From a virus, in the IMG/VR virus record IMGVR_UViG_3300012036_000005, positions 1 to 64,000 of that record: DNA of 64,000 bases. One strand, 5' to 3'. Of this stretch, positions 1 to 64,000 are shown in pieces (the stretch's first letter is position 1; the number at the start of each line of letters is the position of its first letter). Position numbers and translations under genes: made by a program. The notes under the pieces are model-generated. The model worked only from the letters and a program-made list of their open reading frames with translations, searched no databases and was not told the origin of the DNA.

Positions 1-630
1 TACTAGTAGTAGAGTTGATACTAGTAGTAAGAGTAGATGACTACTAGTAGTTAGAATAGAATATTATTCACAATAAACAGATACGTTAATGAACGGTTTA
101 CCCGAGAAAGAGTGTGCTATACGAGCCGTACAGTACGGTCTTGAAGACTTCAAATCATGAAGATCTAACGAAATGGCCGCCGAAATTGAACCATATCCGA
201 CGGCTCAAAATGTAGATCTACGGTCAAATCAAATTTGAGAAGCCAATCAGGCAGGTTGGCATAGTTCAAATACTCTAAGGTGCTCTATAGGATGCTCTAA
301 AGAGGATATTCAAATACTCTAAAGAGGATATTCAAATACTCTAAGGTACTCTAAGGTGCTCTAAGGTGCTCTATAGGATGCTCTATAGGATGCTCTATAG
401 GATGCTCTAAAGAGGAGTTAATACTCCCTCTCTTACTACTAGTAGAGTAGAGTACAAAGTCTCTCTTACTACTAGTAGAGTACAGTTCCACACCGTGCTT
501 GTTTGTCTGTGTTCGGCTGTGCGTTCGGTGTGGTCCAGGTCGGCTTCTTCTACTAGTAGCGTGTGCTGTCGTCCACATGCGTAACTCGCTTTTAAGCAGG
601 CTGTGTGCTGAGCTTTGTTGTTACTAGTAG
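1..630. repeat. Non-coding repeat region: multiple (C)TACTAGTAG palindromes, 12-bp ATGCTCTATAGG tandem units, 22-bp tandem AAGAGGATATTCAAATACTCTA
   Basis: TACTAGTAG near 1, 19, 42, 438, 470, 551 and 622; tandem units at ~270-410; CTCTCTTACTACTAGTAGAGTA occurs twice (~428, ~461). Confidence 0.9.
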
Positions 631-670
631 TTAGAGACTGTTATTAACTTGTTCGCGTTGTGTGCTTGGT

Positions 671-860
671 TGTGCGCTCGTCATCGCAGCGGGGCCTGTT
701 GCTCGTTGCACACGCTACTAGCGGCATCGCGCGAGGAAGAACGAAGGTAATAGTTATTATGTGTGTTTGATCTCTACTAGAATTTTTTCTTCTTTCTAGT
801 TCTGTTTTTTATTAACTCGTCGTTGAGTTGTGTGTGTGCGCTCGTCATCGCAGCGGGGCC
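671..860 (+). repeat. 26-bp direct repeat TGTGCGCTCGTCATCGCAGCGGGGCC (671-696, 835-860)
   Basis: Exact repeat; followed by the perfect 18-bp palindrome CCGGTGTGATCACACCGG at 862-879. Confidence 0.9.
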
Positions 861-1098
861 ACCGGTGTGATCACACCGGGTTTGTTCTCGTTGGTTCTCT
901 CAAAAGCCCGGATCGAGTTGATATTGAGAACGACGAGTATCTCGATCGAGTTGAATTATGTGCTGGGGCGGCACTCTTTAGGATCTATCAGTGTTTTATT
1001 TTGATTTTTCCAGCCTGTTACTAGATAATACGAAACACCATAATCAATCTTGTTGATTCGAATAGTTGATTCTTGAATCATAATACTAACTTTTCTTT

Positions 1099-1416
1099 TT
1101 ATTTAAGTGTGCCTATCATAATTGCCTTAACTGATAACTCTATCAAAGTAAGAACCTTTGGGGTTATTACTTTAGGAAACATCATTTCGAGGTCTTTCAA
1201 TTCTAGCTCGACCGTTGAAGAAGAAGGATGATGCCCGGTAGAGTTTTCTAGGTCTATTTGAAACAACCCATTTTCTTGGTCTTTTAGGTATCTACAGTTA
1301 ACGTCATCCCTTACAAGTGTTATCCAAGTTTTAGGGATAAAACTTGAATTTGCTGAACACTTATAATAGTAAATATTATAAATGGTTTTGTCAATGCAAA
1401 TAGTTGGTAAACTCAT
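1099..1416 (-). CDS. Hypothetical protein (small-ORF array, C-terminal LTLIELS)
   Basis: ORF in tightly packed minus-strand array. Confidence 0.6.
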   Translation of the reverse strand: MSLPTICIDKTIYNIYYYKCSANSSFIPKTWITLVRDDVNCRYLKDQENGLFQIDLENSTGHHPSSSTVELELKDLEMMFPKVITPKVLTLIELSVKAIMIGTLK

Positions 1417-1423
1417 TAGTCTC

Positions 1424-1720
1424 TCAATCTAATAAAGGTTCAACCAAATAACATGGTTGTCCGGTCGATCTTAATAAAGTTAAATTCTTTTCAGGCCGAG
1501 GGTCTTCTTTAAATTTAAGATGAAAAAACCAATTAAAATTAGGTACCACTAATCTCTGCCACGTTTCTTTTCTTAGAACATATCTTTCATTTAACATAAA
1601 TCTATATGCCTCTGCTGGACTTACTTGATATAAAAAGAAATCAATATATAATAAGTCTGCTGAATGTTTGTATGAAACTTCTTTTAATATAACAAAATCA
1701 GGCATAATTGGTTTTTCCAT
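1424..1720 (-). CDS. Hypothetical protein (small-ORF array, LTLLRS)
   Basis: ORF in packed array. Confidence 0.6.
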   Translation of the reverse strand: MEKPIMPDFVILKEVSYKHSADLLYIDFFLYQVSPAEAYRFMLNERYVLRKETWQRLVVPNFNWFFHLKFKEDPRPEKNLTLLRSTGQPCYLVEPLLD

Positions 1721-1741
1721 CTTAAAACCTATTCAGTTTTT

Positions 1742-2005
1742 TCAAATACGCGGCGCGCGAGGATTTCCTGACAAACGAATTAAAGTTAATTGAGATTCCG
1801 AAAGTATCTCATCGAGTTTTAGTCCGTTGATATCTAGTGTTGTACGGATAAAATGAAAATTTCTATCAATTCGCTGATGATAATGCACAGCGCTTAACCA
1901 AGTTTGAAAATTGGTATTTCTATTCTTAAAAACATCAACGAGAATTGATCTAGGATTATCTTTTAAATCGTGTAATTCTACACAAACGGGATGAGTAAGT
2001 CTCAT
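1742..2005 (-). CDS. Hypothetical protein (small-ORF array, LTLIRLS)
   Basis: ORF in packed array. Confidence 0.6.
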   Translation of the reverse strand: MRLTHPVCVELHDLKDNPRSILVDVFKNRNTNFQTWLSAVHYHQRIDRNFHFIRTTLDINGLKLDEILSESQLTLIRLSGNPRAPRI

Positions 2006-2011
2006 TTGAGT

Positions 2012-2263
2012 TTACCTATTATTGCGTGTCAATAACAACAGTGTGTGCATCTTTGCACCGATCGTATCTTCAAATCCTAGATCATCACTTGTACCAGATA
2101 AATATCCACCGTGAATAGAATAGGAATCTGTTAGCTTTAACGAGTTATCTGATTGAATATCATAAAAGGCAAATGCTTCTTTTTTTATTAGAGTAACCAT
2201 TTGACTATTATCACCTCCAAAGCGATCGGTCATCCTCGATCCGTTAAACGATCCTTCTATCAT
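2012..2263 (-). CDS. Hypothetical protein (small-ORF array, HTLLLLT)
   Basis: ORF with start overlapping the upstream stop. Confidence 0.6.
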   Translation of the reverse strand: MIEGSFNGSRMTDRFGGDNSQMVTLIKKEAFAFYDIQSDNSLKLTDSYSIHGGYLSGTSDDLGFEDTIGAKMHTLLLLTRNNR

Positions 2264-2562
2264 TTATTAATCTTCCTTTTAGCAACTAAACTAATAATGA
2301 GCCAATCAACCGATTTAATTTTATCCGGAGAATTATATTTTAAACATGGATAAAGTTTTGGTTGAGATACTCGAGAACCGTCGGGCAATTCCTGGTAGTG
2401 ATCAACCCATTTTGTCATCATTTTTTGAGCCCTTGTCGTGTATTCAAGTTGTTTAACTCGAAAAGGATCGTCATCACTTCCTGAATACTCTATCAAGTAT
2501 TGATCGTGTTCTTTCATCTTTGTTTGCCTCTGTTGCCCAAGCGAGTTCAACTCGAAAATCAA
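2260..2562 (-). CDS. Hypothetical protein
   Basis: ORF in packed array, AGGA upstream. Confidence 0.55.
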   Translation of the reverse strand: MIFELNSLGQQRQTKMKEHDQYLIEYSGSDDDPFRVKQLEYTTRAQKMMTKWVDHYQELPDGSRVSQPKLYPCLKYNSPDKIKSVDWLIISLVAKRKINK

Positions 2563-2578
2563 ATCTTCCTAGTTCAGA

Positions 2579-2776
2579 TCAAATCATTATTAAAAAGGAT
2601 TCAGTTTGTCTTTTTGCATTCTTTATGACAAGGTAGGTTCGATCATCGTCGTCTTCAAAACGAGAATATATTCCGTATAGTTGCATATAAGAAATTGGAA
2701 ATTCATCAAGTCTTATATATTCCGGATCAGACCGACCTTTTTTTAAGTTTTTAATTCGGAACTCTAATTTTTTCAT
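2579..2776 (-). CDS. Hypothetical protein
   Basis: ORF abutting upstream stop. Confidence 0.55.
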   Translation of the reverse strand: MKKLEFRIKNLKKGRSDPEYIRLDEFPISYMQLYGIYSRFEDDDDRTYLVIKNAKRQTESFLIMI

Positions 2777-2777
2777 T

Positions 2778-2969
2778 TCACTTCACAACAATACCCGATT
2801 GGTTATTTGGATCAACAATACCGATTGCTTCTTTCATCCCCTCGTTAAAACCTCGGTCATATCCTCTATCATAAGCTCTATATTGAATGACAAATAGTAT
2901 AGATCCAAGGATAAAGAATATAATTCCTAATGCTGCAACAAAAGAAAGAGTTGGATATCGCTCAATCAT
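2778..2969 (-). CDS. Small membrane protein
   Basis: N-terminal hydrophobic segment followed by YDRGYDRGFNEG. Confidence 0.6.
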   Translation of the reverse strand: MIERYPTLSFVAALGIIFFILGSILFVIQYRAYDRGYDRGFNEGMKEAIGIVDPNNQSGIVVK

Positions 2970-3270
2970 TATACATTGGTCCTTTTAATGAAGGTGGACA
3001 TATTCCCATCTTTAACAAGAGTTTGTTGTTGTCTGACAAAGATTCAAATTTTTCTTTTAATTCATACCAATTACCCAATTTACTTTTAAAAACTTCTACT
3101 ACTTTGAATTTATCTTTTTCTGTTCTTAGAACCCAGTCTGCAGAAGAAATTAGTCTAATTGAATGTTGATTGAATAATGGTGTATGAACTAAGTTGCTAT
3201 CTTTATAGAAATCAACTACTACAATTTGAGGATTATTATGAGGAATATATAACCAATTAGTATACCACAT
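2962..3270 (-). CDS. Hypothetical protein (true start MWYTNW at 3270)
   Basis: Track ORF 2962..3540 is a chimera of the Thg1 tail and this gene; ATG at 3270 follows the reconstructed Thg1 stop at 3272-3274. Confidence 0.6.
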   Translation of the reverse strand: MWYTNWLYIPHNNPQIVVVDFYKDSNLVHTPLFNQHSIRLISSADWVLRTEKDKFKVVEVFKSKLGNWYELKEKFESLSDNNKLLLKMGICPPSLKGPMYND

Positions 3271-3271
3271 A

Positions 3272-4076
3272 TTATTCGCTTTCTCGGACAACTGGATCTT
3301 CTTGATAAAAGATAACACCAACACGATCGGTAACCGAACTAAACTTTGGCATCCAAAAAGTTGATCTACCATAGATCGAGTTACTGGACCAACTGGTCTG
3401 TTTTCTTCTGGAATACGAGCAAGTATCTCATCAGATAAGGTAACTTCACTCGTGCGTCGTTGTACAAACGTACCTCTCTTAAAGCAAGAAGGATAATCAT
3501 TAAAGTTAATTCCGGCTTCTTGAAAGAGTCGTTCTTGCATTTGTTTTCTGACAATCCCTCGAGGCTATTATGAGAAAAGCGATGTTGAGCGGCCATGCTG
3601 ACAGCATTCTTTGTGGCATCCTGTTCTCGCCACAGAACTGCGCGTGCAGCTTCTGTGAGATTAGGTACATTGAAAACACGAGCATCAAAGCGAGCAGGAC
3701 CATACCCATCGTGAGCAGGAAGGAATAGATCTTTCTTGTGGTTGAAAAAAGCAGCGGCTATCGATGCCAAGATCGAAACCATCTTCTGTTCTTTCCCGTC
3801 TAGATACAATTGACTCTTGTAATCTTCAGCATAGAATACTAGAGTGATTTCATCTGATTGAGTATAACCAATTCGAGCATGAGTTTCCTTAACAAGTTCT
3901 CGTGTAACTTCAATCATAAGCTGATTAAAGGAAAAGTCATAAGGGCGATCCAACCCCTTGGTCCATTTACTCGAGCGTTTACCATCAATTCGAGCAATGA
4001 CAGGAAGGAGAGGAATAAATCGATCACTACTCTCGTAACCTTTCATTCGATCGCCAAAATTATCATAATTGGGCAT
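3272..4076 (-). pseudogene. tRNA(His) guanylyltransferase Thg1-like gene with two frameshifts
   Basis: Motifs RMKGYE, ARIDGK, YTQSDEI, FDARVF, WREQDA; continuation MQERLFQEAGINFNDYP..KRG lies in another frame (shift ~3548); a plausible tail MPKFSSVTDRVGVIF lies in a third frame (shift at T-run ~3355-3359). Confidence 0.85.
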
Positions 4077-4090
4077 TTCTTGTTCCTTTC

Positions 4091-4657
4091 TTATACAAAA
4101 TTACCAGATTCCTGTTCACTGATAAGATCCTGTGCCTCTTTGAGAATACCACTATAAATTTTAGCGTCATCATCACTAAAACATACAAACCTTACATTTG
4201 GAATTCCCTCAATACCAACATAAGACATAATGGTACCAATTGCAACCCTTGCTCCGATCTCCATTGGAACTCCATAGACCCCACAACTAATAGCTGGCAG
4301 ACCAACTGACTTAACTTTTTTATCTAGAGCAACTTCCATAATTCGAGAATATGTCTGCATTAAGATTGTAGAACACAACTCCATATCATTTACAATTCGA
4401 TAGTCAGGACCAACTGCATGAATAATATTCTCAATTCCGTTATCGAGAAGACTACCAAATGCAGGTGTCATCACAGCATCTCCTGTGTGACAACCATGAG
4501 GATGATTTGAAAAGATATGTTCGTCTAGTTCAGGACCTGTTGCCTTAAAAATAGCACCACAAACACCAGAGCCTCGTCCCAATCCTGGATTAGCAGCATT
4601 GACAATGCAATCGGCATCTGTTAGAGTAATGTCTCCTACTTCAATAAAGACTTTCAC
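4091..4657 (-). CDS. Macrodomain protein (ADP-ribose binding/hydrolase, YmdB-like)
   Basis: GDIT, IVNAAN, G.GV.GAI, IIHAVGP, PAISCGVYG motifs. Confidence 0.95.
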   Translation of the reverse strand: MKVFIEVGDITLTDADCIVNAANPGLGRGSGVCGAIFKATGPELDEHIFSNHPHGCHTGDAVMTPAFGSLLDNGIENIIHAVGPDYRIVNDMELCSTILMQTYSRIMEVALDKKVKSVGLPAISCGVYGVPMEIGARVAIGTIMSYVGIEGIPNVRFVCFSDDDAKIYSGILKEAQDLISEQESGNFV

Positions 4658-4718
4658 ATTTTAACTCCATTGTTTGTGTTTTGTTACTTTAATATTATAG
4701 CAATTAATTTTGGTAAAG

Positions 4719-5531
4719 TCAAGTAGGTATTCCTGATGTGTTAATCTCAGGACGAGGCGAAAAAGGTGTGTAGATTATGCGAGGACCGCTTTCCTCGCCA
4801 AATACACCAATTGCTTGTTTATTACACCATACTGAATTATTATCTAAATTATATCGGTTTTTACTTTCGTACGCAAGTCCTCCTTTTGTAGGAGTATGAC
4901 CGTGTACAATAATTCTCTTCTTACCATCTAACGCTACATATTCACCAGTATACTCATTAACTGGCCTTGCCCAAGAATAAACATGTCCACCTTGACGATT
5001 AGGATCATCAACAGGCGCATCAAGTCTTACTCCGCCATGAACAAAAAAGTATTCACCATTGTCATGATAGTATGGAAGACCTAACATAAAATCAATGTGT
5101 CGTTGTGGAATAGAATTAATGATAGTTCTCCAATTCCAACTATCTGAATCTAATTCATGATCAAAATTTTCTGATTTTATTAAAGGATTATTACCATATG
5201 ATTTCACAGCAGTAATACCACCGTTCTCTAACCACATACGACGCCAAGAAGCTTTTTCCGTACTAGGATGCCAAACAGCTCCTAATCCTGCTAACATGAT
5301 ATCTTCATGGTTACCGCGTATATGAATTTCTTTAAAATCTTTTAACGGATTAGAAATCAATTCTTCTAACACTTGAGCAGACTCGGGACCTCTATCCACA
5401 TAATCACCTAAATAGACTATAGTAGAATCGGTGTATTCGTTTTTATTTGCATCTTGTTTAATAACATATCTTGCTGAACGAAGTAAATCAAGCCTACCAT
5501 GGATATCGCCTATACAATAATACATATTCAT
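4719..5531 (-). CDS. Ser/Thr protein phosphatase (PPP metallophosphoesterase)
   Basis: GDIHG, LGDYVDRG, RGNHE, FVHGG, HGHTP; likely start MNMYY. Confidence 0.95.
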   Translation of the reverse strand: MNMYYCIGDIHGRLDLLRSARYVIKQDANKNEYTDSTIVYLGDYVDRGPESAQVLEELISNPLKDFKEIHIRGNHEDIMLAGLGAVWHPSTEKASWRRMWLENGGITAVKSYGNNPLIKSENFDHELDSDSWNWRTIINSIPQRHIDFMLGLPYYHDNGEYFFVHGGVRLDAPVDDPNRQGGHVYSWARPVNEYTGEYVALDGKKRIIVHGHTPTKGGLAYESKNRYNLDNNSVWCNKQAIGVFGEESGPRIIYTPFSPRPEINTSGIPT

Positions 5532-5616
5532 CTTTCTTTCTTTCTTAAAAGTAAGAAAGGTGAACACGTTCTATGTTCACCTTTCTAAGTTTAACAAATG
5601 CACAGGTAAGTTTTAC

Positions 5617-6753
5617 TTACCAGATTTCGTCAAGCTTACTGAGTGTTCTAGCGGTTGTAGTTTCCCATACCACTAAATTATGTCCATTGCTACTAACAAC
5701 AGACTTGATGTCTCCATCTTCACATGCATCTATAACAGTTACAATGTCAACTCCAACATGATCAGCAACAGTTCTCTTGTAAAGATTGTCACCTACCAAG
5801 AACTTATTATCAATCATAACCATAACACCGCCACTGAATTCATACTTACGTGAGACAGGAACAGTTTTAGTGGCTACTGGATTAACAGGAGGAGTAGTAA
5901 AGTATCCATAACAGTCACGCCAGCGACCATTTGAATCCAACTTCTTACCTTCGTCAGAAGCTGGCTTAGGAGCCGCAACGCCTGTCTTTACCATAGAAGC
6001 ATCTGCTACTGATTGACCCCAACGATGAGTAGTAGTTGGCTTGTTATTAAACTCTCCAACAACATCATATGCACATGCACGACCCTTGGAGTTGTTGTAA
6101 TCTGTAGGAATTGACACAACATCTCTTGGGTTAATCTTCAAGATTACAACACGTCCATGACTTGCGTAAGAACCTAAATAACCTTGAGAACAGAAATGCA
6201 AACCATATGAACATGTGCGATCGGCATCTTCATCAACCTGGTTACGTTGTATGCTAACATGAACACCAATTGAATTGTCAGTCTTACCATCGTAGTGTGA
6301 CTTATAATCATCTCGAACCATCTTATAAGCTAGGAAACAGCCATCATCTGTAATTGGAAGATCAGTTGCTTCTAAGAAGCCATATAGTTCATTCACTGCA
6401 CGCCTTGATGGATTCTGATACAAGTTTTCAACAAACTTGAACATTGGAGACATATCAAAGCCTTCTTTATGCATTTGAACCGCACGATCACCAAGAACGC
6501 CATTAACCGGACGATCACCAAAATACAACAAACCGTGTTGAATCTTAACTGAGCCTGCGACAGAACTAAATCGTGCAGCCATTTCGCCTGCAAGATCAAG
6601 TAGCTTCTGTGCTTCATCATAATTACGAACCTTAATAGCTTCGCGAATTTCGTCGTAATTACGATGTGATAGTGCCGTAATACTTACTGTGTTGCCATCG
6701 GACGTTACAACTGTAATCGCCTGTGGTGCAACGGTAGCTGCTAGAATTCCCAT
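5617..6753 (-). CDS. rIIB: rIIB-like protein
   Basis: NPS..AV.ELY.FL, ITDDG.FLAYK.V, CS.GLH, P.DVVSIP.DYN..KGR.C.Y; directly downstream of rIIA. Confidence 0.9.
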   Translation of the reverse strand: MGILAATVAPQAITVVTSDGNTVSITALSHRNYDEIREAIKVRNYDEAQKLLDLAGEMAARFSSVAGSVKIQHGLLYFGDRPVNGVLGDRAVQMHKEGFDMSPMFKFVENLYQNPSRRAVNELYGFLEATDLPITDDGCFLAYKMVRDDYKSHYDGKTDNSIGVHVSIQRNQVDEDADRTCSYGLHFCSQGYLGSYASHGRVVILKINPRDVVSIPTDYNNSKGRACAYDVVGEFNNKPTTTHRWGQSVADASMVKTGVAAPKPASDEGKKLDSNGRWRDCYGYFTTPPVNPVATKTVPVSRKYEFSGGVMVMIDNKFLVGDNLYKRTVADHVGVDIVTVIDACEDGDIKSVVSSNGHNLVVWETTTARTLSKLDEIW

Positions 6754-6804
6754 TTAAATCTCCTTTTGGGTTGCGCCTAAATTTGCCTAATTAATATAGT
6801 ATTC

Positions 6805-6835
6805 TTACTATAGCAGATGTTAGAGGTTTTGTCAA
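6805..6835 (-). promoter_or_regulatory. sigma70-type promoter TTGACA-N17-TATAGT for rIIB, -35 embedded in a 13-bp inverted repeat
   Basis: Minus strand reads TTGACAaaacctctaacatctgcTATAGT. Confidence 0.75.
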
Positions 6836-6854
6836 CCTCTAACATCGATTTTAT

Positions 6855-9017
6855 TTAAGATTTATCAACTAAGTTGACATATTCTCGCAAATCCTTCTCT
6901 TCTTGTGGAGAAAGATTTCCGTATGTGTTTATGTATTTGATCATAGGATAAGTGTCAATTAACGTTTGCCAATTAGCTTTAATTTTAGAAGGATCTCCCT
7001 TGATTCCACTAAGCTCAATTTTAAAGATCTTAGCACCTTCTCTAAATTCATTCAACCACTGTTCATCAGTATTTTCGTTGCTAAATGAATCAAAAAATTC
7101 AGTTACTGCCTTCCCACCTATTTTCTTTTTATTTAAGAAAGAAAATGGTCGAATAGTTTGTGGAAAGTTATATCCTTGTGTTTGACGGAAGGCATGTGCA
7201 TCTGCAGCGATCTTCATTTCATTTAACAAAGCTGTTTTATTAAGATCGATGTATTTCTTAACTTCGTCTACAAGATCCTTTCTGTTTGGAGCATTCTTAG
7301 AAACTCGTTTTCGTAAATTTCTAGGCACTCCATATACTTTGTCGCTGCTTTTGATTACTTTTAACGCAAGAGCAATACGATAGATAATACTTGGACAGCA
7401 ATTCTTGTAGTTAAATGCTTTGTTATACGAATCGTAATAATCAATATCACTTTGAAAAACATCAATTGTATATTCTACATCCTTTAATTCTACAGTTGAA
7501 GACGCTGACCATCTGTCTCGTTTCGTATGTGTGTTATTAGTAAAGTACGTCAAATCTGCAATAGTTTGATCAACTATTGGTCGACTTCCTCCACTAGCAA
7601 TATTCTTTGGAGGTTTTGGAAAAGAACTAGCAAGTAAGAAAGGTTTCTTACCGTAACCTATAAGCTCAATAAACTCCTTCAAAGTAGCAGCAGTATAATT
7701 TCTAATCATAAAATAACGATCACCCGGTTGTGCATTATTTTCAACATAATGTTTGAAACGACTCGGACCATCTACTTTAGCATCATCTAGTACAAAATAA
7801 TAAGTCTTGTGTGGAGCAACTCGAAGGTCTCGACGATTAAAATTTGGTTTATAATTTCTTACAACTCGAGAATTAGTATAGTCTCCTTGATTATAAGCCA
7901 TTACATGGAAATCAACACTTGTTTCAACGTAAACTGAAGAAGTGTTAACGTCCTTGCCCTTCCATTTAGGACTGACCAAACCGTAATTTATCAACCTATT
8001 TACACCATCTTTATTTTGATTTATTTCGTTTAGTGCAACTGCGGCATCCCACATGTTTTCATATTTTAGAAATTGTTCATTTATAACTTCTGTTATCTCT
8101 TTTAGAGCTCGTTCAAATGCATCAATTATATTCTTAGAAGTGCGAGCATCGTAACCAAGATCTTCTCGACTAGCACTAACTTCAAGTTCACCTATTTCAA
8201 AATCAAGCTCAAGACCAAGGGAGTTGTATATTCGACGTTTTTCATGACTAACACCTTGTAGATTATCTGTACGAATAGGATAAGCCACTGTTCCTTGTAT
8301 TGCGTACGAAGTGTTATCATTGTAATGACTTTGAGAAGATTTTATCATACGCCAACCGTCACTAATATGACTATATTCAACCTTCTTAATCTCAAAATCC
8401 GATACACCAACTACCTTTGGTACAATTGGATAACGCTTGAAGACTTCTTCAGCCTTTCTTTGAAAGTCTCGAAAATCTTCTTGTTTTGCTGCAATTTTAA
8501 TTTCCATACCGTTATGTTCTTTAGTATGAAAAGGACTACCATCAACAAGACCAACAGTAGGAACACCATCGTCTCCGATGTCAATCATATAGATACGCTT
8601 TTCACCATTTACAATAGAAGTAACAGTAAATGCATCGGTATAACTAAAAGGGGACTTGGAACCAAGTCCCATGGCACCTGTAAATTCATTAGACGAGTCT
8701 TTTGTACTGTCAAAATAAGTAGAATACAATCCCATTACTTGTTCATGTTCTAGACCAGTACCGTAGTCACGAATAGAATACCAAGGTTCAATTGAATTAG
8801 GTAAATGAACTATAAATGGCTTTGATGTTGTACCAGCGGCAACATGGGCGTCCCATGCGTTAGAACCAAGTTCTCGAATCACAGCTTTTACCTTGTCAGA
8901 ATACAAACCATCTGACAAGATTCGAAATGCTTGTGCGCTTGCCTTAATTTTAAATCCACGACTTTCGCCTATTCCACTACGACTAATTTCAGTTTTTGTA
9001 CTTTGAATTTTCATCAT
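6855..9017 (-). CDS. rIIA: rIIA-like protein (GHKL ATPase N-terminus)
   Basis: LYSD...IREL..NA.DAH, IRDYGTGL, STK, G.MGLGSKSPF.Y; paired with rIIB. Confidence 0.9.
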   Translation of the reverse strand: MMKIQSTKTEISRSGIGESRGFKIKASAQAFRILSDGLYSDKVKAVIRELGSNAWDAHVAAGTTSKPFIVHLPNSIEPWYSIRDYGTGLEHEQVMGLYSTYFDSTKDSSNEFTGAMGLGSKSPFSYTDAFTVTSIVNGEKRIYMIDIGDDGVPTVGLVDGSPFHTKEHNGMEIKIAAKQEDFRDFQRKAEEVFKRYPIVPKVVGVSDFEIKKVEYSHISDGWRMIKSSQSHYNDNTSYAIQGTVAYPIRTDNLQGVSHEKRRIYNSLGLELDFEIGELEVSASREDLGYDARTSKNIIDAFERALKEITEVINEQFLKYENMWDAAVALNEINQNKDGVNRLINYGLVSPKWKGKDVNTSSVYVETSVDFHVMAYNQGDYTNSRVVRNYKPNFNRRDLRVAPHKTYYFVLDDAKVDGPSRFKHYVENNAQPGDRYFMIRNYTAATLKEFIELIGYGKKPFLLASSFPKPPKNIASGGSRPIVDQTIADLTYFTNNTHTKRDRWSASSTVELKDVEYTIDVFQSDIDYYDSYNKAFNYKNCCPSIIYRIALALKVIKSSDKVYGVPRNLRKRVSKNAPNRKDLVDEVKKYIDLNKTALLNEMKIAADAHAFRQTQGYNFPQTIRPFSFLNKKKIGGKAVTEFFDSFSNENTDEQWLNEFREGAKIFKIELSGIKGDPSKIKANWQTLIDTYPMIKYINTYGNLSPQEEKDLREYVNLVDKS

Positions 9018-9082
9018 TTATCCTTATGTGATTGTTTTAACACTATTTTAGTGTAAACGCATCTTCTAATAAAGTCAAATAT

Positions 9083-9517
9083 TTAAACGAGCATATATCC
9101 TGAGTCAACAAGATCTACTCTTAGTCTGTTAAGTCCGTCTCTGGTTAAATGTGGAAGTTTGACCCTGTTTGTTGAACTCGAAATTGCCTCAACAAGAATC
9201 TTTGCTTCTGACAACCTAAAACCAGTAGCAGCTCGAATAGATTTAATTGCTTGAATCTTTCGAGTTTCAATGGCGTTTGGATCAAATGAAAGATATCTCT
9301 CACCACCATTACCTTGCATCAGTTCAGCAGTTATTCTTATTGGAAGATTCGGATGAATAACACACATTATATCATTTAGCAATTGATCAGCTTGTTCTGA
9401 ATCTAGCAGTTCTCTAGCTAAATCTTCACCAAGTGCTATAAACATAGAAATTATATTATTTGGTATGTCACTTGAAGATTCCCAAATTAATGATTTTTTA
9501 TCTGTTGTATCCGTCAT
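9083..9517 (-). CDS. Protein with ribosomal protein L7/L12 C-terminal-like domain
   Basis: KIQAIKSIRAATGFRLSEAKILVE resembles KI.VIK.VR..TGLGL.EAK.LVE. Confidence 0.75.
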   Translation of the reverse strand: MTDTTDKKSLIWESSSDIPNNIISMFIALGEDLARELLDSEQADQLLNDIMCVIHPNLPIRITAELMQGNGGERYLSFDPNAIETRKIQAIKSIRAATGFRLSEAKILVEAISSSTNRVKLPHLTRDGLNRLRVDLVDSGYMLV

Positions 9518-9538
9518 ATTATTAATTTCCTATAATTT

Positions 9539-9859
9539 TTACTTTGTTTCGTCTAATTCTTTAGATAAGCGATCCTTATCTGCTTTCTTATGAAGGTCCC
9601 ACCAATCAGCTACTTTTCAAGATGTTGGATTACGTCCATTATAAACAATTTTTCCAAGTTGTTCTCTGTTTAGGTTTTTAATCATTTCACAAAGAGAATT
9701 AGTGTAATCAATCTTAGCATAGTAATCTTTTGAGGTATCAATTACCTCGTCTTCTGGAGTAAAACCTAACCTTTCAGTAACAAAAATTAAATAACTAGCA
9801 GTTTCTTGATAATATTTCTCTTTGTTAGTTTGATTTAAATGATCTGAATTACAAGGCAT
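9539..9859 (-). pseudogene. Phage hypothetical gene interrupted by an in-frame TGA at 9617-9619
   Basis: Frame continues for 25 codons after the TGA (KVADWWDLHKKADKDR...) to TAA at 9539, filling the gap to the next gene. Confidence 0.6.
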
Positions 9860-10520
9860 TTTCTTCTCCTTCTTGTGTTATCTCTTTAAGCATACGTTTT
9901 CGAACGTGACTCATCACAAGTCCATGTCCAACATATGCAACAACAGGCACAGATCGATCCCAACATTTACGACATTTTCTGCATTTACCTTCTTGAACAG
10001 AAGCAGGACAAACACTTGCTTCAGTCGGCCAAGCAGAAGTAGGAATAACGGTGCTACCATGTTCAACATCAAATGTACCATCTACATTTGGAGAACTATA
10101 TCGAACCATTACATTTTCTTCTTGTTTGATTAATTCGAGTATAGGAAGCAATTTAGGAATAATATGACTTCGAGTTGGCAACCAATGTTTAGTCTCAGGC
10201 GTACCTTGTATAACTTCAAGGATCTTCTGACCAAGATCTGGATGATATACGTCTCCAGAATCAAACCATCGAAAGTACGGTTCCATTGAAATTTCATTGA
10301 TCATCTCTTCTACCCAAGCGTCTCTCTTCCAATCTTCACGATTAAATTCGCGCATTTTTCGAGGAGTAGGATAGGTGTAATTTCCTGTTTTAGCATAACA
10401 AGATTTGCAGACTGGGATGATCTCGCCAGTCTCAATATCATGAGATCCTGGACAAGTTGCGCCGGCAGGTAAACTCCAGCTAGGTCCTGGCATCTTGACT
10501 GTCTTACTTAATTTAACCAT
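9849..10520 (-). CDS. Gp88-like cysteine-rich (putative Fe-S) phage protein
   Basis: KMPG.SWSLPA..TCPG, CKSCYA, FRWFDSGD, HWLPTR, CPA..C..C..CW. Confidence 0.8.
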   Translation of the reverse strand: MVKLSKTVKMPGPSWSLPAGATCPGSHDIETGEIIPVCKSCYAKTGNYTYPTPRKMREFNREDWKRDAWVEEMINEISMEPYFRWFDSGDVYHPDLGQKILEVIQGTPETKHWLPTRSHIIPKLLPILELIKQEENVMVRYSSPNVDGTFDVEHGSTVIPTSAWPTEASVCPASVQEGKCRKCRKCWDRSVPVVAYVGHGLVMSHVRKRMLKEITQEGEENAL

Positions 10521-10534
10521 AAAATCTTTAATCC

Positions 10535-10753
10535 TTAATCCTTATTATGTTGCTTATCAAACTTATCTTTCAAATCAGCAACAGTTCTAGCCAAACTTCC
10601 AACTTCTTTAACTATTACTTGTAAGTTTTCTAAACGTGGAATTAATACTCCTGAGTTAATTGATTTTCCAATATGGTCAACTGCTTCATCCATTTGATCT
10701 GCTAAGTTTCGAATTTCGGCAGTGGTTTTGTAAATTTTAGAATACATGCTCAT
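10535..10753 (-). CDS. Hypothetical coiled-coil protein
   Basis: ORF in operon. Confidence 0.55.
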   Translation of the reverse strand: MSMYSKIYKTTAEIRNLADQMDEAVDHIGKSINSGVLIPRLENLQVIVKEVGSLARTVADLKDKFDKQHNKD

Positions 10754-10787
10754 GTAAGTTCTTTCTTAATCTTTTCTAGTTTTCTTT

Positions 10788-11003
10788 TTACTTTATATAA
10801 GGCTGTACTTTATCGCAGGGTACGGTAGCAAGTATCTTTGATCCCTGAGCATAACATATTCCAGTACGAGGATCTTTTGAATAGACCAAAGTAGAAGGAT
10901 CGGGTGCCCAGCTTGATCCCCAGTTATTTTTTGTGCTTAGATACGCCAAGCTTAAAAGGACAACGAATATAAAACCAACAAAAATTACATAACTGATTTT
11001 CAT
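10788..11003 (-). CDS. Small membrane-anchored protein
   Basis: N-terminal TM, Y.KDPRTGICYA..VPC; GGAG RBS. Confidence 0.65.
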   Translation of the reverse strand: MKISYVIFVGFIFVVLLSLAYLSTKNNWGSSWAPDPSTLVYSKDPRTGICYAQGSKILATVPCDKVQPYIK

Positions 11004-11075
11004 TTTATTCTCCTAATCTATCTTCTTCAAGTATAGAAATTTGACTCATTCCACGCGTTTGATTCCAACAACCCA

Positions 11076-11342
11076 TTAGCTATTTTCTTTTGTTGTATCG
11101 TCATTTAATTGCTGAGGTTTATTGATCTTAACAAAAGAATTCTTAACTTGAACCTCAAGCCATTCGATTCCTTCCCATCCAGGCCGGTTTGCCTTTATAA
11201 CACTTACAAAGATAGACTTCTCTGAAAATCGAGTAATTACGCAATACCGAGATTCAGGCCACCTACCAGTTGTTGAGTAGAAGATATGATCTCCTACTAC
11301 AACTTCTTCCCCAAGAAAGTCTTTAAAGGTTTTCGTCTGCAT
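11076..11342 (-). CDS. Hypothetical protein
   Basis: KDFLGEEV.VGD SH3-like start common in phage proteins. Confidence 0.6.
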   Translation of the reverse strand: MQTKTFKDFLGEEVVVGDHIFYSTTGRWPESRYCVITRFSEKSIFVSVIKANRPGWEGIEWLEVQVKNSFVKINKPQQLNDDTTKENS

Positions 11343-11784
11343 AACTTTGAGTCCTACTCAATGATTTATTACTACGTCGTTTCATTTCTTTAGAAATGAT
11401 TTTTGATATCTTACCTAGAATGTACAATTTTTGAACTTTATTCGAGTAAGGTACAAGGTTACAACCTAAAAAGATATCGTCTGCTTCTTCATAGGTAATA
11501 CCAAAAAACTGTGCTAGATGTTTCCCCTTGTTTTTAGGAGTTCCTCCATTTCTGTCTTTCTTTTTCTCATCAACACGTGAATAAACAGGATAATTTTTAC
11601 TATCTAGAGAAAGCCCTTTTTTCATAAATTTAGGATGAGTACAAGCAATCCCACCTGCGCACTTAGTTTTATTAACCACACTAACCCAATTTTCCGTATT
11701 GAATTCATCATCTGGGTGATTTAAGACAAGTGATTGAAGTTCAAGAAGTCTTTTGAGACGGATTTTCATTTTTTTGTTTCTCAA
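11323..11784 (-). CDS. Hypothetical protein
   Basis: ORF in operon; CAGG and FFGIT..EA..IF. Confidence 0.6.
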   Translation of the reverse strand: MRNKKMKIRLKRLLELQSLVLNHPDDEFNTENWVSVVNKTKCAGGIACTHPKFMKKGLSLDSKNYPVYSRVDEKKKDRNGGTPKNKGKHLAQFFGITYEEADDIFLGCNLVPYSNKVQKLYILGKISKIISKEMKRRSNKSLSRTQSYADENL

Positions 11785-11924
11785 ATTGGATAAGGAGTGC
11801 CAATAACAGAATTAGAACCATATTGTCCAATCAACTGTTGCTTTGCATCATAAGGATTAGAAGCTTGAACTTGTACCTTCTGCAACCGCTGATTAACTCG
11901 AATAAGACCTTCATAAAGCTTCAT
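11781..11924 (-). CDS. Small hypothetical protein, 47 aa (MKLYEGLIRVNQ...), below the ORF-track cut-off
   Basis: AGGAG RBS, downstream of TTGACT-N17-TATATT promoter at ~11965-11993; stop overlaps next start. Confidence 0.7.
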   Translation of the reverse strand: MKLYEGLIRVNQRLQKVQVQASNPYDAKQQLIGQYGSNSVIGTPYPI

Positions 11925-12304
11925 CTCACTCTCCTGTGTTTGTGTTTGTGTTTTGCTATAATTTAATATAGCAATTTAACGTTGAAAAGTCAAATTGTAT
12001 TATGAGAAAATTAGATGGCTCTCAATAATAATAATCGAACCTACAGCAAGGGCCATTCTTCCTATTTCTAATATTCTATTCTCCTATCGCAGCAGGATTA
12101 AACTCCTCGAATGCCTTCTTGTACAGAATGCATCAAACCTGATTCAAAGGCTCCAAGCATAGAACCACCGATAATAAGAAAGATAAGAGCCCAAAAAGGA
12201 TGTTCTTGGACAATCAACATTAGCGCACCTACAAGAAAGAATGCACCAACGCCAAACCCTACAAGTGAAATATCCATTTAAGTGTGTGTCCTTCTAGTTG
12301 CTGG

Positions 12305-12490
12305 TTAAGAGGTTTCTTCGTCTACAAGATTAGTTTTCCTGTAGTCAACCGAACAATAGTCACACATAACTTTTCCATCGACGATTTGTTCATTACCTCT
12401 AATTCCACCTGACTCGCCTCGACAGATTTCACAATCATCGAGCAAACAGACCCATAGGAATTCTAGTATATTATTGAACAGTCGTTTCAT
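12305..12490 (-). CDS. Small Zn-finger-like protein
   Basis: CEIC...CDYC; GGAG RBS. Confidence 0.6.
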   Translation of the reverse strand: MKRLFNNILEFLWVCLLDDCEICRGESGGIRGNEQIVDGKVMCDYCSVDYRKTNLVDEETS

Positions 12491-12730
12491 TTTTCGTTAG
12501 GCTCCTTGTGTGACTATTAGCTTACTTTTACAGTATAGCAATTTTCACACAAAGAATCAACAGGTTTATAGATTTTTTCGACTTTATTTTGAATTGTCCA
12601 TTTAAACGTGTCCCAAGTAAACATCAAAAGAACTGGAACAATCCAAAGGAGGGACATATGTATTAATGAAACGTTAGTTAAGGCAAGTATAAAGTACAAA
12701 GAAATCCAGCAAATACCTATAAAAATTTTA

Positions 12731-13075
12731 TTAATCGTCATTGGCTGAAGAGTCATTGTCTTTGCCTCCCTTGATAACCCCAAATTGAGGTTTTCCATAA
12801 ATTCTGTGAAAAGGTACAATAGTGCTACCATCTTCTACAAAATCATCTTTGCTAATAATGATAACTCCGTCTTCGTCTTCTTCATCCTCGTAATTAAACA
12901 CTCCTACTTCTGGCAGATTAAAGCGTTCATGCACTTCGGCTAAAGTTTCAAAAATACTTTCTCGAGCATTTGAACAAATTTGTGAACGAGCAAGTATATG
13001 GCCAAGTTGCAGAGCTTCCATAAGGATTTCAATAGTGTCATCGTCTATAAAATAGAACGGTTTCTTATCACTCAT
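12731..13075 (-). CDS. Acidic hypothetical protein
   Basis: ORF with GGAG RBS; ends VIKGGK. Confidence 0.6.
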   Translation of the reverse strand: MSDKKPFYFIDDDTIEILMEALQLGHILARSQICSNARESIFETLAEVHERFNLPEVGVFNYEDEEDEDGVIIISKDDFVEDGSTIVPFHRIYGKPQFGVIKGGKDNDSSANDD

Positions 13076-13349
13076 TTGCTATCTCCACAGTGTCTACGCC
13101 CCATACATTTTTAAAACTAACAACAAACTCTCTATCAAGATCGAGATCAATTATTTTTAGCAATTCTTTGTCTGTATCTCTAGTCTTGATTATACCAAAG
13201 CCGTTGTAATCACCTGGTCCCGGAAAAGACTCACCAATGTTACCTCTTGCAGGATTTCCTGCATTGTCGAGCATTGTATTAACTCGAAAATAGCAAGCAT
13301 ATGATTGTCCTTCTACTATGTCTTCAATTTCAATCTTATTTTTATTCAT
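13068..13349 (-). CDS. Conserved phage hypothetical protein
   Basis: GQSYAC.F, G.I..RD motifs. Confidence 0.65.
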   Translation of the reverse strand: MNKNKIEIEDIVEGQSYACYFRVNTMLDNAGNPARGNIGESFPGPGDYNGFGIIKTRDTDKELLKIIDLDLDREFVVSFKNVWGVDTVEIANE

Positions 13350-13460
13350 TTTTGATCCTTTTCAGTATTTTTCTAACTTACAGGCTATGATTGTATTTAC
13401 AAGTAATCCATTAATAACATTAATGAATCGAATGAACTCTAATCAAGGATCTTTTTATGA

Positions 13461-13495
13461 AAAGAGAGAACGTGTGATTCACACGTTCTCTCTTT
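13461..13495. terminator. Perfect 16-bp hairpin with 3-nt loop
   Basis: AAAGAGAGAACGTGTG-ATT-CACACGTTCTCTCTTT. Confidence 0.75.
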
Positions 13496-13688
13496 CAGTT
13501 ATGCTAAGGCAAGGTCGTTGCCAACATCAGCACGATATACAGGTTTACCGTTTTTCTTAAACCGAACAACTACCGGTCGGGCTAGATCCCAACTTAGTTT
13601 TTCAGCTTGGGTTTTAGCTTCAAAGAAAGAAGTAAATGTAGTTTCAAGAACTCTATATTCTTTTATTTCGGACATTACAATTTGCCTT

Positions 13689-14120
13689 TTATTGGTTAAG
13701 TTTTTGTTCTTCCATTATTTTATCAATATGTTTACACCGTCCACGGAATTGATGGCCTGGACAAGAGCAAGATGCTCGTCCGTTCCTTCCGATAGTAACT
13801 GTATAAACGTTTTCGTTTGATCCCGTGACTTTGAAGACCTGTTCCCTTGGTTGAGTTGGGTCTGCAGTCTTTTGCTCAAGTTTAGTGTTGTTGAGTTCAA
13901 CTATCCTCTCCTTGTTTATGCGCCGAATGGGCCAATTTTTATTAGTAGTGGTAATACCTATTTCATTAGGAGCATACCACTTTTCTCGAATTAATTGTCC
14001 TGTGTATGTGTAGAATTCAGGTATATAAACATTGATAGCATAACGATGACGATTTGGCCAGAGAACGTTCTTCACTTTAATCGTAACGGTCTCACCTAAC
14101 TTTATCGCTATTTTGCTCAC
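13689..14120 (-). CDS. SWIM zinc-finger protein
   Basis: V.GS..N.Y.V, CSCPG.QFRG.CKHI. Confidence 0.85.
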   Translation of the reverse strand: MSKIAIKLGETVTIKVKNVLWPNRHRYAINVYIPEFYTYTGQLIREKWYAPNEIGITTTNKNWPIRRINKERIVELNNTKLEQKTADPTQPREQVFKVTGSNENVYTVTIGRNGRASCSCPGHQFRGRCKHIDKIMEEQKLNQ

Positions 14121-14335
14121 CTCAAAGCCTTTCTGAGAGATTCTAGTTGTTCGTCAGTTATCCAACCTTCGTAAACAGAACGAGCTCGCATCTCATAAAT
14201 CTCTTGAGTTTTTGACAAACCATTAAGATGATTTGACCATATACGAAATGCTTCATCTGAGATAGATGGATCATTTAGAATAGCCAAAATCTTTTCGGCA
14301 CGATCAATTTGATTCTCTTCTGACCAGGGACCCAT
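14117..14335 (-). CDS. Hypothetical protein
   Basis: GAGG RBS; sigma70 promoter at ~14367-14394. Confidence 0.65.
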   Translation of the reverse strand: MGPWSEENQIDRAEKILAILNDPSISDEAFRIWSNHLNGLSKTQEIYEMRARSVYEGWITDEQLESLRKALR

Positions 14336-14399
14336 CGACTTTACCTCGTGTCTGTTGCTATATTTAATTATAGCATGTTGCTACGAAATGTCAAGTGTA

Positions 14400-14996
14400 T
14401 TACCACGTAAACATTACAGTGATAGAAAGCAGCCAGATAACTATTAGCAGAAACCAATGTGCACCAACGTATCCACTTCGAGAATCCATTCCATTGGGTG
14501 ATCGATCATATGTTACAGTTTTGACAGGTTTATTTTGATTATCGGTACTATGTTCAACTTTCTGGATTTGATTGCTACACAACTTTCGAAAACTCCAAAA
14601 CCAAATAGGAATCATAATGATTAACATTATGAATCCAGATACTACATGGACAATCATAGATCCAAATAGATGGAAGATAATTAGGTAGATAGAGAGCTTG
14701 CCTACATCTGTTTTAGCAAAGTTGTTAACCTCAACACCCAATTCTCGAGCAGTAGCAGCTAGTGCTTTTCCGATATTAACTCCAAAATCAGATCCAAGGT
14801 TAGCATATTCTTTTATTGATTCCGGACTAATAATATTGGATGATTCCTTATTTGCCTTTGCCTTTGCAATGCTTAGCGCTATTTCTGCCTTTTCAATTTC
14901 GCTTAGTCCAGAAACATTAACCTGTTGGGCAAAAGCCGGCGATGTAAGAAAAAGCAATGTTAGGCATCCGGCGAGAATGAGAAATTTTTTGATCAT
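14400..14996 (-). CDS. Membrane protein with signal peptide
   Basis: AFA signal peptide, several TM segments, A.ELGV.VN.FA.T.VG motif. Confidence 0.7.
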   Translation of the reverse strand: MIKKFLILAGCLTLLFLTSPAFAQQVNVSGLSEIEKAEIALSIAKAKANKESSNIISPESIKEYANLGSDFGVNIGKALAATARELGVEVNNFAKTDVGKLSIYLIIFHLFGSMIVHVVSGFIMLIIMIPIWFWSFRKLCSNQIQKVEHSTDNQNKPVKTVTYDRSPNGMDSRSGYVGAHWFLLIVIWLLSITVMFTW

Positions 14997-15059
14997 CTTA
15001 TGTCTCCTGTTTTTTGGTACCGTTTGTTGTACAGTTTGAGTTCTTCAAAAGTTAGCATA

Positions 15060-15500
15060 TCAAAATACTTCTTTAGAAGTATTGGTTGTAGTTTTTTCAC
15101 GATAAGTCAACCTGGGATTATTTATATTAATAGTATGCCAATCCCAAGGATATACTCTATCTATTTTATATTGAGAAAGAAACAACTCTGTTTGGCCTCT
15201 ATGAACATCGAGCAATTTTTCATAAGGAAGAGTTATAATCTCAAGTTTCGAAAGATACTTTTTTAACGCAAATTTAATTGCTAGAGGAGCACACCCAACC
15301 AATTGATTTATCTTGCTATCTGCTGCAACAATATTCACATCAAGACTTTTGTATCCAGAAGGAAGAATAGATTGTGGAATTAAATGTTCAATTGAACATT
15401 TAGCGTCTTTTATCTTAAAGAGGTCAAGCCCAGAGTAGAAACAAACAGACAACTCTGTGTTTTGAAATTTTTTCGGAACTTTAGGTATAATTTGTGGCAT
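15060..15500 (-). CDS. HNH-like endonuclease
   Basis: CFYSG...SIEHLIPQS...N.V.A...IN. Confidence 0.6.
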   Translation of the reverse strand: MPQIIPKVPKKFQNTELSVCFYSGLDLFKIKDAKCSIEHLIPQSILPSGYKSLDVNIVAADSKINQLVGCAPLAIKFALKKYLSKLEIITLPYEKLLDVHRGQTELFLSQYKIDRVYPWDWHTININNPRLTYREKTTTNTSKEVF

Positions 15501-15575
15501 TTGACTCTCCTTTCCGCTAAGTGTGTGCTACTGTGTGCTTATATAATAGCAATGTCAAAAGAAGAAGTGAATAGT

Positions 15576-15839
15576 TTATTCAATAATAACCAATTTTCCA
15601 CAATCAGATTTCCAAACACCGCCCTTAAAAATCATTAGATATCTATTTTCTTTAATATCTTTATCGATTAACCAAAACCCCTGTTCATCTGTATCCTGAT
15701 AGATTTTATCTTTCATAAATTTTCCGTACATTCCGGTTTCGTTTAATTTAGCTTGAAAAACCATTCCATCCCACGATCTCTTAAAGATGGAAGAAGGGAT
15801 CCCAGAATTGCCTAAAATTATTAGTTTTTCATTTTTCAT
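15576..15839 (-). CDS. Hypothetical protein
   Basis: ORF in operon. Confidence 0.5.
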   Translation of the reverse strand: MKNEKLIILGNSGIPSSIFKRSWDGMVFQAKLNETGMYGKFMKDKIYQDTDEQGFWLIDKDIKENRYLMIFKGGVWKSDCGKLVIIE

Positions 15840-16518
15840 AACCGTTCCATTTCTCCTTCACTGATTGAATAAATTCTTGATCTATTAAGAGCTGGTTGGG
15901 ATCTTCCCAACATTCAGTAGAATATATTTTAGTTAATTTATTAGAAAGCAAGTCTACTGTTTTCTTTATTTCAATTTTCTTTTCAATTAAGGGAAAATCA
16001 CTAATAAAAAATATATAATCCCAAGAATAAATATTTAATTCGTTAATTGGTTCTTTATTTTTAGAATAATAAAAATGATGATTTATATTTTCCCACGGAC
16101 CGTCATAACTACCTGATCCACCAGTACCAGGATAAGTAAGGGTGTTGCCAAAAGAATGATAAGATCCTCCAACATCATTACTTAATCTCACCCACACCCT
16201 GCCCGCAAATCCTGGATAACCACGAACATCAGTTTTTCGGTTGTTCCAGCCCCAATTGGTTGTACCGTTTTGTGGGCAATAATGGCTATTACTTACAAGA
16301 CCAAAATAGCTAAGATTACATTTTAGTCCTAAAACTCTTGGTATTGATTTTTCTTTTTTATTTCTTGATGAATTTAGTGCAGCTAATTTCAATTCGTGAT
16401 TTAAGACATCAATAGTTGAATAAAACAATTCGTTTAGAGTTTCTGGTTCTTTTCCAGCTATTTTAAGCCATCTTTCTTTTTTATTAAGCATTACTCTTAC
16501 TCCTCCAGCCCCTGGCAC
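15829..16518 (-). CDS. Conserved phage hypothetical protein
   Basis: VSNSH.CP..G.TNW, GYPG..GR.W, GTGG.G motifs. Confidence 0.65.
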   Translation of the reverse strand: MPGAGGVRVMLNKKERWLKIAGKEPETLNELFYSTIDVLNHELKLAALNSSRNKKEKSIPRVLGLKCNLSYFGLVSNSHYCPQNGTTNWGWNNRKTDVRGYPGFAGRVWVRLSNDVGGSYHSFGNTLTYPGTGGSGSYDGPWENINHHFYYSKNKEPINELNIYSWDYIFFISDFPLIEKKIEIKKTVDLLSNKLTKIYSTECWEDPNQLLIDQEFIQSVKEKWNGYEK

Positions 16519-16792
16519 GATTTTTCGATTCGGTTTGCATTTTATTAAGTCTTTCTTCTAATTCAATTTCATCTTTAACTTCACTTACTGTGAGATGAAA
16601 TAAAACTCCGGTTATTATTCCAATCATAATTAAAAATAAAGAAACAAGAAATCCTATAGGAGGAGAATTGTCTCCTGAACGAAACCATTCATCTACTGAT
16701 AATCCAATAATTACAGACACTATTCCATACAACAGAAATAGACTAGGAACAATTAATTTCTGAAGAAACCTTTTAAAGATTAATTTAGTCAT
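16484..16792 (-). CDS. Membrane protein
   Basis: Two TM segments. Confidence 0.6.
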   Translation of the reverse strand: MTKLIFKRFLQKLIVPSLFLLYGIVSVIIGLSVDEWFRSGDNSPPIGFLVSLFLIMIGIITGVLFHLTVSEVKDEIELEERLNKMQTESKNRARGWRSKSNA

Positions 16793-17049
16793 TTGCTATT
16801 CCTTATTATGTCTATAGTTTCTTGCCGTTCTTTTCTTAATTCTGTCTTAGCTTCGTTCCACAAATGAACACAAAAAAGCAACATTAGAGAAATAAAGAGA
16901 ATCCCCATTGACGTAATTTGTGCGATGCCAGAACCAAAAATCATAGTTCCAAGAAGACCCACACTTAAAATAACAGGAATACCGTAATAAAGGATAGTTT
17001 TTATTTTCATCCAAAATCGTTGGATAACTAATTTTTGAAAGTCACTCAT
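16789..17049 (-). CDS. Membrane protein
   Basis: Two TM segments. Confidence 0.6.
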   Translation of the reverse strand: MSDFQKLVIQRFWMKIKTILYYGIPVILSVGLLGTMIFGSGIAQITSMGILFISLMLLFCVHLWNEAKTELRKERQETIDIIRNSK

Positions 17050-17335
17050 CGGAAAACCTTAGGCTTTGACCAGGCTTTGCATCCGGGTGTTTCAAAAATT
17101 CCGTATCTCCGTTTGCGTGCAATTCTTTAGTAGCAAGGTATCCTTCGGATATCAACATGATGACTGTAGTCCCAGCACCTAGCTTTATACCAGTTGATCG
17201 ACCCCATCCGTAGGCTATAAACGTGATAAGAATATACCCTCCAACAATTACTAACAAACCGGCAGTAGTAACACCTTCTAGCATGATATGCGCTCCTTGA
17301 TTAGTTATACTAAAGTTATAAAAGATAAATGTCAA
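17042..17335 (-). CDS. Membrane protein (likely start MLEGV)
   Basis: TM segment; GGAG RBS before an internal ATG. Confidence 0.55.
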   Translation of the reverse strand: MTFIFYNFSITNQGAHIMLEGVTTAGLLVIVGGYILITFIAYGWGRSTGIKLGAGTTVIMLISEGYLATKELHANGDTEFLKHPDAKPGQSLRFSDE

Positions 17336-17370
17336 ATGTTATTATGAACATAATATGGACACATTATATA

Positions 17371-18159
17371 CTATATGCCTCCGTCAGGTACTTCAAAGGT
17401 AAAAGTTGGATTAAAATCTTGATTCTCTGGATTCTTACTATCCGAAACATACCCACGAGGATTACAAATGACTCTACAATTATTAATTGTATAATCTTTG
17501 TTTACATGAACATGTCCATGTACCCAAAAATCTGGCCACTCAAAAGCAGATAGCTGATCAAAGGTGTTAACATAATAAACATTACTGTTTTCACCATTAA
17601 ATTTTTGATCTAATGACAAATGACAAGGAGCATGGTGTGTCATAAAGATGACGCGATATCCCTGATTTCGATAAAATGTTAATTGATCTTGCAACCACAT
17701 AGATGAATTATGATTTTCATTCAACAAGTCGAGTGGTCGAATACCATTCTTCCATCTGTAATCATTCATAACACTTGGTGCTTGAAGTAAATCATTTCTT
17801 TGATTTCCATTTAATTTAAAATCAGTCCATAAAGTCGCCCCAAGAATGACTATCCTTTTATCTTCGTACACTCGAGCAGAGTTTTGAAGGTAATAGAGGT
17901 TGTCGTTTAATCCCCAATACGTGAGACGTTCTCTCACTTGATCGTATGTATAACGACGGGTATAGAATTCATGATTACCGGCAATATAAATGGTTTCAAT
18001 TCCGTTATAGACGAAGGTTTCATAAGCCCATTTAATTCCCGAAGCACCGGTTGAAATATCACCAGCAAGAAGCATTACGTCTACTTCTGGTAAATCGTTG
18101 GTTTTTATAGTCATGCTTCTATATTCTCGATGTATATCAGATATTAATCCAAATTTCAT
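17371..18159 (-). CDS. Metallophosphoesterase
   Basis: SDIH, LAGDI, GNHEFY, TLWTDF, THHAP, HGHVH, NPRGY. Confidence 0.95.
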   Translation of the reverse strand: MKFGLISDIHREYRSMTIKTNDLPEVDVMLLAGDISTGASGIKWAYETFVYNGIETIYIAGNHEFYTRRYTYDQVRERLTYWGLNDNLYYLQNSARVYEDKRIVILGATLWTDFKLNGNQRNDLLQAPSVMNDYRWKNGIRPLDLLNENHNSSMWLQDQLTFYRNQGYRVIFMTHHAPCHLSLDQKFNGENSNVYYVNTFDQLSAFEWPDFWVHGHVHVNKDYTINNCRVICNPRGYVSDSKNPENQDFNPTFTFEVPDGGI

Positions 18160-18380
18160 TTTTGCTCCTTATTAGATAATGGAGGATGAGATAAAAATAC
18201 CCAATTCTCTCCGCATTGCACACAAGTATCGTAACTTCTGTATCCATTCTTTTGTTTATCTGGTATTAAACCAATTGATGCTAATCCATTTAAATTTCTA
18301 TGGTGATTGAAGTGGTCATAGAAAGTAGAATTGCATCCTGATAACAAGACTAACAAAAATATAATTGATAAAGATTTCAT
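18156..18380 (-). CDS. Putative lipoprotein
   Basis: Lipobox LLSGC; CVQCG. Confidence 0.65.
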   Translation of the reverse strand: MKSLSIIFLLVLLSGCNSTFYDHFNHHRNLNGLASIGLIPDKQKNGYRSYDTCVQCGENWVFLSHPPLSNKEQK

Positions 18381-18455
18381 TTAGATCCCCTATTTGTGTG
18401 TGTATTTTAAATTGTAACAGTTTTTAACAATAATGTCAATAACTAACACAAACCC

Positions 18456-18517
18456 CGCAGCGGGGCCATCATTATAAGTCGGTTATTAACTGTATACTAA
18501 CTGGTCGCAGCGGGGCC
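18456..18517 (+). repeat. Two copies of CGCAGCGGGGCC at the strand switch (18456-18467, 18506-18517)
   Basis: Same 12-mer as at 685-696 and 849-860. Confidence 0.9.
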
Positions 18518-18531
18518 AGCTAAATATTTGC

Positions 18532-18768
18532 ATGTTGAAGAGGAGATATCAAATGTCAACACTACGCAATATCAGCCTGAATCTAGAACTTGGTCAAGAG
18601 ATATGTGTCGGTCCTAATGGCGACCGTGCTCGTATTACAAAGATCGAATTCCATCCTAAGACTGGAGAGATCTCCCTAAATACAACCCGAGGACCAAGAA
18701 AGGCTTTGACCTTTCGTTTGACAGAAGATACTTCTGAGTTTAAATCTTCAGCAGATCGTTATCGTTGA
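18532..18768 (+). CDS. Conserved phage hypothetical protein
   Basis: TAAATA late motif at 18521; AGGAG before internal ATG (MSTL). Confidence 0.7.
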   Translation: MLKRRYQMSTLRNISLNLELGQEICVGPNGDRARITKIEFHPKTGEISLNTTRGPRKALTFRLTEDTSEFKSSADRYR

Positions 18769-18790
18769 GCGATCAACGATAAATACTTGT

Positions 18791-19039
18791 ATGAAAATAC
18801 AAGATATTGATCCTGCACTATTAGATGAAGCGAAAGCTTCACGTGCCCTTTGTAAATCAAGCACACCTAATTTTAAATTAGGTGCTAGCCAACTTGCCTC
18901 GTGTAAATCACAAGGTCTCCGTTCAAGAGAAGGCGACAAAAGCCATAAGTTAAGCAAAAAAAAGGGTTCAAGAACAAAAGTAGGCGGCAGGAAGATAAAA
19001 GGTAAGAAGTACGGCGGCCCTCTTCCGGATTGGAGTTAA
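18791..19039 (+). CDS. Small basic late protein
   Basis: TAAATA at 18780; MKIQDI..LLDE then K/R-rich body, KKYGGPLPDWS. Confidence 0.7.
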   Translation: MKIQDIDPALLDEAKASRALCKSSTPNFKLGASQLASCKSQGLRSREGDKSHKLSKKKGSRTKVGGRKIKGKKYGGPLPDWS

Positions 19040-19590
19040 ACGTGTCTTATACTGGCAAGTTGCTCATCGCTCGTCCTGGTATTGAACATTCTTTATTTGC
19101 AGAGAGTGTAATATATGTTTGTCAAGATCTTCCAACTGGCGCAACAGGATTAATACTTAATAAACCGTTAGATGACCTTAAAGTTTCTAATATATGTGAT
19201 ATTGGAGATATGACATACCTTAATCATGAACCTTTATATCAAGGCGGACCAATTAAGGCAAGTTCTGTTACAATGTTACACACAAAGGGTTGGTGGTCTG
19301 CAAATACAATAGATGTTGGTGAATATATATCATTGAGTTCGGATGAGTTTATGTTAGACAAACTATCAATAAATAATTCACCAGATGAATGGAGAATGTT
19401 TGCAGGAATATGTATGTGGACACCCGGACAGTTAGAAGCAGAAATAGACGGCACTGGAAGTTATACATCTTCTGGTAATTGGATAATATTAGAACCTAAA
19501 CTTGAAGATATATTTGTAGACAATTTTGAATCTCATTGGGAGAAAGCAGTTGAAATGTATTCTTCACAATTAGTAAATACTTATTTTTAA
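19030..19590 (+). CDS. YqgE/AlgH family protein (DUF179)
   Basis: GKLLIA.P, F..SVIY, G..GLILNKP, LYQGGP, G...WT.GQLE.E. Confidence 0.9.
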   Translation: MELNVSYTGKLLIARPGIEHSLFAESVIYVCQDLPTGATGLILNKPLDDLKVSNICDIGDMTYLNHEPLYQGGPIKASSVTMLHTKGWWSANTIDVGEYISLSSDEFMLDKLSINNSPDEWRMFAGICMWTPGQLEAEIDGTGSYTSSGNWIILEPKLEDIFVDNFESHWEKAVEMYSSQLVNTYF

Positions 19591-19599
19591 AGGACACAA

Positions 19600-19944
19600 A
19601 TGAAAAAGATTATAATGATAGTCTCTGCTCTTATCTTTCTTTCTACCTCAGCATTAGCTCAGCAAGGGCAAGTATTCTTAGCTTTAATTCCGTGTCAACT
19701 TGAAAGTGAAATGTTAAATGAGATTATTGTAAAAAGGAAGATGGAGATATTTTCATCTTCATCTGGTAGAATTGTTGCTCCTAATCAAGAAAGAAATGAA
19801 ATATTGATATTGAATGGAGAAATTAAAACCTACGTACAATATGAAAAGAAAGAATTTATAACAGTGATTAATGTTAATATGAATCAACCAGAATTAATAA
19901 GCTGTGTAATAGCAAGCGGAGAAAATTTCCGTCCCGGAAATTAA
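19600..19944 (+). CDS. Exported hypothetical protein
   Basis: ALA signal peptide; C-terminal SCVIASG. Confidence 0.65.
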   Translation: MKKIIMIVSALIFLSTSALAQQGQVFLALIPCQLESEMLNEIIVKRKMEIFSSSSGRIVAPNQERNEILILNGEIKTYVQYEKKEFITVINVNMNQPELISCVIASGENFRPGN

Positions 19945-20357
19945 CGGAACCAACTTATTTTTTCTCCTGTAGATTTACGACGATTGTATTCCTCTACTGA
20001 TCCAGGATATTTCCAACAATATACTGCTACCAATAACATAAACAATCCCGTCCCAATTACTGCAACTAAATTACTAGTGGATATATATGTGAACAAAAGA
20101 GTTGATGACATAACAACTATCATAGCATATTTAAAACGAGTAGGAAATACTTTCTTTTCAGTCCAGTTAACAAGGAATGTTCCAAACCAAGGATGAGTAT
20201 AAAGCCATTTGTGCATCCGCTCGGAACTTTTTGCAAAACAAGTTGCTGCTCCTACTAAAAAGATAGAAAAAGGAATTCCAGGAGTAACAAATCCTATGTA
20301 TCCCATAACTAGACAAAACATGCCGAGTGTATACCATAGTGCTCTTTTAATATTCAT
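19941..20357 (-). CDS. YbaN/DUF454 inner membrane protein
   Basis: G.IG...PG.P...F...A..CFAKSS.R.H.WL..HP.FG. Confidence 0.9.
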   Translation of the reverse strand: MNIKRALWYTLGMFCLVMGYIGFVTPGIPFSIFLVGAATCFAKSSERMHKWLYTHPWFGTFLVNWTEKKVFPTRFKYAMIVVMSSTLLFTYISTSNLVAVIGTGLFMLLVAVYCWKYPGSVEEYNRRKSTGEKISWFR

Positions 20358-20383
20358 ATTGTACTTATATAAATAACTGTACT

Positions 20384-20593
20384 ATGGCAGCAAACGAAAT
20401 ATCAACCCTCGAAACAAAAGAGTTACGTCAAGTAGCAAAGTTAGATTTAGCAGCAACTGATAGAACAGAGGTTGGAAATTCTCGTAACGTGTATGATATT
20501 ACTGAGCTTCCAACCCAATATTCAAACAATGATATAATTAACAATCCTAATTTAGGTGGACTGATTACAGGCGGCCCATGGAGTGCTGCATAA
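20384..20593 (+). CDS. Small late protein, probably virion-associated
   Basis: TATAAATA at 20368-20375; LPTQY..N....NPN.GGL..G.PW. Confidence 0.7.
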   Translation: MAANEISTLETKELRQVAKLDLAATDRTEVGNSRNVYDITELPTQYSNNDIINNPNLGGLITGGPWSAA

Positions 20594-20652
20594 GAGATAA
20601 CCCCGTCATTGACAGGGTTATCATTAATTAAGATTGAATATATCTTTTTAAA

Positions 20653-20964
20653 TCAACGCTTGCTGTTGTTATTGACAAAATCGTAAAACTTTGTCGCTGC
20701 ATTCAAAACGTCTTCTGGCGTAGGTACCTTAGGCATTTCTGGAATTTCTACCTTAGTAACAATAGTGTCACCTTCCTTGCGAACGGTAGTTTCGTATGCT
20801 CCGAGCTTGGCATAGTAGTCTTGCCAAACAGTATTGATAGCCATAGCCAATACATCTGATCGAATTTCATAACCATTGCGGTTAATCTTCACTTCGGGCA
20901 TCTGTGGAATAACAGTCTTAAGGCTGTCAAACATTTCTTGCATCATCTTGTTAGTGTCGGTCAT
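20653..20964 (-). CDS. Conserved phage hypothetical protein
   Basis: N.NGYEIR.DVL.MA ... P..EDVL..A.KFY.FV. Confidence 0.75.
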   Translation of the reverse strand: MTDTNKMMQEMFDSLKTVIPQMPEVKINRNGYEIRSDVLAMAINTVWQDYYAKLGAYETTVRKEGDTIVTKVEIPEMPKVPTPEDVLNAATKFYDFVNNNSKR

Positions 20965-21161
20965 TTTTCTTTCCTTCTCTGTGTGTTTATAACGTGCTAT
21001 TTGCGCACAATTAAAATATACAGCATAACATGATCTGTGTCAAGAATTAAACTGTATATTTCTATTTATTTACATGTAGTTAGCTATTGAAGCGAACAAT
21101 ACAATTGCAGCGGTTACACCATACATTATTAGTGCTGTCACTATTCCTGCTGAACCTTTCA

Positions 21162-21323
21162 TTAAAATACTCCTCTGTGTGAATAATTGTCTTTTAGTTG
21201 ATAAGGGGCTGATCCCCTTTGGATATTCTTCAACCTACGTTCAAGGTCGCAAATATCAGTCGAAGCTTCTAAATACTTCTTTTCTGGATCAACTGTCTCC
21301 AGAAGTCTCTTAAACCAATTCAT
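21162..21323 (-). CDS. DUF3563-like small protein, 53 aa (not in track)
   Basis: MNWFKRLL...KYLEASTDICDLERRLK resembles DUF3563 YL..A.D..DLERR. Confidence 0.7.
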   Translation of the reverse strand: MNWFKRLLETVDPEKKYLEASTDICDLERRLKNIQRGSAPYQLKDNYSHRGVF

Positions 21324-21481
21324 GACTGTACCTCCGGATTCTTTCCAGATACCTTAAAATTCTTAACAGCCCAATCTCGGTCTGCTCTATTTCTAAACTC
21401 TGATCGAGCCCAGCTTTCTATGTCTCCGTGTTTTGGACAACTGCGTCCAAACATGGAAACAAATGCTTTAAAAAAGTTCAT
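21320..21481 (-). CDS. Small hypothetical protein, 53 aa (MNFFKAFVSMFG...)
   Basis: AGGAG RBS; ATGA overlap with the next gene. Confidence 0.65.
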   Translation of the reverse strand: MNFFKAFVSMFGRSCPKHGDIESWARSEFRNRADRDWAVKNFKVSGKNPEVQS

Positions 21482-21600
21482 TTCTTTCTCCTATGGTTGG
21501 ATGCTTAAGGTTAGCAATACCGCGGTTCTTCCCCGCCGCCACTACTTTTGAGGCATGTAAAATGCCCTAGTCTTTCCTAGCGTCTGCTTATACATACATA

Positions 21601-21629
21601 TATATATGCTGCAATGCACAAAAAGTCAA
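21601..21629 (-). promoter_or_regulatory. sigma70 promoter TTGACT-N17-TATATA with a PhaR-like operator (TGCAATGCACAA, 21610-21621) in the spacer
   Basis: Motifs read directly; match to the TGC-N3-GCA PhaR-type consensus. Confidence 0.6.
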
Positions 21630-21639
21630 TAGTATTTGT

Positions 21640-21678
21640 TACACAGGAGTTATGTGGTTTCCACATAACTCCTGTGTA
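21640..21678. repeat. Perfect 18-bp inverted repeat with TTT loop between divergent promoters
   Basis: TACACAGGAGTTATGTGG-TTT-CCACATAACTCCTGTGTA. Confidence 0.9.
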
Positions 21679-21708
21679 TCTTAACGCATACACAAAAAAT
21701 TAATGTAA

Positions 21709-21742
21709 CCGTAATGATATTGTAACAAAATTATGTTATAGT
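21709..21742 (+). promoter_or_regulatory. Pho box (CCGTAAT-gata-TTGTAAC) 10 bp upstream of an extended -10 (TGnTATAGT) of pstS
   Basis: Two heptamers at 11-bp period resembling CTGTCAT; canonical 10-bp spacing to the -10; no TTGACA. Confidence 0.65.
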
Positions 21743-21801
21743 ATCTTTAAATAAAGTCGTAATAAGATACTTTATTTGCAGCATAACGAAAGGAAATTTC
21801 A

Positions 21802-22797
21802 ATGCGTACACATTATATTATAGTAGCTATTGCAGCCCTTGTTTTCACTGCCGGTGCAGCTGAGGCAAGAGACCAAATAAGAGTAGTTGGATCTTCAACT
21901 GTATTTCCATTTGCTACTACCGTAGCGGAAAATTTTTCTAAATCTACTAATTTTAAATCCCCTGTTGTTGAATCAACAGGATCAGGTGGAGGATTTAAAT
22001 TGTTTTGTAATGGAACAGGAGTAGAAAATCCAGACATCACAAACGCTTCTCGTGCAATAAAGAATAGTGAAATAGAACTATGTGCATCAAATGGTGTAAC
22101 AGCAGTAGAATTAAAGATTGGATTTGATGGAATTGTTTTAGCTAATTCAAATCAAGGAACAGACCTTAATCTCACAATTGAAGAACTTTACCAAGCAGTT
22201 GCAGAAAAGGTTCCAAGTGAGAATGCAGGTTGGATTCCTAATCCAAATAATAAATGGAGTGATATTAATCCTACATTCCCAGATCTTGAAATAGAAATTC
22301 TTGGACCTCCACCTACTAGTGGAACAAGAGATGCATTTGTTGAACTTGTGATGCATGGTGCTTGTGAAGAACTTGGTGTCCCAAAGGAAGACATTAAGAA
22401 TAATTGTTCGTCTGTAAGAGAAGATGGAAGATTTATCGAAGCAGGTGAGAATGATAATTTGATTGTACAGAAATTAGATACAAATCCAAATGCATTTGGA
22501 ATATTTGGTTATTCGTTCTTAGAAGAAAATGGAGATAAAATAAAAGGTGCTACTATAAATGGTGTTGCTCCTGAGTTTGAACTCATAGCAAATGGAGACT
22601 ATCCAATTAGTCGTTCATTGTTTGTTTATTTTAAGAAAGAACATTTTGGACAAATACCAGGCCTAGTTGAATTTGCTGAATATTTTGCAAGTGACAAAAT
22701 GATAGGGCCAGATGGCGCAGCAGCATACAAAGGACTAATACCCCTTTCAAAAGAACAAAGAGAAACTAATCTTGCTAACCTAAAAACAAACTTCTAA
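21802..22797 (+). CDS. pstS: Phosphate ABC transporter substrate-binding protein PstS
   Basis: Signal peptide; RDQIRVVGSSTVFPF, ESTGSGGG, NASR, GPPPTSGTRDAF, YPISR.LF.Y (alphaproteobacterial-type). Confidence 0.95.
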   Translation: MRTHYIIVAIAALVFTAGAAEARDQIRVVGSSTVFPFATTVAENFSKSTNFKSPVVESTGSGGGFKLFCNGTGVENPDITNASRAIKNSEIELCASNGVTAVELKIGFDGIVLANSNQGTDLNLTIEELYQAVAEKVPSENAGWIPNPNNKWSDINPTFPDLEIEILGPPPTSGTRDAFVELVMHGACEELGVPKEDIKNNCSSVREDGRFIEAGENDNLIVQKLDTNPNAFGIFGYSFLEENGDKIKGATINGVAPEFELIANGDYPISRSLFVYFKKEHFGQIPGLVEFAEYFASDKMIGPDGAAAYKGLIPLSKEQRETNLANLKTNF

Positions 22798-22889
22798 TAT
22801 ATTTAGGCAAGGCAGCAATTGTATGCTGTCTTGCCTCTTGACAAGCCCATAAGATTAGTGTACAGTTTAAACTTAACGTAGAGGTCAAA

Positions 22890-23111
22890 ATGTCAGACGA
22901 TGTTACTATCACAGCATTCTTAGGAGTTTTTGAAGAAAAACTCGAAAAGATGAAAAAGAGACTAAAATTAGAATTAGAAAAGACCAGCAAGGATCGAAAC
23001 AAGGTTTGGCTTAAAGAATCAATTAAAGAAGCAAAAAAGATGAGAGACCTTGTAAAGAAGATGAAAAAAGAAACAAAAGATTCTTGTCCACACTGTGGTA
23101 AAGATCTTTAA
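22890..23111 (+). CDS. Coiled-coil protein with C-terminal CPHCG
   Basis: GAGG RBS. Confidence 0.65.
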   Translation: MSDDVTITAFLGVFEEKLEKMKKRLKLELEKTSKDRNKVWLKESIKEAKKMRDLVKKMKKETKDSCPHCGKDL

Positions 23112-23158
23112 AGAGGTATTAAGTATTTGGTAACACTAAATATTGGTGGAGAACAAAT

Positions 23159-23428
23159 ATGAAAAAACGTACCAGAAGCATTCTTGAAGAACTAAACAGT
23201 GTTGGCATGAGACGCGACACAGATCATCTAGTTGAGGCAACAGGTAGTAATCTTATCGAAAGTTGTATTAATTTGTTAAACAAGATAACATCATCATATG
23301 ATGAAGATACAGCGGCAGAGCTTGAACGTAGATTTCTTAATTCTATAAGATCAGGCGATCCAAAAAAGTTTAAACGTTCTATGAATAAAGTAATAGAATC
23401 ACGCAAACGAGGAAATAATGAGCGGTAA
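23159..23428 (+). CDS. Conserved phage late hypothetical protein
   Basis: MKK.TRSIL.EL, ELERR..NSI...D..KF; TAAATA upstream. Confidence 0.75.
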   Translation: MKKRTRSILEELNSVGMRRDTDHLVEATGSNLIESCINLLNKITSSYDEDTAAELERRFLNSIRSGDPKKFKRSMNKVIESRKRGNNER

Positions 23429-24095
23429 TGTTTTTAAAGACAATAACGGAAACTCAATTACAACAAGAATTAAAAAAGAAAATGTAGATGTTACGATACA
23501 GTACCTTGAAAATTTAACAGGTATCGAAAATTTACACAAAAATAAATTAGGCTCAACCGGCCTTTACAAAACAAGTGGTGACATAGACCTTGCCGTTGAT
23601 CACCATATTCCAAAAAAACTATTATACAATCTTTTATGTCTACTTAGCAATCCTAACTCAGTTAAGATAAGTGGTATCAACGTACATTATCTTTCGCATA
23701 TCATTAATCAAGAAGGGGAATATGTTCAAGTTGATTTTATGTTTGGAGAACCAAACTGGCTTAAATTTGCTTACGCTGGATCCCCAAGAGAAGGATCTCT
23801 TTTTAAGGGTAGACACAGGGCTATTTTATTGGCTTCTATCGCAAAAGCAAAAGGAATGAAGTGGTCTCCTAGTAACGGATTAAAAGATAGAAAAACAGAT
23901 GAGCTATTAAGTGATGATCCTTATACAGTTGCAGAGATGCTATTTGATGATTCGATCTTTCCAGATCAGCTTCTTAGTGTAGAAAGTATTAACAGGATTA
24001 TCAGTCCATTAAAAGACTATAATGAATTAGTATCTGATGCTGTAGATACTTTTAAATCTGAAGGTCTAATTTTGCAACAAGAAAGAGACGACTAA
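23418..24095 (+). CDS. Pol-beta superfamily nucleotidyltransferase
   Basis: LGSTG...SGDIDLAVD (GS + DxD) and VQVDFM third Asp. Confidence 0.8.
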   Translation: MSGNVFKDNNGNSITTRIKKENVDVTIQYLENLTGIENLHKNKLGSTGLYKTSGDIDLAVDHHIPKKLLYNLLCLLSNPNSVKISGINVHYLSHIINQEGEYVQVDFMFGEPNWLKFAYAGSPREGSLFKGRHRAILLASIAKAKGMKWSPSNGLKDRKTDELLSDDPYTVAEMLFDDSIFPDQLLSVESINRIISPLKDYNELVSDAVDTFKSEGLILQQERDD

Positions 24096-24096
24096 A

Positions 24097-25212
24097 ATGT
24101 TTTTAGATAAGGGCTTTATAGAAGATAGATGTGTTGGTCGATATTATTCTCATCCGGAAGATTTGCTCTTTTCGCGCACAACAGAAGGAAAGTGGTCATT
24201 TGATTTAATCCAAGCTGCAATCACTATTTTAAATGAAGTTGCAGTAGGAATGATAAGTCCTTCTATTAAGTGGGATGGCAGTCCTACTGTGTATTGGGGG
24301 AGAGAACCAGATGGTACTTTTGTTCTAGTTGGGAAAAATGGATGGGGCCGTAGTAAATCTACTTCTTCTAAAGAATTACACGATTTTATAATGTCAACCG
24401 GAAAGGGAGAAGAATGGCGACAAGATTTTGCAGATAGCATGGCTGAAATTTTCGAGATAGTTAAAGCTTCTACCCCAGACGATCAACGAGAATATTTTTA
24501 TGGCGATATACTATTTCATCCAAATAATACCTTTAGTGAAGATGACCATAGTTATAAATTTACACCTAATAAAGTAACATACGAAATTGATAAACACTCA
24601 GAATTAGGAAGACTAATGTCTTCTTCAAAAGTAGGAATTGCAATCCATCAAGGTTATTCTGAGTTTGGTAACAAAACCGGCAGGATGATTCCAGATCTTA
24701 AATTTTCTAAAGATTCTAATCTTTTTGTTGTAAATCAAATTTATGTAAATGCAACATACTTTTGTGAAAATTTATCAAAACTAACAGAAGGTAGTCGTGC
24801 CTATACACTAGCTTCGACTTATAAACATGATATTTACAAGTTTTTACGATTACGAAAGGGATTGTCAGATCTTAATGAGATATTTTACAGATATTTTAAT
24901 CATATGTTTCGAACTCAACAATTCCATTTAGTGGACGAAGATACGTTTGTAGAATTTTTAAAAGAGTCGAAAGTTTCAATAAAAAAACAAGAAGCCATAA
25001 AAGAACTAATAGAAATCCATGAAGATGGATTTCATGGAATACTAGAAGTATATAAAGCGGTTTGTGTCTTTAAAGATAAAGTTATAGAAATACTTGATCA
25101 AACAGAAGGCACAGTAACTTCAGCCACCGGAAATGTACCAGGTGGAGAAGGATACATAGTTGACAAATACAGACTGAAACTAGTTCCTAGATTAAGATGG
25201 CACCCCAACTAA
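24097..25212 (+). CDS. Ligase-like (KxDG covalent nucleotidyltransferase motif) protein, DUF6267-like
   Basis: HPEDL, IKWDGSP.VYWG, YGDILF, F.PN.V.Y, GGEGY..., LKLVPR. Confidence 0.7.
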   Translation: MFLDKGFIEDRCVGRYYSHPEDLLFSRTTEGKWSFDLIQAAITILNEVAVGMISPSIKWDGSPTVYWGREPDGTFVLVGKNGWGRSKSTSSKELHDFIMSTGKGEEWRQDFADSMAEIFEIVKASTPDDQREYFYGDILFHPNNTFSEDDHSYKFTPNKVTYEIDKHSELGRLMSSSKVGIAIHQGYSEFGNKTGRMIPDLKFSKDSNLFVVNQIYVNATYFCENLSKLTEGSRAYTLASTYKHDIYKFLRLRKGLSDLNEIFYRYFNHMFRTQQFHLVDEDTFVEFLKESKVSIKKQEAIKELIEIHEDGFHGILEVYKAVCVFKDKVIEILDQTEGTVTSATGNVPGGEGYIVDKYRLKLVPRLRWHPN

Positions 25213-25239
25213 ATAATTCATACATTTGGAGAAAAGAAA

Positions 25240-25506
25240 ATGACTAAAGAACTTAATGAAATGAAACAGTTAGCAGGTATGAGAATACCAATTAACGAAA
25301 CGGCAGAATCAACTGCAAGAAAGTTGATGAATCTTGCTATGAAACAAAAGATAGATGAAAATGCAAATATGTTGTCTCGAGTAGGAGAATCACTTCTTGA
25401 TTACGGACAACCATTTGGTCCTACCAACTTAAAACAAGTTGCAGAGAGAGCAGGGGTAACTGAACAAGTTGTGCTCAAAGCATTAGAATACGCCAAGAAG
25501 AATTAA
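25240..25506 (+). CDS. Late hypothetical protein
   Basis: TAAATA, GGAG RBS; ELNEMKQLAG motif. Confidence 0.65.
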   Translation: MTKELNEMKQLAGMRIPINETAESTARKLMNLAMKQKIDENANMLSRVGESLLDYGQPFGPTNLKQVAERAGVTEQVVLKALEYAKKN

Positions 25507-25618
25507 GGTATTCTGAAAGAGAACCAAAAAGTACCTTAAGTAGGCGTTTTTCCTCCTTTATGGTAAATAAATGTAACAGGACCAGTAGACTTGGTCCGCC
25601 ATAAAGGAGAATATTACA

Positions 25619-25960
25619 ATGGCAACATTCGCACGTATTAACGGTTTCGGCAACTATGCTCAGGGAACCATTTATTCAGTAGCACAGCTAGATGCATATC
25701 TAATTGACGCACAGGCAGCATTAACCACAGAAGACGATGGAGCAGACGAAGCAATGGAGGCAATCATCCGTGAAGTACAGCCTCTTATGTATTACTCAGC
25801 CGGCACGGCTCAAACTATTACAGTAGTTGTTGACGGACATGCAGTTAACGCAGCAACTCTTCAGGCACGCCTGCGTAACTTGGGTTCAAGCGTTGGACCA
25901 AATGGTTTTGATCTAAGTGCAGCAACCGTTGTTGCAGCTTCGACACTAGTCGCTACCTAA
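25619..25960 (+). CDS. Probable abundant virion structural (decoration-like) protein
   Basis: Late promoter, strong AGGAG RBS, Ala/Thr/Val-rich, followed by a terminator. Confidence 0.65.
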   Translation: MATFARINGFGNYAQGTIYSVAQLDAYLIDAQAALTTEDDGADEAMEAIIREVQPLMYYSAGTAQTITVVVDGHAVNAATLQARLRNLGSSVGPNGFDLSAATVVAASTLVAT

Positions 25961-25983
25961 TCGACCGCTGAGGGTAACAGCCG

Positions 25984-26018
25984 AAAGGGCTCACATTTAA
26001 TGTGGGCCCTTTCTTCTT
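25984..26018 (+). terminator. Rho-independent terminator
   Basis: AAAGGGCTCACAT-TTA-ATGTGGGCCCTTT followed by T-rich tail. Confidence 0.8.
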
Positions 26019-26034
26019 GACGGCTATATAAGTT

Positions 26035-26430
26035 ATGAAGTTTATAGTCCATACAATAATTGATATCACACAAACTCGTGCAAGAAGAGGCGAAGATCAT
26101 TTTTTGGTTAATCAGCAACAAAATTTTATGACCTTCTTACAAACTTTAGGATTAAGAGCTAATCCAACAGTAAAAAATCCTCCTTCACAAAAAGAAATCT
26201 CGCTAACAGGAATGGGGTTTGGAACTCGATATAAGGGAACTCATCTCGTATGGACATTTGAATTTGATATAGAATATGAAGATGCTTTAGATTTAACAAT
26301 GTTAATTGAAGATTTTGATTTAGTTCCTATTATATTAGGATTAAACGAAACAGCAAAAATAGAAAAAAGTGTCTTTCGAACAAAGGATAACAAAGAACGT
26401 AACATAATATTCAATTTAATAAATGACTAA
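26035..26430 (+). CDS. Conserved phage hypothetical protein
   Basis: T.IDIT.T, QQQNF.T.LQ..GLR.N, W.F.F, VP.I.GL.ET. Confidence 0.75.
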   Translation: MKFIVHTIIDITQTRARRGEDHFLVNQQQNFMTFLQTLGLRANPTVKNPPSQKEISLTGMGFGTRYKGTHLVWTFEFDIEYEDALDLTMLIEDFDLVPIILGLNETAKIEKSVFRTKDNKERNIIFNLIND

Positions 26431-26456
26431 ATACTGTCGACAAAGGACGAATATAA

Positions 26457-26687
26457 ATGAACGTAGAAAAAGAGAATTTAGAGGCACACGTTGAGTTATG
26501 TCGTCATCGGTATGAAATGTTGGAACGCAGACTCGGTATAATTGAAGGCAAAGTCGAAAATATAAGAGAAGAAGTTTCAAACGGTAACAAATCAATGGTA
26601 AAGGTAATAATTGGTTCTACTGGTACAATTGTTACGGGCCTTTTGTCTACCATTGTCGTATTGTTATTAAACTTTAATGGTAATTAA
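26457..26687 (+). CDS. Coiled-coil plus TM protein (XhlA/holin-like)
   Basis: EKENLEAHV.LC..RY coiled coil with C-terminal TM. Confidence 0.55.
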   Translation: MNVEKENLEAHVELCRHRYEMLERRLGIIEGKVENIREEVSNGNKSMVKVIIGSTGTIVTGLLSTIVVLLLNFNGN

Positions 26688-26695
26688 AATTTATT

Positions 26696-26971
26696 ATGCT
26701 CATAAGGGAATTATCAAAACCAATTGAAGAGAAACAAGTATGGGGTCGTACTGGAAAGAAGATAACAAGAAAATATCGTTGTACTTCTGGATCAAGAAAA
26801 GGAAGAACCGTAGCCAAGTTAGCTCAATGTTTTGCAGCACCCAACTTTAAAAAGAGCATTAGACTTAAACAGACCAAGGCAAGACTTGGTCCAAAAATGA
26901 TAAGAAAAGCACGAAGAACAAAGAAATATAATCCGGTTTCTAAAAGGGTACAGAGGATGAACAAACAATGA
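26696..26971 (+). CDS. Small basic late protein, paralog A
   Basis: RKYRCTSGSRKGR.VA....C.AP; K/R-rich. Confidence 0.75.
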   Translation: MLIRELSKPIEEKQVWGRTGKKITRKYRCTSGSRKGRTVAKLAQCFAAPNFKKSIRLKQTKARLGPKMIRKARRTKKYNPVSKRVQRMNKQ

Positions 26972-27252
26972 GATTAGCTGAAATTGAAGAAGCAGTAAAA
27001 ACTGCATTTGGGCGTAAGGGATCTTCTATAACAAGAAAATATCGTTGTACTTCTGGATCAAGAAAAGGAAGAACCGTAGCGAAACCGTCAACTTGTAACG
27101 CTCCAAAAAATATTAAAGCTTCAACTTCCTTAAAAAGAACCAAAGCAAGATTGGGCGGTAAGATGAAAGCATTTCGTTCAAGAACAATGCGTTCGAGCGG
27201 CCAATCTAAAAGCATACAGCGTTTGAATAGAGGCGGACCTAAAGGAAGATGA
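26968..27252 (+). CDS. Small basic late protein, paralog B
   Basis: Same motif as paralog A; ATGA overlap. Confidence 0.75.
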   Translation: MRLAEIEEAVKTAFGRKGSSITRKYRCTSGSRKGRTVAKPSTCNAPKNIKASTSLKRTKARLGGKMKAFRSRTMRSSGQSKSIQRLNRGGPKGR

Positions 27253-27812
27253 GATTAAATGAATTTGAAAAAGGTGCTGTTTCTAATGTTAGAAAACAAT
27301 ACGGTGATGTAGTTGAGTCTTTACCTGCTATAGCCGGATTAGCAAGAGGCACCGGAATGGTAGCAAGAAAAGCAGCTCAAGCAACCGCGCGCGGAGCATC
27401 TAAATTAGCAGGCGCTGTTAAACAAACAGTAGGATCAAGTGGTCCTAATGCAACAGTAGGAACACAAGGTCCTACTGGCGGCGGAACATCAGGTGGAACA
27501 AGTTCTGTATCTGCAACTTCTTCTAAGATGGGAGCAGGACAAACACAACAAGGTGGAATTGCTCAAAAAGCTGCCGATAAAGCATTACAACAAGTATCAA
27601 ATAAATTAATAAGAAGAGGCGGACAAGTTCCTCTTCCAAACCAAGACAACCAAGTCCAACAATACAAGGTGGACAATGTACAGGGCGACGAAGTAACATT
27701 GATAGACCCTAAAGCAAGACGGAAACCAGGGCAACCAGATAAGGTCGTTGTGAAACGACAAGACATTGAACCAGTTATCAAAGGGATGATGGGAAACAAT
27801 GAAACTAAATGA
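27249..27812 (+). CDS. Late hypothetical protein (G/T/S/Q-rich)
   Basis: MRLNEF start; coupled to neighbours. Confidence 0.7.
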   Translation: MRLNEFEKGAVSNVRKQYGDVVESLPAIAGLARGTGMVARKAAQATARGASKLAGAVKQTVGSSGPNATVGTQGPTGGGTSGGTSSVSATSSKMGAGQTQQGGIAQKAADKALQQVSNKLIRRGGQVPLPNQDNQVQQYKVDNVQGDEVTLIDPKARRKPGQPDKVVVKRQDIEPVIKGMMGNNETK

Positions 27813-27999
27813 GTTAGTTGGTGAATTCCGTGTAATTATGACGAATGAAGAATCTGAAATTCTAGAAAGAATGGAAGAAGTTTCGTATGTCTCTTCTTAT
27901 AATGAAAGAGAGAGATATGTTATTGAAAATCTTATTCGAAAAAGCCTTGTAAGTAAAGTCGTTAGAGACGGAGTAGTCTTGGTAGTTAGGAATGATTGA
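27799..27999 (+). CDS. Conserved hypothetical protein
   Basis: TNEE...L, ERE..V...L.RK.LV. Confidence 0.7.
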   Translation: MKLNELVGEFRVIMTNEESEILERMEEVSYVSSYNERERYVIENLIRKSLVSKVVRDGVVLVVRND

Positions 28000-28414
28000 C
28001 GGTGATTTACTTGTTAAAGAATTAGAAAAACTTCTTAACGATAATATCGAAAAGTTACTCATCCCTCACGTTCGTGGAAATTCTATTCGCATCAAACATC
28101 ATATAATAAGAAAATCGAAAGCTGGTTGGCTAATATACGATATAAAAGAAAATCAACAAATAGCCAAAATGTTTTCAAAAACTGCTGCAATCGCCCTTGC
28201 TAAAACATTAGCTCAGGGTCTAGATGAGATTGAAAAAATACAATATTTAGATTTTAATATAAAGAAAAATTATAATGATGCAATCTTTGCCAAGCACAGC
28301 TTAATAAAAACCAATAATCAAATAAAAAGAGAAGTATGTTTAGTTAAATACGAAGTAGCAAAAGAACGAACAAAATTAGCCAAACGTAAATTAGATGAAT
28401 ATATTTTTAATTGA
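27992..28414 (+). CDS. Conserved hypothetical protein
   Basis: GNSIRI, FSK.AA.A.A. Confidence 0.7.
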   Translation: MIDGDLLVKELEKLLNDNIEKLLIPHVRGNSIRIKHHIIRKSKAGWLIYDIKENQQIAKMFSKTAAIALAKTLAQGLDEIEKIQYLDFNIKKNYNDAIFAKHSLIKTNNQIKREVCLVKYEVAKERTKLAKRKLDEYIFN

Positions 28415-28452
28415 GATAAATACTGATAATAAACTGCCAAGGAAGAGGTAAC

Positions 28453-29706
28453 ATGAAGTTAAATGACATTTCAAAACCACTAAGCGCAGCGCAACTGAAT
28501 GAAAACCTCTCAAAGAAATTTGGACAGAGGATTAAGATAGAAACATTTACGCGCGAGCAGCTTGAGAATGTTCGTAATAAGTTACGCACTACACTATCAC
28601 AAATTGAAACAAACGAAAGTTTTGATTCAGTAAACAACGAAGGTTATCAAAAGAATAAGATGTTCCTTGATGTAGTTAACGCTGCAATTAAAGAAATGGA
28701 CGAATCAGATGATAACACTGATACGCCAGATGATAACACCGACGAAAGTCTTAAATTTCATAAAAAGCGTAAGTTCAAAAAGTCACATTCTAATCGTTGG
28801 AAGCATTTTGGTGACGAAGAAGAAAACAATGCCCCTGCAATAGAAGCAAGAGAAGAAAAAGTAGCCAAAAAATCAAATTTTGACGAAAGATCATTAAGGA
28901 GATTGCAAAGAGCTAGAACACTTGACCAAGCACAAGAAATAGCTTTATCAATTATAAATGATCCAGAAAATACAATTAAACCTGAAAAGAAAAAATATTT
29001 TGCAAGACAGATAGAACGAGCAAATAGTCCGTTAAAAATAGTTGACATGTTTTATCAAATGATGCTTTCGGGTGAAGGACTAGGAACAATAGGAACAAGA
29101 GACGGTATGGGAAAATCAACTTATAGAAATAAATTTGAATCTAAAAACCTTAGAGAAGGTGAAGAAGATAAAGCAGAAATTATTATGGCTGCAAAAGATA
29201 TGGTTGACCGACTAACAGGTTGGATGGAAGATACTGCAGAGATGCAGACTGAGTCCATGCTTGAATTAGCAGATGCTATAAGAGACGAACTTGGGTCACA
29301 ACAAAGTGAAGGATTCTCTTCTCAAGTTAAGCCTGCCCTAGAAACACTATATCAAGCAATGGAACAAACTCGTGTAACACTAACACAAGGTGTTGGTTTG
29401 TTAACAGGTGAAACAGATGATATGGGAATGATGGGCGCAGATGACGAAATGGGCGGCGACGATATGGAACCAACAGTTGATGGAGAAGATCCTCTAGCAA
29501 TTGATGGAGAAGATCCATCAGCAGGCGACGAAGATCCGCGAGCAGGCGACGACGAGTTTGGAGCATCTGGTGCAGCAGACGGTGGTAGTGAATTGGCTGG
29601 CCGCCCCAAGAGAGAAAGCCGAGATCGTCGTATGGAAATGAAACGTAAGATGCTTGAATCTTCTCGTAGATTAGGTATGTTGCTAGGTTCAAAAAAAAAC
29701 CGCTAA
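28453..29706 (+). CDS. Putative prohead core/scaffold-like protein
   Basis: Late promoter at ~28417; coiled-coil and acidic; repeated (L/I)xE motifs; D/E/G/M-rich tail; ends at an A9 run. Function inferred. Confidence 0.5.
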   Translation: MKLNDISKPLSAAQLNENLSKKFGQRIKIETFTREQLENVRNKLRTTLSQIETNESFDSVNNEGYQKNKMFLDVVNAAIKEMDESDDNTDTPDDNTDESLKFHKKRKFKKSHSNRWKHFGDEEENNAPAIEAREEKVAKKSNFDERSLRRLQRARTLDQAQEIALSIINDPENTIKPEKKKYFARQIERANSPLKIVDMFYQMMLSGEGLGTIGTRDGMGKSTYRNKFESKNLREGEEDKAEIIMAAKDMVDRLTGWMEDTAEMQTESMLELADAIRDELGSQQSEGFSSQVKPALETLYQAMEQTRVTLTQGVGLLTGETDDMGMMGADDEMGGDDMEPTVDGEDPLAIDGEDPSAGDEDPRAGDDEFGASGAADGGSELAGRPKRESRDRRMEMKRKMLESSRRLGMLLGSKKNR

Positions 29707-30023
29707 GTGAAGGAATTGATACAAACAAAATTTATCAAGTTCTTGAATATTATAAGAATGTAGGTAAGTTAAAGTTATCAATTAAGAAATTAGATATTGT
29801 GATGCGCAACATAGGTGCATCACAATTTAATTATGAAGTTTTCAAAGCAGCATATGATTCCGATACAAAATTACAAGAATTAGTATCTGATTTTGATGAA
29901 AACAATATTACATTGTCTGATGGTAGTGCAGAATTAGAACCAGGTGCAGCTGAAGTTGGATCAGGTGGTGATTCAGTATCAAGTATGGCCCGCCGAGCAA
30001 CTGACCTGGGCGACAAGCTCTAA
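29691..30023 (+). CDS. ORF in the -1 frame of the upstream gene, open from 29670 with no start codon until GTG 29799
   Basis: KKKPLSEGIDTNKIYQVLEYYK...FNYEVFKAAYDSD...VSSMARRAT. Confidence 0.65.
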   Translation, partial: KKKPLSEGIDTNKIYQVLEYYKNVGKLKLSIKKLDIVMRNIGASQFNYEVFKAAYDSDTKLQELVSDFDENNITLSDGSAELEPGAAEVGSGGDSVSSMARRATDLGDKL

Positions 30024-30430
30024 TGAGATTAGTTGAATTATTTGATCGCCCACTTTCTTATACTTGGAAAGAAAAAGCTGAAGACCTCTGGGAAGGTTCT
30101 TTTAGATCGCCGTCGGGTCAACTAGTTTCTTTTATAGCAGAGAAACAAGGAAAAGCATGGGAAGTAGTATTTCATGTTAATCAGTCTCAAAACGTAACAG
30201 GAGAGGGTGACGAGATACCTATCTTTAGCACAGTTTTAAAGATGTTGTTTGAGTTTGCTCAAACAATGGAGCCATGGAAGGTAGTATTTGAATCATCAGA
30301 ACATGAACCATCAAGGGTAAAATTGTACAATGCAATGGTATCTAAATATGCCCGAGCAAACGGATATTCTACAAAGATAAAACAAAAAGGTAGTGGTTCC
30401 TTTGTTTTTGTCTTGGCAAATATTTCTTGA
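30023..30430 (+). CDS. Conserved hypothetical protein
   Basis: MRLVELFD; TG.GD...IFSTV, SR.KLY..MV. Confidence 0.7.
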   Translation: MRLVELFDRPLSYTWKEKAEDLWEGSFRSPSGQLVSFIAEKQGKAWEVVFHVNQSQNVTGEGDEIPIFSTVLKMLFEFAQTMEPWKVVFESSEHEPSRVKLYNAMVSKYARANGYSTKIKQKGSGSFVFVLANIS

Positions 30431-30460
30431 CTTTAGAGTGAAGATCAAGTATAATTATAC

Positions 30461-31177
30461 ATGACATTAATTAACCCTAAATATGATTATGCTAAACTTA
30501 CAAGAGCAACAGTAGAAGGAAAGAGAAAGTACCAAACACCGGATGGTGGCAAGGTATCCTCGGTCACTACTATATTAGATGCTACAAAACCCGAAGAGAG
30601 TCAAGTTGCTTTAGATAACTGGCGTAAGAGGGTAGGGCATCAAAAAGCACAGAGCATAACTACAGAAGCAGCCAATCGCGGAACAAGAATGCACAAGTAT
30701 CTTGAAGACTATGTAGATACAGGTATATGGCCAGAGGCTGGTTCTAATCCTTTTGCAAAACAATCACATATGATGGCAACTATTGTAAAAGAGCAAGCAT
30801 TATCTTATGTTGATGAGATATGGGGGTCGGAGGTTGCTCTTTATGTTCCTCAGATTTATGCAGGAACAACTGACCTAGTTGGAATTTACAAAGGTAATCC
30901 TGCTATAATGGATTTTAAGCAATCAAATAAAATTAAAAAAGCAGAATGGATACAAGACTACTATTTGCAGATTTCTTTATATATCGAAGCACACAATGAC
31001 ATGTTTGGAACAGACATCAAGCACGGACATATATTCATGTGTGTACAAGATGGAACATATCAACAGTTTGACTTATCGCCTGCCCCTGATCCACATTTCG
31101 GCAGAACATATGAGGATTGGAGATATATTGCATTAGATCGCGTTTATCAATATTATGAAAAATTTAGTAAAAAATAA
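30461..31177 (+). CDS. PD-(D/E)XK exonuclease (Cas4/YqaJ-like)
   Basis: SVTTIL, RGT.MH, E..L....YAGTTDL, IMDFKQS, Y.LQ...Y; TTGACT-N17-TATAAT at 30427-30455. Confidence 0.9.
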   Translation: MTLINPKYDYAKLTRATVEGKRKYQTPDGGKVSSVTTILDATKPEESQVALDNWRKRVGHQKAQSITTEAANRGTRMHKYLEDYVDTGIWPEAGSNPFAKQSHMMATIVKEQALSYVDEIWGSEVALYVPQIYAGTTDLVGIYKGNPAIMDFKQSNKIKKAEWIQDYYLQISLYIEAHNDMFGTDIKHGHIFMCVQDGTYQQFDLSPAPDPHFGRTYEDWRYIALDRVYQYYEKFSKK

Positions 31178-31216
31178 CGCATAAATATGTTATGAAACAT
31201 ACTAAGGAGAAATAAA

Positions 31217-32842
31217 GTGGCTGTCGTTCAAATCTCAAGGATACAAGTTCGTAGAGGGCAAAAGAATGCAGGTTCTGGATTGCCACAACTTGCAAGTGGA
31301 GAACTTGGTTGGGCAATTGATACCCAACAACTTTATATAGGTAACGGATCTGTTAGCGAAGGTGCGCCTGCTGTTGGTAATACCGAAATATTAACTACAA
31401 ATACTGATATATTTTCTTTAATTGATACGTACACATACGATGCAGACGATTTAATAGTTCAAACCGGCAGCACTCCTACTAATCCAATTGCAAGAACATT
31501 ACAAGATAGGTTAGATGATAGAGTTTCGGTTCGTTCATTTGGAGCAACAGGAGATGGATCGGATCAAACAGAAGCTTTTCAACGGGCAATAGATCAACTC
31601 TTTATAAACACGGCTACAAAAGGCAATGCATCAAGTAGACTTATATTACACATTGAACCCGGAGAATACTTAATATCCGAAACTATCTATGTCCCTCCTT
31701 ATGCTAACATCGTTGGAGCAGGAAAAGACAAGACTATAATAAATGGTGCTAACAATATCACTGTTTTTCAAACAGTAAATTCAACCTCTGTTCCGGGTAG
31801 TCCTGCACTTGATGCTACTAGCACCACACTCAATCAAGCAAAATATATTAATATGTCGGGCTTAACTATAAACACAGTTGGAGATGAAGCCAAGGGGTTG
31901 GTTTTAGAAAGTTGCACAGATTCAATATTTCATGATATGAAAATAACAGGTGATTGGGAAAGTGGTGATGCTGTTTCAATAACAGGCATTGGTATAAATT
32001 TGAAATCACTTTCAACTCCTGTTACTTGTACTCGTAATAGATTCTCTAATATAGAAATTGTTGGATTTTCATATGGAGTTGAATCAAGATATGACATAAC
32101 CAATAATACATTTGAAGATTGTGTTTTTCAAACATTAGGGCAAGGTGTAACATTTGGAAGAAATACAAACGGGGGTGTAAGCGGACAATTTACAGGACCA
32201 CTTAATAACACAATAACAAATACCGAATTTAGAGATATAGATCAAACAGCACTTCGAGTTATCAATGGAAAGTATAATTTAAGTGAAGGTAACCATTATT
32301 ATGATATAGGCAACGACGGTGGTACAGAAGCCAGTGCTATATATTCTGTTATAGAATTTAATGATCCAACTAACAGTTCAGCAAATGATCATATTTCTAG
32401 ATTTGCATCTCTTTCAGTTGACGGTACTTATATTAACGATCCTTTTGTTCCAGATCTAGCAGGAGATGCTATAGTTGAACAGGGGTTCGTAAATAACGCA
32501 ACAATTGTTCAAACCGGAGCAGGAACTACTATATTTAGGCTACCAGCAGATTCAGACAAGTCATACGAAGTAGATTACATTTATAGATCCAATCAAGTTG
32601 ATGCTTTAAGAAGAGGAACTTTACGATTTACAGTAGATTATTCGGAATCAACAGTTGAGATAGCAGAAGAATATGAGTATAATGGTAATTCAGCATACTT
32701 GACTTCTCTTTCATTTAATGCGTCGTTGACAGATGAAGATTCTGATGCTAGTATAGATACACTTGTAGTAACTTATGAAAACACTGTGACATCGGATACT
32801 GCAAATTTTTGGTTTAAGGTAAAGACTTATTCATTGTCATAA
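31217..32842 (+). CDS. Tail fibre/spike-like protein: Mtd_N/hyaluronidase-like N-terminus plus pectate-lyase-type beta-helix
   Basis: IQVRRG..LPQLASGELGWAIDT..LYIGNG; SVRSFGATGDG.D.T.AFQRAI; PGEY. Confidence 0.8.
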   Translation: MAVVQISRIQVRRGQKNAGSGLPQLASGELGWAIDTQQLYIGNGSVSEGAPAVGNTEILTTNTDIFSLIDTYTYDADDLIVQTGSTPTNPIARTLQDRLDDRVSVRSFGATGDGSDQTEAFQRAIDQLFINTATKGNASSRLILHIEPGEYLISETIYVPPYANIVGAGKDKTIINGANNITVFQTVNSTSVPGSPALDATSTTLNQAKYINMSGLTINTVGDEAKGLVLESCTDSIFHDMKITGDWESGDAVSITGIGINLKSLSTPVTCTRNRFSNIEIVGFSYGVESRYDITNNTFEDCVFQTLGQGVTFGRNTNGGVSGQFTGPLNNTITNTEFRDIDQTALRVINGKYNLSEGNHYYDIGNDGGTEASAIYSVIEFNDPTNSSANDHISRFASLSVDGTYINDPFVPDLAGDAIVEQGFVNNATIVQTGAGTTIFRLPADSDKSYEVDYIYRSNQVDALRRGTLRFTVDYSESTVEIAEEYEYNGNSAYLTSLSFNASLTDEDSDASIDTLVVTYENTVTSDTANFWFKVKTYSLS

Positions 32843-32843
32843 T

Positions 32844-33254
32844 ATGTTTAATGAAATTGACTACTACAGTCGATTAAAAAGTTGGAATGAACTTCGAGCT
32901 TCGCTTGAAGATTCTGACGACCCCTTTGGAGATCTCCAAAGGTTCTATAAGGAAGCGCCGCTTATTTCAATGGCAGCAGATCCTTATGATAAACTTTCTT
33001 GGCCTGATCCCTGGGAACAGATCGAGGAAAATATTTATTGTCCTTTTACGGTAGTACTGGCGATGTATTATAGTCTCCAGTTAAGTCGTCGCTTTAGTGA
33101 TAGTAAATTTGAGATACATATAGGTACGGATGGAAACAAAGAACAGATTTTGTATTTCTTGCGTGTGAACGGCCGACCAATTGGATTATGGGATGATGAA
33201 GATGTGCAAACAGTTATATCACAAGAAGTTCACATCATGCCTTCGTCCCTATAA
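32844..33254 (+). CDS. Conserved hypothetical protein
   Basis: RL..W...R, AP, WP.PWE.I.EN.YC. Confidence 0.7.
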   Translation: MFNEIDYYSRLKSWNELRASLEDSDDPFGDLQRFYKEAPLISMAADPYDKLSWPDPWEQIEENIYCPFTVVLAMYYSLQLSRRFSDSKFEIHIGTDGNKEQILYFLRVNGRPIGLWDDEDVQTVISQEVHIMPSSL

Positions 33255-33284
33255 ATAACCAGCTAATTTAAAATAGGAGATAAA

Positions 33285-35588
33285 ATGTCTGACGGAATTA
33301 TGATCATTAAAAGAGACGGATCAAAGGAACCTTTAAATATTGATAAGATACACTTTGTTGTTGACGAAGCTACTAAAGGACTAGCCGGAGTTTCAGCTTC
33401 ACAAATTGAAATGAATGCAAATCTACAATTTTACGATGGAATGACAACAAAAGAAATACAAGAAATACTAGTTCGATCTGCTAATGATCTAATATCATTA
33501 GATAATCCAAACTATCAATACGCAGCCTCAAGGCTGCTTCTTTATGGAACATATAAAGAAGTTTTTGGTGGATATCAAACAATTAGCTTGCGAGAAGTAA
33601 TTGAAGACAATATACTAAGGGAAGTATACGATAAAAAAATACTTGAACTATACGATGATGTTGAACTAAAAAGATTAAACTCGTATATAAATCATAAAAG
33701 AGACGAAAACTTTACATATGCAGGATTGAGACAAGTAGTTGACAAATACCTAGTTCAGGATCGATCAACTGGGCAAGTATTTGAAACTCCTCAATATATG
33801 TACATGATGATAGCAGCAACTCTTTTCTCTGGGTATCCCAAAGAAGAACGTATGCAATTAGTAAAAAGGTACTACGATGCAACCTCATTATTTAAGATTA
33901 ACATACCAACTCCTGTCATGGCCGGAGTCCGTACTCCAATTCGTCAGTTCGCTAGTTGTGTCTTGGTTGACAGCGATGATACCCTTAATAGTATCTTTTC
34001 TAGTGATATGGCTATCGGTAGGTATACAGCACAACGGGCCGGCATTGGTATCAACGCGGGACGAATTAGAGGCGTCAATTCGAAGATCAGAAACGGAGAA
34101 ATAGCACATACAGGTGTTGTCCCGTTTCTAAAGAAATTTGAAGCCACTGTTCGTTGTTGTACTCAAAATGGAGTAAGAGGTGGTTCGGCCACTGTTCATT
34201 TCCCAATTTGGCATCAAGAAATTGAAGATATACTTGTATTAAAGAATAACAAAGGAACAGAAGATAATCGAGTAAGAAAGCTAGACTATTCGATACAATT
34301 AAACAAAACTATGTATGAACGCCTCCTAACAGGAGGTGATATCACCTTGTTCTCACCACATGATGTTCCAGACCTATATGAAGCATACTTTGGTGATCCT
34401 AATGTGTTTAAGGAATTGTATGAATCTTATGAAAGAAAAATTTCAATAAAGAAAAGAAAAATTTCTGCAATGAAATTATTTTCTGAATTAATGAAAGAGA
34501 GAGCTGAAACAGGTCGAATTTATATAATGAATGTCGATCATTGTAATACACATTCTTCTTTTGTTGATAAAATCTACATGTCAAATCTTTGCCAAGAAAT
34601 AACTTTACCAACAAAGCCATTACAGCATATAGATGATCCAGAAGGAGAGATTGCACTTTGTATTCTCTCTGCTATCAATGTTGGATTGTTAAAGGATATT
34701 TCTGAATTAGAAGATTTGTGTGATATAGGAGTAAGGGCACTTGAAGAGATAATTGATTATCAAAAATATCCAATCCTGGCAGCAGAAATATCAACTAAGA
34801 AACGCCGTTCTCTAGGAATAGGTTATATAGGATTGGCACATTATCTAGCCAAGAACAAAGTTAAGTATTCAGATCCAAAGGCATGGGAGTCTGTACATGA
34901 GCTAACAGAAGCTTTTCAATATTATCTACTCAAAGCATCTAACAAGTTAGCTAAGGAAAGGGGACCTTGTGAAGGTTATAACCAAACCAAATACTCACAA
35001 GGATTACTACCAATTGATCATTACAAAAAGGATTTAGATAATGTCGTACCAAATACACTCAGATTTGATTGGGAGCAGCTTCGTTCGGACATTCAAGAGT
35101 CGGGATTACGGCACTCAACATTGTCAGCACAGATGCCATCGGAGAGCAGTTCCGTTGTGTCGAATGCAACAAACGGAATTGAACCGCCGCGCGGATACTT
35201 GTCCGTTAAGAAGTCAAAAAAAGGCCCTCTTAAACAGATTGTTCCACAATATCAAACTCTTCGTAACTACTATACATTGTTATGGGAAATGCCCTCCAAC
35301 GAAGGATACATCAACATTGTTGCCGTCATGCAAAAGTTCTTTGACCAAAGTATCTCAGGAAACTGGAGTTACAATCCAACACAATTCGAAAACAACGAAG
35401 TACCAATGTCCGTAATGATGAAAGACTTGTTACAAACCTATAAATTAGGATGGAAGACTTCTTATTACTTAAACACTTATGATTATAAAACTGATGATGA
35501 AATAGTATTTGAAGAAGAAAAGATAGCTGTTCCTTTAAAATTAGAAATAATGGAAGATGCAGAAGATTGTGAAGCTTGTAATATATAA
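33285..35588 (+). CDS. nrdA: Ribonucleotide reductase class Ia alpha subunit with ATP cone
   Basis: IKRDG ATP cone, QFASCVL, SNLCQEI, MPSESSS, NGIEP, KTSYY, C-terminal CEAC; TATAAATA at 33250. Confidence 0.98.
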   Translation: MSDGIMIIKRDGSKEPLNIDKIHFVVDEATKGLAGVSASQIEMNANLQFYDGMTTKEIQEILVRSANDLISLDNPNYQYAASRLLLYGTYKEVFGGYQTISLREVIEDNILREVYDKKILELYDDVELKRLNSYINHKRDENFTYAGLRQVVDKYLVQDRSTGQVFETPQYMYMMIAATLFSGYPKEERMQLVKRYYDATSLFKINIPTPVMAGVRTPIRQFASCVLVDSDDTLNSIFSSDMAIGRYTAQRAGIGINAGRIRGVNSKIRNGEIAHTGVVPFLKKFEATVRCCTQNGVRGGSATVHFPIWHQEIEDILVLKNNKGTEDNRVRKLDYSIQLNKTMYERLLTGGDITLFSPHDVPDLYEAYFGDPNVFKELYESYERKISIKKRKISAMKLFSELMKERAETGRIYIMNVDHCNTHSSFVDKIYMSNLCQEITLPTKPLQHIDDPEGEIALCILSAINVGLLKDISELEDLCDIGVRALEEIIDYQKYPILAAEISTKKRRSLGIGYIGLAHYLAKNKVKYSDPKAWESVHELTEAFQYYLLKASNKLAKERGPCEGYNQTKYSQGLLPIDHYKKDLDNVVPNTLRFDWEQLRSDIQESGLRHSTLSAQMPSESSSVVSNATNGIEPPRGYLSVKKSKKGPLKQIVPQYQTLRNYYTLLWEMPSNEGYINIVAVMQKFFDQSISGNWSYNPTQFENNEVPMSVMMKDLLQTYKLGWKTSYYLNTYDYKTDDEIVFEEEKIAVPLKLEIMEDAEDCEACNI

Positions 35589-35640
35589 TTCTTGACAAAT
35601 TGCACAAAGACGTTATTATAAACTATAAGAAGGAACAAGA

Positions 35641-36744
35641 ATGGGTAAAACTGTATTCAATACTAATAAGGTAGATTTCACTAAACAACATATGTTCTTT
35701 GGTGAAGATCAAAATACACAAAGATATGATACATTTAAGTTTCCAGTATACGACAAGTTAAATCAAACTATGCTTGGATATTTCTGGAGACCTGAAGAAG
35801 TAAGTTTACAAAAAGACAGAGCAGACTATCAAAGTTTTCGTCCTGAACAAAAACACATATTTACTGCTAATTTGAAGTATCAAACCCTTCTAGACAGCGT
35901 GCAGGGTCGGGGACCATGCCTAGCATTCCTCCCTCACGTTTCGTTACCAGAGCTAGAAGGATGCATCGTCACTTGGGATTTCTTTGAGACGATCCACTCA
36001 CGTTCATACACGCATATAATGAAAAACATCTATGCGGATCCGAGTGAGGTGTTTGATACTATACTTGATGACCAAGAGATACTAAAACGAGCAGCCAGTG
36101 TTACTAAAAATTATGATACCTTTACTAACACAGCTGATGAATGGTTTCACCACGGTCGAGGGTCATTGCACGAAGTAAAAAAGAAACTTTACCTTGCAAT
36201 GATGAATGTAAATATTCTCGAAGGATTGCGATTTTATGTTTCTTTTGCATGTACTTTTGCATTCGGAGAACTTAAAATAATGGAAGGTTCAGCTAAGATC
36301 ATTTCTCTTATAGCAAGAGATGAAGCACAACATTTGGCACTAAGCACACACATTCTTAAGAATTGGTCACAAGGTAAAGATGATCCCGAAATGGTTGAGA
36401 TCGCAAAAGAATGTCGTGAAGAAGTAATTGAAATGTGGAAAAATTGTGTGCTTGAAGAAAAGGCTTGGGCAAAACATCTTTTTAAGGATGGTTCAATAAT
36501 TGGATTAAATGAAACATTGTTGCATCAATATGTAGAATATATTGCCAATAGAAGATTAAAAGCATTAGGATACGAAGCAATATTTGATGCACCTGTTAAT
36601 ACAAATCCATTGCCATGGACTCAACATTGGTTAAGTTCAAGTGGATTACAAGTGGCTCCACAAGAAACAGAAGTCGAATCTTATATTATCGGCGGCATTA
36701 AACAAGACGTTAGCGGAGATACTTGGAAAGGATTTGAACTATGA
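35641..36744 (+). CDS. nrdB: Ribonucleotide reductase class Ia beta subunit
   Basis: FWRPEE, LDSVQGR, ETIHSRSY, LEG.RFY.SF, RDEAQH, VAPQE.E..SY. Confidence 0.98.
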   Translation: MGKTVFNTNKVDFTKQHMFFGEDQNTQRYDTFKFPVYDKLNQTMLGYFWRPEEVSLQKDRADYQSFRPEQKHIFTANLKYQTLLDSVQGRGPCLAFLPHVSLPELEGCIVTWDFFETIHSRSYTHIMKNIYADPSEVFDTILDDQEILKRAASVTKNYDTFTNTADEWFHHGRGSLHEVKKKLYLAMMNVNILEGLRFYVSFACTFAFGELKIMEGSAKIISLIARDEAQHLALSTHILKNWSQGKDDPEMVEIAKECREEVIEMWKNCVLEEKAWAKHLFKDGSIIGLNETLLHQYVEYIANRRLKALGYEAIFDAPVNTNPLPWTQHWLSSSGLQVAPQETEVESYIIGGIKQDVSGDTWKGFEL

Positions 36745-37139
36745 TTGGTAACTGGAATAAGATAAAAAATACTTTAGTAGTGGATTTAGAACAAGATAGA
36801 AGAAAACCATTTTTAGAAGTATTAGATCTTTATATGGAAAAGGTAAAACTACAAACTAATAATGAGTATGATTTGAATTTGCTTCATAAGATTTTCATTC
36901 CAGTAATGCGAGTTGCATACGGGAAGATAGATGATGTAATGGATCCTGAAGAATTTTTTAAATTAACACTTGAAACGATTAAAATAGAAAAAGTACCAAC
37001 ACCTACATTAGGTGACCATAAATTTGAAATTTTTGAGGAAGATGATCTTCCTCAACCTAAACCTGATGAAAATTTAATATCCAAACAATTAGGTGAGATA
37101 GCAAATACCATTATTTTTAGAGCTAACAGGAGATCTTAA
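36741..37139 (+). CDS. Hypothetical protein
   Basis: ORF coupled to nrdB. Confidence 0.6.
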   Translation: MIGNWNKIKNTLVVDLEQDRRKPFLEVLDLYMEKVKLQTNNEYDLNLLHKIFIPVMRVAYGKIDDVMDPEEFFKLTLETIKIEKVPTPTLGDHKFEIFEEDDLPQPKPDENLISKQLGEIANTIIFRANRRS

Positions 37140-37384
37140 TGGATACTATTATATGGACAAAGAAACATTGTCCTTTTTGTGTAAGAGCAAAAGAATTATT
37201 CGATAGTAAAAAAATTGAATATGAAGAACGTGTAATTGGTGAGCAATGGACGCGTGATCAGCTATTAGAAGCGGCACCAGAAGCTAAAACTGTGCCTCAG
37301 ATATGGCTTAGAGGAAAATACATAGGTGGATATGATGATCTACAACAGTATTATGAAGACCACAATATGTGGGGAGAAAATTAA
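37139..37384 (+). CDS. Glutaredoxin
   Basis: CPFC, TVPQI, IGGY; next to nrdAB. Confidence 0.95.
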   Translation: MDTIIWTKKHCPFCVRAKELFDSKKIEYEERVIGEQWTRDQLLEAAPEAKTVPQIWLRGKYIGGYDDLQQYYEDHNMWGEN

Positions 37385-37672
37385 TTGATAATTGAAAAGA
37401 AATTTGCAACAAACGACACTGTTTCTATAAAGCTTTCGTCTGGGGAAGAAATCGTTGGACGATTTGTGTCTATGTCAGATTCAGAAGTTATAATAAGCAA
37501 ACCAATGAGTTTACTTGCTACACAAAACGGAATGGGGCTTTCCCCATTTATGTTTACAGTTTCGATGGATAATAAATTTCCATTTAATCGAAATTTAATT
37601 TCAGTAATGATTCCAACGGAATCTAATATGGCTAGTCAATATATTGAACAAACATCTGGATTAAAGTTCTAA
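37385..37672 (+). CDS. Sm-like-fold phage protein
   Basis: SIKL.SGEEIVG, KP, Y...TSG. Confidence 0.65.
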   Translation: MIIEKKFATNDTVSIKLSSGEEIVGRFVSMSDSEVIISKPMSLLATQNGMGLSPFMFTVSMDNKFPFNRNLISVMIPTESNMASQYIEQTSGLKF

Positions 37673-38383
37673 ATGGCCGATCCGATAGAGTTACCAAGTT
37701 TTGTATCTGAGGGGATAGCTTCTCTCGAAACAGGTACAGAATCTTTGTGCAAAGCAACTTCTAATTTTTGTCAATTTGGTAGCACTCTAAATTCTTTATT
37801 ACCTGATCTACCAGACTTTAGTCAAATAACAGCAGCAATAGAAGAAGCTATGGGAGCCGCATCTACAGCAATTGGTACCATTACAAAAGCCATAAATGAT
37901 GCCCTTGCACCGGTTTATGAAATAATTGATCAAATTAATACTGCAATAGAAAATGCAATTGGAGCAGTGGCTGATGCACTTTCTGCAGCCGGTAGTGCAA
38001 TAATGGATACTCTTGGTTCTGCATTTGAAACTTTCAATGCCGCAATAGCAAGTCTTACTGGAGCAGTTCAAGGGGTAATTGATTTAGCTGTAGGTGAGCT
38101 TTCAAATCTAGTTTCTAATATAAAAATATCAACTTGTGAAGAAGCTGCTTCGTCAGTTGCTAGTATCCCAGAAGGTGCAAGTGGATTTATTGACGAGATT
38201 TCTAATGGGATAGCAGGCGGAATTGATTCCTTTAGTTCTAATTTTGGGCCCGGAGTTGAATCAGCACTGTTAGGTAGCAGTACATCAATTAATAATGCTA
38301 CTTCAACCGCTTCTTCGGCATCTGAAACAGTTATCGTAGAGATTGCCGATCAATTGTCAGCTTTGGGATCATTAATAATATGA
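37673..38383 (+). CDS. Ala/Ser-rich helical protein upstream of PAAR, probably virion/baseplate-associated
   Basis: Composition and position. Confidence 0.55.
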   Translation: MADPIELPSFVSEGIASLETGTESLCKATSNFCQFGSTLNSLLPDLPDFSQITAAIEEAMGAASTAIGTITKAINDALAPVYEIIDQINTAIENAIGAVADALSAAGSAIMDTLGSAFETFNAAIASLTGAVQGVIDLAVGELSNLVSNIKISTCEEAASSVASIPEGASGFIDEISNGIAGGIDSFSSNFGPGVESALLGSSTSINNATSTASSASETVIVEIADQLSALGSLII

Positions 38384-38688
38384 GTTTTAGACCCACAGCA
38401 AGGCTAGGAGATAGAACACATGGAGTCTGTTATGCACATGATAGTCCCTTAACAGTTGGTGGTACTATCATAACAGCTTCCCCTAATGTTTTTACAAACA
38501 ACAGAGGTACTGCTCGAATTGGAGATATTGTTTTAGCTGACTGCGGTCATCAAAGTTCAATAATAACAGGATCGCCTACAGTTTTAGCAAATAATAGACT
38601 TGTTGCTCGAATTGGAGACAAGACTGATGGATCACCATATGACGCAGAAATTATAACTGCATCACCCGATACATTTAAAGAACCATAA
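38380..38688 (+). CDS. PAAR-repeat spike-tip protein
   Basis: Three ARLGD/ARIGD repeats, CGH, GSP.V. Confidence 0.9.
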   Translation: MSFRPTARLGDRTHGVCYAHDSPLTVGGTIITASPNVFTNNRGTARIGDIVLADCGHQSSIITGSPTVLANNRLVARIGDKTDGSPYDAEIITASPDTFKEP

Positions 38689-38696
38689 GAGGAAAA

Positions 38697-39269
38697 ATGC
38701 AAAATTTTCAACGAATACTAACTGACGTAGACGGTGTTTTATTAGAGTGGGAATCTGCTTTCCACGCATGGATGAAAGAAAAAGGATATAATCAGTTAGA
38801 AGACCCGGAAGTTTCTTATCATCTAGACAGCTATTACAATTTAGATTCTTTGCGCGTAAAGGAATTGATATCACAATTTAATGAAAGTGCATGGATTGGT
38901 TATTTAAAACCATTGAGAGATAGTGTCAATGTTGTTCAAGAAATATACATTGAACATCATCATTTTGAAGCTATAACTTCTTTATCACTTGATCATTGGG
39001 CAGGTGAGCTAAGAAGAAGAAATCTTGAAAGATGGTTTGGACCTGCCGTAAGAAGATGTCGGTGTATTGGAACCGGGGCCGACAAAGATGACATCTTAAA
39101 AGAATATGAACCAAGCTGGTGGATTGAAGATAAACCAGAAAATTGTGATGCAGGGCTAAAAGCTGGACATCGCCCAATATTAATGGATCACGAACATAAC
39201 CGTTGGTACAGCAACCCCAATGTTATAAGAGTTAAAAATTGGAAAGAAATAAAGGAAATCGTTTTATGA
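38697..39269 (+). CDS. HAD-family 5'-nucleotidase (T4 30.2-like)
   Basis: DVDGVL.EW, ITSL, GADKD, WIEDKPEN. Confidence 0.85.
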   Translation: MQNFQRILTDVDGVLLEWESAFHAWMKEKGYNQLEDPEVSYHLDSYYNLDSLRVKELISQFNESAWIGYLKPLRDSVNVVQEIYIEHHHFEAITSLSLDHWAGELRRRNLERWFGPAVRRCRCIGTGADKDDILKEYEPSWWIEDKPENCDAGLKAGHRPILMDHEHNRWYSNPNVIRVKNWKEIKEIVL

Positions 39270-39442
39270 CTACACATGAAGAAATAGTACAAGCATTCAA
39301 TAATTATTTGTTTGAAGTTCAATCATTTGAAGATAAGAATGTAAAGGCAGCAGCAGCTAGAGCAAGAAAAGCACTTGGTGATCTTGGTAAGTTGTCTAAG
39401 AATAGAAGAGCAGAAATCCAAGAACGAAAGAATGGTATGTAA
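39266..39442 (+). CDS. Histone H1-like (Hc1-like) protein
   Basis: KAAAARARKAL..L.KL.K.RR.EIQ. Confidence 0.75.
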   Translation: MTTHEEIVQAFNNYLFEVQSFEDKNVKAAAARARKALGDLGKLSKNRRAEIQERKNGM

Positions 39443-39744
39443 TGACAACAAATGTCGGTTTTGAAGTAGAAGATATGCATCTTTATTCGAAGAATTGATA
39501 AAAAATCAAATTATTAGTTTTTCAAAAAATAAAATGTCTTCACCTAATGTTTATAAAACTAATTTTTCATTAACTGGTGTTTTTATTTCTGAAGTCAGTT
39601 ATCATGACAACGGAGATATAAAGAGTGTAAAACTCAGAGTTGATCAGGTTACTTAAAGATCAAACTAAATAATAGTAGGGAACGCGGTTGTTCCCTACTA
39701 CAAAAAGTCCACAAGGATGTGGCAGAACATAAAGGAGCCAAACA

Positions 39745-40500
39745 ATGGCTAAATTACCAAATCCCTTTCCGAGAATCTCGACCACTACGGTCACTACAAC
39801 TAAAACAAAGAACGAAAAGATCACAAATGGTGTTTCTGCAGGTTATAACGGAACACTTATCGCTTTCGTCTTAGACGAATCCGGGTCTATGAACAACGCA
39901 TGGGATTCTACTATAGAAGGATTCAATGGCTTTGTCTCAGGACAAAAGAAGACTGAAGGCGAGGCTAAGCTAATGGTGAATAAGTTTGAAGGTGGTAACA
40001 TCGTTGACTTGTGGGGAATGAAGGATATCAATTCTGCTCCTCCGTTGAGTGTTGATAATTATCGTCCATCTGGCGGAACTAATCTTAATGATGCTATAGG
40101 CCAGACGATAGAAGAGATTGACGCGCATCTTAAGACAATGAAAAAGAAAGAGCGTCCAGCTGTGATGATAGTTATCATGACAGATGGTTATGAGAACCAG
40201 AGTCGCAATTACAAAACAGAAGAGATAAAAGAGTTGATCAAGCTGCGCGAAAAGAAAGACTGGGGGTTCACTTTCATTGGTGCTGATGTTGATGCGTTTG
40301 CAGCAAGTTCAAACTATGGTATGAACGCAAACAACACCATGCAATACAGCAAGAGATCAACCTCTGAAGCTTTTGCAAGCATGAGTGCATCAACTACCCG
40401 TTTCCGTTTAGCAAAGTCAATAGGTATGGATACTCAAGGATATTATGCATCTGGTGTTTTTACAGACGAAGAACGTAACAAAAGTAATGGCGGTGAATAA
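39745..40500 (+). CDS. von Willebrand factor A domain protein
   Basis: MIDAS DESGSM, GGT.L.DAIG, MTDGYEN.S, W.F.FIGA. Confidence 0.9.
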   Translation: MAKLPNPFPRISTTTVTTTKTKNEKITNGVSAGYNGTLIAFVLDESGSMNNAWDSTIEGFNGFVSGQKKTEGEAKLMVNKFEGGNIVDLWGMKDINSAPPLSVDNYRPSGGTNLNDAIGQTIEEIDAHLKTMKKKERPAVMIVIMTDGYENQSRNYKTEEIKELIKLREKKDWGFTFIGADVDAFAASSNYGMNANNTMQYSKRSTSEAFASMSASTTRFRLAKSIGMDTQGYYASGVFTDEERNKSNGGE

Positions 40501-41204
40501 TGTTTGATTACACTCATCAATATAGTGCTCGGATAGTTATAAATGATAAAACTGAAGCAGATGAATATTATCATACAGACGGTAATACTTATGTCGAAGC
40601 CCGAAAAAACTCGGAATATTCGTTAGAACTAGCCAATAACTCAACTGAAGTAGTATTAATGGTTCCTGCTATTGATGGTCTTTCGGTTATTGACGGTCAA
40701 CCTGCTGGATTAAGTTCTCCAGGATATATTGTTAAACCTAATTCAAGTATGCAAATAACAGGTTGGCTTAAAAATAATAAAGAAGTTGCTCGTTTTGTAT
40801 TTTGGGATAAGGATAAATCTTATTCAAACATGACTGGAAGAGGAACAGAAAATACTGGTGTAATTGGTATTTTAATATTTCGTGAGAAACCATTAGATAT
40901 TACCTTTCCTAAATACGTTGGATGGACTGCTTCTGCTTCTGCTTCTGCTAATACGCAGTTAAGAGCTTCGTCGGTATCAAATTCTGTTAATGATACAGGT
41001 ACAGGACACGGAAGACTTGAGGAGTTTCATACAAATCAAACTTTCTTTGAAAAACGTGATCCAAATCATCCGGATTCTCAAATTGTATTGTATTATGATA
41101 CAAGCAAAGGATTGGAAAGACGCGGAATAACTTTGAGATATAAGAGCACATATGCTCCGGATCCTTTTCCATCTTCTCCTGGTTATATCAAAAAAAGTCG
41201 TTGA
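40500..41204 (+). CDS. Conserved hypothetical protein coupled to vWA
   Basis: YVEA....EY, IDGL.VIDG, GY, I.GW, F.F, N.GVIG...F.E, GTG.G. Confidence 0.75.
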   Translation: MFDYTHQYSARIVINDKTEADEYYHTDGNTYVEARKNSEYSLELANNSTEVVLMVPAIDGLSVIDGQPAGLSSPGYIVKPNSSMQITGWLKNNKEVARFVFWDKDKSYSNMTGRGTENTGVIGILIFREKPLDITFPKYVGWTASASASANTQLRASSVSNSVNDTGTGHGRLEEFHTNQTFFEKRDPNHPDSQIVLYYDTSKGLERRGITLRYKSTYAPDPFPSSPGYIKKSR

Positions 41205-41266
41205 CAACTATCATATTTTTGTATAGTATATAAAAATATACAACAACACGTACAAAGGATATACAA

Positions 41267-41539
41267 ATGGCAAAAGGCAAAGGTTCAAAAGGCACAACTT
41301 ATGTGTCTAAAGGTGAAATTGGGTACGACCGGCGCGCCTCTAAGGAATTGCGTCGAGAATTTGTAGCAAGTGGTGATCGTGCTATCGCACAGCGAGAAGC
41401 ATGGAAGAAGGGAAAGCGAGTAATGTTGCTGGTTCCTAATTCTGACGGTGCAAATACCCGTGAGCGCTTTGTCCGAGTAGAAGCCCAAACTATTTGGGGT
41501 GATCCACGCGGCCGTCGAGGAGATAAGAAGGCAGCTTAA
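41267..41539 (+). CDS. Conserved basic T4-like phage protein
   Basis: YVSKGE, AWKKGK.V...VPN....T...F.RV; promoter at 41201, terminator at ~41547-41575. Confidence 0.75.
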   Translation: MAKGKGSKGTTYVSKGEIGYDRRASKELRREFVASGDRAIAQREAWKKGKRVMLLVPNSDGANTRERFVRVEAQTIWGDPRGRRGDKKAA

Positions 41540-41681
41540 CCTATTTGATAGGGCAGAGAATATCTCTGCCCTATCTTTCTCTCTATAAGAAATCCAAAAA
41601 ATAATTTAAAAGTATTTACAAATCCTCTTAACTTGTGTATAATTTAAACAGTTAAAACACACACACAACAAAGAGGTTAAC

Positions 41682-42218
41682 ATGAAAAAGATTCTGTTTG
41701 CGGCAACTTTCTTGTTGTCTTTTTCGTCTGTTAGTAATGCTTCAACACTTGGAAATCCTACTGGCTATGGTAAACCTCCTCCAGGACGTGACGAGAGTCA
41801 AATTGAATGCCTTGCGTTTAATATCTATCACGAAGCACGTGGAGAAAACCTTGCTGGAAAATTTGCGGTAGCAGACGTAACACTCAACCGAACACGAGAC
41901 AAAAGATTTCCGGATACTATTTGTGATGTAGTTAAGCAAGGTAGTTTAAAATATCGAAAAGCTGACCACTCACCTAAAATCAACGTGTGTCAATTTAGTT
42001 GGTGGTGTGATGGTAAAAGTGACGAACCGTTAGACGAAGAACTTTGGGCAATTTCACTTGATATTGCTTATAAGATTGGATGGGGCCAAAGTTTCCGCGG
42101 TATTACAGAAGGTGCTACTCATTATCATGCAACTTATGTAGATCCGGCATGGTCTAAGGATTTCTATATCGTTGGACGAATTGGTAATCATATTTTCTAT
42201 CGTTGGGATCTTGATTAA
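41682..42218 (+). CDS. SleB-like cell wall hydrolase (Hydrolase_2)
   Basis: CLA.NIYHEARGE, V.LNR, FP.TIC.VV.Q, CQFSW.CDG, GATHYHA.YV.P.W, IG.HIFY. Confidence 0.95.
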   Translation: MKKILFAATFLLSFSSVSNASTLGNPTGYGKPPPGRDESQIECLAFNIYHEARGENLAGKFAVADVTLNRTRDKRFPDTICDVVKQGSLKYRKADHSPKINVCQFSWWCDGKSDEPLDEELWAISLDIAYKIGWGQSFRGITEGATHYHATYVDPAWSKDFYIVGRIGNHIFYRWDLD

Positions 42219-42235
42219 ATCCAACTAAATACTGT

Positions 42236-43714
42236 ATGGGATTAGCAATACTCGTACTTATAACAGCATTGGCAATCAGTTCTGTTGCTATTTACTATTC
42301 AGTAGCAGGATTGGTTGCTATTTTTGCGGCGGCATCTATACCTATTGTAATAATGGGCGGAACACTTGAGATAGCTAAATTGATTACAGCAGTTTGGCTA
42401 CACAAATATTGGAATAGAACAACTTGGTGGTTAAAGGGATATCTCTCTATTGCTATTGTTGTACTCATGCTCATTACTAGCATGGGTATCTTTGGGTTTT
42501 TATCCAAAGCCCACATAGAACAAACTTCAGCAAGTTTTGAGAGTGAAGCACAAATAGAAAGATTGAATTCTGAGATCACGCGCCAACAAAATATAATAGA
42601 GAGATCAGATCAACGCATTAAACAAGTTGAATCTTCAGGATCAGGCGGTGACGCAAATCTACAACAACAAATTGATAAAGAACAACAACGTATAGATTCG
42701 GCATATAATCGAGTACAACAAGCAGAACTGAATATAGCAACTCGGTTAGAACCGTTTAAGACAGAGTTAACAGAAATAAATTCCTCATTACAAGATTTAG
42801 ATAACGCAGTTACAAATGGTGATATTCGTAGAGCACAAGGAATAGTTGGTGCATCACAAGATGGTCAATTAGGTCCAAAAACTTCAACTAATATACAAAA
42901 CTTTCGAAACGAAAAACAAGAGCGTAGAGAACAACTCTTAAATCAAATTGAAGAAATAAGAAATTCAAACGAAGGAGTTTCTATAGCTAGACAACAAATA
43001 AAAGATGGTAATGAACTTATTAATCGATTAAGATCACAACTTGGAAAAGGCACTACACAAGATATTGATACAATAGTAGACGAACAACAAGAACGTATCA
43101 AACAAGCTAATATTGAATTAGACATATTAAACGAAGAAAAATTTACAATTGAATCAACATACCGAAAATTAGAAGCAGAAGTTGGTCCAATTAAGTACAT
43201 AGCAGAATTTGTATTTGAAGATACTGCTAAGGCTACTCTTGAAAATGCTGTTCGTTGGATGATAGTAATTATTATCTTTGTATTTGATCCTTTAGCAGTT
43301 CTATTGTTGATAGCTAGCCAATATACTTTTCGTTATTGGAGAGAAGATCATCCAATAACGGCACAAGTAGTAAAAGAAAATATTTTCAGTATTCTTCCTG
43401 GACCTATATCAAATACGTTTGCTATAAGAGATAGAGAAGAAAGTGAAAAGTTTCAAAAAGAACAAAGAAGGTTGTGGAGAGAAAGGTTAGAAAGAACTGA
43501 CGCAGTTACATTAACTGAAGAAGAAAAAGATAGAGCTGCTCGATTTGAAGTATTAGAACAAGATTTAACTATGAAAGAAGCAAAATCTCGCTGGAAAGAC
43601 AAAAATCCAGACGAAACACTAAAAGAATATAAGAACGCATATATACGTGGTCATATTGACAAATTACCATGGGAAGATTATGTCGAAGATTCTACTGATA
43701 ACAGCACCGGATAG
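42236..43714 (+). CDS. Membrane-anchored coiled-coil protein
   Basis: YYSV.GL, LE..K, ITSMGIFGFLSKAH, EVGPIKY.A, VFDPLAV. Confidence 0.8.
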   Translation: MGLAILVLITALAISSVAIYYSVAGLVAIFAAASIPIVIMGGTLEIAKLITAVWLHKYWNRTTWWLKGYLSIAIVVLMLITSMGIFGFLSKAHIEQTSASFESEAQIERLNSEITRQQNIIERSDQRIKQVESSGSGGDANLQQQIDKEQQRIDSAYNRVQQAELNIATRLEPFKTELTEINSSLQDLDNAVTNGDIRRAQGIVGASQDGQLGPKTSTNIQNFRNEKQERREQLLNQIEEIRNSNEGVSIARQQIKDGNELINRLRSQLGKGTTQDIDTIVDEQQERIKQANIELDILNEEKFTIESTYRKLEAEVGPIKYIAEFVFEDTAKATLENAVRWMIVIIIFVFDPLAVLLLIASQYTFRYWREDHPITAQVVKENIFSILPGPISNTFAIRDREESEKFQKEQRRLWRERLERTDAVTLTEEEKDRAARFEVLEQDLTMKEAKSRWKDKNPDETLKEYKNAYIRGHIDKLPWEDYVEDSTDNSTG

Positions 43715-44072
43715 AATATACAATTTTGATCCAAGTTTTTTATTGATTAATCCATCAGAAAAAGCAAAACAAGAATTTCAAAACATATTAGCTAATGACA
43801 AACAAGGAGTAAGAATATATCTTTATCAAAACAATGATGATATTGATTGGTTACTTAGTGTTTTTAACGAAGTAGACTATGTATATTTAGATTTAGATAA
43901 TTCCAATAATGAAATTAAAAATTTATCTTCATTTTTTATTGCACATAGTAAGACTTACTGGTTGACAAAAGGCGAGTATAGAGAATATAATAAACTTAGC
44001 GTGAACAGAACATATGACATGTCCTGGGCATGGGATAAAATAAAAGGAGAAGGTATCCCTAATGAAGAATAA
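43680..44072 (+). CDS. Hypothetical protein
   Basis: LITAPD...; likely start MSKILL. Confidence 0.65.
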   Translation: MSKILLITAPDRIYNFDPSFLLINPSEKAKQEFQNILANDKQGVRIYLYQNNDDIDWLLSVFNEVDYVYLDLDNSNNEIKNLSSFFIAHSKTYWLTKGEYREYNKLSVNRTYDMSWAWDKIKGEGIPNEE

Positions 44073-44295
44073 CCAACCGAGGCCTGTTGTTGGCCTCGCA
44101 GTCGAAGTACGCAACGGCGATGTCGGTAAGGCACTCGCAAAGTTTAAGAAGAAGGTAACTAATGACGGAATCTTGCAAGAGTACAAGGAACGTCAATTTT
44201 ATACAAAACCTTCTGAAAAGCGCAAGCGTGAAAAAGCAGCCGGTCGATCAAGATGGCTGAAAGAACAAGCAAAAGAACGAGCAAAATGGGGATAA
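44062..44295 (+). CDS. rpsU: Ribosomal protein bS21
   Basis: V.V....V.KAL..FKK.V...GIL.E...R.FY.KPS..RKR...A. Confidence 0.9.
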   Translation: MKNNQPRPVVGLAVEVRNGDVGKALAKFKKKVTNDGILQEYKERQFYTKPSEKRKREKAAGRSRWLKEQAKERAKWG

Positions 44296-44397
44296 CAGAG
44301 ATAAATATTTCTTGACAACTATGGCAAAAAATGCTATATTGTTAATGTAGTGCTTTTTAAAGGCTACAGAGATCTTGCTTATGAAAGGAGAACTAGA

Positions 44398-44823
44398 ATG
44401 AATACAAGATTAGACTTACCATTACTTGCACGAGGATCGATCGGACTTGATCGACTATTTGGAGAAGCTGAGAAAACTTTTCAAAACTCGTTGTCTAATG
44501 GTTTCCCTCCGTATAACATTGTCTTAAAGGACGAGAATACATATGTGGTAACCTTAGCAGTTGCAGGATTTTCAAATGAAAATATTGAAATCATGCAAGA
44601 GAGAAATAAACTTCGTGTAATGGGTACTGCCCCAGAAATGGGAGATGTTACCTATTTGCACAAGGGAATCGCAGCGCGTTCTTTCACGCGTGAGTTTGCG
44701 TTAGATAACCATGTGCATGTTGAAGATGCAACTCTTGAGAACGGAATGCTTACCATAATGTTGGTTCGTGAAGTTCCAGAGGAACTGCAACCTAAAAAGA
44801 TCGCTATATCAAAGCGTTCTTAA
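44398..44823 (+). CDS. Small heat-shock protein Hsp20 (IbpA-like)
   Basis: FPPYNI, LAVAGF, YLHKGIA.R.F.R.F.L, A.L.NGML.I; promoter at 44312. Confidence 0.95.
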   Translation: MNTRLDLPLLARGSIGLDRLFGEAEKTFQNSLSNGFPPYNIVLKDENTYVVTLAVAGFSNENIEIMQERNKLRVMGTAPEMGDVTYLHKGIAARSFTREFALDNHVHVEDATLENGMLTIMLVREVPEELQPKKIAISKRS

Positions 44824-44879
44824 AGTTGAAAACAGAGTGGGGACAGAGTGTCCCCACTCACTTTATAAGAGAGGTAACA

Positions 44880-45206
44880 ATGTCAGATTCAGAACTTGAA
44901 ATTACTATTGAAATTGATAATATAGTTGACGAAAGCGTTGATGAAATTGTCAATGAACCCGGCCGTTATAAAGTTATCTTTTTAAATGATAACGTTACTC
45001 CCATGGAATGGGTAGTAGATTTGCTAACTAGGGTATTTAAACATAAGGTTGAAAGAGCAGCCGAATTAACTATGGAAATTCATACTGAAGAATCAGCCGT
45101 GGTTGGAATATTTAATTATGAAGTAGCAGAACAAAAGGCTTTTGAAACTGTAAGGCAGAGTCGTGATAACGGATTTCCATTACAGGTCAAGGTCGAAGAA
45201 GAATAA
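44880..45206 (+). CDS. clpS: ATP-dependent Clp protease adaptor ClpS
   Basis: P..YKVIFLND..TPMEWV, IH.E..AVVG...E.AE.K, FPL...EE. Confidence 0.95.
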   Translation: MSDSELEITIEIDNIVDESVDEIVNEPGRYKVIFLNDNVTPMEWVVDLLTRVFKHKVERAAELTMEIHTEESAVVGIFNYEVAEQKAFETVRQSRDNGFPLQVKVEEE

Positions 45207-45220
45207 TTATAAGTAGCTTT

Positions 45221-45763
45221 ATGAACAATTTAAAGCAACTTACATATGAACATCACCGAAATGCAGAAAGACAAGAGTTTGTAAAAGAACTAATGTCAGG
45301 ATCAATCGACCCTGACAGATATGCTACATATCTTTTCAATCAACATGCTTGTTATAACGTATTAGAAAGCATAGCTTATCTTTATGATCTTTTTTCAGAA
45401 ATACCAGAAGTACCTAGATCAAAATTAATTTGGGAAGATTTTAATGAACTCTGGGGAGAACGCCCAGAGTCTCCCCAACCTCTACCCACAACTGGCAGGT
45501 ATTTAGAACATCTCAAGTCTATTATGGATGATCCGGAAAAAATACTTGCCCATGTCTATGTTAGACACATGGGTGATTTGTCAGGTGGCCAAATGATTTC
45601 TCGAAAGGTTCCTGGACAGGGTAATTTTTATAAATTTAGTGGTGATATAGAGGATATTAAGACTCGTTTCAGAACTTTACTTCATGATGGAATAGCCGAT
45701 GAAAGTAAGATATGTTTTGAATTTGCCACTAATTTATTTAAGGATATGTCGGAGTTAAAATGA
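45221..45763 (+). CDS. hemO: Heme oxygenase (HemO/HO1-like)
   Basis: LK..T...H..AE, AH.YVRHMGDLSGGQ. Confidence 0.95.
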   Translation: MNNLKQLTYEHHRNAERQEFVKELMSGSIDPDRYATYLFNQHACYNVLESIAYLYDLFSEIPEVPRSKLIWEDFNELWGERPESPQPLPTTGRYLEHLKSIMDDPEKILAHVYVRHMGDLSGGQMISRKVPGQGNFYKFSGDIEDIKTRFRTLLHDGIADESKICFEFATNLFKDMSELK

Positions 45764-46452
45764 CCACAGTATGGAATAAATTAGAATTATGCAAGGGTAA
45801 AATGATACACACTCTTGACAAATACCTTACAAGATATCATGAATCTAAATTAGAGAAATTTAATCAACCAGAAAATGGATGGTTAAATCTAACATGGAAG
45901 AGTAAAGATGTTAGGCGAGCACACATTGATGTGGTAGATGCTCGTGAAAAAAGGGGATTGTGGATGATGCACGTTTGCATCTTTCCTGATCTCACAAATG
46001 ATTCTCCTATATACGGATTTGACGTTATAGCCGGAAAAAATAAGATAACAGGAGCCTTTCACGATTTCTCGGTATCAAGTGGTGAAGAAGAACATCCTCT
46101 TGTAGCTTGGTATAAAGATCAAGTAGAAGACTTTATACCTAGTAAGAAAAGAGAATTACCCGAATGGGCTACTAATATTTTTACTGAATCGATGATAGCA
46201 GCAGGTAATGTTACATCCGAAGAAGAGATTGACAAGATACTGGAGTTAGCTAATAATAATTTAATAGTGTATTTAGAAAGCTTGCCCGAGTTTACAGGAA
46301 ATGGCAATTCTGAAATTACATTAGGTTGTCAAAATTATTATTCTGATAATCAACAAAAAAACCCTCATACACCTAAAGTAATGAAAGCATTGGGTCTCGA
46401 TGATAAAGATGTTGAAACTTTTTGCAAAGACGTACTTTTTCCTATAGTATAA
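45760..46452 (+). CDS. pcyX: Ferredoxin-dependent bilin reductase, PcyX/PcyA-like
   Basis: RRAHIDVVD, MMHVC.FP, PIYGFDV, GAFHDFS, RELPEWA..IF, QN.Y...Q.KNPHT; ATGA-coupled to hemO. Confidence 0.85.
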   Translation: MTTVWNKLELCKGKMIHTLDKYLTRYHESKLEKFNQPENGWLNLTWKSKDVRRAHIDVVDAREKRGLWMMHVCIFPDLTNDSPIYGFDVIAGKNKITGAFHDFSVSSGEEEHPLVAWYKDQVEDFIPSKKRELPEWATNIFTESMIAAGNVTSEEEIDKILELANNNLIVYLESLPEFTGNGNSEITLGCQNYYSDNQQKNPHTPKVMKALGLDDKDVETFCKDVLFPIV

Positions 46453-46481
46453 AACTATAGAGTTGAAAAAAGGAGATACCT

Positions 46482-47807
46482 ATGCAGCATTTTGGTGTGC
46501 ATAGTAACGAAATCAATCAATTGCTATATGGATTTAACGGACCTCAAAAAAGACAATTAAAAAAATTATTCCTAAAACTTGCAAAGACACGTTTTAAAGA
46601 AGGACAAGAACAGTCATTTGAAGATGAAAAAGCTTTTATTGAAAGCTTTAAAATCTTAATTGAGAAACTTGCAGCCAAAGCAACAGGAACACTAGAAGCA
46701 ATCGAAGCTCAGTACCAAGAACAGTTTACAGAAGAACCAGACACTAAGATAAAAGGTGTATTAGGCAGAACTATGCCAGCAGCACCTGAATATACTCAAA
46801 TTGAAAAAGCTGTACAAGATACTCTCCGTAGTGTTTTCTTTAATGCAGCTTTTGGTTCTAATACATTAGATGAACAAAGAGAAGATAGAACATTACTAAC
46901 TGATTTCTTAGCAGCATGTGAAGATGGAATATTAGAATTAGGACCTCTCATAGACAAGAAATCAGGTAATATACTCGAAGAATTTCGTAAGACCAAATAT
47001 GCCAAGTTAGAACCGTTTGTTAATGAATTACTTCAAAAGGTTCCAAGCGGATCTGGTGCAGGCAGTTGGGGTCCTGCAGAATTAGGATTATCAATTGTTG
47101 GTACCCCTGTTAAGAAAGCAGATAAAGGTGATTTGTGCCTAGGCGACGGACGTAAGATTGAACTTAAGGCAAGTCGTGATCCAAAATCCGGAGCAAGAAT
47201 TAATACTCCTGCTATAGGCAGTGGACGATCAGGTGAATCTAATTATACAAAAGCATGGAATAAATTTACCAAAGACTTTGGATTTTCTTATAAGAAAACC
47301 AGTAGATCAAGAGCAGTATTGTACGCCCATGATTTTATTAAAGGAAAGAAATTAATACCTGGTCACCGTTCTATAACATTTACAAATTTTGGACCCACTG
47401 TGATTAACAAGGTATTAAATCCGGCTATAATTCTACACGATCCAACTAGAAACGAAATAAAAGAGTTTTTAACTGATGTGGCATTATCTTCTGTTTTAGA
47501 AGAATACAAACCATTAGGTCGTAAGTTATTTAGAGCAGCTAAAGTAGTTAAAAGAAACAAGACAATAGATGGTGCTGCTTTCGTAGCAGAATATCTTCAT
47601 ATGTTACTTTCATTCTATGCTTTAACAGATGAAATAGAAGAAATAGTTATAATTAATCCAATCTCTGGAAATTACGAAGTTGTTGATGCAACTGACACAG
47701 ATACATTAAAAGACAAATTAGAATCAGGTGAAATAATATTAGGATCAACATATATTGACTTTTCGGATTCTCAAAGCAAGGCGTCTCCTCAATTAGGAAT
47801 ATATTGA
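46482..47807 (+). CDS. Hypothetical protein with putative PD-(D/E)XK nuclease-like motif
   Basis: GPAE.GL...KGDL...IELKAS. Confidence 0.5.
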   Translation: MQHFGVHSNEINQLLYGFNGPQKRQLKKLFLKLAKTRFKEGQEQSFEDEKAFIESFKILIEKLAAKATGTLEAIEAQYQEQFTEEPDTKIKGVLGRTMPAAPEYTQIEKAVQDTLRSVFFNAAFGSNTLDEQREDRTLLTDFLAACEDGILELGPLIDKKSGNILEEFRKTKYAKLEPFVNELLQKVPSGSGAGSWGPAELGLSIVGTPVKKADKGDLCLGDGRKIELKASRDPKSGARINTPAIGSGRSGESNYTKAWNKFTKDFGFSYKKTSRSRAVLYAHDFIKGKKLIPGHRSITFTNFGPTVINKVLNPAIILHDPTRNEIKEFLTDVALSSVLEEYKPLGRKLFRAAKVVKRNKTIDGAAFVAEYLHMLLSFYALTDEIEEIVIINPISGNYEVVDATDTDTLKDKLESGEIILGSTYIDFSDSQSKASPQLGIY

Positions 47808-47911
47808 GGTTGACAGACTTTGATAATCTTGCTATATTAATAATAGGGTTGCACCTTAATATGCACGCAAAGGCCACGGTTAGCCTTTAACATATTTTAT
47901 AGGAGAAATAA

Positions 47912-48178
47912 ATGGTCAAAGAAAAAGTTTTTATATGTAACTGCCATTCACCCGAACACCAAATTATTGTTAGTTATTTTAAAGAAGATCCAAAAGATCC
48001 ATTTATATATGTACAACCAAGATTGAATCATTTTCATCCTCTTTGGAAAAGAATTCTTTTCGCATTTGGATATGTTTTTAAAAGTCACGAAGCTAGATAC
48101 GATGAGGTTATTTTAAATAAAGAGAAGATGATAGAACTTAGAGATTTAATCGATAAAAAACTTGACGAGTTAAATTGA
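47912..48178 (+). CDS. Hypothetical protein
   Basis: CNCHSPEH, WKRI..A..Y.F; AGGAG; promoter at 47810. Confidence 0.7.
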   Translation: MVKEKVFICNCHSPEHQIIVSYFKEDPKDPFIYVQPRLNHFHPLWKRILFAFGYVFKSHEARYDEVILNKEKMIELRDLIDKKLDELN

Positions 48179-48233
48179 TAATGCTAAATTAAAAACAAGC
48201 AATATTGCTTATAAAATTTTAGGAGTATTTTAT

Positions 48234-48479
48234 ATGGCTCGTTTGACTAAAATCGAAGTTAAAAATATTAGAGATGCTGCTCCAGAAGTTCCCCCGGAGA
48301 CTTGCCCAAATATTGACTTTGTTATTGATCGACTTGATGATTTTAAATTTCCTACTGAATCAGATCAACAACGTCAAGAAATGATTGTAGCTGTAATGGA
48401 ATATATTCGAGTTGCAAATGACACTCTTCGTCAATCTTCTTATTATTGGTATCAAGAATGGAATAAACTTGTTAAGTAA
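48234..48479 (+). CDS. Hypothetical protein
   Basis: AP.VP..TCP.ID, EYIR..N..LR; promoter at 48162. Confidence 0.7.
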   Translation: MARLTKIEVKNIRDAAPEVPPETCPNIDFVIDRLDDFKFPTESDQQRQEMIVAVMEYIRVANDTLRQSSYYWYQEWNKLVK

Positions 48480-48609
48480 AGATTGAGATTATATGCCCGA
48501 ATCCCAAAGATATTGTCATTTTGCACTAGTGCATAGCATTAAGAAAAAAAAAGAAAATGGCATAAGCTCGCTAAGACATATAATCAATAGTTCAGTGGAC
48601 AAAAAAGGG

Positions 48610-48780
48610 TGTGTGTGGAGTAATAGACTCTTGAACTGAGAAGCACATACTTACCGTAAGGGATAGACGTACTGTGGGGTAGACCCGAAAAACCCGGTGT
48701 CTGCGGTACGCCGTGAGAAATTCGAAGCCGGAACAGAACGTGGCTCGAACCTGACAGGAGGGTGGAATGCCCTCCATTTT
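48610..48780 (+). ncRNA. Candidate structured non-coding RNA
   Basis: GC-rich intergenic island with several stems, ending in GGAGGG-TGGAATG-CCCTCC plus T-run; strand is a guess. Confidence 0.5.
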
Positions 48781-49000
48781 TAAAGAGAGAAGAAATGAAA
48801 GAATTAAGTGATTTTGCAGATGAATTAAAAGAAAAAGATCCTTATTTCCTTTGTGATAAAAACTCTGTGCAGCAATTGAGAGACTACGCTCAATGTTCTA
48901 TGTTTGCGGCCAAAAAAGAAATAAATCGTAGGATCCTTTTAGATCAAATTCGAAATGCTGAATCAATTGAAGATATTAAATTAATCTTGGAGATAGCCTT

Positions 49001-49285
49001 ATGCAAATAAAAAATCTTTTCATTCCGGTTTATTATGATAATATCTTTTTTGAAATTAAGACTAAAGAAGAAGTAGAAAATTGTCGCAAACAATTTAAGA
49101 GTTTTCGAATTTGGTTATATCCAACTGTTGTTTATGAAGATTGGTTTATTTCTCGTGAAATAGGGTATATAGGTTTTTTTCGAAATCCTATGCACGAAAC
49201 ATTAGCTATGATAAATTTAACACCAATTGAGAAAAAGGTTAAAGTAAGTTTCGTAGAGAAACTTAATGGAATACAAAGAATATGA
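49001..49285 (+). CDS. Hypothetical protein, paralog 1
   Basis: FFE, I.LYP, F.NP.HETLA shared with the next ORF. Confidence 0.7.
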   Translation: MQIKNLFIPVYYDNIFFEIKTKEEVENCRKQFKSFRIWLYPTVVYEDWFISREIGYIGFFRNPMHETLAMINLTPIEKKVKVSFVEKLNGIQRI

Positions 49286-49545
49286 TAACTCTTGGTTATT
49301 ATGAAACTTTATTTTTTGAATTATATTCAAAGAATGATCTTAAAAAGTTTCAATCCAAATATAAAAGTCTTGTTATATACCTATATCCATTTTATTGTGT
49401 TGTAAACGAATCTTATAATAGAGGTTGGGTATTTTATTTTAAGAATCCGACACATGAAACTTTAGCATTGTTAGAATTAAAACCATTGATTGTTAATATT
49501 GAGAGAACCTATAAAGATTATATTATAAGAAAGAAAAGACTTTAA
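49282..49545 (+). CDS. Hypothetical protein, paralog 2
   Basis: FFE, I.LYP, F.NP.HETLA. Confidence 0.7.
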   Translation: MITLGYYETLFFELYSKNDLKKFQSKYKSLVIYLYPFYCVVNESYNRGWVFYFKNPTHETLALLELKPLIVNIERTYKDYIIRKKRL

Positions 49546-49546
49546 A

Positions 49547-50092
49547 ATGAAAACATTCTTAATAAGTGACACACATTTTGGACACGTGAATGCTTACAAG
49601 TTCACTAATTACGATGGTTCTCCTATGCGTCCTTGGGATAGCGTAGAAGAGGGTGATGCCATTATGATAGAAAGATGGAATTCCGTTGTAAAAGAAAATG
49701 ATTTGGTATACCATCTTGGCGACGTTGCTATTCCTCGACGAGGATTAAAACTTGTTGAGCAATTAAACGGTCGTAAGAAATTGATTCGTGGTAATCATGA
49801 TATTTTTAAAATGAAAGATTATACTGATTATTTTGAAGATATTCTAGGAACTCGAAAAATGGGAGAATTTATAATTTCTCATTATCCTGTACATAGAGAT
49901 AGCATTCCTCGTTGGGCAAAGGCTAATTTACACGGTCATACTCATGGTAATAACGTTCGCAAAGAAGTTCGAAATCAATATCTTCCGTGGCGTAAAAAAA
50001 TAGAAGAAGATCCTTTATACCTTAATTTGAGTGTTGAAAAAATCAATTATACTCCAGTTGACTTTGAAGAGATCAAAGCTAAATTTGCTTAA
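49547..50092 (+). CDS. Calcineurin-like metallophosphoesterase
   Basis: SDTHFGH, WN..V...D.VYHLGD, GNHD, SHYP, HGH.H. Confidence 0.95.
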   Translation: MKTFLISDTHFGHVNAYKFTNYDGSPMRPWDSVEEGDAIMIERWNSVVKENDLVYHLGDVAIPRRGLKLVEQLNGRKKLIRGNHDIFKMKDYTDYFEDILGTRKMGEFIISHYPVHRDSIPRWAKANLHGHTHGNNVRKEVRNQYLPWRKKIEEDPLYLNLSVEKINYTPVDFEEIKAKFA

Positions 50093-50108
50093 ATATCTTG
50101 GAGAAGAA

Positions 50109-50945
50109 ATGATGGAAAATAAAGTATTAGTTGATTGGAGATTTGGTAACGTTTGTGATTGGAATTGTTCTTATTGTCCTTCAGTATTTAAGAATGGGTC
50201 TGCCCATTTCTTTGAAGAAGATGAAATTAAAGATGCATGTTTTAGATTAATAGAACATTATGAAGAGATGAATAAAAGAGTTGAATTTTCCTTTGTTGGA
50301 GGAGAGCCAACTATACATCCCGAGTTTATGTCTATCATGCGAGCGCTTCACAATAGAGGAGCAGGTTCTATTGTTCACACAAACGGTGGCTCAAAGAATT
50401 TAGATTGGTGGAAGGAAATACGCCAATATGTTCATGCTATAAATCTTTCTATTCATCTTGAATATACTTTTGTAAAAGAATTAACTGAACATTATATACC
50501 GCTTATAGAATTATTTGAATTGTCAGAACGAAGTTATTTTCAAATACCCTATCTTCCGACGCATGATGAAAAAGCAACAGAGTTTCAAGGTATCATAAAA
50601 GAGAAAACAGGAAGAGCTGTTCCTAAGAGAGTTCTTTATCAAGATTCTCCTCGAAATACAAAATTATATGATTACGGTAATATAGAAGAAAAAGTAAAAA
50701 CAGAAAATATTGTTAACGATAAAAGATTTGTTTACAAAGATTGGACTTGTTATGCAGGCATTGATCAATTGGTGATTGATCCTATGGGTAACATATATCG
50801 AGGATGGTGTCGAATGGGTGGATTAATAGGTAATGTATTAGACGAAGAATTAGATTTACCAACAGACCCAATTGTCTGTTTAAGAGAAGCATGTCGTAAT
50901 GGCTTTGATCAACAAGCAAAGAAAGTAGAAACTGATGGAATATAA
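50109..50945 (+). CDS. Radical SAM protein with C-terminal SPASM/twitch-like cysteines
   Basis: CDWNCSYC, GGEPT, TNG, C.AG, GWC, C...C. Confidence 0.9.
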   Translation: MMENKVLVDWRFGNVCDWNCSYCPSVFKNGSAHFFEEDEIKDACFRLIEHYEEMNKRVEFSFVGGEPTIHPEFMSIMRALHNRGAGSIVHTNGGSKNLDWWKEIRQYVHAINLSIHLEYTFVKELTEHYIPLIELFELSERSYFQIPYLPTHDEKATEFQGIIKEKTGRAVPKRVLYQDSPRNTKLYDYGNIEEKVKTENIVNDKRFVYKDWTCYAGIDQLVIDPMGNIYRGWCRMGGLIGNVLDEELDLPTDPIVCLREACRNGFDQQAKKVETDGI

Positions 50946-51105
50946 CGTAGATGACATTTTTATTGAAAGAGAAGATGGAGATTTTGACATGATCATACCT
51001 CCTGAAATTGCAGAGAAGATGGGACTAGTATTTGGAGACAAACTTAAATTAGAACTTGGAGACAAAGGAACTATTATTATAACGAAAATAGAAGATGCAG
51101 ATTGA
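50935..51105 (+). CDS. AbrB/MazE-like DNA-binding protein, 56 aa (not in track)
   Basis: MIIPPEIAEKMGL..GDKL. Confidence 0.75.
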   Translation: MEYNVDDIFIEREDGDFDMIIPPEIAEKMGLVFGDKLKLELGDKGTIIITKIEDAD

Positions 51106-51559
51106 TATAGTTGGTGGAACTTCTAGACAAAAAGAATTAATAAAAGATATGTTAGAATATTCGGGAAAACACTTGTTGTCTTCTCGTATGTATAATAGAA
51201 TATCAATATATGTAACGATCAATAAGATTAAAGACAAAAATGGTGATTGTTGTTTTTCTGATGATAACCGCAGACCTAGAGAATTTTCAATTTCATTAAA
51301 CAGAGAATTAAGGCAGAGAGACTTATTAGAAACAGTTGCACATGAAATGGTACACATAAAACAATGGGCAACAAGTCAATTAATAGATTATATTAGTGAC
51401 ACTAACAAAGTCAAATATGATGGTAAGATCTATTACAAAGACAGAATAGAATATTGGGATTATCCTTGGGAAATCGAAGCATACGGAAGAGAAGTGGGCA
51501 TTTTCATACGTTGGGCCAAAAAACGAGGAGAATGGGGGAAAAATTGGACTATGCGTTAA
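51095..51559 (+). CDS. Zinc metallopeptidase-like protein
   Basis: AHEMVH.KQ, YWD.PWEIEA. Confidence 0.8.
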   Translation: MQIDIVGGTSRQKELIKDMLEYSGKHLLSSRMYNRISIYVTINKIKDKNGDCCFSDDNRRPREFSISLNRELRQRDLLETVAHEMVHIKQWATSQLIDYISDTNKVKYDGKIYYKDRIEYWDYPWEIEAYGREVGIFIRWAKKRGEWGKNWTMR

Positions 51560-51628
51560 ATTAAACATTGACATTATTTCTTGAATTGTGTATACTTTAT
51601 AAAGTACATAAACACACACGAGAAAATA

Positions 51629-52069
51629 ATGAAAAAAGGTCAGACAGTTTTGTTGAATGATGCATTAGCAGCAGCTTATACAGCGTATCGCGTTAATTAT
51701 GGTTATATTAGAATTGAAGATGCTATTAGCAGGACTGACAGTTCTGGAGAAAGATACGCAGTAAGTTGGTCTAATGCAGAGTTAACCAAACATGCACTTG
51801 GTTACGTTTCTAATGTTCGTTATCATCGTAATATTCCTCAGGTCACAATTACTAAAGAAGATAGAGAAAATGCTCTATGTGTTAAAAAATATATGACCGA
51901 GCTCACTATTAAAATTCTAACAGGAAAAGCAACTCCTGGAGAATCCATTGTCCATAGACTTTCAAGTCAAGAATTTATTGACGTTCGAAAAGAAATAATT
52001 TACATTGTTGGTATTCCGTTAATGATAGCTAAATATAACGTTTCTAAAAACAGAAAAAAGCAAAACTGA
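51629..52069 (+). CDS. Hypothetical protein
   Basis: A.AA.R.N.GY; promoter at 51568; likely start MKKGQ. Confidence 0.6.
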   Translation: MKKGQTVLLNDALAAAYTAYRVNYGYIRIEDAISRTDSSGERYAVSWSNAELTKHALGYVSNVRYHRNIPQVTITKEDRENALCVKKYMTELTIKILTGKATPGESIVHRLSSQEFIDVRKEIIYIVGIPLMIAKYNVSKNRKKQN

Positions 52070-52689
52070 TGATCAAAGTTCAAGGAAAACTTCCAAGAAA
52101 GCTAACAATCGCTTGTTCGGGCGGAGCAGATTCGATGGCAATTCTTGATTTCTTAATAAGAAATCACGAAGTGAAGGTTATTTTTTGTAATCACGGAACC
52201 GAAACTTCAGCAAGGTCTCAAGAGATCCTTGTTGATTATTTAATTAGCAAAGGTCTTTCTATTGAGACTTCATATTACATTAGTAACTTTCGTAATAAGA
52301 GACCACACGAAAGTCAAGAAGAATATTGGAGAGAATTTAGATATTCGATCTTTAAAGCAAAGAAAGACGAAACTGTAATTACTGCTCATCATTTAGATGA
52401 TTGCGTCGAAACATGGTTGTGGCGTAGTTTAAATGGCAACCCTGGAATCGTTCCGTATCGAAATGAAAATGTAATTCGACCTTTTCGTCTTAATAGAAAA
52501 AGAGATCTTGAACTATGGTGTCATCTTAATAATGTTCCTTATTACGAGGACGAAAGCAATAAGGATACCAAATATACAAGAAATTATATTAGGCATGAAT
52601 TAATGCCACATGCGTTGCACGTTAACCCGGGATTACATAAAGTAATAAAGAAGAAGGTACTCGAAGATGATTATGAAATCAAACAATAG
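52069..52689 (+). CDS. tilS: tRNA(Ile) lysidine synthetase TilS-like, catalytic domain only
   Basis: ACSGGADS, NHG, R..RY, TAHHLDD..ET, IRP, D.SN....Y.RN.IRH. Confidence 0.9.
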   Translation: MIKVQGKLPRKLTIACSGGADSMAILDFLIRNHEVKVIFCNHGTETSARSQEILVDYLISKGLSIETSYYISNFRNKRPHESQEEYWREFRYSIFKAKKDETVITAHHLDDCVETWLWRSLNGNPGIVPYRNENVIRPFRLNRKRDLELWCHLNNVPYYEDESNKDTKYTRNYIRHELMPHALHVNPGLHKVIKKKVLEDDYEIKQ

Positions 52690-52881
52690 AAATATTTGGA
52701 AATTAAAGCCTGCTACAATTGAATTATCAACTGTGAGATTGCCGTTTAGAGAATCCGGAGGAATATACGAGACCTGCCTCTTCACAAAAGATGAGTTCGA
52801 AGTTCTCGAACGATATAAGACAGTCGATGATGCAATTTTAGGACATCGTCGATATGAAAAACAATATGGAGTTACTGACAA

Positions 52882-53340
52882 ATGAAAATAAAAAACGAAA
52901 GTGAAATTTTTACACAAGACGGTATTACAAAAATTGAAAAATTAAGAGATTCAAAATTTGTATGTGAATCTTGTATTCGAACAAAATATCCGGATGGAAA
53001 TTGGGCAAATCAACCTGTTGCAATCTTCTACGGAAAAGAACCTCATCCAATTAGCAACAGTAGATACTTTGCATTATTTATTAATGGAGATAATAATATA
53101 ATGGTTGCCAATGCACAAAGTGCAGTGGATGAACCAATTACCGGAGTTATAGCAGATAACGAAGAAATTATCTATAGTAGATATAGACATGATTTTAGAA
53201 AGTCTTCTGATAATTCTGTTTTTATAGATGGGGGTAGAGATTATGTTAAGAGTGGAATTTATCCACCTGAAAGATTTGTAACATTAAAGATAATAGATGG
53301 TGATTTAGTTATCGTTAATAAGGAAAATAAAGATGCCTAA
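52882..53340 (+). CDS. Conserved phage hypothetical protein
   Basis: YSR.RHD, FIDGGRDY. Confidence 0.75.
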   Translation: MKIKNESEIFTQDGITKIEKLRDSKFVCESCIRTKYPDGNWANQPVAIFYGKEPHPISNSRYFALFINGDNNIMVANAQSAVDEPITGVIADNEEIIYSRYRHDFRKSSDNSVFIDGGRDYVKSGIYPPERFVTLKIIDGDLVIVNKENKDA

Positions 53341-53780
53341 TATGTATATGTTAATTGGTGTTCCTGCATCTGGTAAAAGTACTTGGATAAAAGGAAAACA
53401 AGGAAGAAAATTCTGTTGTGGTATCAAGTGATAACCATATTGAGACCATGGCTACTTTTCTTGGAAAGACTTATGACGAAATCTTTCTAGATGTGGTAGG
53501 TAAAGCTACGTCAGAGATGATGGAAGACCTAAGACAGGCAATCGAAAGCGATAAGAACATTTATTGGGATCAAACTAATACTGGTTCAAAGAGTAGAATA
53601 AATGTTCCAACCAAAACAGGCAGTCGTGGATTTCTAGTCCCATCTTTTAGATATGAACATATTTGTTCGTATGATTGTTTAGGAAATGCTTTTTATTCTA
53701 TACAAAAGGTGTTATTGGAAAACTGGGGAGATCATGATTGGAAAATAGACGAAGGTGGGAAAATAAATTTCAAAGATTAA
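53333..53780 (+). pseudogene. AAA_33/Pnk-type P-loop kinase, frameshifted and apparently truncated or fused
   Basis: MLIGVPASGKSTW from ATG 53333; extra A at ~53389-53392; resumes VVSSD..IE and WDQTN in the +1 frame. Confidence 0.8.
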
Positions 53781-53837
53781 CTTGACGCTATCAAGTTTTT
53801 TTGCTATACTTTAAAAATTAATAACAAAGGCACAAAG

Positions 53838-54266
53838 ATGAATAATGAAGACAATCAACTTATACTATATATTCTGATGCGTAACGATATGGATTCATTA
53901 AATCCTGGCAAAGGGATGGCACAATCTTCTCATGCCACAAACTGTTTTTCTAAAAAAATAGAATCTCTAAGAGGGTTTAACGAATCAAGTCTTTCTGATA
54001 TACAATTTAAATCTTGGTCCGAAACTACTGATTCCGGTTTTGGAACTGTAATTGTATTAGAAGTAAACGAAACTGAATTAAAGTCGGCAATAGATAACGC
54101 TAATCAACTTAACGTAATAGCCGATTATGTTCTTGATCCAACTTATCCAGTTCGTGATGGAAAGGTTACACATCTCATTCCCATAATTACATGCGGTTAT
54201 GTATTTGGTAACAAAGAAGATAGTGCAGTAAAATCAATCGTCGGAAAATTCCGACTACACCCGTAG
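53838..54266 (+). CDS. Peptidyl-tRNA hydrolase Pth2-like protein
   Basis: YILMR.D..S..PGK.MAQ..HA, V.VL.V, V.D; promoter at 53782. Confidence 0.75.
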   Translation: MNNEDNQLILYILMRNDMDSLNPGKGMAQSSHATNCFSKKIESLRGFNESSLSDIQFKSWSETTDSGFGTVIVLEVNETELKSAIDNANQLNVIADYVLDPTYPVRDGKVTHLIPIITCGYVFGNKEDSAVKSIVGKFRLHP

Positions 54267-54286
54267 CTTAACCGAAAGAAGAAAAA

Positions 54287-55387
54287 ATGAGTCATTATAT
54301 TAAGCAAGGCAATACTTTCAAGGTTGTTGCAGAACAAGCTTTGGATTTGCACAAGAAGCTCCCAGCAGGGAATTATACTATTAGTCAAGATATATATGGA
54401 AATATGTTTCTTGAAATGATCGAGGGCTTTTCTTTGCCAGACAAGCTTTATGGAAATACTCTTCGACACACTGGTAGGATTTTAAATACTTTTCAGGATC
54501 GTCCATATAATACAGGTGTTCTACTTGCAGGCGAAAAGGGATCAGGTAAGACTCTACTTGCACGATCAGTTTCGATAGATGCTGCATCAATTGGTATTCC
54601 AACTATTGTTATTAATCGTCCATGGAAGGGCGATGGGTTTAATAGCTTGGTACAATCTATTAATCAGCCCTGTATCATCTTGTTTGATGAATTTGAAAAA
54701 GTATATGAAGATGATGATCAGCAAGAGATTCTTACATTGATGGATGGAGTTTATCAGTCTAACAAACTCTTTATTCTTACGTGTAATGACAAATGGCGTA
54801 TCAATAAGCACATGCAGAATCGTCCAGGTCGTATCTTTTATTACTTGGAATTTTCTGGACTTGATATTGATTTTATTCGTGAATACTGTGAAGATAAACT
54901 TAATGACAAGACTCAAATTGAGGTTATTTGCAATATGTCTCTAGCATTCAGTAAGTTCAACTTTGATATGCTAAAGGCACTAATTGAAGACATGAATAGG
55001 TATGATGAGAGTCCACAGGAAGTTATGGAGCTTCTAAATGCTCGACCAGAATACAACGATGTGTCTTATTACGAAATCGAAATGATTTACAATGGAAATG
55101 TTATTCCACACGATAAGATACATGACACAGAGGAAGGAAACTCAATGAGAGCTAATCCTTTTGAAGGAGTTTGTGTTTTCTTTGAAGATACAGTAAAAGA
55201 AAGAGATGACGACGGGGAAGAGTATTTCCCGGAGCGGAATGTCTACTTTAAGCCAGACATGCTTCAAAAGATCAATTCAAAGACGGGACAGTTTGTGTTT
55301 ATAGACGACAGTTCCAAGAGTAGCTTGCGTCTGCGTCGAAAGGCTCCTGTAGCTACTAATTATTGGTCAGCTTTTGCAGACCTCTAA
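54287..55387 (+). CDS. AAA+ ATPase
   Basis: GEKGSGKT Walker A, ILFDEFEK Walker B, LMDG, NRPGR. Confidence 0.95.
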   Translation: MSHYIKQGNTFKVVAEQALDLHKKLPAGNYTISQDIYGNMFLEMIEGFSLPDKLYGNTLRHTGRILNTFQDRPYNTGVLLAGEKGSGKTLLARSVSIDAASIGIPTIVINRPWKGDGFNSLVQSINQPCIILFDEFEKVYEDDDQQEILTLMDGVYQSNKLFILTCNDKWRINKHMQNRPGRIFYYLEFSGLDIDFIREYCEDKLNDKTQIEVICNMSLAFSKFNFDMLKALIEDMNRYDESPQEVMELLNARPEYNDVSYYEIEMIYNGNVIPHDKIHDTEEGNSMRANPFEGVCVFFEDTVKERDDDGEEYFPERNVYFKPDMLQKINSKTGQFVFIDDSSKSSLRLRRKAPVATNYWSAFADL

Positions 55388-55625
55388 TATAAAATCTTCG
55401 CTCTGTCCAACCTGCAACAGGCGGTTGGACGGAGCATCTGGTAACGGAACTCCCAAAGAAGGTGACATTTCTATATGTGCCTATTGTGAGAGTTTTGCAT
55501 TCTACAACAAGGATCTTACGTTGAGACCTGCAACACTAAAAGAAACAGAAGATCTTCTTAAAGAAGATGAAGTAAAAGAAATCATGTTAGCTGTACGAAA
55601 TGTATGGGGAAAGAGTTTGCACTAA
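55374..55625 (+). CDS. Zn-finger protein
   Basis: CPTC...CAYC. Confidence 0.65.
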   Translation: MQTSNIKSSLCPTCNRRLDGASGNGTPKEGDISICAYCESFAFYNKDLTLRPATLKETEDLLKEDEVKEIMLAVRNVWGKSLH

Positions 55626-56071
55626 TGGACATCATTTTTGATATTGATGGAACTTTGGCTAATATTGAACATAGACGTATCTATGTTCAATCTAAACCGA
55701 GAAATTGGAAAGCCTTTAATAAAGCCATTCCTCATGATACACCGATTCTTCAAACTACAACATTGCTTGAACTATTATATAATGCAGGACATACTATTCT
55801 TTTGGCATCTGGCCGTGGAGAAGAAACTAGACAAGATACACTTGATTGGTTAAAGAAATATAATCTCGACTCTTATGTAACCAAGCTCTACATGAGATCA
55901 GCAAAAGATATGAGATCGGACGACATTGTTAAGAGAGAGATCCTTGCTCAAATAAGAGAAGATGGTTTTGAACCTTTCTTTGTGGTAGACGATCGACCTA
56001 AAGTTGTTCGTATGTGGAGAGAGGAAGGTATCTTTGTTTTTGATGTAAATCAAACAGGTGAGGAATTCTAA
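55625..56071 (+). CDS. Polynucleotide 3'-phosphatase (PseT C-terminal HAD domain)
   Basis: FDIDGTLA, SGR, T..WL, LYMR...D.R.D..VK, DDRP.VV.MWR. Confidence 0.9.
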   Translation: MDIIFDIDGTLANIEHRRIYVQSKPRNWKAFNKAIPHDTPILQTTTLLELLYNAGHTILLASGRGEETRQDTLDWLKKYNLDSYVTKLYMRSAKDMRSDDIVKREILAQIREDGFEPFFVVDDRPKVVRMWREEGIFVFDVNQTGEEF

Positions 56072-56187
56072 TGCCAGCAGTAATGTTTTTTGGAGTGATA
56101 GGACTTTTTGTCTTAGCATTCGTTAGTTGTTCTCCGGAAATACCCAATAAATCAAAAGAAGAGAAAAAAGCTGAATAAACAAACTCA

Positions 56188-56218
56188 AGGTAAGACGAGC
56201 TTTGCTCGTCTTACCTTT
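56188..56218 (+). terminator. Perfect 14-bp hairpin immediately before the rnl promoter
   Basis: AAGGTAAGACGAGC-TTT-GCTCGTCTTACCTT. Confidence 0.75.
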
Positions 56219-56279
56219 TGACTACTGTTAACTTTGTGTTATAATAACATTAAGTAAAATAAATTTAAAGGATGATGTT

Positions 56280-57485
56280 ATGCACTATAAATTTCCTAAG
56301 ATCAAACATATTAATGATATTCTACCTCATATCGAAGGACGTAAGGAATTCATAGTAGCAGAACGTGACGACTATACAGTAATCAATTATGTTGTAATGG
56401 GCAATGATACTTTCCCTCCAATTAAAGTTGTTGGCGGTTCCGCAAAGATGCGAGCAGAACGAGAAGCAGTTCATGCTCTCTTGCGAGAATGTCGCGGATT
56501 GATTTTTGATAAAAATGGATGTATTCTCTCGCGGCGCCTTCACAAATTTTTTAATGTTGGGGAACGAGAAGAAACTTTTGCGAAGAACATTGACTTATCT
56601 AAATCCCATGTTATCTTAGAAAAACTTGATGGATCTATGATCACTCCAATTTACATCAACGGATCTTTCCGTTGGGGAACTAAGATGGGAGTAACCGAAG
56701 TTGCAATGTTAGCAGAAGAATTTATTGTGGATCATCCACAATATGTAAAATTTGCAGGAATGTGTTATACTGCAGAAGTAACGCCGATCTTTGAGTTCTG
56801 CTCAAATAAACAACGCATTGTTGTTGATCATCCAACAGATCGATTAGTGCTCCTTGCTGTGCGTGATAACCTTAGTGGCGAGTATTGGTCTTATGATATG
56901 CTGATAGAATATAGTCAAATCTTTAACATTGATGTAGTCAAGGCATATCCAGGAACACCAGAAAGTATGGATCACCTAATTGAGTCTGTACGAGGTGAAG
57001 ATGAAGGTGAAGGTTGGGTTATCCGTTTTGATGACGGACATATGGTTAAAATTAAAAATGAATGGTACTTGCGTCTTCATAGGGTAAAAGATCGTATTCG
57101 ATTTGAACGAAATGTAGTCGATGTTATCTTAAACGAAGAGATTGATGATCTCAAATCGTTTATGATTGATGAAGACTTAGAACGTATTAATCGTTATGAA
57201 TCTAAATTTTGGTATGAACTTAATCGTCGAATTGAACTATATGAAGGAGTTGTGCAAGCATCAGTTTCTAAACACCGAGGAGACCGCAAAGCATTTGCTT
57301 TAGAAAGCAACGAATGGGAAAACAAGATGCTTCGAAGCATTGTTTTTCAGATGTGGGATTATCCCACATCTGTACGAGATGCTGTAATCGAACGACTTAG
57401 AAAGAGTTTGTCCTCGAATGTTAAATTTAACTCTGAAAAGGAAAATTTCATCCCAAGTGTTTCTTGGGAGGAGGTTTCTGAATGA
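56280..57485 (+). CDS. RNA ligase 1 (T4 Rnl1/gp63-like)
   Basis: ECRGLIF, KFFN..E, EKLDGS, FE.....RIV, EG.V, KIK..WY..LH. Confidence 0.95.
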   Translation: MHYKFPKIKHINDILPHIEGRKEFIVAERDDYTVINYVVMGNDTFPPIKVVGGSAKMRAEREAVHALLRECRGLIFDKNGCILSRRLHKFFNVGEREETFAKNIDLSKSHVILEKLDGSMITPIYINGSFRWGTKMGVTEVAMLAEEFIVDHPQYVKFAGMCYTAEVTPIFEFCSNKQRIVVDHPTDRLVLLAVRDNLSGEYWSYDMLIEYSQIFNIDVVKAYPGTPESMDHLIESVRGEDEGEGWVIRFDDGHMVKIKNEWYLRLHRVKDRIRFERNVVDVILNEEIDDLKSFMIDEDLERINRYESKFWYELNRRIELYEGVVQASVSKHRGDRKAFALESNEWENKMLRSIVFQMWDYPTSVRDAVIERLRKSLSSNVKFNSEKENFIPSVSWEEVSE

Positions 57486-57652
57486 TTGCAGAATATCTAT
57501 GTGGATGTGGATACAAATGGGAGACTGAAATCCAAGGTGGAAGTCTCCCACTTAATCATGACAAAGTACACTCAAGTCATTGCCCAAACTGTGGCAGCTT
57601 ATGGTTTAACTGGACTAATTATAAAAAAGAAAAAGAAGAAAAAAATGAATGA
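57482..57652 (+). CDS. Zn-ribbon protein, 56 aa (MIAEYLCGCGYKW...CPNCGS; not in track)
   Basis: GGAGG RBS, ATGA overlap with the ligase stop, CxC and CPxCG. Confidence 0.75.
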   Translation: MIAEYLCGCGYKWETEIQGGSLPLNHDKVHSSHCPNCGSLWFNWTNYKKEKEEKNE

Positions 57653-57860
57653 AGAGAAACCAATTTATACAAGAATAGAAGGATTTTTAATTGAAAGAAC
57701 TAAAGATTCTTTTAGGATTATGGGAGAAGGCGAGTTATTGTCTTTTAGCAAAACTATCTTTGCACCGAATGCATCAGATGAAGATATAGCCGGTATGATA
57801 AGAGCAATTGAATATATTACATTGAAAAACATAAGACGATCATTAGGAATTGACCGATGA
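57645..57860 (+). CDS. Hypothetical protein (true start MNEEKP)
   Basis: Overlaps the stop of the Zn-ribbon ORF. Confidence 0.6.
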   Translation: MNEEKPIYTRIEGFLIERTKDSFRIMGEGELLSFSKTIFAPNASDEDIAGMIRAIEYITLKNIRRSLGIDR

Positions 57861-57932
57861 ATTCATTCTCACACACTGTAATACTTTACGGACTTCTCGT
57901 TACGATATTTATTGTAACCGGTATTCATTTAG

Positions 57933-58310
57933 TTGGACATTGATACAGATATGATATATCTTATAAGGAATATAAAAACAGGTGAATGGCACAAACGCGG
58001 ATATGCCGGGTATGAATGGAAGACAATGCCACACCAAAGCTGGCAAACTGGTGATTACAAGCGTGCGGTAGAAGAACTAGAAAGTGTTGGGTTTGATACG
58101 GGAGAGATTGTACTCTTTGGAATTGAGAATGTGATTCCTGTTGAACAATCAATTCAAGATCAAAAGAGATATGTCTGTAAACTACTTGAAGAGTATGTTC
58201 CTTACGAGGAAGCTGCTAAAAGAGACATTGATGCTATGTCTCAAAAAGATTACAAAAAATGGAAAGAAATACGCATAAAACTTAAGAGTCAAGACGCATT
58301 TCCAGGTTGA
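57933..58310 (+). CDS. Hypothetical protein
   Basis: ORF in operon. Confidence 0.6.
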   Translation: MDIDTDMIYLIRNIKTGEWHKRGYAGYEWKTMPHQSWQTGDYKRAVEELESVGFDTGEIVLFGIENVIPVEQSIQDQKRYVCKLLEEYVPYEEAAKRDIDAMSQKDYKKWKEIRIKLKSQDAFPG

Positions 58311-58392
58311 CGAATATAAATAAAAGTGTATAATATAAGAGCTAAGGGATAGACCCTAACGCTATACAACAAGCAAAGGAGTTTTGCTATGA
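58308..58392 (+). promoter_or_regulatory. sigma70-like promoter plus two-hairpin leader of nadM-Nudix
   Basis: TTGACG..TATAAT(58329); AGGG-ATAGA-CCCT; AGCAAA-GGAGT-TTTGCT abutting ATG. Confidence 0.75.
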
Positions 58393-59450
58393 ATAAAGAA
58401 TATGATCTACTCGTCTTTATTGGACGATTTCAACCCTTCCATAATGGACATAAAAAAGTAATTGACCGAGCGCTAGAACTAGCCAATGATGTACTAGTTC
58501 TAGTTGGCTCTTCAAATCGAGGCCGTGAAGGCCGGCATCCTTTTACATTTGCAGAGAGAAAATTTATGATCGAATCATGTTATTATCATGATGAGATTGA
58601 TTATGCTCTCCATGTAAACTCAATTAACGATTATACATACAATGATAATCGATGGATTAGACAGGTCCTTGATCAAATTGAATCAGCAAAGGAAGAACTA
58701 GATCTCCCTAAAGATGCTCGAATTGGACTAATTGGTTGTGAAAAGGATAAGAGCAGTTTCTATCTGAAGTTGTTTCCAACTCTTGAAAATGTTGCAGTTG
58801 ATTACTCAGACAAGATTAATGCAACAGATTTGCGTCAATTGTATTGGACATATGGTATTTACAATCATTGGCGAGATACCGGAGCTCAAGGTTCTACATT
58901 GAAAGAGTCTGTTCCTATTGGAGCCTTTGATTTTCTTAGTGATTTTTTGAAGACAGAAGAATATTCTAATTTGGTCGAAGAAGTTAAGTTTATCGAACAG
59001 TATAAAATCAGTGTTCAAAAGTATCCTCGAATTGAGCACACAGTTGATGCAGTAGTTGTACAGAGCGGACACATTCTTCTTATTCGTCGCCGTTCTGCAC
59101 CTGGAAAACACAAATGGGCTCTTCCAGGTGGATTTATTCATCAAGATGAACGTCTTGAGGATTCAATGATTCGAGAACTACGAGAAGAAACTGGTATTAA
59201 AGTTCCTGAAGCAGTTCTTCGAGGATCAATAAAGAATAGCAAGTGTTATGATGATCCACACAGATCTGAACGTGGTCGTCTTATTACTCAAGCATTTCAT
59301 ATTGCACTTCCTCGAGATACTACATTGCCGAAGGTAAAGGGTATGGACGATGCTGACAAAGCTAAATGGCTACCCCTTAACGAACTAGAACCAACAATGA
59401 TGTTTGAAGATCATTTCTTTATCATCGACGACATGCTTGGAGGTGTGTAA
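58389..59450 (+). CDS. nadM: Bifunctional NMN adenylyltransferase / ADP-ribose Nudix hydrolase
   Basis: IGRFQPFHNGH, GSSN, PFT..ER, Y.D..W, NAT..R; Nudix box GG.....E......REL.EETG; DDA..A.W, FEDH. Confidence 0.95.
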   Translation: MNKEYDLLVFIGRFQPFHNGHKKVIDRALELANDVLVLVGSSNRGREGRHPFTFAERKFMIESCYYHDEIDYALHVNSINDYTYNDNRWIRQVLDQIESAKEELDLPKDARIGLIGCEKDKSSFYLKLFPTLENVAVDYSDKINATDLRQLYWTYGIYNHWRDTGAQGSTLKESVPIGAFDFLSDFLKTEEYSNLVEEVKFIEQYKISVQKYPRIEHTVDAVVVQSGHILLIRRRSAPGKHKWALPGGFIHQDERLEDSMIRELREETGIKVPEAVLRGSIKNSKCYDDPHRSERGRLITQAFHIALPRDTTLPKVKGMDDADKAKWLPLNELEPTMMFEDHFFIIDDMLGGV

Positions 59451-59683
59451 TGGAAGCAGCTATTGAATACCTTAAAAAAGAAGGCTTTGTATTTGCAGAG
59501 ATTGTCGACAACGAGTCAATTTATCTAAAAGGTAATATTGCCGTGTTAATTGAACCTGCTGACGAGTACAATACAGCCTGGGCAATAGGTAGTGCCCTGC
59601 GCAAAGGCTATGACTGGAATATTTCAGGAATAGATGGGAATAATTACCTTGTTGATGTATTCGAGGAGGTGTTGGATGACTGA
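59450..59683 (+). CDS. Hypothetical protein
   Basis: GGAGG RBS; coupled to nadM. Confidence 0.6.
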   Translation: MEAAIEYLKKEGFVFAEIVDNESIYLKGNIAVLIEPADEYNTAWAIGSALRKGYDWNISGIDGNNYLVDVFEEVLDD

Positions 59684-60014
59684 TTATTGGGATTTACAGA
59701 AGAAACAAGTAAAACTTCGAGGTGAATTAGATGCTGTCGAAGAAAAGCTAAAAAGCGCCAAACAGGCACTTACTGAGAATCCAATTTTTCTTGTTGCCGA
59801 AGCTTTGCACAAACAACTTTGTCGTCATAACCATACAGACGGTTGTGCTTGGTACTACGAAAAATGGGAAACCCCTGGCGCCGAACGTATGAGATGGGTT
59901 AACATTGCAAGAAGAGTCATACCGTTGCTTAGACAGGATCCTGGTCCGGATGCACAGGATCAAACCGAATATATTGTGAAGCTGATCGACGCAGCAACCG
60001 GAAATTACACTTGA
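59676..60014 (+). CDS. Hypothetical protein
   Basis: LH..LC.HNHTDGC.W.YE; likely start MTDYW. Confidence 0.65.
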   Translation: MTDYWDLQKKQVKLRGELDAVEEKLKSAKQALTENPIFLVAEALHKQLCRHNHTDGCAWYYEKWETPGAERMRWVNIARRVIPLLRQDPGPDAQDQTEYIVKLIDAATGNYT

Positions 60015-60095
60015 CACAAGAGGTGACAAGTGCTATAATATAAACAATAGATGATAGACATCTATTTTAAAACAAGCAAAGGAGTTTTGCTATGA
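60011..60095 (+). promoter_or_regulatory. sigma70 promoter plus two-hairpin leader of nadV
   Basis: TTGACA-N17-TATAAT; AATAGATG-ATAGA-CATCTATT; 25 nt identical to the nadM leader. Confidence 0.8.
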
Positions 60096-61483
60096 TTACA
60101 GATAACATTCTACTGATGACGGACAGTTACAAAGCGTCACATTTCCTACAATACCCAAAGGGTACTGAACGAGTAAGTTCGTACATTGAAAGCCGAGGCG
60201 GAAAATGGAACCGTACAGTTTTCTTTGGATTGCAAATGTTCCTCAAGCAATATTTGTCAAAGCCAATCACTCAAGAAATGATTGACGAAGCTGAGGAATT
60301 TTGGACAGCACATGGTGAACCTTTTAATCGTGATGGATGGATGCACATTCTAAACAATCACGAAGGTCGTCTTCCGATTGAGATCGAAGCTGTTCCAGAA
60401 GGAACAGTGGTTCCAACTAGTAATGTACTTGTCCAATTGGTCAACACTGATCCAGAAGTTCCTTGGCTAACTTCTTTTATGGAAACTGCATTGCTTCGAG
60501 CAGTTTGGTATCCAACAACTGTTGCCACTAACTCTTTCTCTGCTAAGGAAGTTATCTATCGTGCATTGCAGGAGACAGCAGACGATCCTGATGCAGAGAT
60601 TGGATTTAAGATGCACGACTTTGGTGCACGAGGAGTTTCTAGTCGAGAATCTGCTATGATTGGCGGTGCCTCGCATTTGGTAAACTTCTTGGGTACTGAT
60701 ACTGTTGAAGGGGTTCTTGCTGTTCGTAAGTTTTATGGAGAATCAATGGCAGGATTTTCAATTCCTGCAAGTGAACATAGCACTGTTACTTCTTGGGGTG
60801 GACCTCGAGGAGAAGTAGATGCAATGCGCAACATGGTCAAGCAATTTGGAAAACCGGGCGCACTTGTGGCTTTTGTATCAGACAGCTATGACATCTACAA
60901 TGCCACAAGCAACCTCTGGGGCGACACGTTGCTTGAAGAAGTCAAAGCAAGCGGTGCCACTATTATTGTGCGTCCTGACTCTGGAGATCCAACAGTTGTT
61001 CCAATCGAAGTAATCGAACTCCTAATGGAAAAGGTTGGTTATGAAACTAACTCAAAGGGATACAAAGTCCTACCGAGTTACTTCCGTGTTATTCAAGGCG
61101 ATGGTATTAATGTTGATACCATCAAAGTTATCCTTGATAAGATGAAGGAAAAAGGATTGTCAGCATCAAACATCGCGTTTGGTCAAGGAGGAGGACTTCT
61201 GCAACAACTTGATCGAGATACACTCAAGTTTGCAATGAAGGCTAGCTCAATTCAGATTAATGGTCGGTGGAATGACGTCTACAAAGATCCAATTACTGAC
61301 ATAGGCAAGCAGAGCAAGCGTGGTCGACTTTCACTAATTAAAAACGGTGAAGAATTTCGTACTGTGAGACGCGAGGATGCAGCAGGCGGAGAGCAAATGC
61401 TTGAAACTGTATACAAGAACGGTCGAATTCTTAAGACGACTAATTTTGCACAAATTCGTGCTCGAGCAGCATCTGCAATCTAA
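60092..61483 (+). CDS. nadV: Nicotinamide phosphoribosyltransferase (NAMPT)
   Basis: TDSYK.SH..QYP, WYPTTVAT, HDFGARG, GTDT, SIPASEHS, VSDSYD, RPDSGDP, QGDG, FG.GG.LLQ, KDP.TD.GK.SK.G. Confidence 0.98.
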   Translation: MITDNILLMTDSYKASHFLQYPKGTERVSSYIESRGGKWNRTVFFGLQMFLKQYLSKPITQEMIDEAEEFWTAHGEPFNRDGWMHILNNHEGRLPIEIEAVPEGTVVPTSNVLVQLVNTDPEVPWLTSFMETALLRAVWYPTTVATNSFSAKEVIYRALQETADDPDAEIGFKMHDFGARGVSSRESAMIGGASHLVNFLGTDTVEGVLAVRKFYGESMAGFSIPASEHSTVTSWGGPRGEVDAMRNMVKQFGKPGALVAFVSDSYDIYNATSNLWGDTLLEEVKASGATIIVRPDSGDPTVVPIEVIELLMEKVGYETNSKGYKVLPSYFRVIQGDGINVDTIKVILDKMKEKGLSASNIAFGQGGGLLQQLDRDTLKFAMKASSIQINGRWNDVYKDPITDIGKQSKRGRLSLIKNGEEFRTVRREDAAGGEQMLETVYKNGRILKTTNFAQIRARAASAI

Positions 61484-61486
61484 TAA

Positions 61487-61516
61487 GAATAGGTCAAGTT
61501 TAACTTGGCCTATTCT
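61487..61516 (+). terminator. Terminator-like hairpin after nadV
   Basis: GAATAGGTCAAGTT-T-AACTTGGCCTATTC. Confidence 0.7.
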
Positions 61517-61581
61517 CTTGACAAATTAGAGAAATATGTTAATATAGTGTATAAGAGATTATTAAATTAACAGGAGAGCAA

Positions 61582-62262
61582 ATGAAAATTTATATTGGAC
61601 CATATAAAAAATGGTGGGGACCATATCAAATTGCAGAGTTACTTTGCTTTTGGGTTAAAGAAACAAAAGATGAATATGGATTCCCGGCAAAGCCTAAATG
61701 GGTACATGATTTTGGTACTCGGCTTTCTGAAACTCCATTGTATAAAATATGCAACTGGATTGAGAGCAAGAGAGAACGTACTATTAAAATACGAATTGAT
61801 AAGTACGATACCTGGAGTATGGACGACACACTTGCTCGAATTATATTACCAATGCTTTTGCAATTAAAGGTAGCTAAGAATGGATCTCCATTCGTTGATG
61901 ACGAAGATGTTCCTGAACATCTTCGTTCAAGTGCCGCTCCTCCAACAGAAAATGAGTGGGACACAGATGACAATCATCACAAGCGTTGGGATTGGATTTT
62001 AGAAGAAATGATATGGGCATTTGAACAAAAGTTAACTGACTGGGAATCTCAATACTATTCTGGAGAACATGATATTAATTGGGATCCAGTTGATGAAAAC
62101 GGAAATATAATCAAAGACGAAGACGATGCTAAAAGTTACCGCATGGTATTTGGTCCTAACGACACTTTTGAGATTGACATAGAAAAAAGAACAATACACG
62201 CAAATCGGATAGCAAATGGTTTCCGATTGTTTGGCAAATACTATGAAGGACTTTGGTGCTAA
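61582..62262 (+). CDS. Conserved T4-like hypothetical protein
   Basis: MKIYIGPY, DTWSMD.TLA.II.PML.QLK, P.VD.EDVP, RWDWIL.EMIWAF, NGFRLFGKYY. Confidence 0.85.
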   Translation: MKIYIGPYKKWWGPYQIAELLCFWVKETKDEYGFPAKPKWVHDFGTRLSETPLYKICNWIESKRERTIKIRIDKYDTWSMDDTLARIILPMLLQLKVAKNGSPFVDDEDVPEHLRSSAAPPTENEWDTDDNHHKRWDWILEEMIWAFEQKLTDWESQYYSGEHDINWDPVDENGNIIKDEDDAKSYRMVFGPNDTFEIDIEKRTIHANRIANGFRLFGKYYEGLWC

Positions 62263-62263
62263 T

Positions 62264-62638
62264 ATGGAATATACAATCTTAATAATGCTTGCTCTCTTAA
62301 CGACGAAACATTTAATAATTGATTTCTTCCTTCAGGTTCCTTTTATGCATCAGAACAAACATCTTTGGACTCACCCCGGAGGTTGGTGTCATGCTGGATT
62401 GCACGGAATAGGAACTATTCTTTGTTTGATTTGGTGGGTAAATCTTCCTTTGTTATTTACTGTTGCTCTAGCAGAGATCCTTATTCATTTTTTAACTGAT
62501 CTCTCAAAAATGAGAATAGGTAAACATTTTGGTTGGGGACCTAACACTCATGCAGAATTTTGGTGGGCAATGGGAGCTGACCAATGGGTGCATAGTATGA
62601 CTTATATAGGAATTATTTTAGCGGTGATAAAAATATGA
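62264..62638 (+). CDS. DUF3307 membrane protein
   Basis: KH...DF.LQ, H...H, H...D..K, G.DQ..H. Confidence 0.85.
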   Translation: MEYTILIMLALLTTKHLIIDFFLQVPFMHQNKHLWTHPGGWCHAGLHGIGTILCLIWWVNLPLLFTVALAEILIHFLTDLSKMRIGKHFGWGPNTHAEFWWAMGADQWVHSMTYIGIILAVIKI

Positions 62639-63330
62639 TAGTTTGTCAAGAAGACAAAGACCCAGATCTTTCTCAAAAATATAATATGGATATAGATCCA
62701 ATTGCTCTTGAAATTGTTATAAGAGAAAAAGTTGGTAATAATAGTTCTTACGCTATGATATCTGCAGTAATAGACGACTGTGTAAGTTCCTTTAGCTTGC
62801 ACATAAAAGATAGCCATATAAATCAAGCGAATCAAATTCGAAATTATTACAAACATAAGATGCTACATAAGATGTTGAAAGGAGAACATCTCTCAAACTT
62901 TCAACATGCTTTGTATGAGATCGTAAACAAGGATTTACCTAAACAAGTTACATATGATGAACTTAGGATACTTTCAAAATTATCAGATTTCTATAAAGAA
63001 GATAAAGATTACGAAGTTATAGAAAAAAGATTTAAAAATTATACCAAGATTAATAATGGTAAAATTTTTCATCTTAACAATGAAAAAATTCAATATATTA
63101 AGAATATAGAGAGAATATCCAAAACAGAAAAATCAAAAAGATACTGGTTTAACACGGAAAATAATATATTGCTTTGTATACTGCTAGACTTAAATAACCC
63201 GCTAGAGTGCCTGCTTAAACGCGAAGTAGCGCATGATAAATTGTTAACAGTAAATGCAACTTGTTATCCTGGTGTCATTCCAGGAAGAGATATTAAATTC
63301 TACCAATTGGGTGAATGGAAAATTGTATGA
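62635..63330 (+). CDS. Hypothetical protein
   Basis: ORF coupled to upstream gene. Confidence 0.65.
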   Translation: MIVCQEDKDPDLSQKYNMDIDPIALEIVIREKVGNNSSYAMISAVIDDCVSSFSLHIKDSHINQANQIRNYYKHKMLHKMLKGEHLSNFQHALYEIVNKDLPKQVTYDELRILSKLSDFYKEDKDYEVIEKRFKNYTKINNGKIFHLNNEKIQYIKNIERISKTEKSKRYWFNTENNILLCILLDLNNPLECLLKREVAHDKLLTVNATCYPGVIPGRDIKFYQLGEWKIV

Positions 63331-63596
63331 ATAAAGAACAAAAGATTAATTTCGTCGCCGAATTAGCAATGGAAGTTGAAATATTTGACCGGATCAATTG
63401 GGGCGAACTAAATATTAATAAGGAAGAAGCCTTTTTAAATATAGCAGAAAAGGTATGTAATCAAGCCGAAACTGTTTCTGAAGACCAAAGAGATATAGTT
63501 AATGCTACAACTATAACTAAACTCCTTGTTGAAAACATGGTTTTAAACATTTTAATTGAGAAGATGAGAGATGGATATCGAGGAGAAAAAAACTGA
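63327..63596 (+). CDS. Hypothetical protein
   Basis: D.I.WG.L, TKLLVEN.VLN. Confidence 0.65.
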   Translation: MNKEQKINFVAELAMEVEIFDRINWGELNINKEEAFLNIAEKVCNQAETVSEDQRDIVNATTITKLLVENMVLNILIEKMRDGYRGEKN

Positions 63597-63948
63597 ATCT
63601 AATACTGATGAAATAGATCCCATAAAGAAACTTTTTCAAGATGCTAATCGAGAAAAGAGAAAATTAAGAGATCGGTTAAAAGAATTAGAAACAGAAGTAG
63701 AAGTACTCACACCAACTACACCAACCGGTACATTTGATTGGTATATCAAATGGATAGCTGTATTTTTTGGTGTTGGTGGAATTTTCTTAGCATCAGCTGG
63801 TTATACAATAATAGGGCCTTCATTCTATCTAATATCTTCCATATGTTGGGTATTAGTAGGAATGAATTGGCAAGATAGGGCTATAATGATAGGTAGTTCG
63901 ATTAGTGGAACCGCGGTAGCACTACAAATGATGGAGTTATTAAAATGA
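63571..63948 (+). CDS. Membrane protein
   Basis: DWYIKW.A, TM segments, W..VG..W.DRA. Confidence 0.7.
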   Translation: MDIEEKKTESNTDEIDPIKKLFQDANREKRKLRDRLKELETEVEVLTPTTPTGTFDWYIKWIAVFFGVGGIFLASAGYTIIGPSFYLISSICWVLVGMNWQDRAIMIGSSISGTAVALQMMELLK

Positions 63949-64000
63949 AAACAAAAATATTTCACGAAGATCAATGTGAAGTAACTTGCACTGACAATGA

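Follow-up and report, generated by a model that had tools for sequence, protein, structure and literature searches.

The described systems closest to the locus analysed here are bacterial dnaX genes and the two classical phage cases of recoding, the tail chaperone genes and the T7 capsid gene. In Escherichia coli dnaX, in-phase slippage on A_AAA_AAG close to a stop codon yields tau and gamma in a fixed ratio from one mRNA. The tail chaperone G/GT of lambda and of most long-tailed phages depends on a conserved −1 shift late in a phage late gene, which places a C-terminal domain on a minority of the product and has been kept despite divergence of the proteins; the slippery sequence in lambda is G_GGA_AAG. 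In T7 and T3, a −1 shift near the stop codon of gene 10A, which encodes the major capsid protein, produces the minor, C-terminally extended and virion-associated form 10B, and the T7 site (G_GUU_UUC-like) needs distant 3′ sequence. In Thermus thermophilus dnaX and in some IS elements, transcriptional slippage on A9/T9 runs generates products that differ in their C-terminal frame, those of Thermus dnaX that result from slippage being the truncated ones.

Here we describe a junction between two reading frames in a 64,000-nucleotide stretch of DNA (hereafter the window; positions 1 to 64,000 of IMG/VR record IMGVR_UViG_3300012036_000005). The record is 100,552 bp in length and comes from an uncultured marine jumbo phage; its CheckV completeness of 29% implies a genome of approximately 350 kb. 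At the junction, the 417-aa ORF A is followed in the −1 frame by an extension, B. The A/B family shares with E. coli dnaX the heptamer A_AAA_AAG (84 of 101 relatives), the nearby stop and, in the reading proposed here, the in-phase slip and a fixed ratio of two products from one mRNA. The dnaX shift, however, truncates the protein at a −1-frame stop soon after the site, whereas the shift in the window would extend it by 107 residues; dnaX also has an upstream Shine–Dalgarno (SD)-like element and a downstream stem-loop, of which no specific counterpart was found here, and the proteins are unrelated. Like G/GT, A/B shows a conserved −1 shift late in a phage late gene that would place a C-terminal domain on a minority of the product, at a site kept despite protein divergence, but these proteins are unrelated as well. 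We considered A as a tail assembly chaperone and rejected it: its neighbors are an exonuclease, a fibre protein and nrdAB rather than tail tube or tape measure genes, and no chaperone match was found in Pfam or PHROG. Similar to 10B, the A–B fusion would be a minor, C-terminally extended and plausibly virion-associated form arising near a stop codon, although A, unlike 10A, is not the major capsid protein. The Thermus sites and the window have nine coding-strand A's in common, whereas AAG at the end of the run, the conserved phase and the persistence of the site with six A's in some members distinguish the window family and favor the ribosome.

No report of an A/B frameshift was found in the literature. 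Judged from sequence comparison, the recoding site is real, conserved and so far unreported, and its mechanism is a textbook one. It adds a well-supported recoding case outside the tail chaperone and T7 capsid examples, in an abundant and large lineage of uncultured marine T4-related jumbo phages that comprises more than 3500 A homologs and complete relatives of approximately 350 kb.

The A–B junction in the window

The features of the locus are as follows.

28416–28422, + strand: ATAAATA, by sequence reading a lookalike of a T4-type late promoter core, 30 nt upstream of the A start
28439–28449, + strand: strong Shine–Dalgarno region AAGGAAGAGGT of ORF A, ending 3 nt before ATG 28453
28453–29706, + strand: ORF A, 417 aa, with C-terminus S-K-K-N-R
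29691–29700, + strand: slippery site, an A9 run plus C (A's at 29691–29699, preceded by c at 29690), whose in-phase heptamer is kept in 101 of 115 non-redundant junctions
29697–30023, + strand: −1-frame extension B, 107–108 codons plus TAA 30021–30023, with a [VIL]-x-E start (here L-S-E), a predicted winged-helix-like alpha/beta domain and a conserved C-terminal tail
29704–29706, + strand: 0-frame stop TAA, one codon past the heptamer, which ends the short product A
29796–29826, + strand: predicted 12-bp hairpin over the first B-frame GTG/ATG (29799–29804), −16.7 kcal/mol, z about −5
30023–30430, + strand: ORF C, 135 aa, the last gene ahead of a sigma70-like promoter (30427–30455); its ATG and the stop codon of B overlap (TAATG)

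A preliminary description of this DNA had proposed a programmed −1 frameshift at the end of ORF A, and its account of the site agrees with the sequence in every respect. ORF A ends in TCA AAA AAA AAC CGC TAA, and the A run contains two in-phase X_XXY_YYZ heptamers, A_AAA_AAA (29691–29697) and A_AAA_AAC (29694–29700). In the −1 frame, a TAG at 29667–29669 is followed by an open stretch that begins at 29670 and is closed by TAA at 30021–30023. As had been described, the first ATG, GTG or TTG codon of this frame is GTG 29799, no SD-like sequence lies ahead of 29799–29804, and both the peptide read in the −1 frame and its L-S-E motif are present. The extension is close to the approximately 108 aa claimed, the fusion being 523 aa in length (416 + 107) with a net gain of 106 aa. 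Two AGGT elements just upstream of the run are likewise present (29673–29676 and 29685–29688) but are not specific to frameshifting loci. ATAAATA upstream of A presumably resembles the core of T4-like late promoters (TATAAATA); exact TATAAATA showed no enrichment within the window.

Runs of at least eight A/T are strongly depleted in the window, with five overlapping matches; 100 dinucleotide shuffles gave 27.7 ± 7.3, each of them at least five. Considering this depletion and the preservation of the run in phase in approximately 100 diverged relatives, the A9 run is more than a product of chance.

The AF2 model of B (pLDDT 71) predicts a small alpha/beta domain in which a helix (residues 11–23) and a strand (residues 28–30; pLDDT ~85) precede V37, the residue encoded by GTG 29799. 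A nearly invariant residue, L18, also falls upstream of V37. As the sole start codon comes only after the segment that encodes helix 1 and strand 1 of the predicted fold, full-length B could not be made by any other route in this phage. The structural neighbors of B are all winged-helix domains (ESCRT-II, MCM, Stn1, Cdt1 and MukE/JetB-type), and B models as a small winged-helix-like domain, with Z scores of 5–6.4 that lie below the secure level. In other lineages the B module forms the N-terminal domain of proteins of 261–771 aa, which indicates that it behaves as an autonomous module. One of these, P0148 (771 aa), was considered as a bridge between B and phrog_14154 and was rejected, as it showed no PHROG match and no similarity to A. 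Public gene calls contain B only as fragments of 65–82 aa starting at an internal Met, or miss it, so that annotation pipelines and protein-family resources carry the wrong protein.

Conservation of the junction and its coupling to the start of B

Two scans of IMG/VR, one with A as the query and the other with a profile of B, recovered 172 loci, from which 115 non-redundant junctions were retained after removal of identical ones. The surveyed IMG/VR contigs encode A proteins that are 39–72% identical to that of the window. In 101 of the 115 junctions, the B homolog is encoded in the −1 frame, its reading frame overlaps the 3′ end of A, and the overlap contains an in-phase heptamer; chance would account for such an arrangement in about one third. 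The preliminary description had suggested examining whether orthologs keep SKKK followed by a stop and a −1-frame ORF, and this is what the 101 junctions show. In the nearest relative, whose A protein shares 72% identity with that of the window across the aligned central domain, the A9C run, the stop and the −1-frame ORF all recur.

Of the frameshift-type junctions, 84 have A_AAA_AAG, 13 A_AAA_AAA and four A_AAA_AAC. In 65 of them, no codon separates the heptamer from the 0-frame stop; one codon does so in 21 and two codons in 12, so that 98 of 101 fall within 0–2 codons. No ATG, GTG or TTG precedes the B homology in the B frame of 77 junctions, and in 74 the homology begins within six residues past the slip site (K-K-K). 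All 80 tblastn matches of the second scan begin at residue 1 or 2 of the B query, and in the frameshift forms that were read, [VIL]-x-E sits within 4–8 residues after K-K-K.

The remaining 14 junctions lack the heptamer, the A run being broken by synonymous or conservative changes (for example, TCA AGC AGA AAG or AGT AAG ACT AGT AAA). Every one of them supplies B with a separate AGGA-type ribosome-binding site and with an ATG 4–16 nt past the stop codon of A, whichever of the three frames B is in. In the alignment, the N-terminal M-[KRL]-[VIM]-x-[ED] of these stand-alone B proteins is matched to K-K-[VIL]-x-E in the frameshift forms, which places the slip site exactly at the beginning of the stand-alone B. 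The anatomy of the junction, its conservation and the coupling of heptamer loss with gain of a separate start are directly visible in the sequences. As read from these sequences, the coupled pattern, in which a heptamer occurs without a start and a start without a heptamer, is a classical hallmark of programmed recoding. We consider it very probable that the locus undergoes programmed −1 recoding of one kind or the other, ribosomal or transcriptional.

In a maximum-likelihood tree of A, which was built with the trait region left out, frameshift forms are found on either side of the deep split, and all stand-alone forms fall within a single well-supported subclade. These phages provide a natural experiment, with approximately 100 frameshift forms, 14 two-gene forms, runs of 6–10 A's and three different A-site codons. 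Such natural variation could help to tell slippage of the ribosome from that of the polymerase, and to probe why a fixed A : A–B ratio has been selected.

Probable ribosomal slippage and its alternatives

We propose that a programmed −1 site operates near the last codon of A. Most ribosomes would terminate at TAA 29704 and release the 417-aa A, while a fixed minority would slip back one base on A_AAA_AAC or A_AAA_AAA (A_AAA_AAG in most relatives) and read 107 further codons to produce the 523-aa A–B fusion. Slippage would in this way set the A : A–B ratio, and lineages with two genes would need another means of ratio control. The likely purpose would be the addition of a sub-stoichiometric, winged-helix-like adaptor module to an elongated helical protein. 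That the fusion is made mainly by slippage of the ribosome rather than of RNA polymerase is the reading we favor, with a probability of roughly 0.7; a mixture of the two kinds of slippage is plausible.

The near-adjacent 0-frame stop may be the main stimulator, and a stop 0–2 codons past the heptamer is the sole recurrent feature at the sites. No specific downstream stimulator was found, as the folding z score was −1.7 in frameshift loci versus −1.5 in stand-alone loci; a downstream hairpin was accordingly rejected in this role, the stand-alone loci folding as strongly as the frameshift loci. The hairpin at 29796–29826 was likewise discarded as a conserved element, since the homologous position in 58 relatives has a mean z of about 0 and the structure is specific to the window. 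A function of AGGT as an SD-like stimulator, which the preliminary description had raised, is unsupported: the same Leu-Gly codons are kept in non-frameshift loci and are absent from one frameshifting clade, and the upstream TAGGT is also retained in stand-alone loci. A search of Rfam returned no match.

The strongest competing explanation is that RNA polymerase slips while copying the A9 run, so that some transcripts contain one extra A and standard translation of these would run A into B. Either mechanism gives the same protein, so that protein alignments cannot argue against polymerase slippage, and the run itself offers it several points. The window has nine A's, and 88 of the 101 frameshift-type junctions have 9–10; bacterial RNA polymerase slips efficiently on nine A/T (PMC5009743). 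TCA is the codon ahead of the run in 37 of 47 cases (background 38%) and extends the run from 8 A's to 9, and the A-site codon of the window, AAC, is a weak ribosomal shifter in E. coli (PMC5009743).

Other properties of the sites are those expected of ribosomal slippage. The last codon is far more often AAG than AAA (84 versus 13 heptamers), which makes the run shorter but the heptamer optimal for the ribosome; in E. coli, no heptamer is more prone to shifting than A_AAA_AAG (Atkins et al., 2016, PMC5009743), although the host of the window phage and its tRNA-Lys set may differ. Of 45 Lys codons at the A site, 34 are AAG, compared with a background of 31%; in this and the TCA comparison related sequences were counted as independent, and the p-value is only indicative. 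Without exception the run keeps the phase of the 0 frame, and nearly every run is followed by a stop within 0–2 codons; these are features of a ribosomal site that polymerase slippage does not need. Nine junctions have only A8, and three from different samples (L141, L154 and L170) have only GGA AAA AAG TCG TAA, a run of six A's, and B lacks a start codon there. On balance, slippage mainly by polymerase seems distinctly the less likely mechanism, while deserving serious consideration.

Far less probable is the view that A and B are two ordinary genes, with B translated from GTG 29799 or ATG 29802 or by reinitiation, the preceding 35 codons serving as a spacer and the A run being incidental. 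Gene callers annotate the locus in this manner, and B does stand alone in the 14 marine relatives and in the cultured phages RaK2, phAPEC6 and PA5oct, which indicates that B can function unfused. In approximately 100 loci, however, the supposed spacer shows protein-level conservation that begins with the codon directly after K-K-K; it supplies helix 1 and strand 1 of the predicted B fold, including the nearly invariant L18, and in most loci contains no start codon. Moreover, stand-alone B genes start at the position aligned with the slip site and not at the internal Met, and in the window the predicted 12-bp hairpin would sequester GTG/ATG 29799–29804, which no SD-like sequence precedes.

The alternative raised in the preliminary description, that a homopolymer sequencing or assembly error conceals a true A10 (or A7) and A–B is a single ordinary ORF, can be excluded for practical purposes: A9 runs are error-prone on some platforms, but approximately 100 diverged and independently assembled contigs from many IMG/VR samples share the −1 relation, none of the 115 junctions contains an in-frame A–B fusion, the nearest relative has the same layout, and junctions with another frame relation lack the run and provide B with a start codon of its own. 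Consistent with this, no longer protein containing B as an A–B fusion was found in 5.8 billion non-redundant sequences, and none of the best 150 of 620 profile matches among 1.84 billion representative proteins has B at the C-terminus of a long protein.

Genome context and possible roles of A and B

The genes of the window follow the order A, B, C, an exonuclease (30461), a pectate-lyase-like fibre gene (541 aa), a 136-aa gene, nrdA (33285) and nrdB (35641). The preliminary description had inferred that short and extended forms of a head-assembly protein are made. Its programmed −1 event is strongly supported by the comparative data and assembly error is excluded, but the label "core/scaffold-like head-assembly protein" is not established, since A, in a complete relative, lies outside the protease–major capsid protein (MCP) cluster, belongs to no Pfam family and resides in an exonuclease/nrdAB block. 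A complete relative of 357,559 bp (G001) encodes a T4-type prohead protease (PF03420; 111.8–112.2 kb) and a gp23-type MCP (PF07068; 109.4–110.4 kb), which indicates that the lineage is T4-related. Its A–B locus is found at 347 kb, and the gap of approximately 235 kb to the head cluster led us to reject A as an equivalent of the T4-type scaffold gp22.

The AF2 model of A is all-helical (mean pLDDT 68), with a conserved N-terminal helical region (1–88), a small helical insert (145–205), a long helical hairpin (234–318), a disordered acidic stretch (329–391) and a basic C-terminal helix (392–411). Such a model looks scaffold-like, yet this appearance is not diagnostic. More than 3546 homologs of A were recovered. 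It matches phrog_14154, labeled "virion structural protein", only over the N-terminal part of that family. Pfam contains no family for A or B; blastn and tblastn searches with A, its conserved domain and B gave no match among 50,697 phage records; profile searches against the PDB gave nothing significant; Foldseek of A against the PDB returned just generic helical hairpins with E above 2; and matches in the ESM Atlas were confined to "hypothetical" viral clusters.

Profile searches identified distant homologs of A in four cultured jumbo phages, namely Atu_ph07 (a 772-aa ORF, E 1.7e-15), PA5oct (EST35_0237, E 1.5e-13), phAPEC6 (gp183c, E 4.5e-9) and RaK2 (ORF135, E 4.8e-8). The papers describing RaK2 and Atu_ph07 do not mention these genes. 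Similar to the window, RaK2, phAPEC6 and PA5oct have an A homolog, a small ORF of approximately 105–116 aa, a RecB-like exonuclease, nrdA and nrdB. The small ORFs (RaK2 ORF136, phAPEC6 gp182c and PA5oct EST35_0238) have an N-terminus of the same kind as B. The C-terminal tail motif of RaK2 ORF136 is weakly similar to that of B (E 8.6e-6 versus four sequences), and homology of the PA5oct ORF to B is undetectable. Different from the window, all three phages have two separate genes with their own starts and no slippery heptamer joining them.

In PA5oct, EST35_0237, EST35_0238 and EST35_0239 are annotated as "structural protein, ESI-MS/MS", in a list that also holds nrdA and nrdB, and the PA5oct paper counts seven "virion-unrelated enzymes" among its 93 proteins. 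In view of such enzymes in the list, virion association of A is plausible but not secure. The phrog_14154 label is in line with such an association.

L15-N16-E17 is invariant in A. The site of the T4 prohead protease is [LI]-x-E. Both L15-N16-E17 and the hydrophobic-x-Glu motif after the slip site fit this site, which suggests that B might be released in the prohead. A more specific scheme, which we put forward tentatively and regard as rather unlikely, is that the junction acts as a dosing device: A would be a capsid-targeted helical carrier of which a fixed few percent bear B, a set copy number of B would thereby enter the prohead, and cleavage by the protease at [VIL]-x-E would free it. Were this the case, the freed B would equal the mature protein of the stand-alone lineages, with the N-terminus M-K-V-S-E.

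ORF C was considered as a conserved, translationally coupled partner of B and was rejected, as it gave no tblastn match in the related marine loci. In most of these loci, a CTTGACA promoter box is located directly after the B stop.

Homopolymer runs and a second slippery heptamer

Runs of at least eight A or T are strongly depleted across the window, with five overlapping matches versus 27.7 ± 7.3 expected. These five matches correspond to three runs, at 18956, 48544 and 29691, the last of which is the A9 run ending ORF A (28453-29706, 417 aa), very probably a programmed -1 recoding site. The other two runs are located as follows:

18950-18965, second in-phase A_AAA_AAG heptamer (AGC AAA AAA AAG, A8), inside ORF 18791-19039
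48544-48552, A9 run within a short ORF or intergenic stretch

ORF 18791-19039 encodes a basic protein of 82 aa in which L-S-K-K-K-G is likewise encoded at the heptamer. The -1 frame there is closed after approximately 16 codons, which indicates that a shift at this heptamer would yield a shortened product, not an extended one.

Start codons and N-termini of the B module

The first GTG/ATG of the -1 frame extension of A, referred to as B, lies at 29799-29804, inside the following structure:

29796-29826, perfect 10-12-bp hairpin, -16.7 kcal/mol, z about -5

No conservation of this hairpin was seen when the homologous position of 58 relatives was compared; it might mask internal start codons or serve as a distant structure.

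The B module is also found as the N-terminal domain of three longer proteins from other lineages (P0135, P0138 and P0148; 261, 463 and 771 aa, respectively), the remainder of which is unrelated to A. The N-terminal pattern M-[KR]-[LIVF]-x-[DE]-[ILV] is common to the window ORFs starting at 28453 (A) and 30023 (ORF C, directly downstream of B), to the stand-alone B genes of relatives L005-L075, and to RaK2 ORF136, phAPEC6 gp182c and PA5oct 0237/0238. The aligned position in frameshift forms of B reads K-K-[VIL]-x-E. The pattern may serve as a tag for targeting or processing.

Gene order and cultured jumbo phages

A CTTGACA box is present directly 3' of the B stop codon in most relatives (L001-L092), indicating that A-B closes a transcription unit. 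In the window, ORF C (30023-30430) is an insertion particular to this phage, and a promoter is located upstream of the exonuclease gene:

30427-30455, sigma70-like promoter, TTGACT-17-TATAAT, 11/12

The region 28453-36744 forms a syntenic block common to cultured RaK2-like and PA5oct jumbo phages (RaK2, PA5oct and phAPEC6): A is followed by a small ORF, then by a RecB-like exonuclease with 39-41% identity, one or two further genes, nrdA and nrdB. Among these further genes, the window ORF of 136 aa (32844-33254) matches PA5oct EST35_0242 (E 1.6e-10).

RaK2 ORF135 ends in GAG AAA AAA TAA (L186:7470-7560, ORF135/136 junction). The -1 frame relative to ORF135 is open across this junction and carries ORF136; phAPEC6 gp183c likewise has AAA AAA TAA at its end. 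These A-run ends may reflect pre-adaptation towards the frameshift site of the marine phages, or could permit low-level fusion in the cultured phages.
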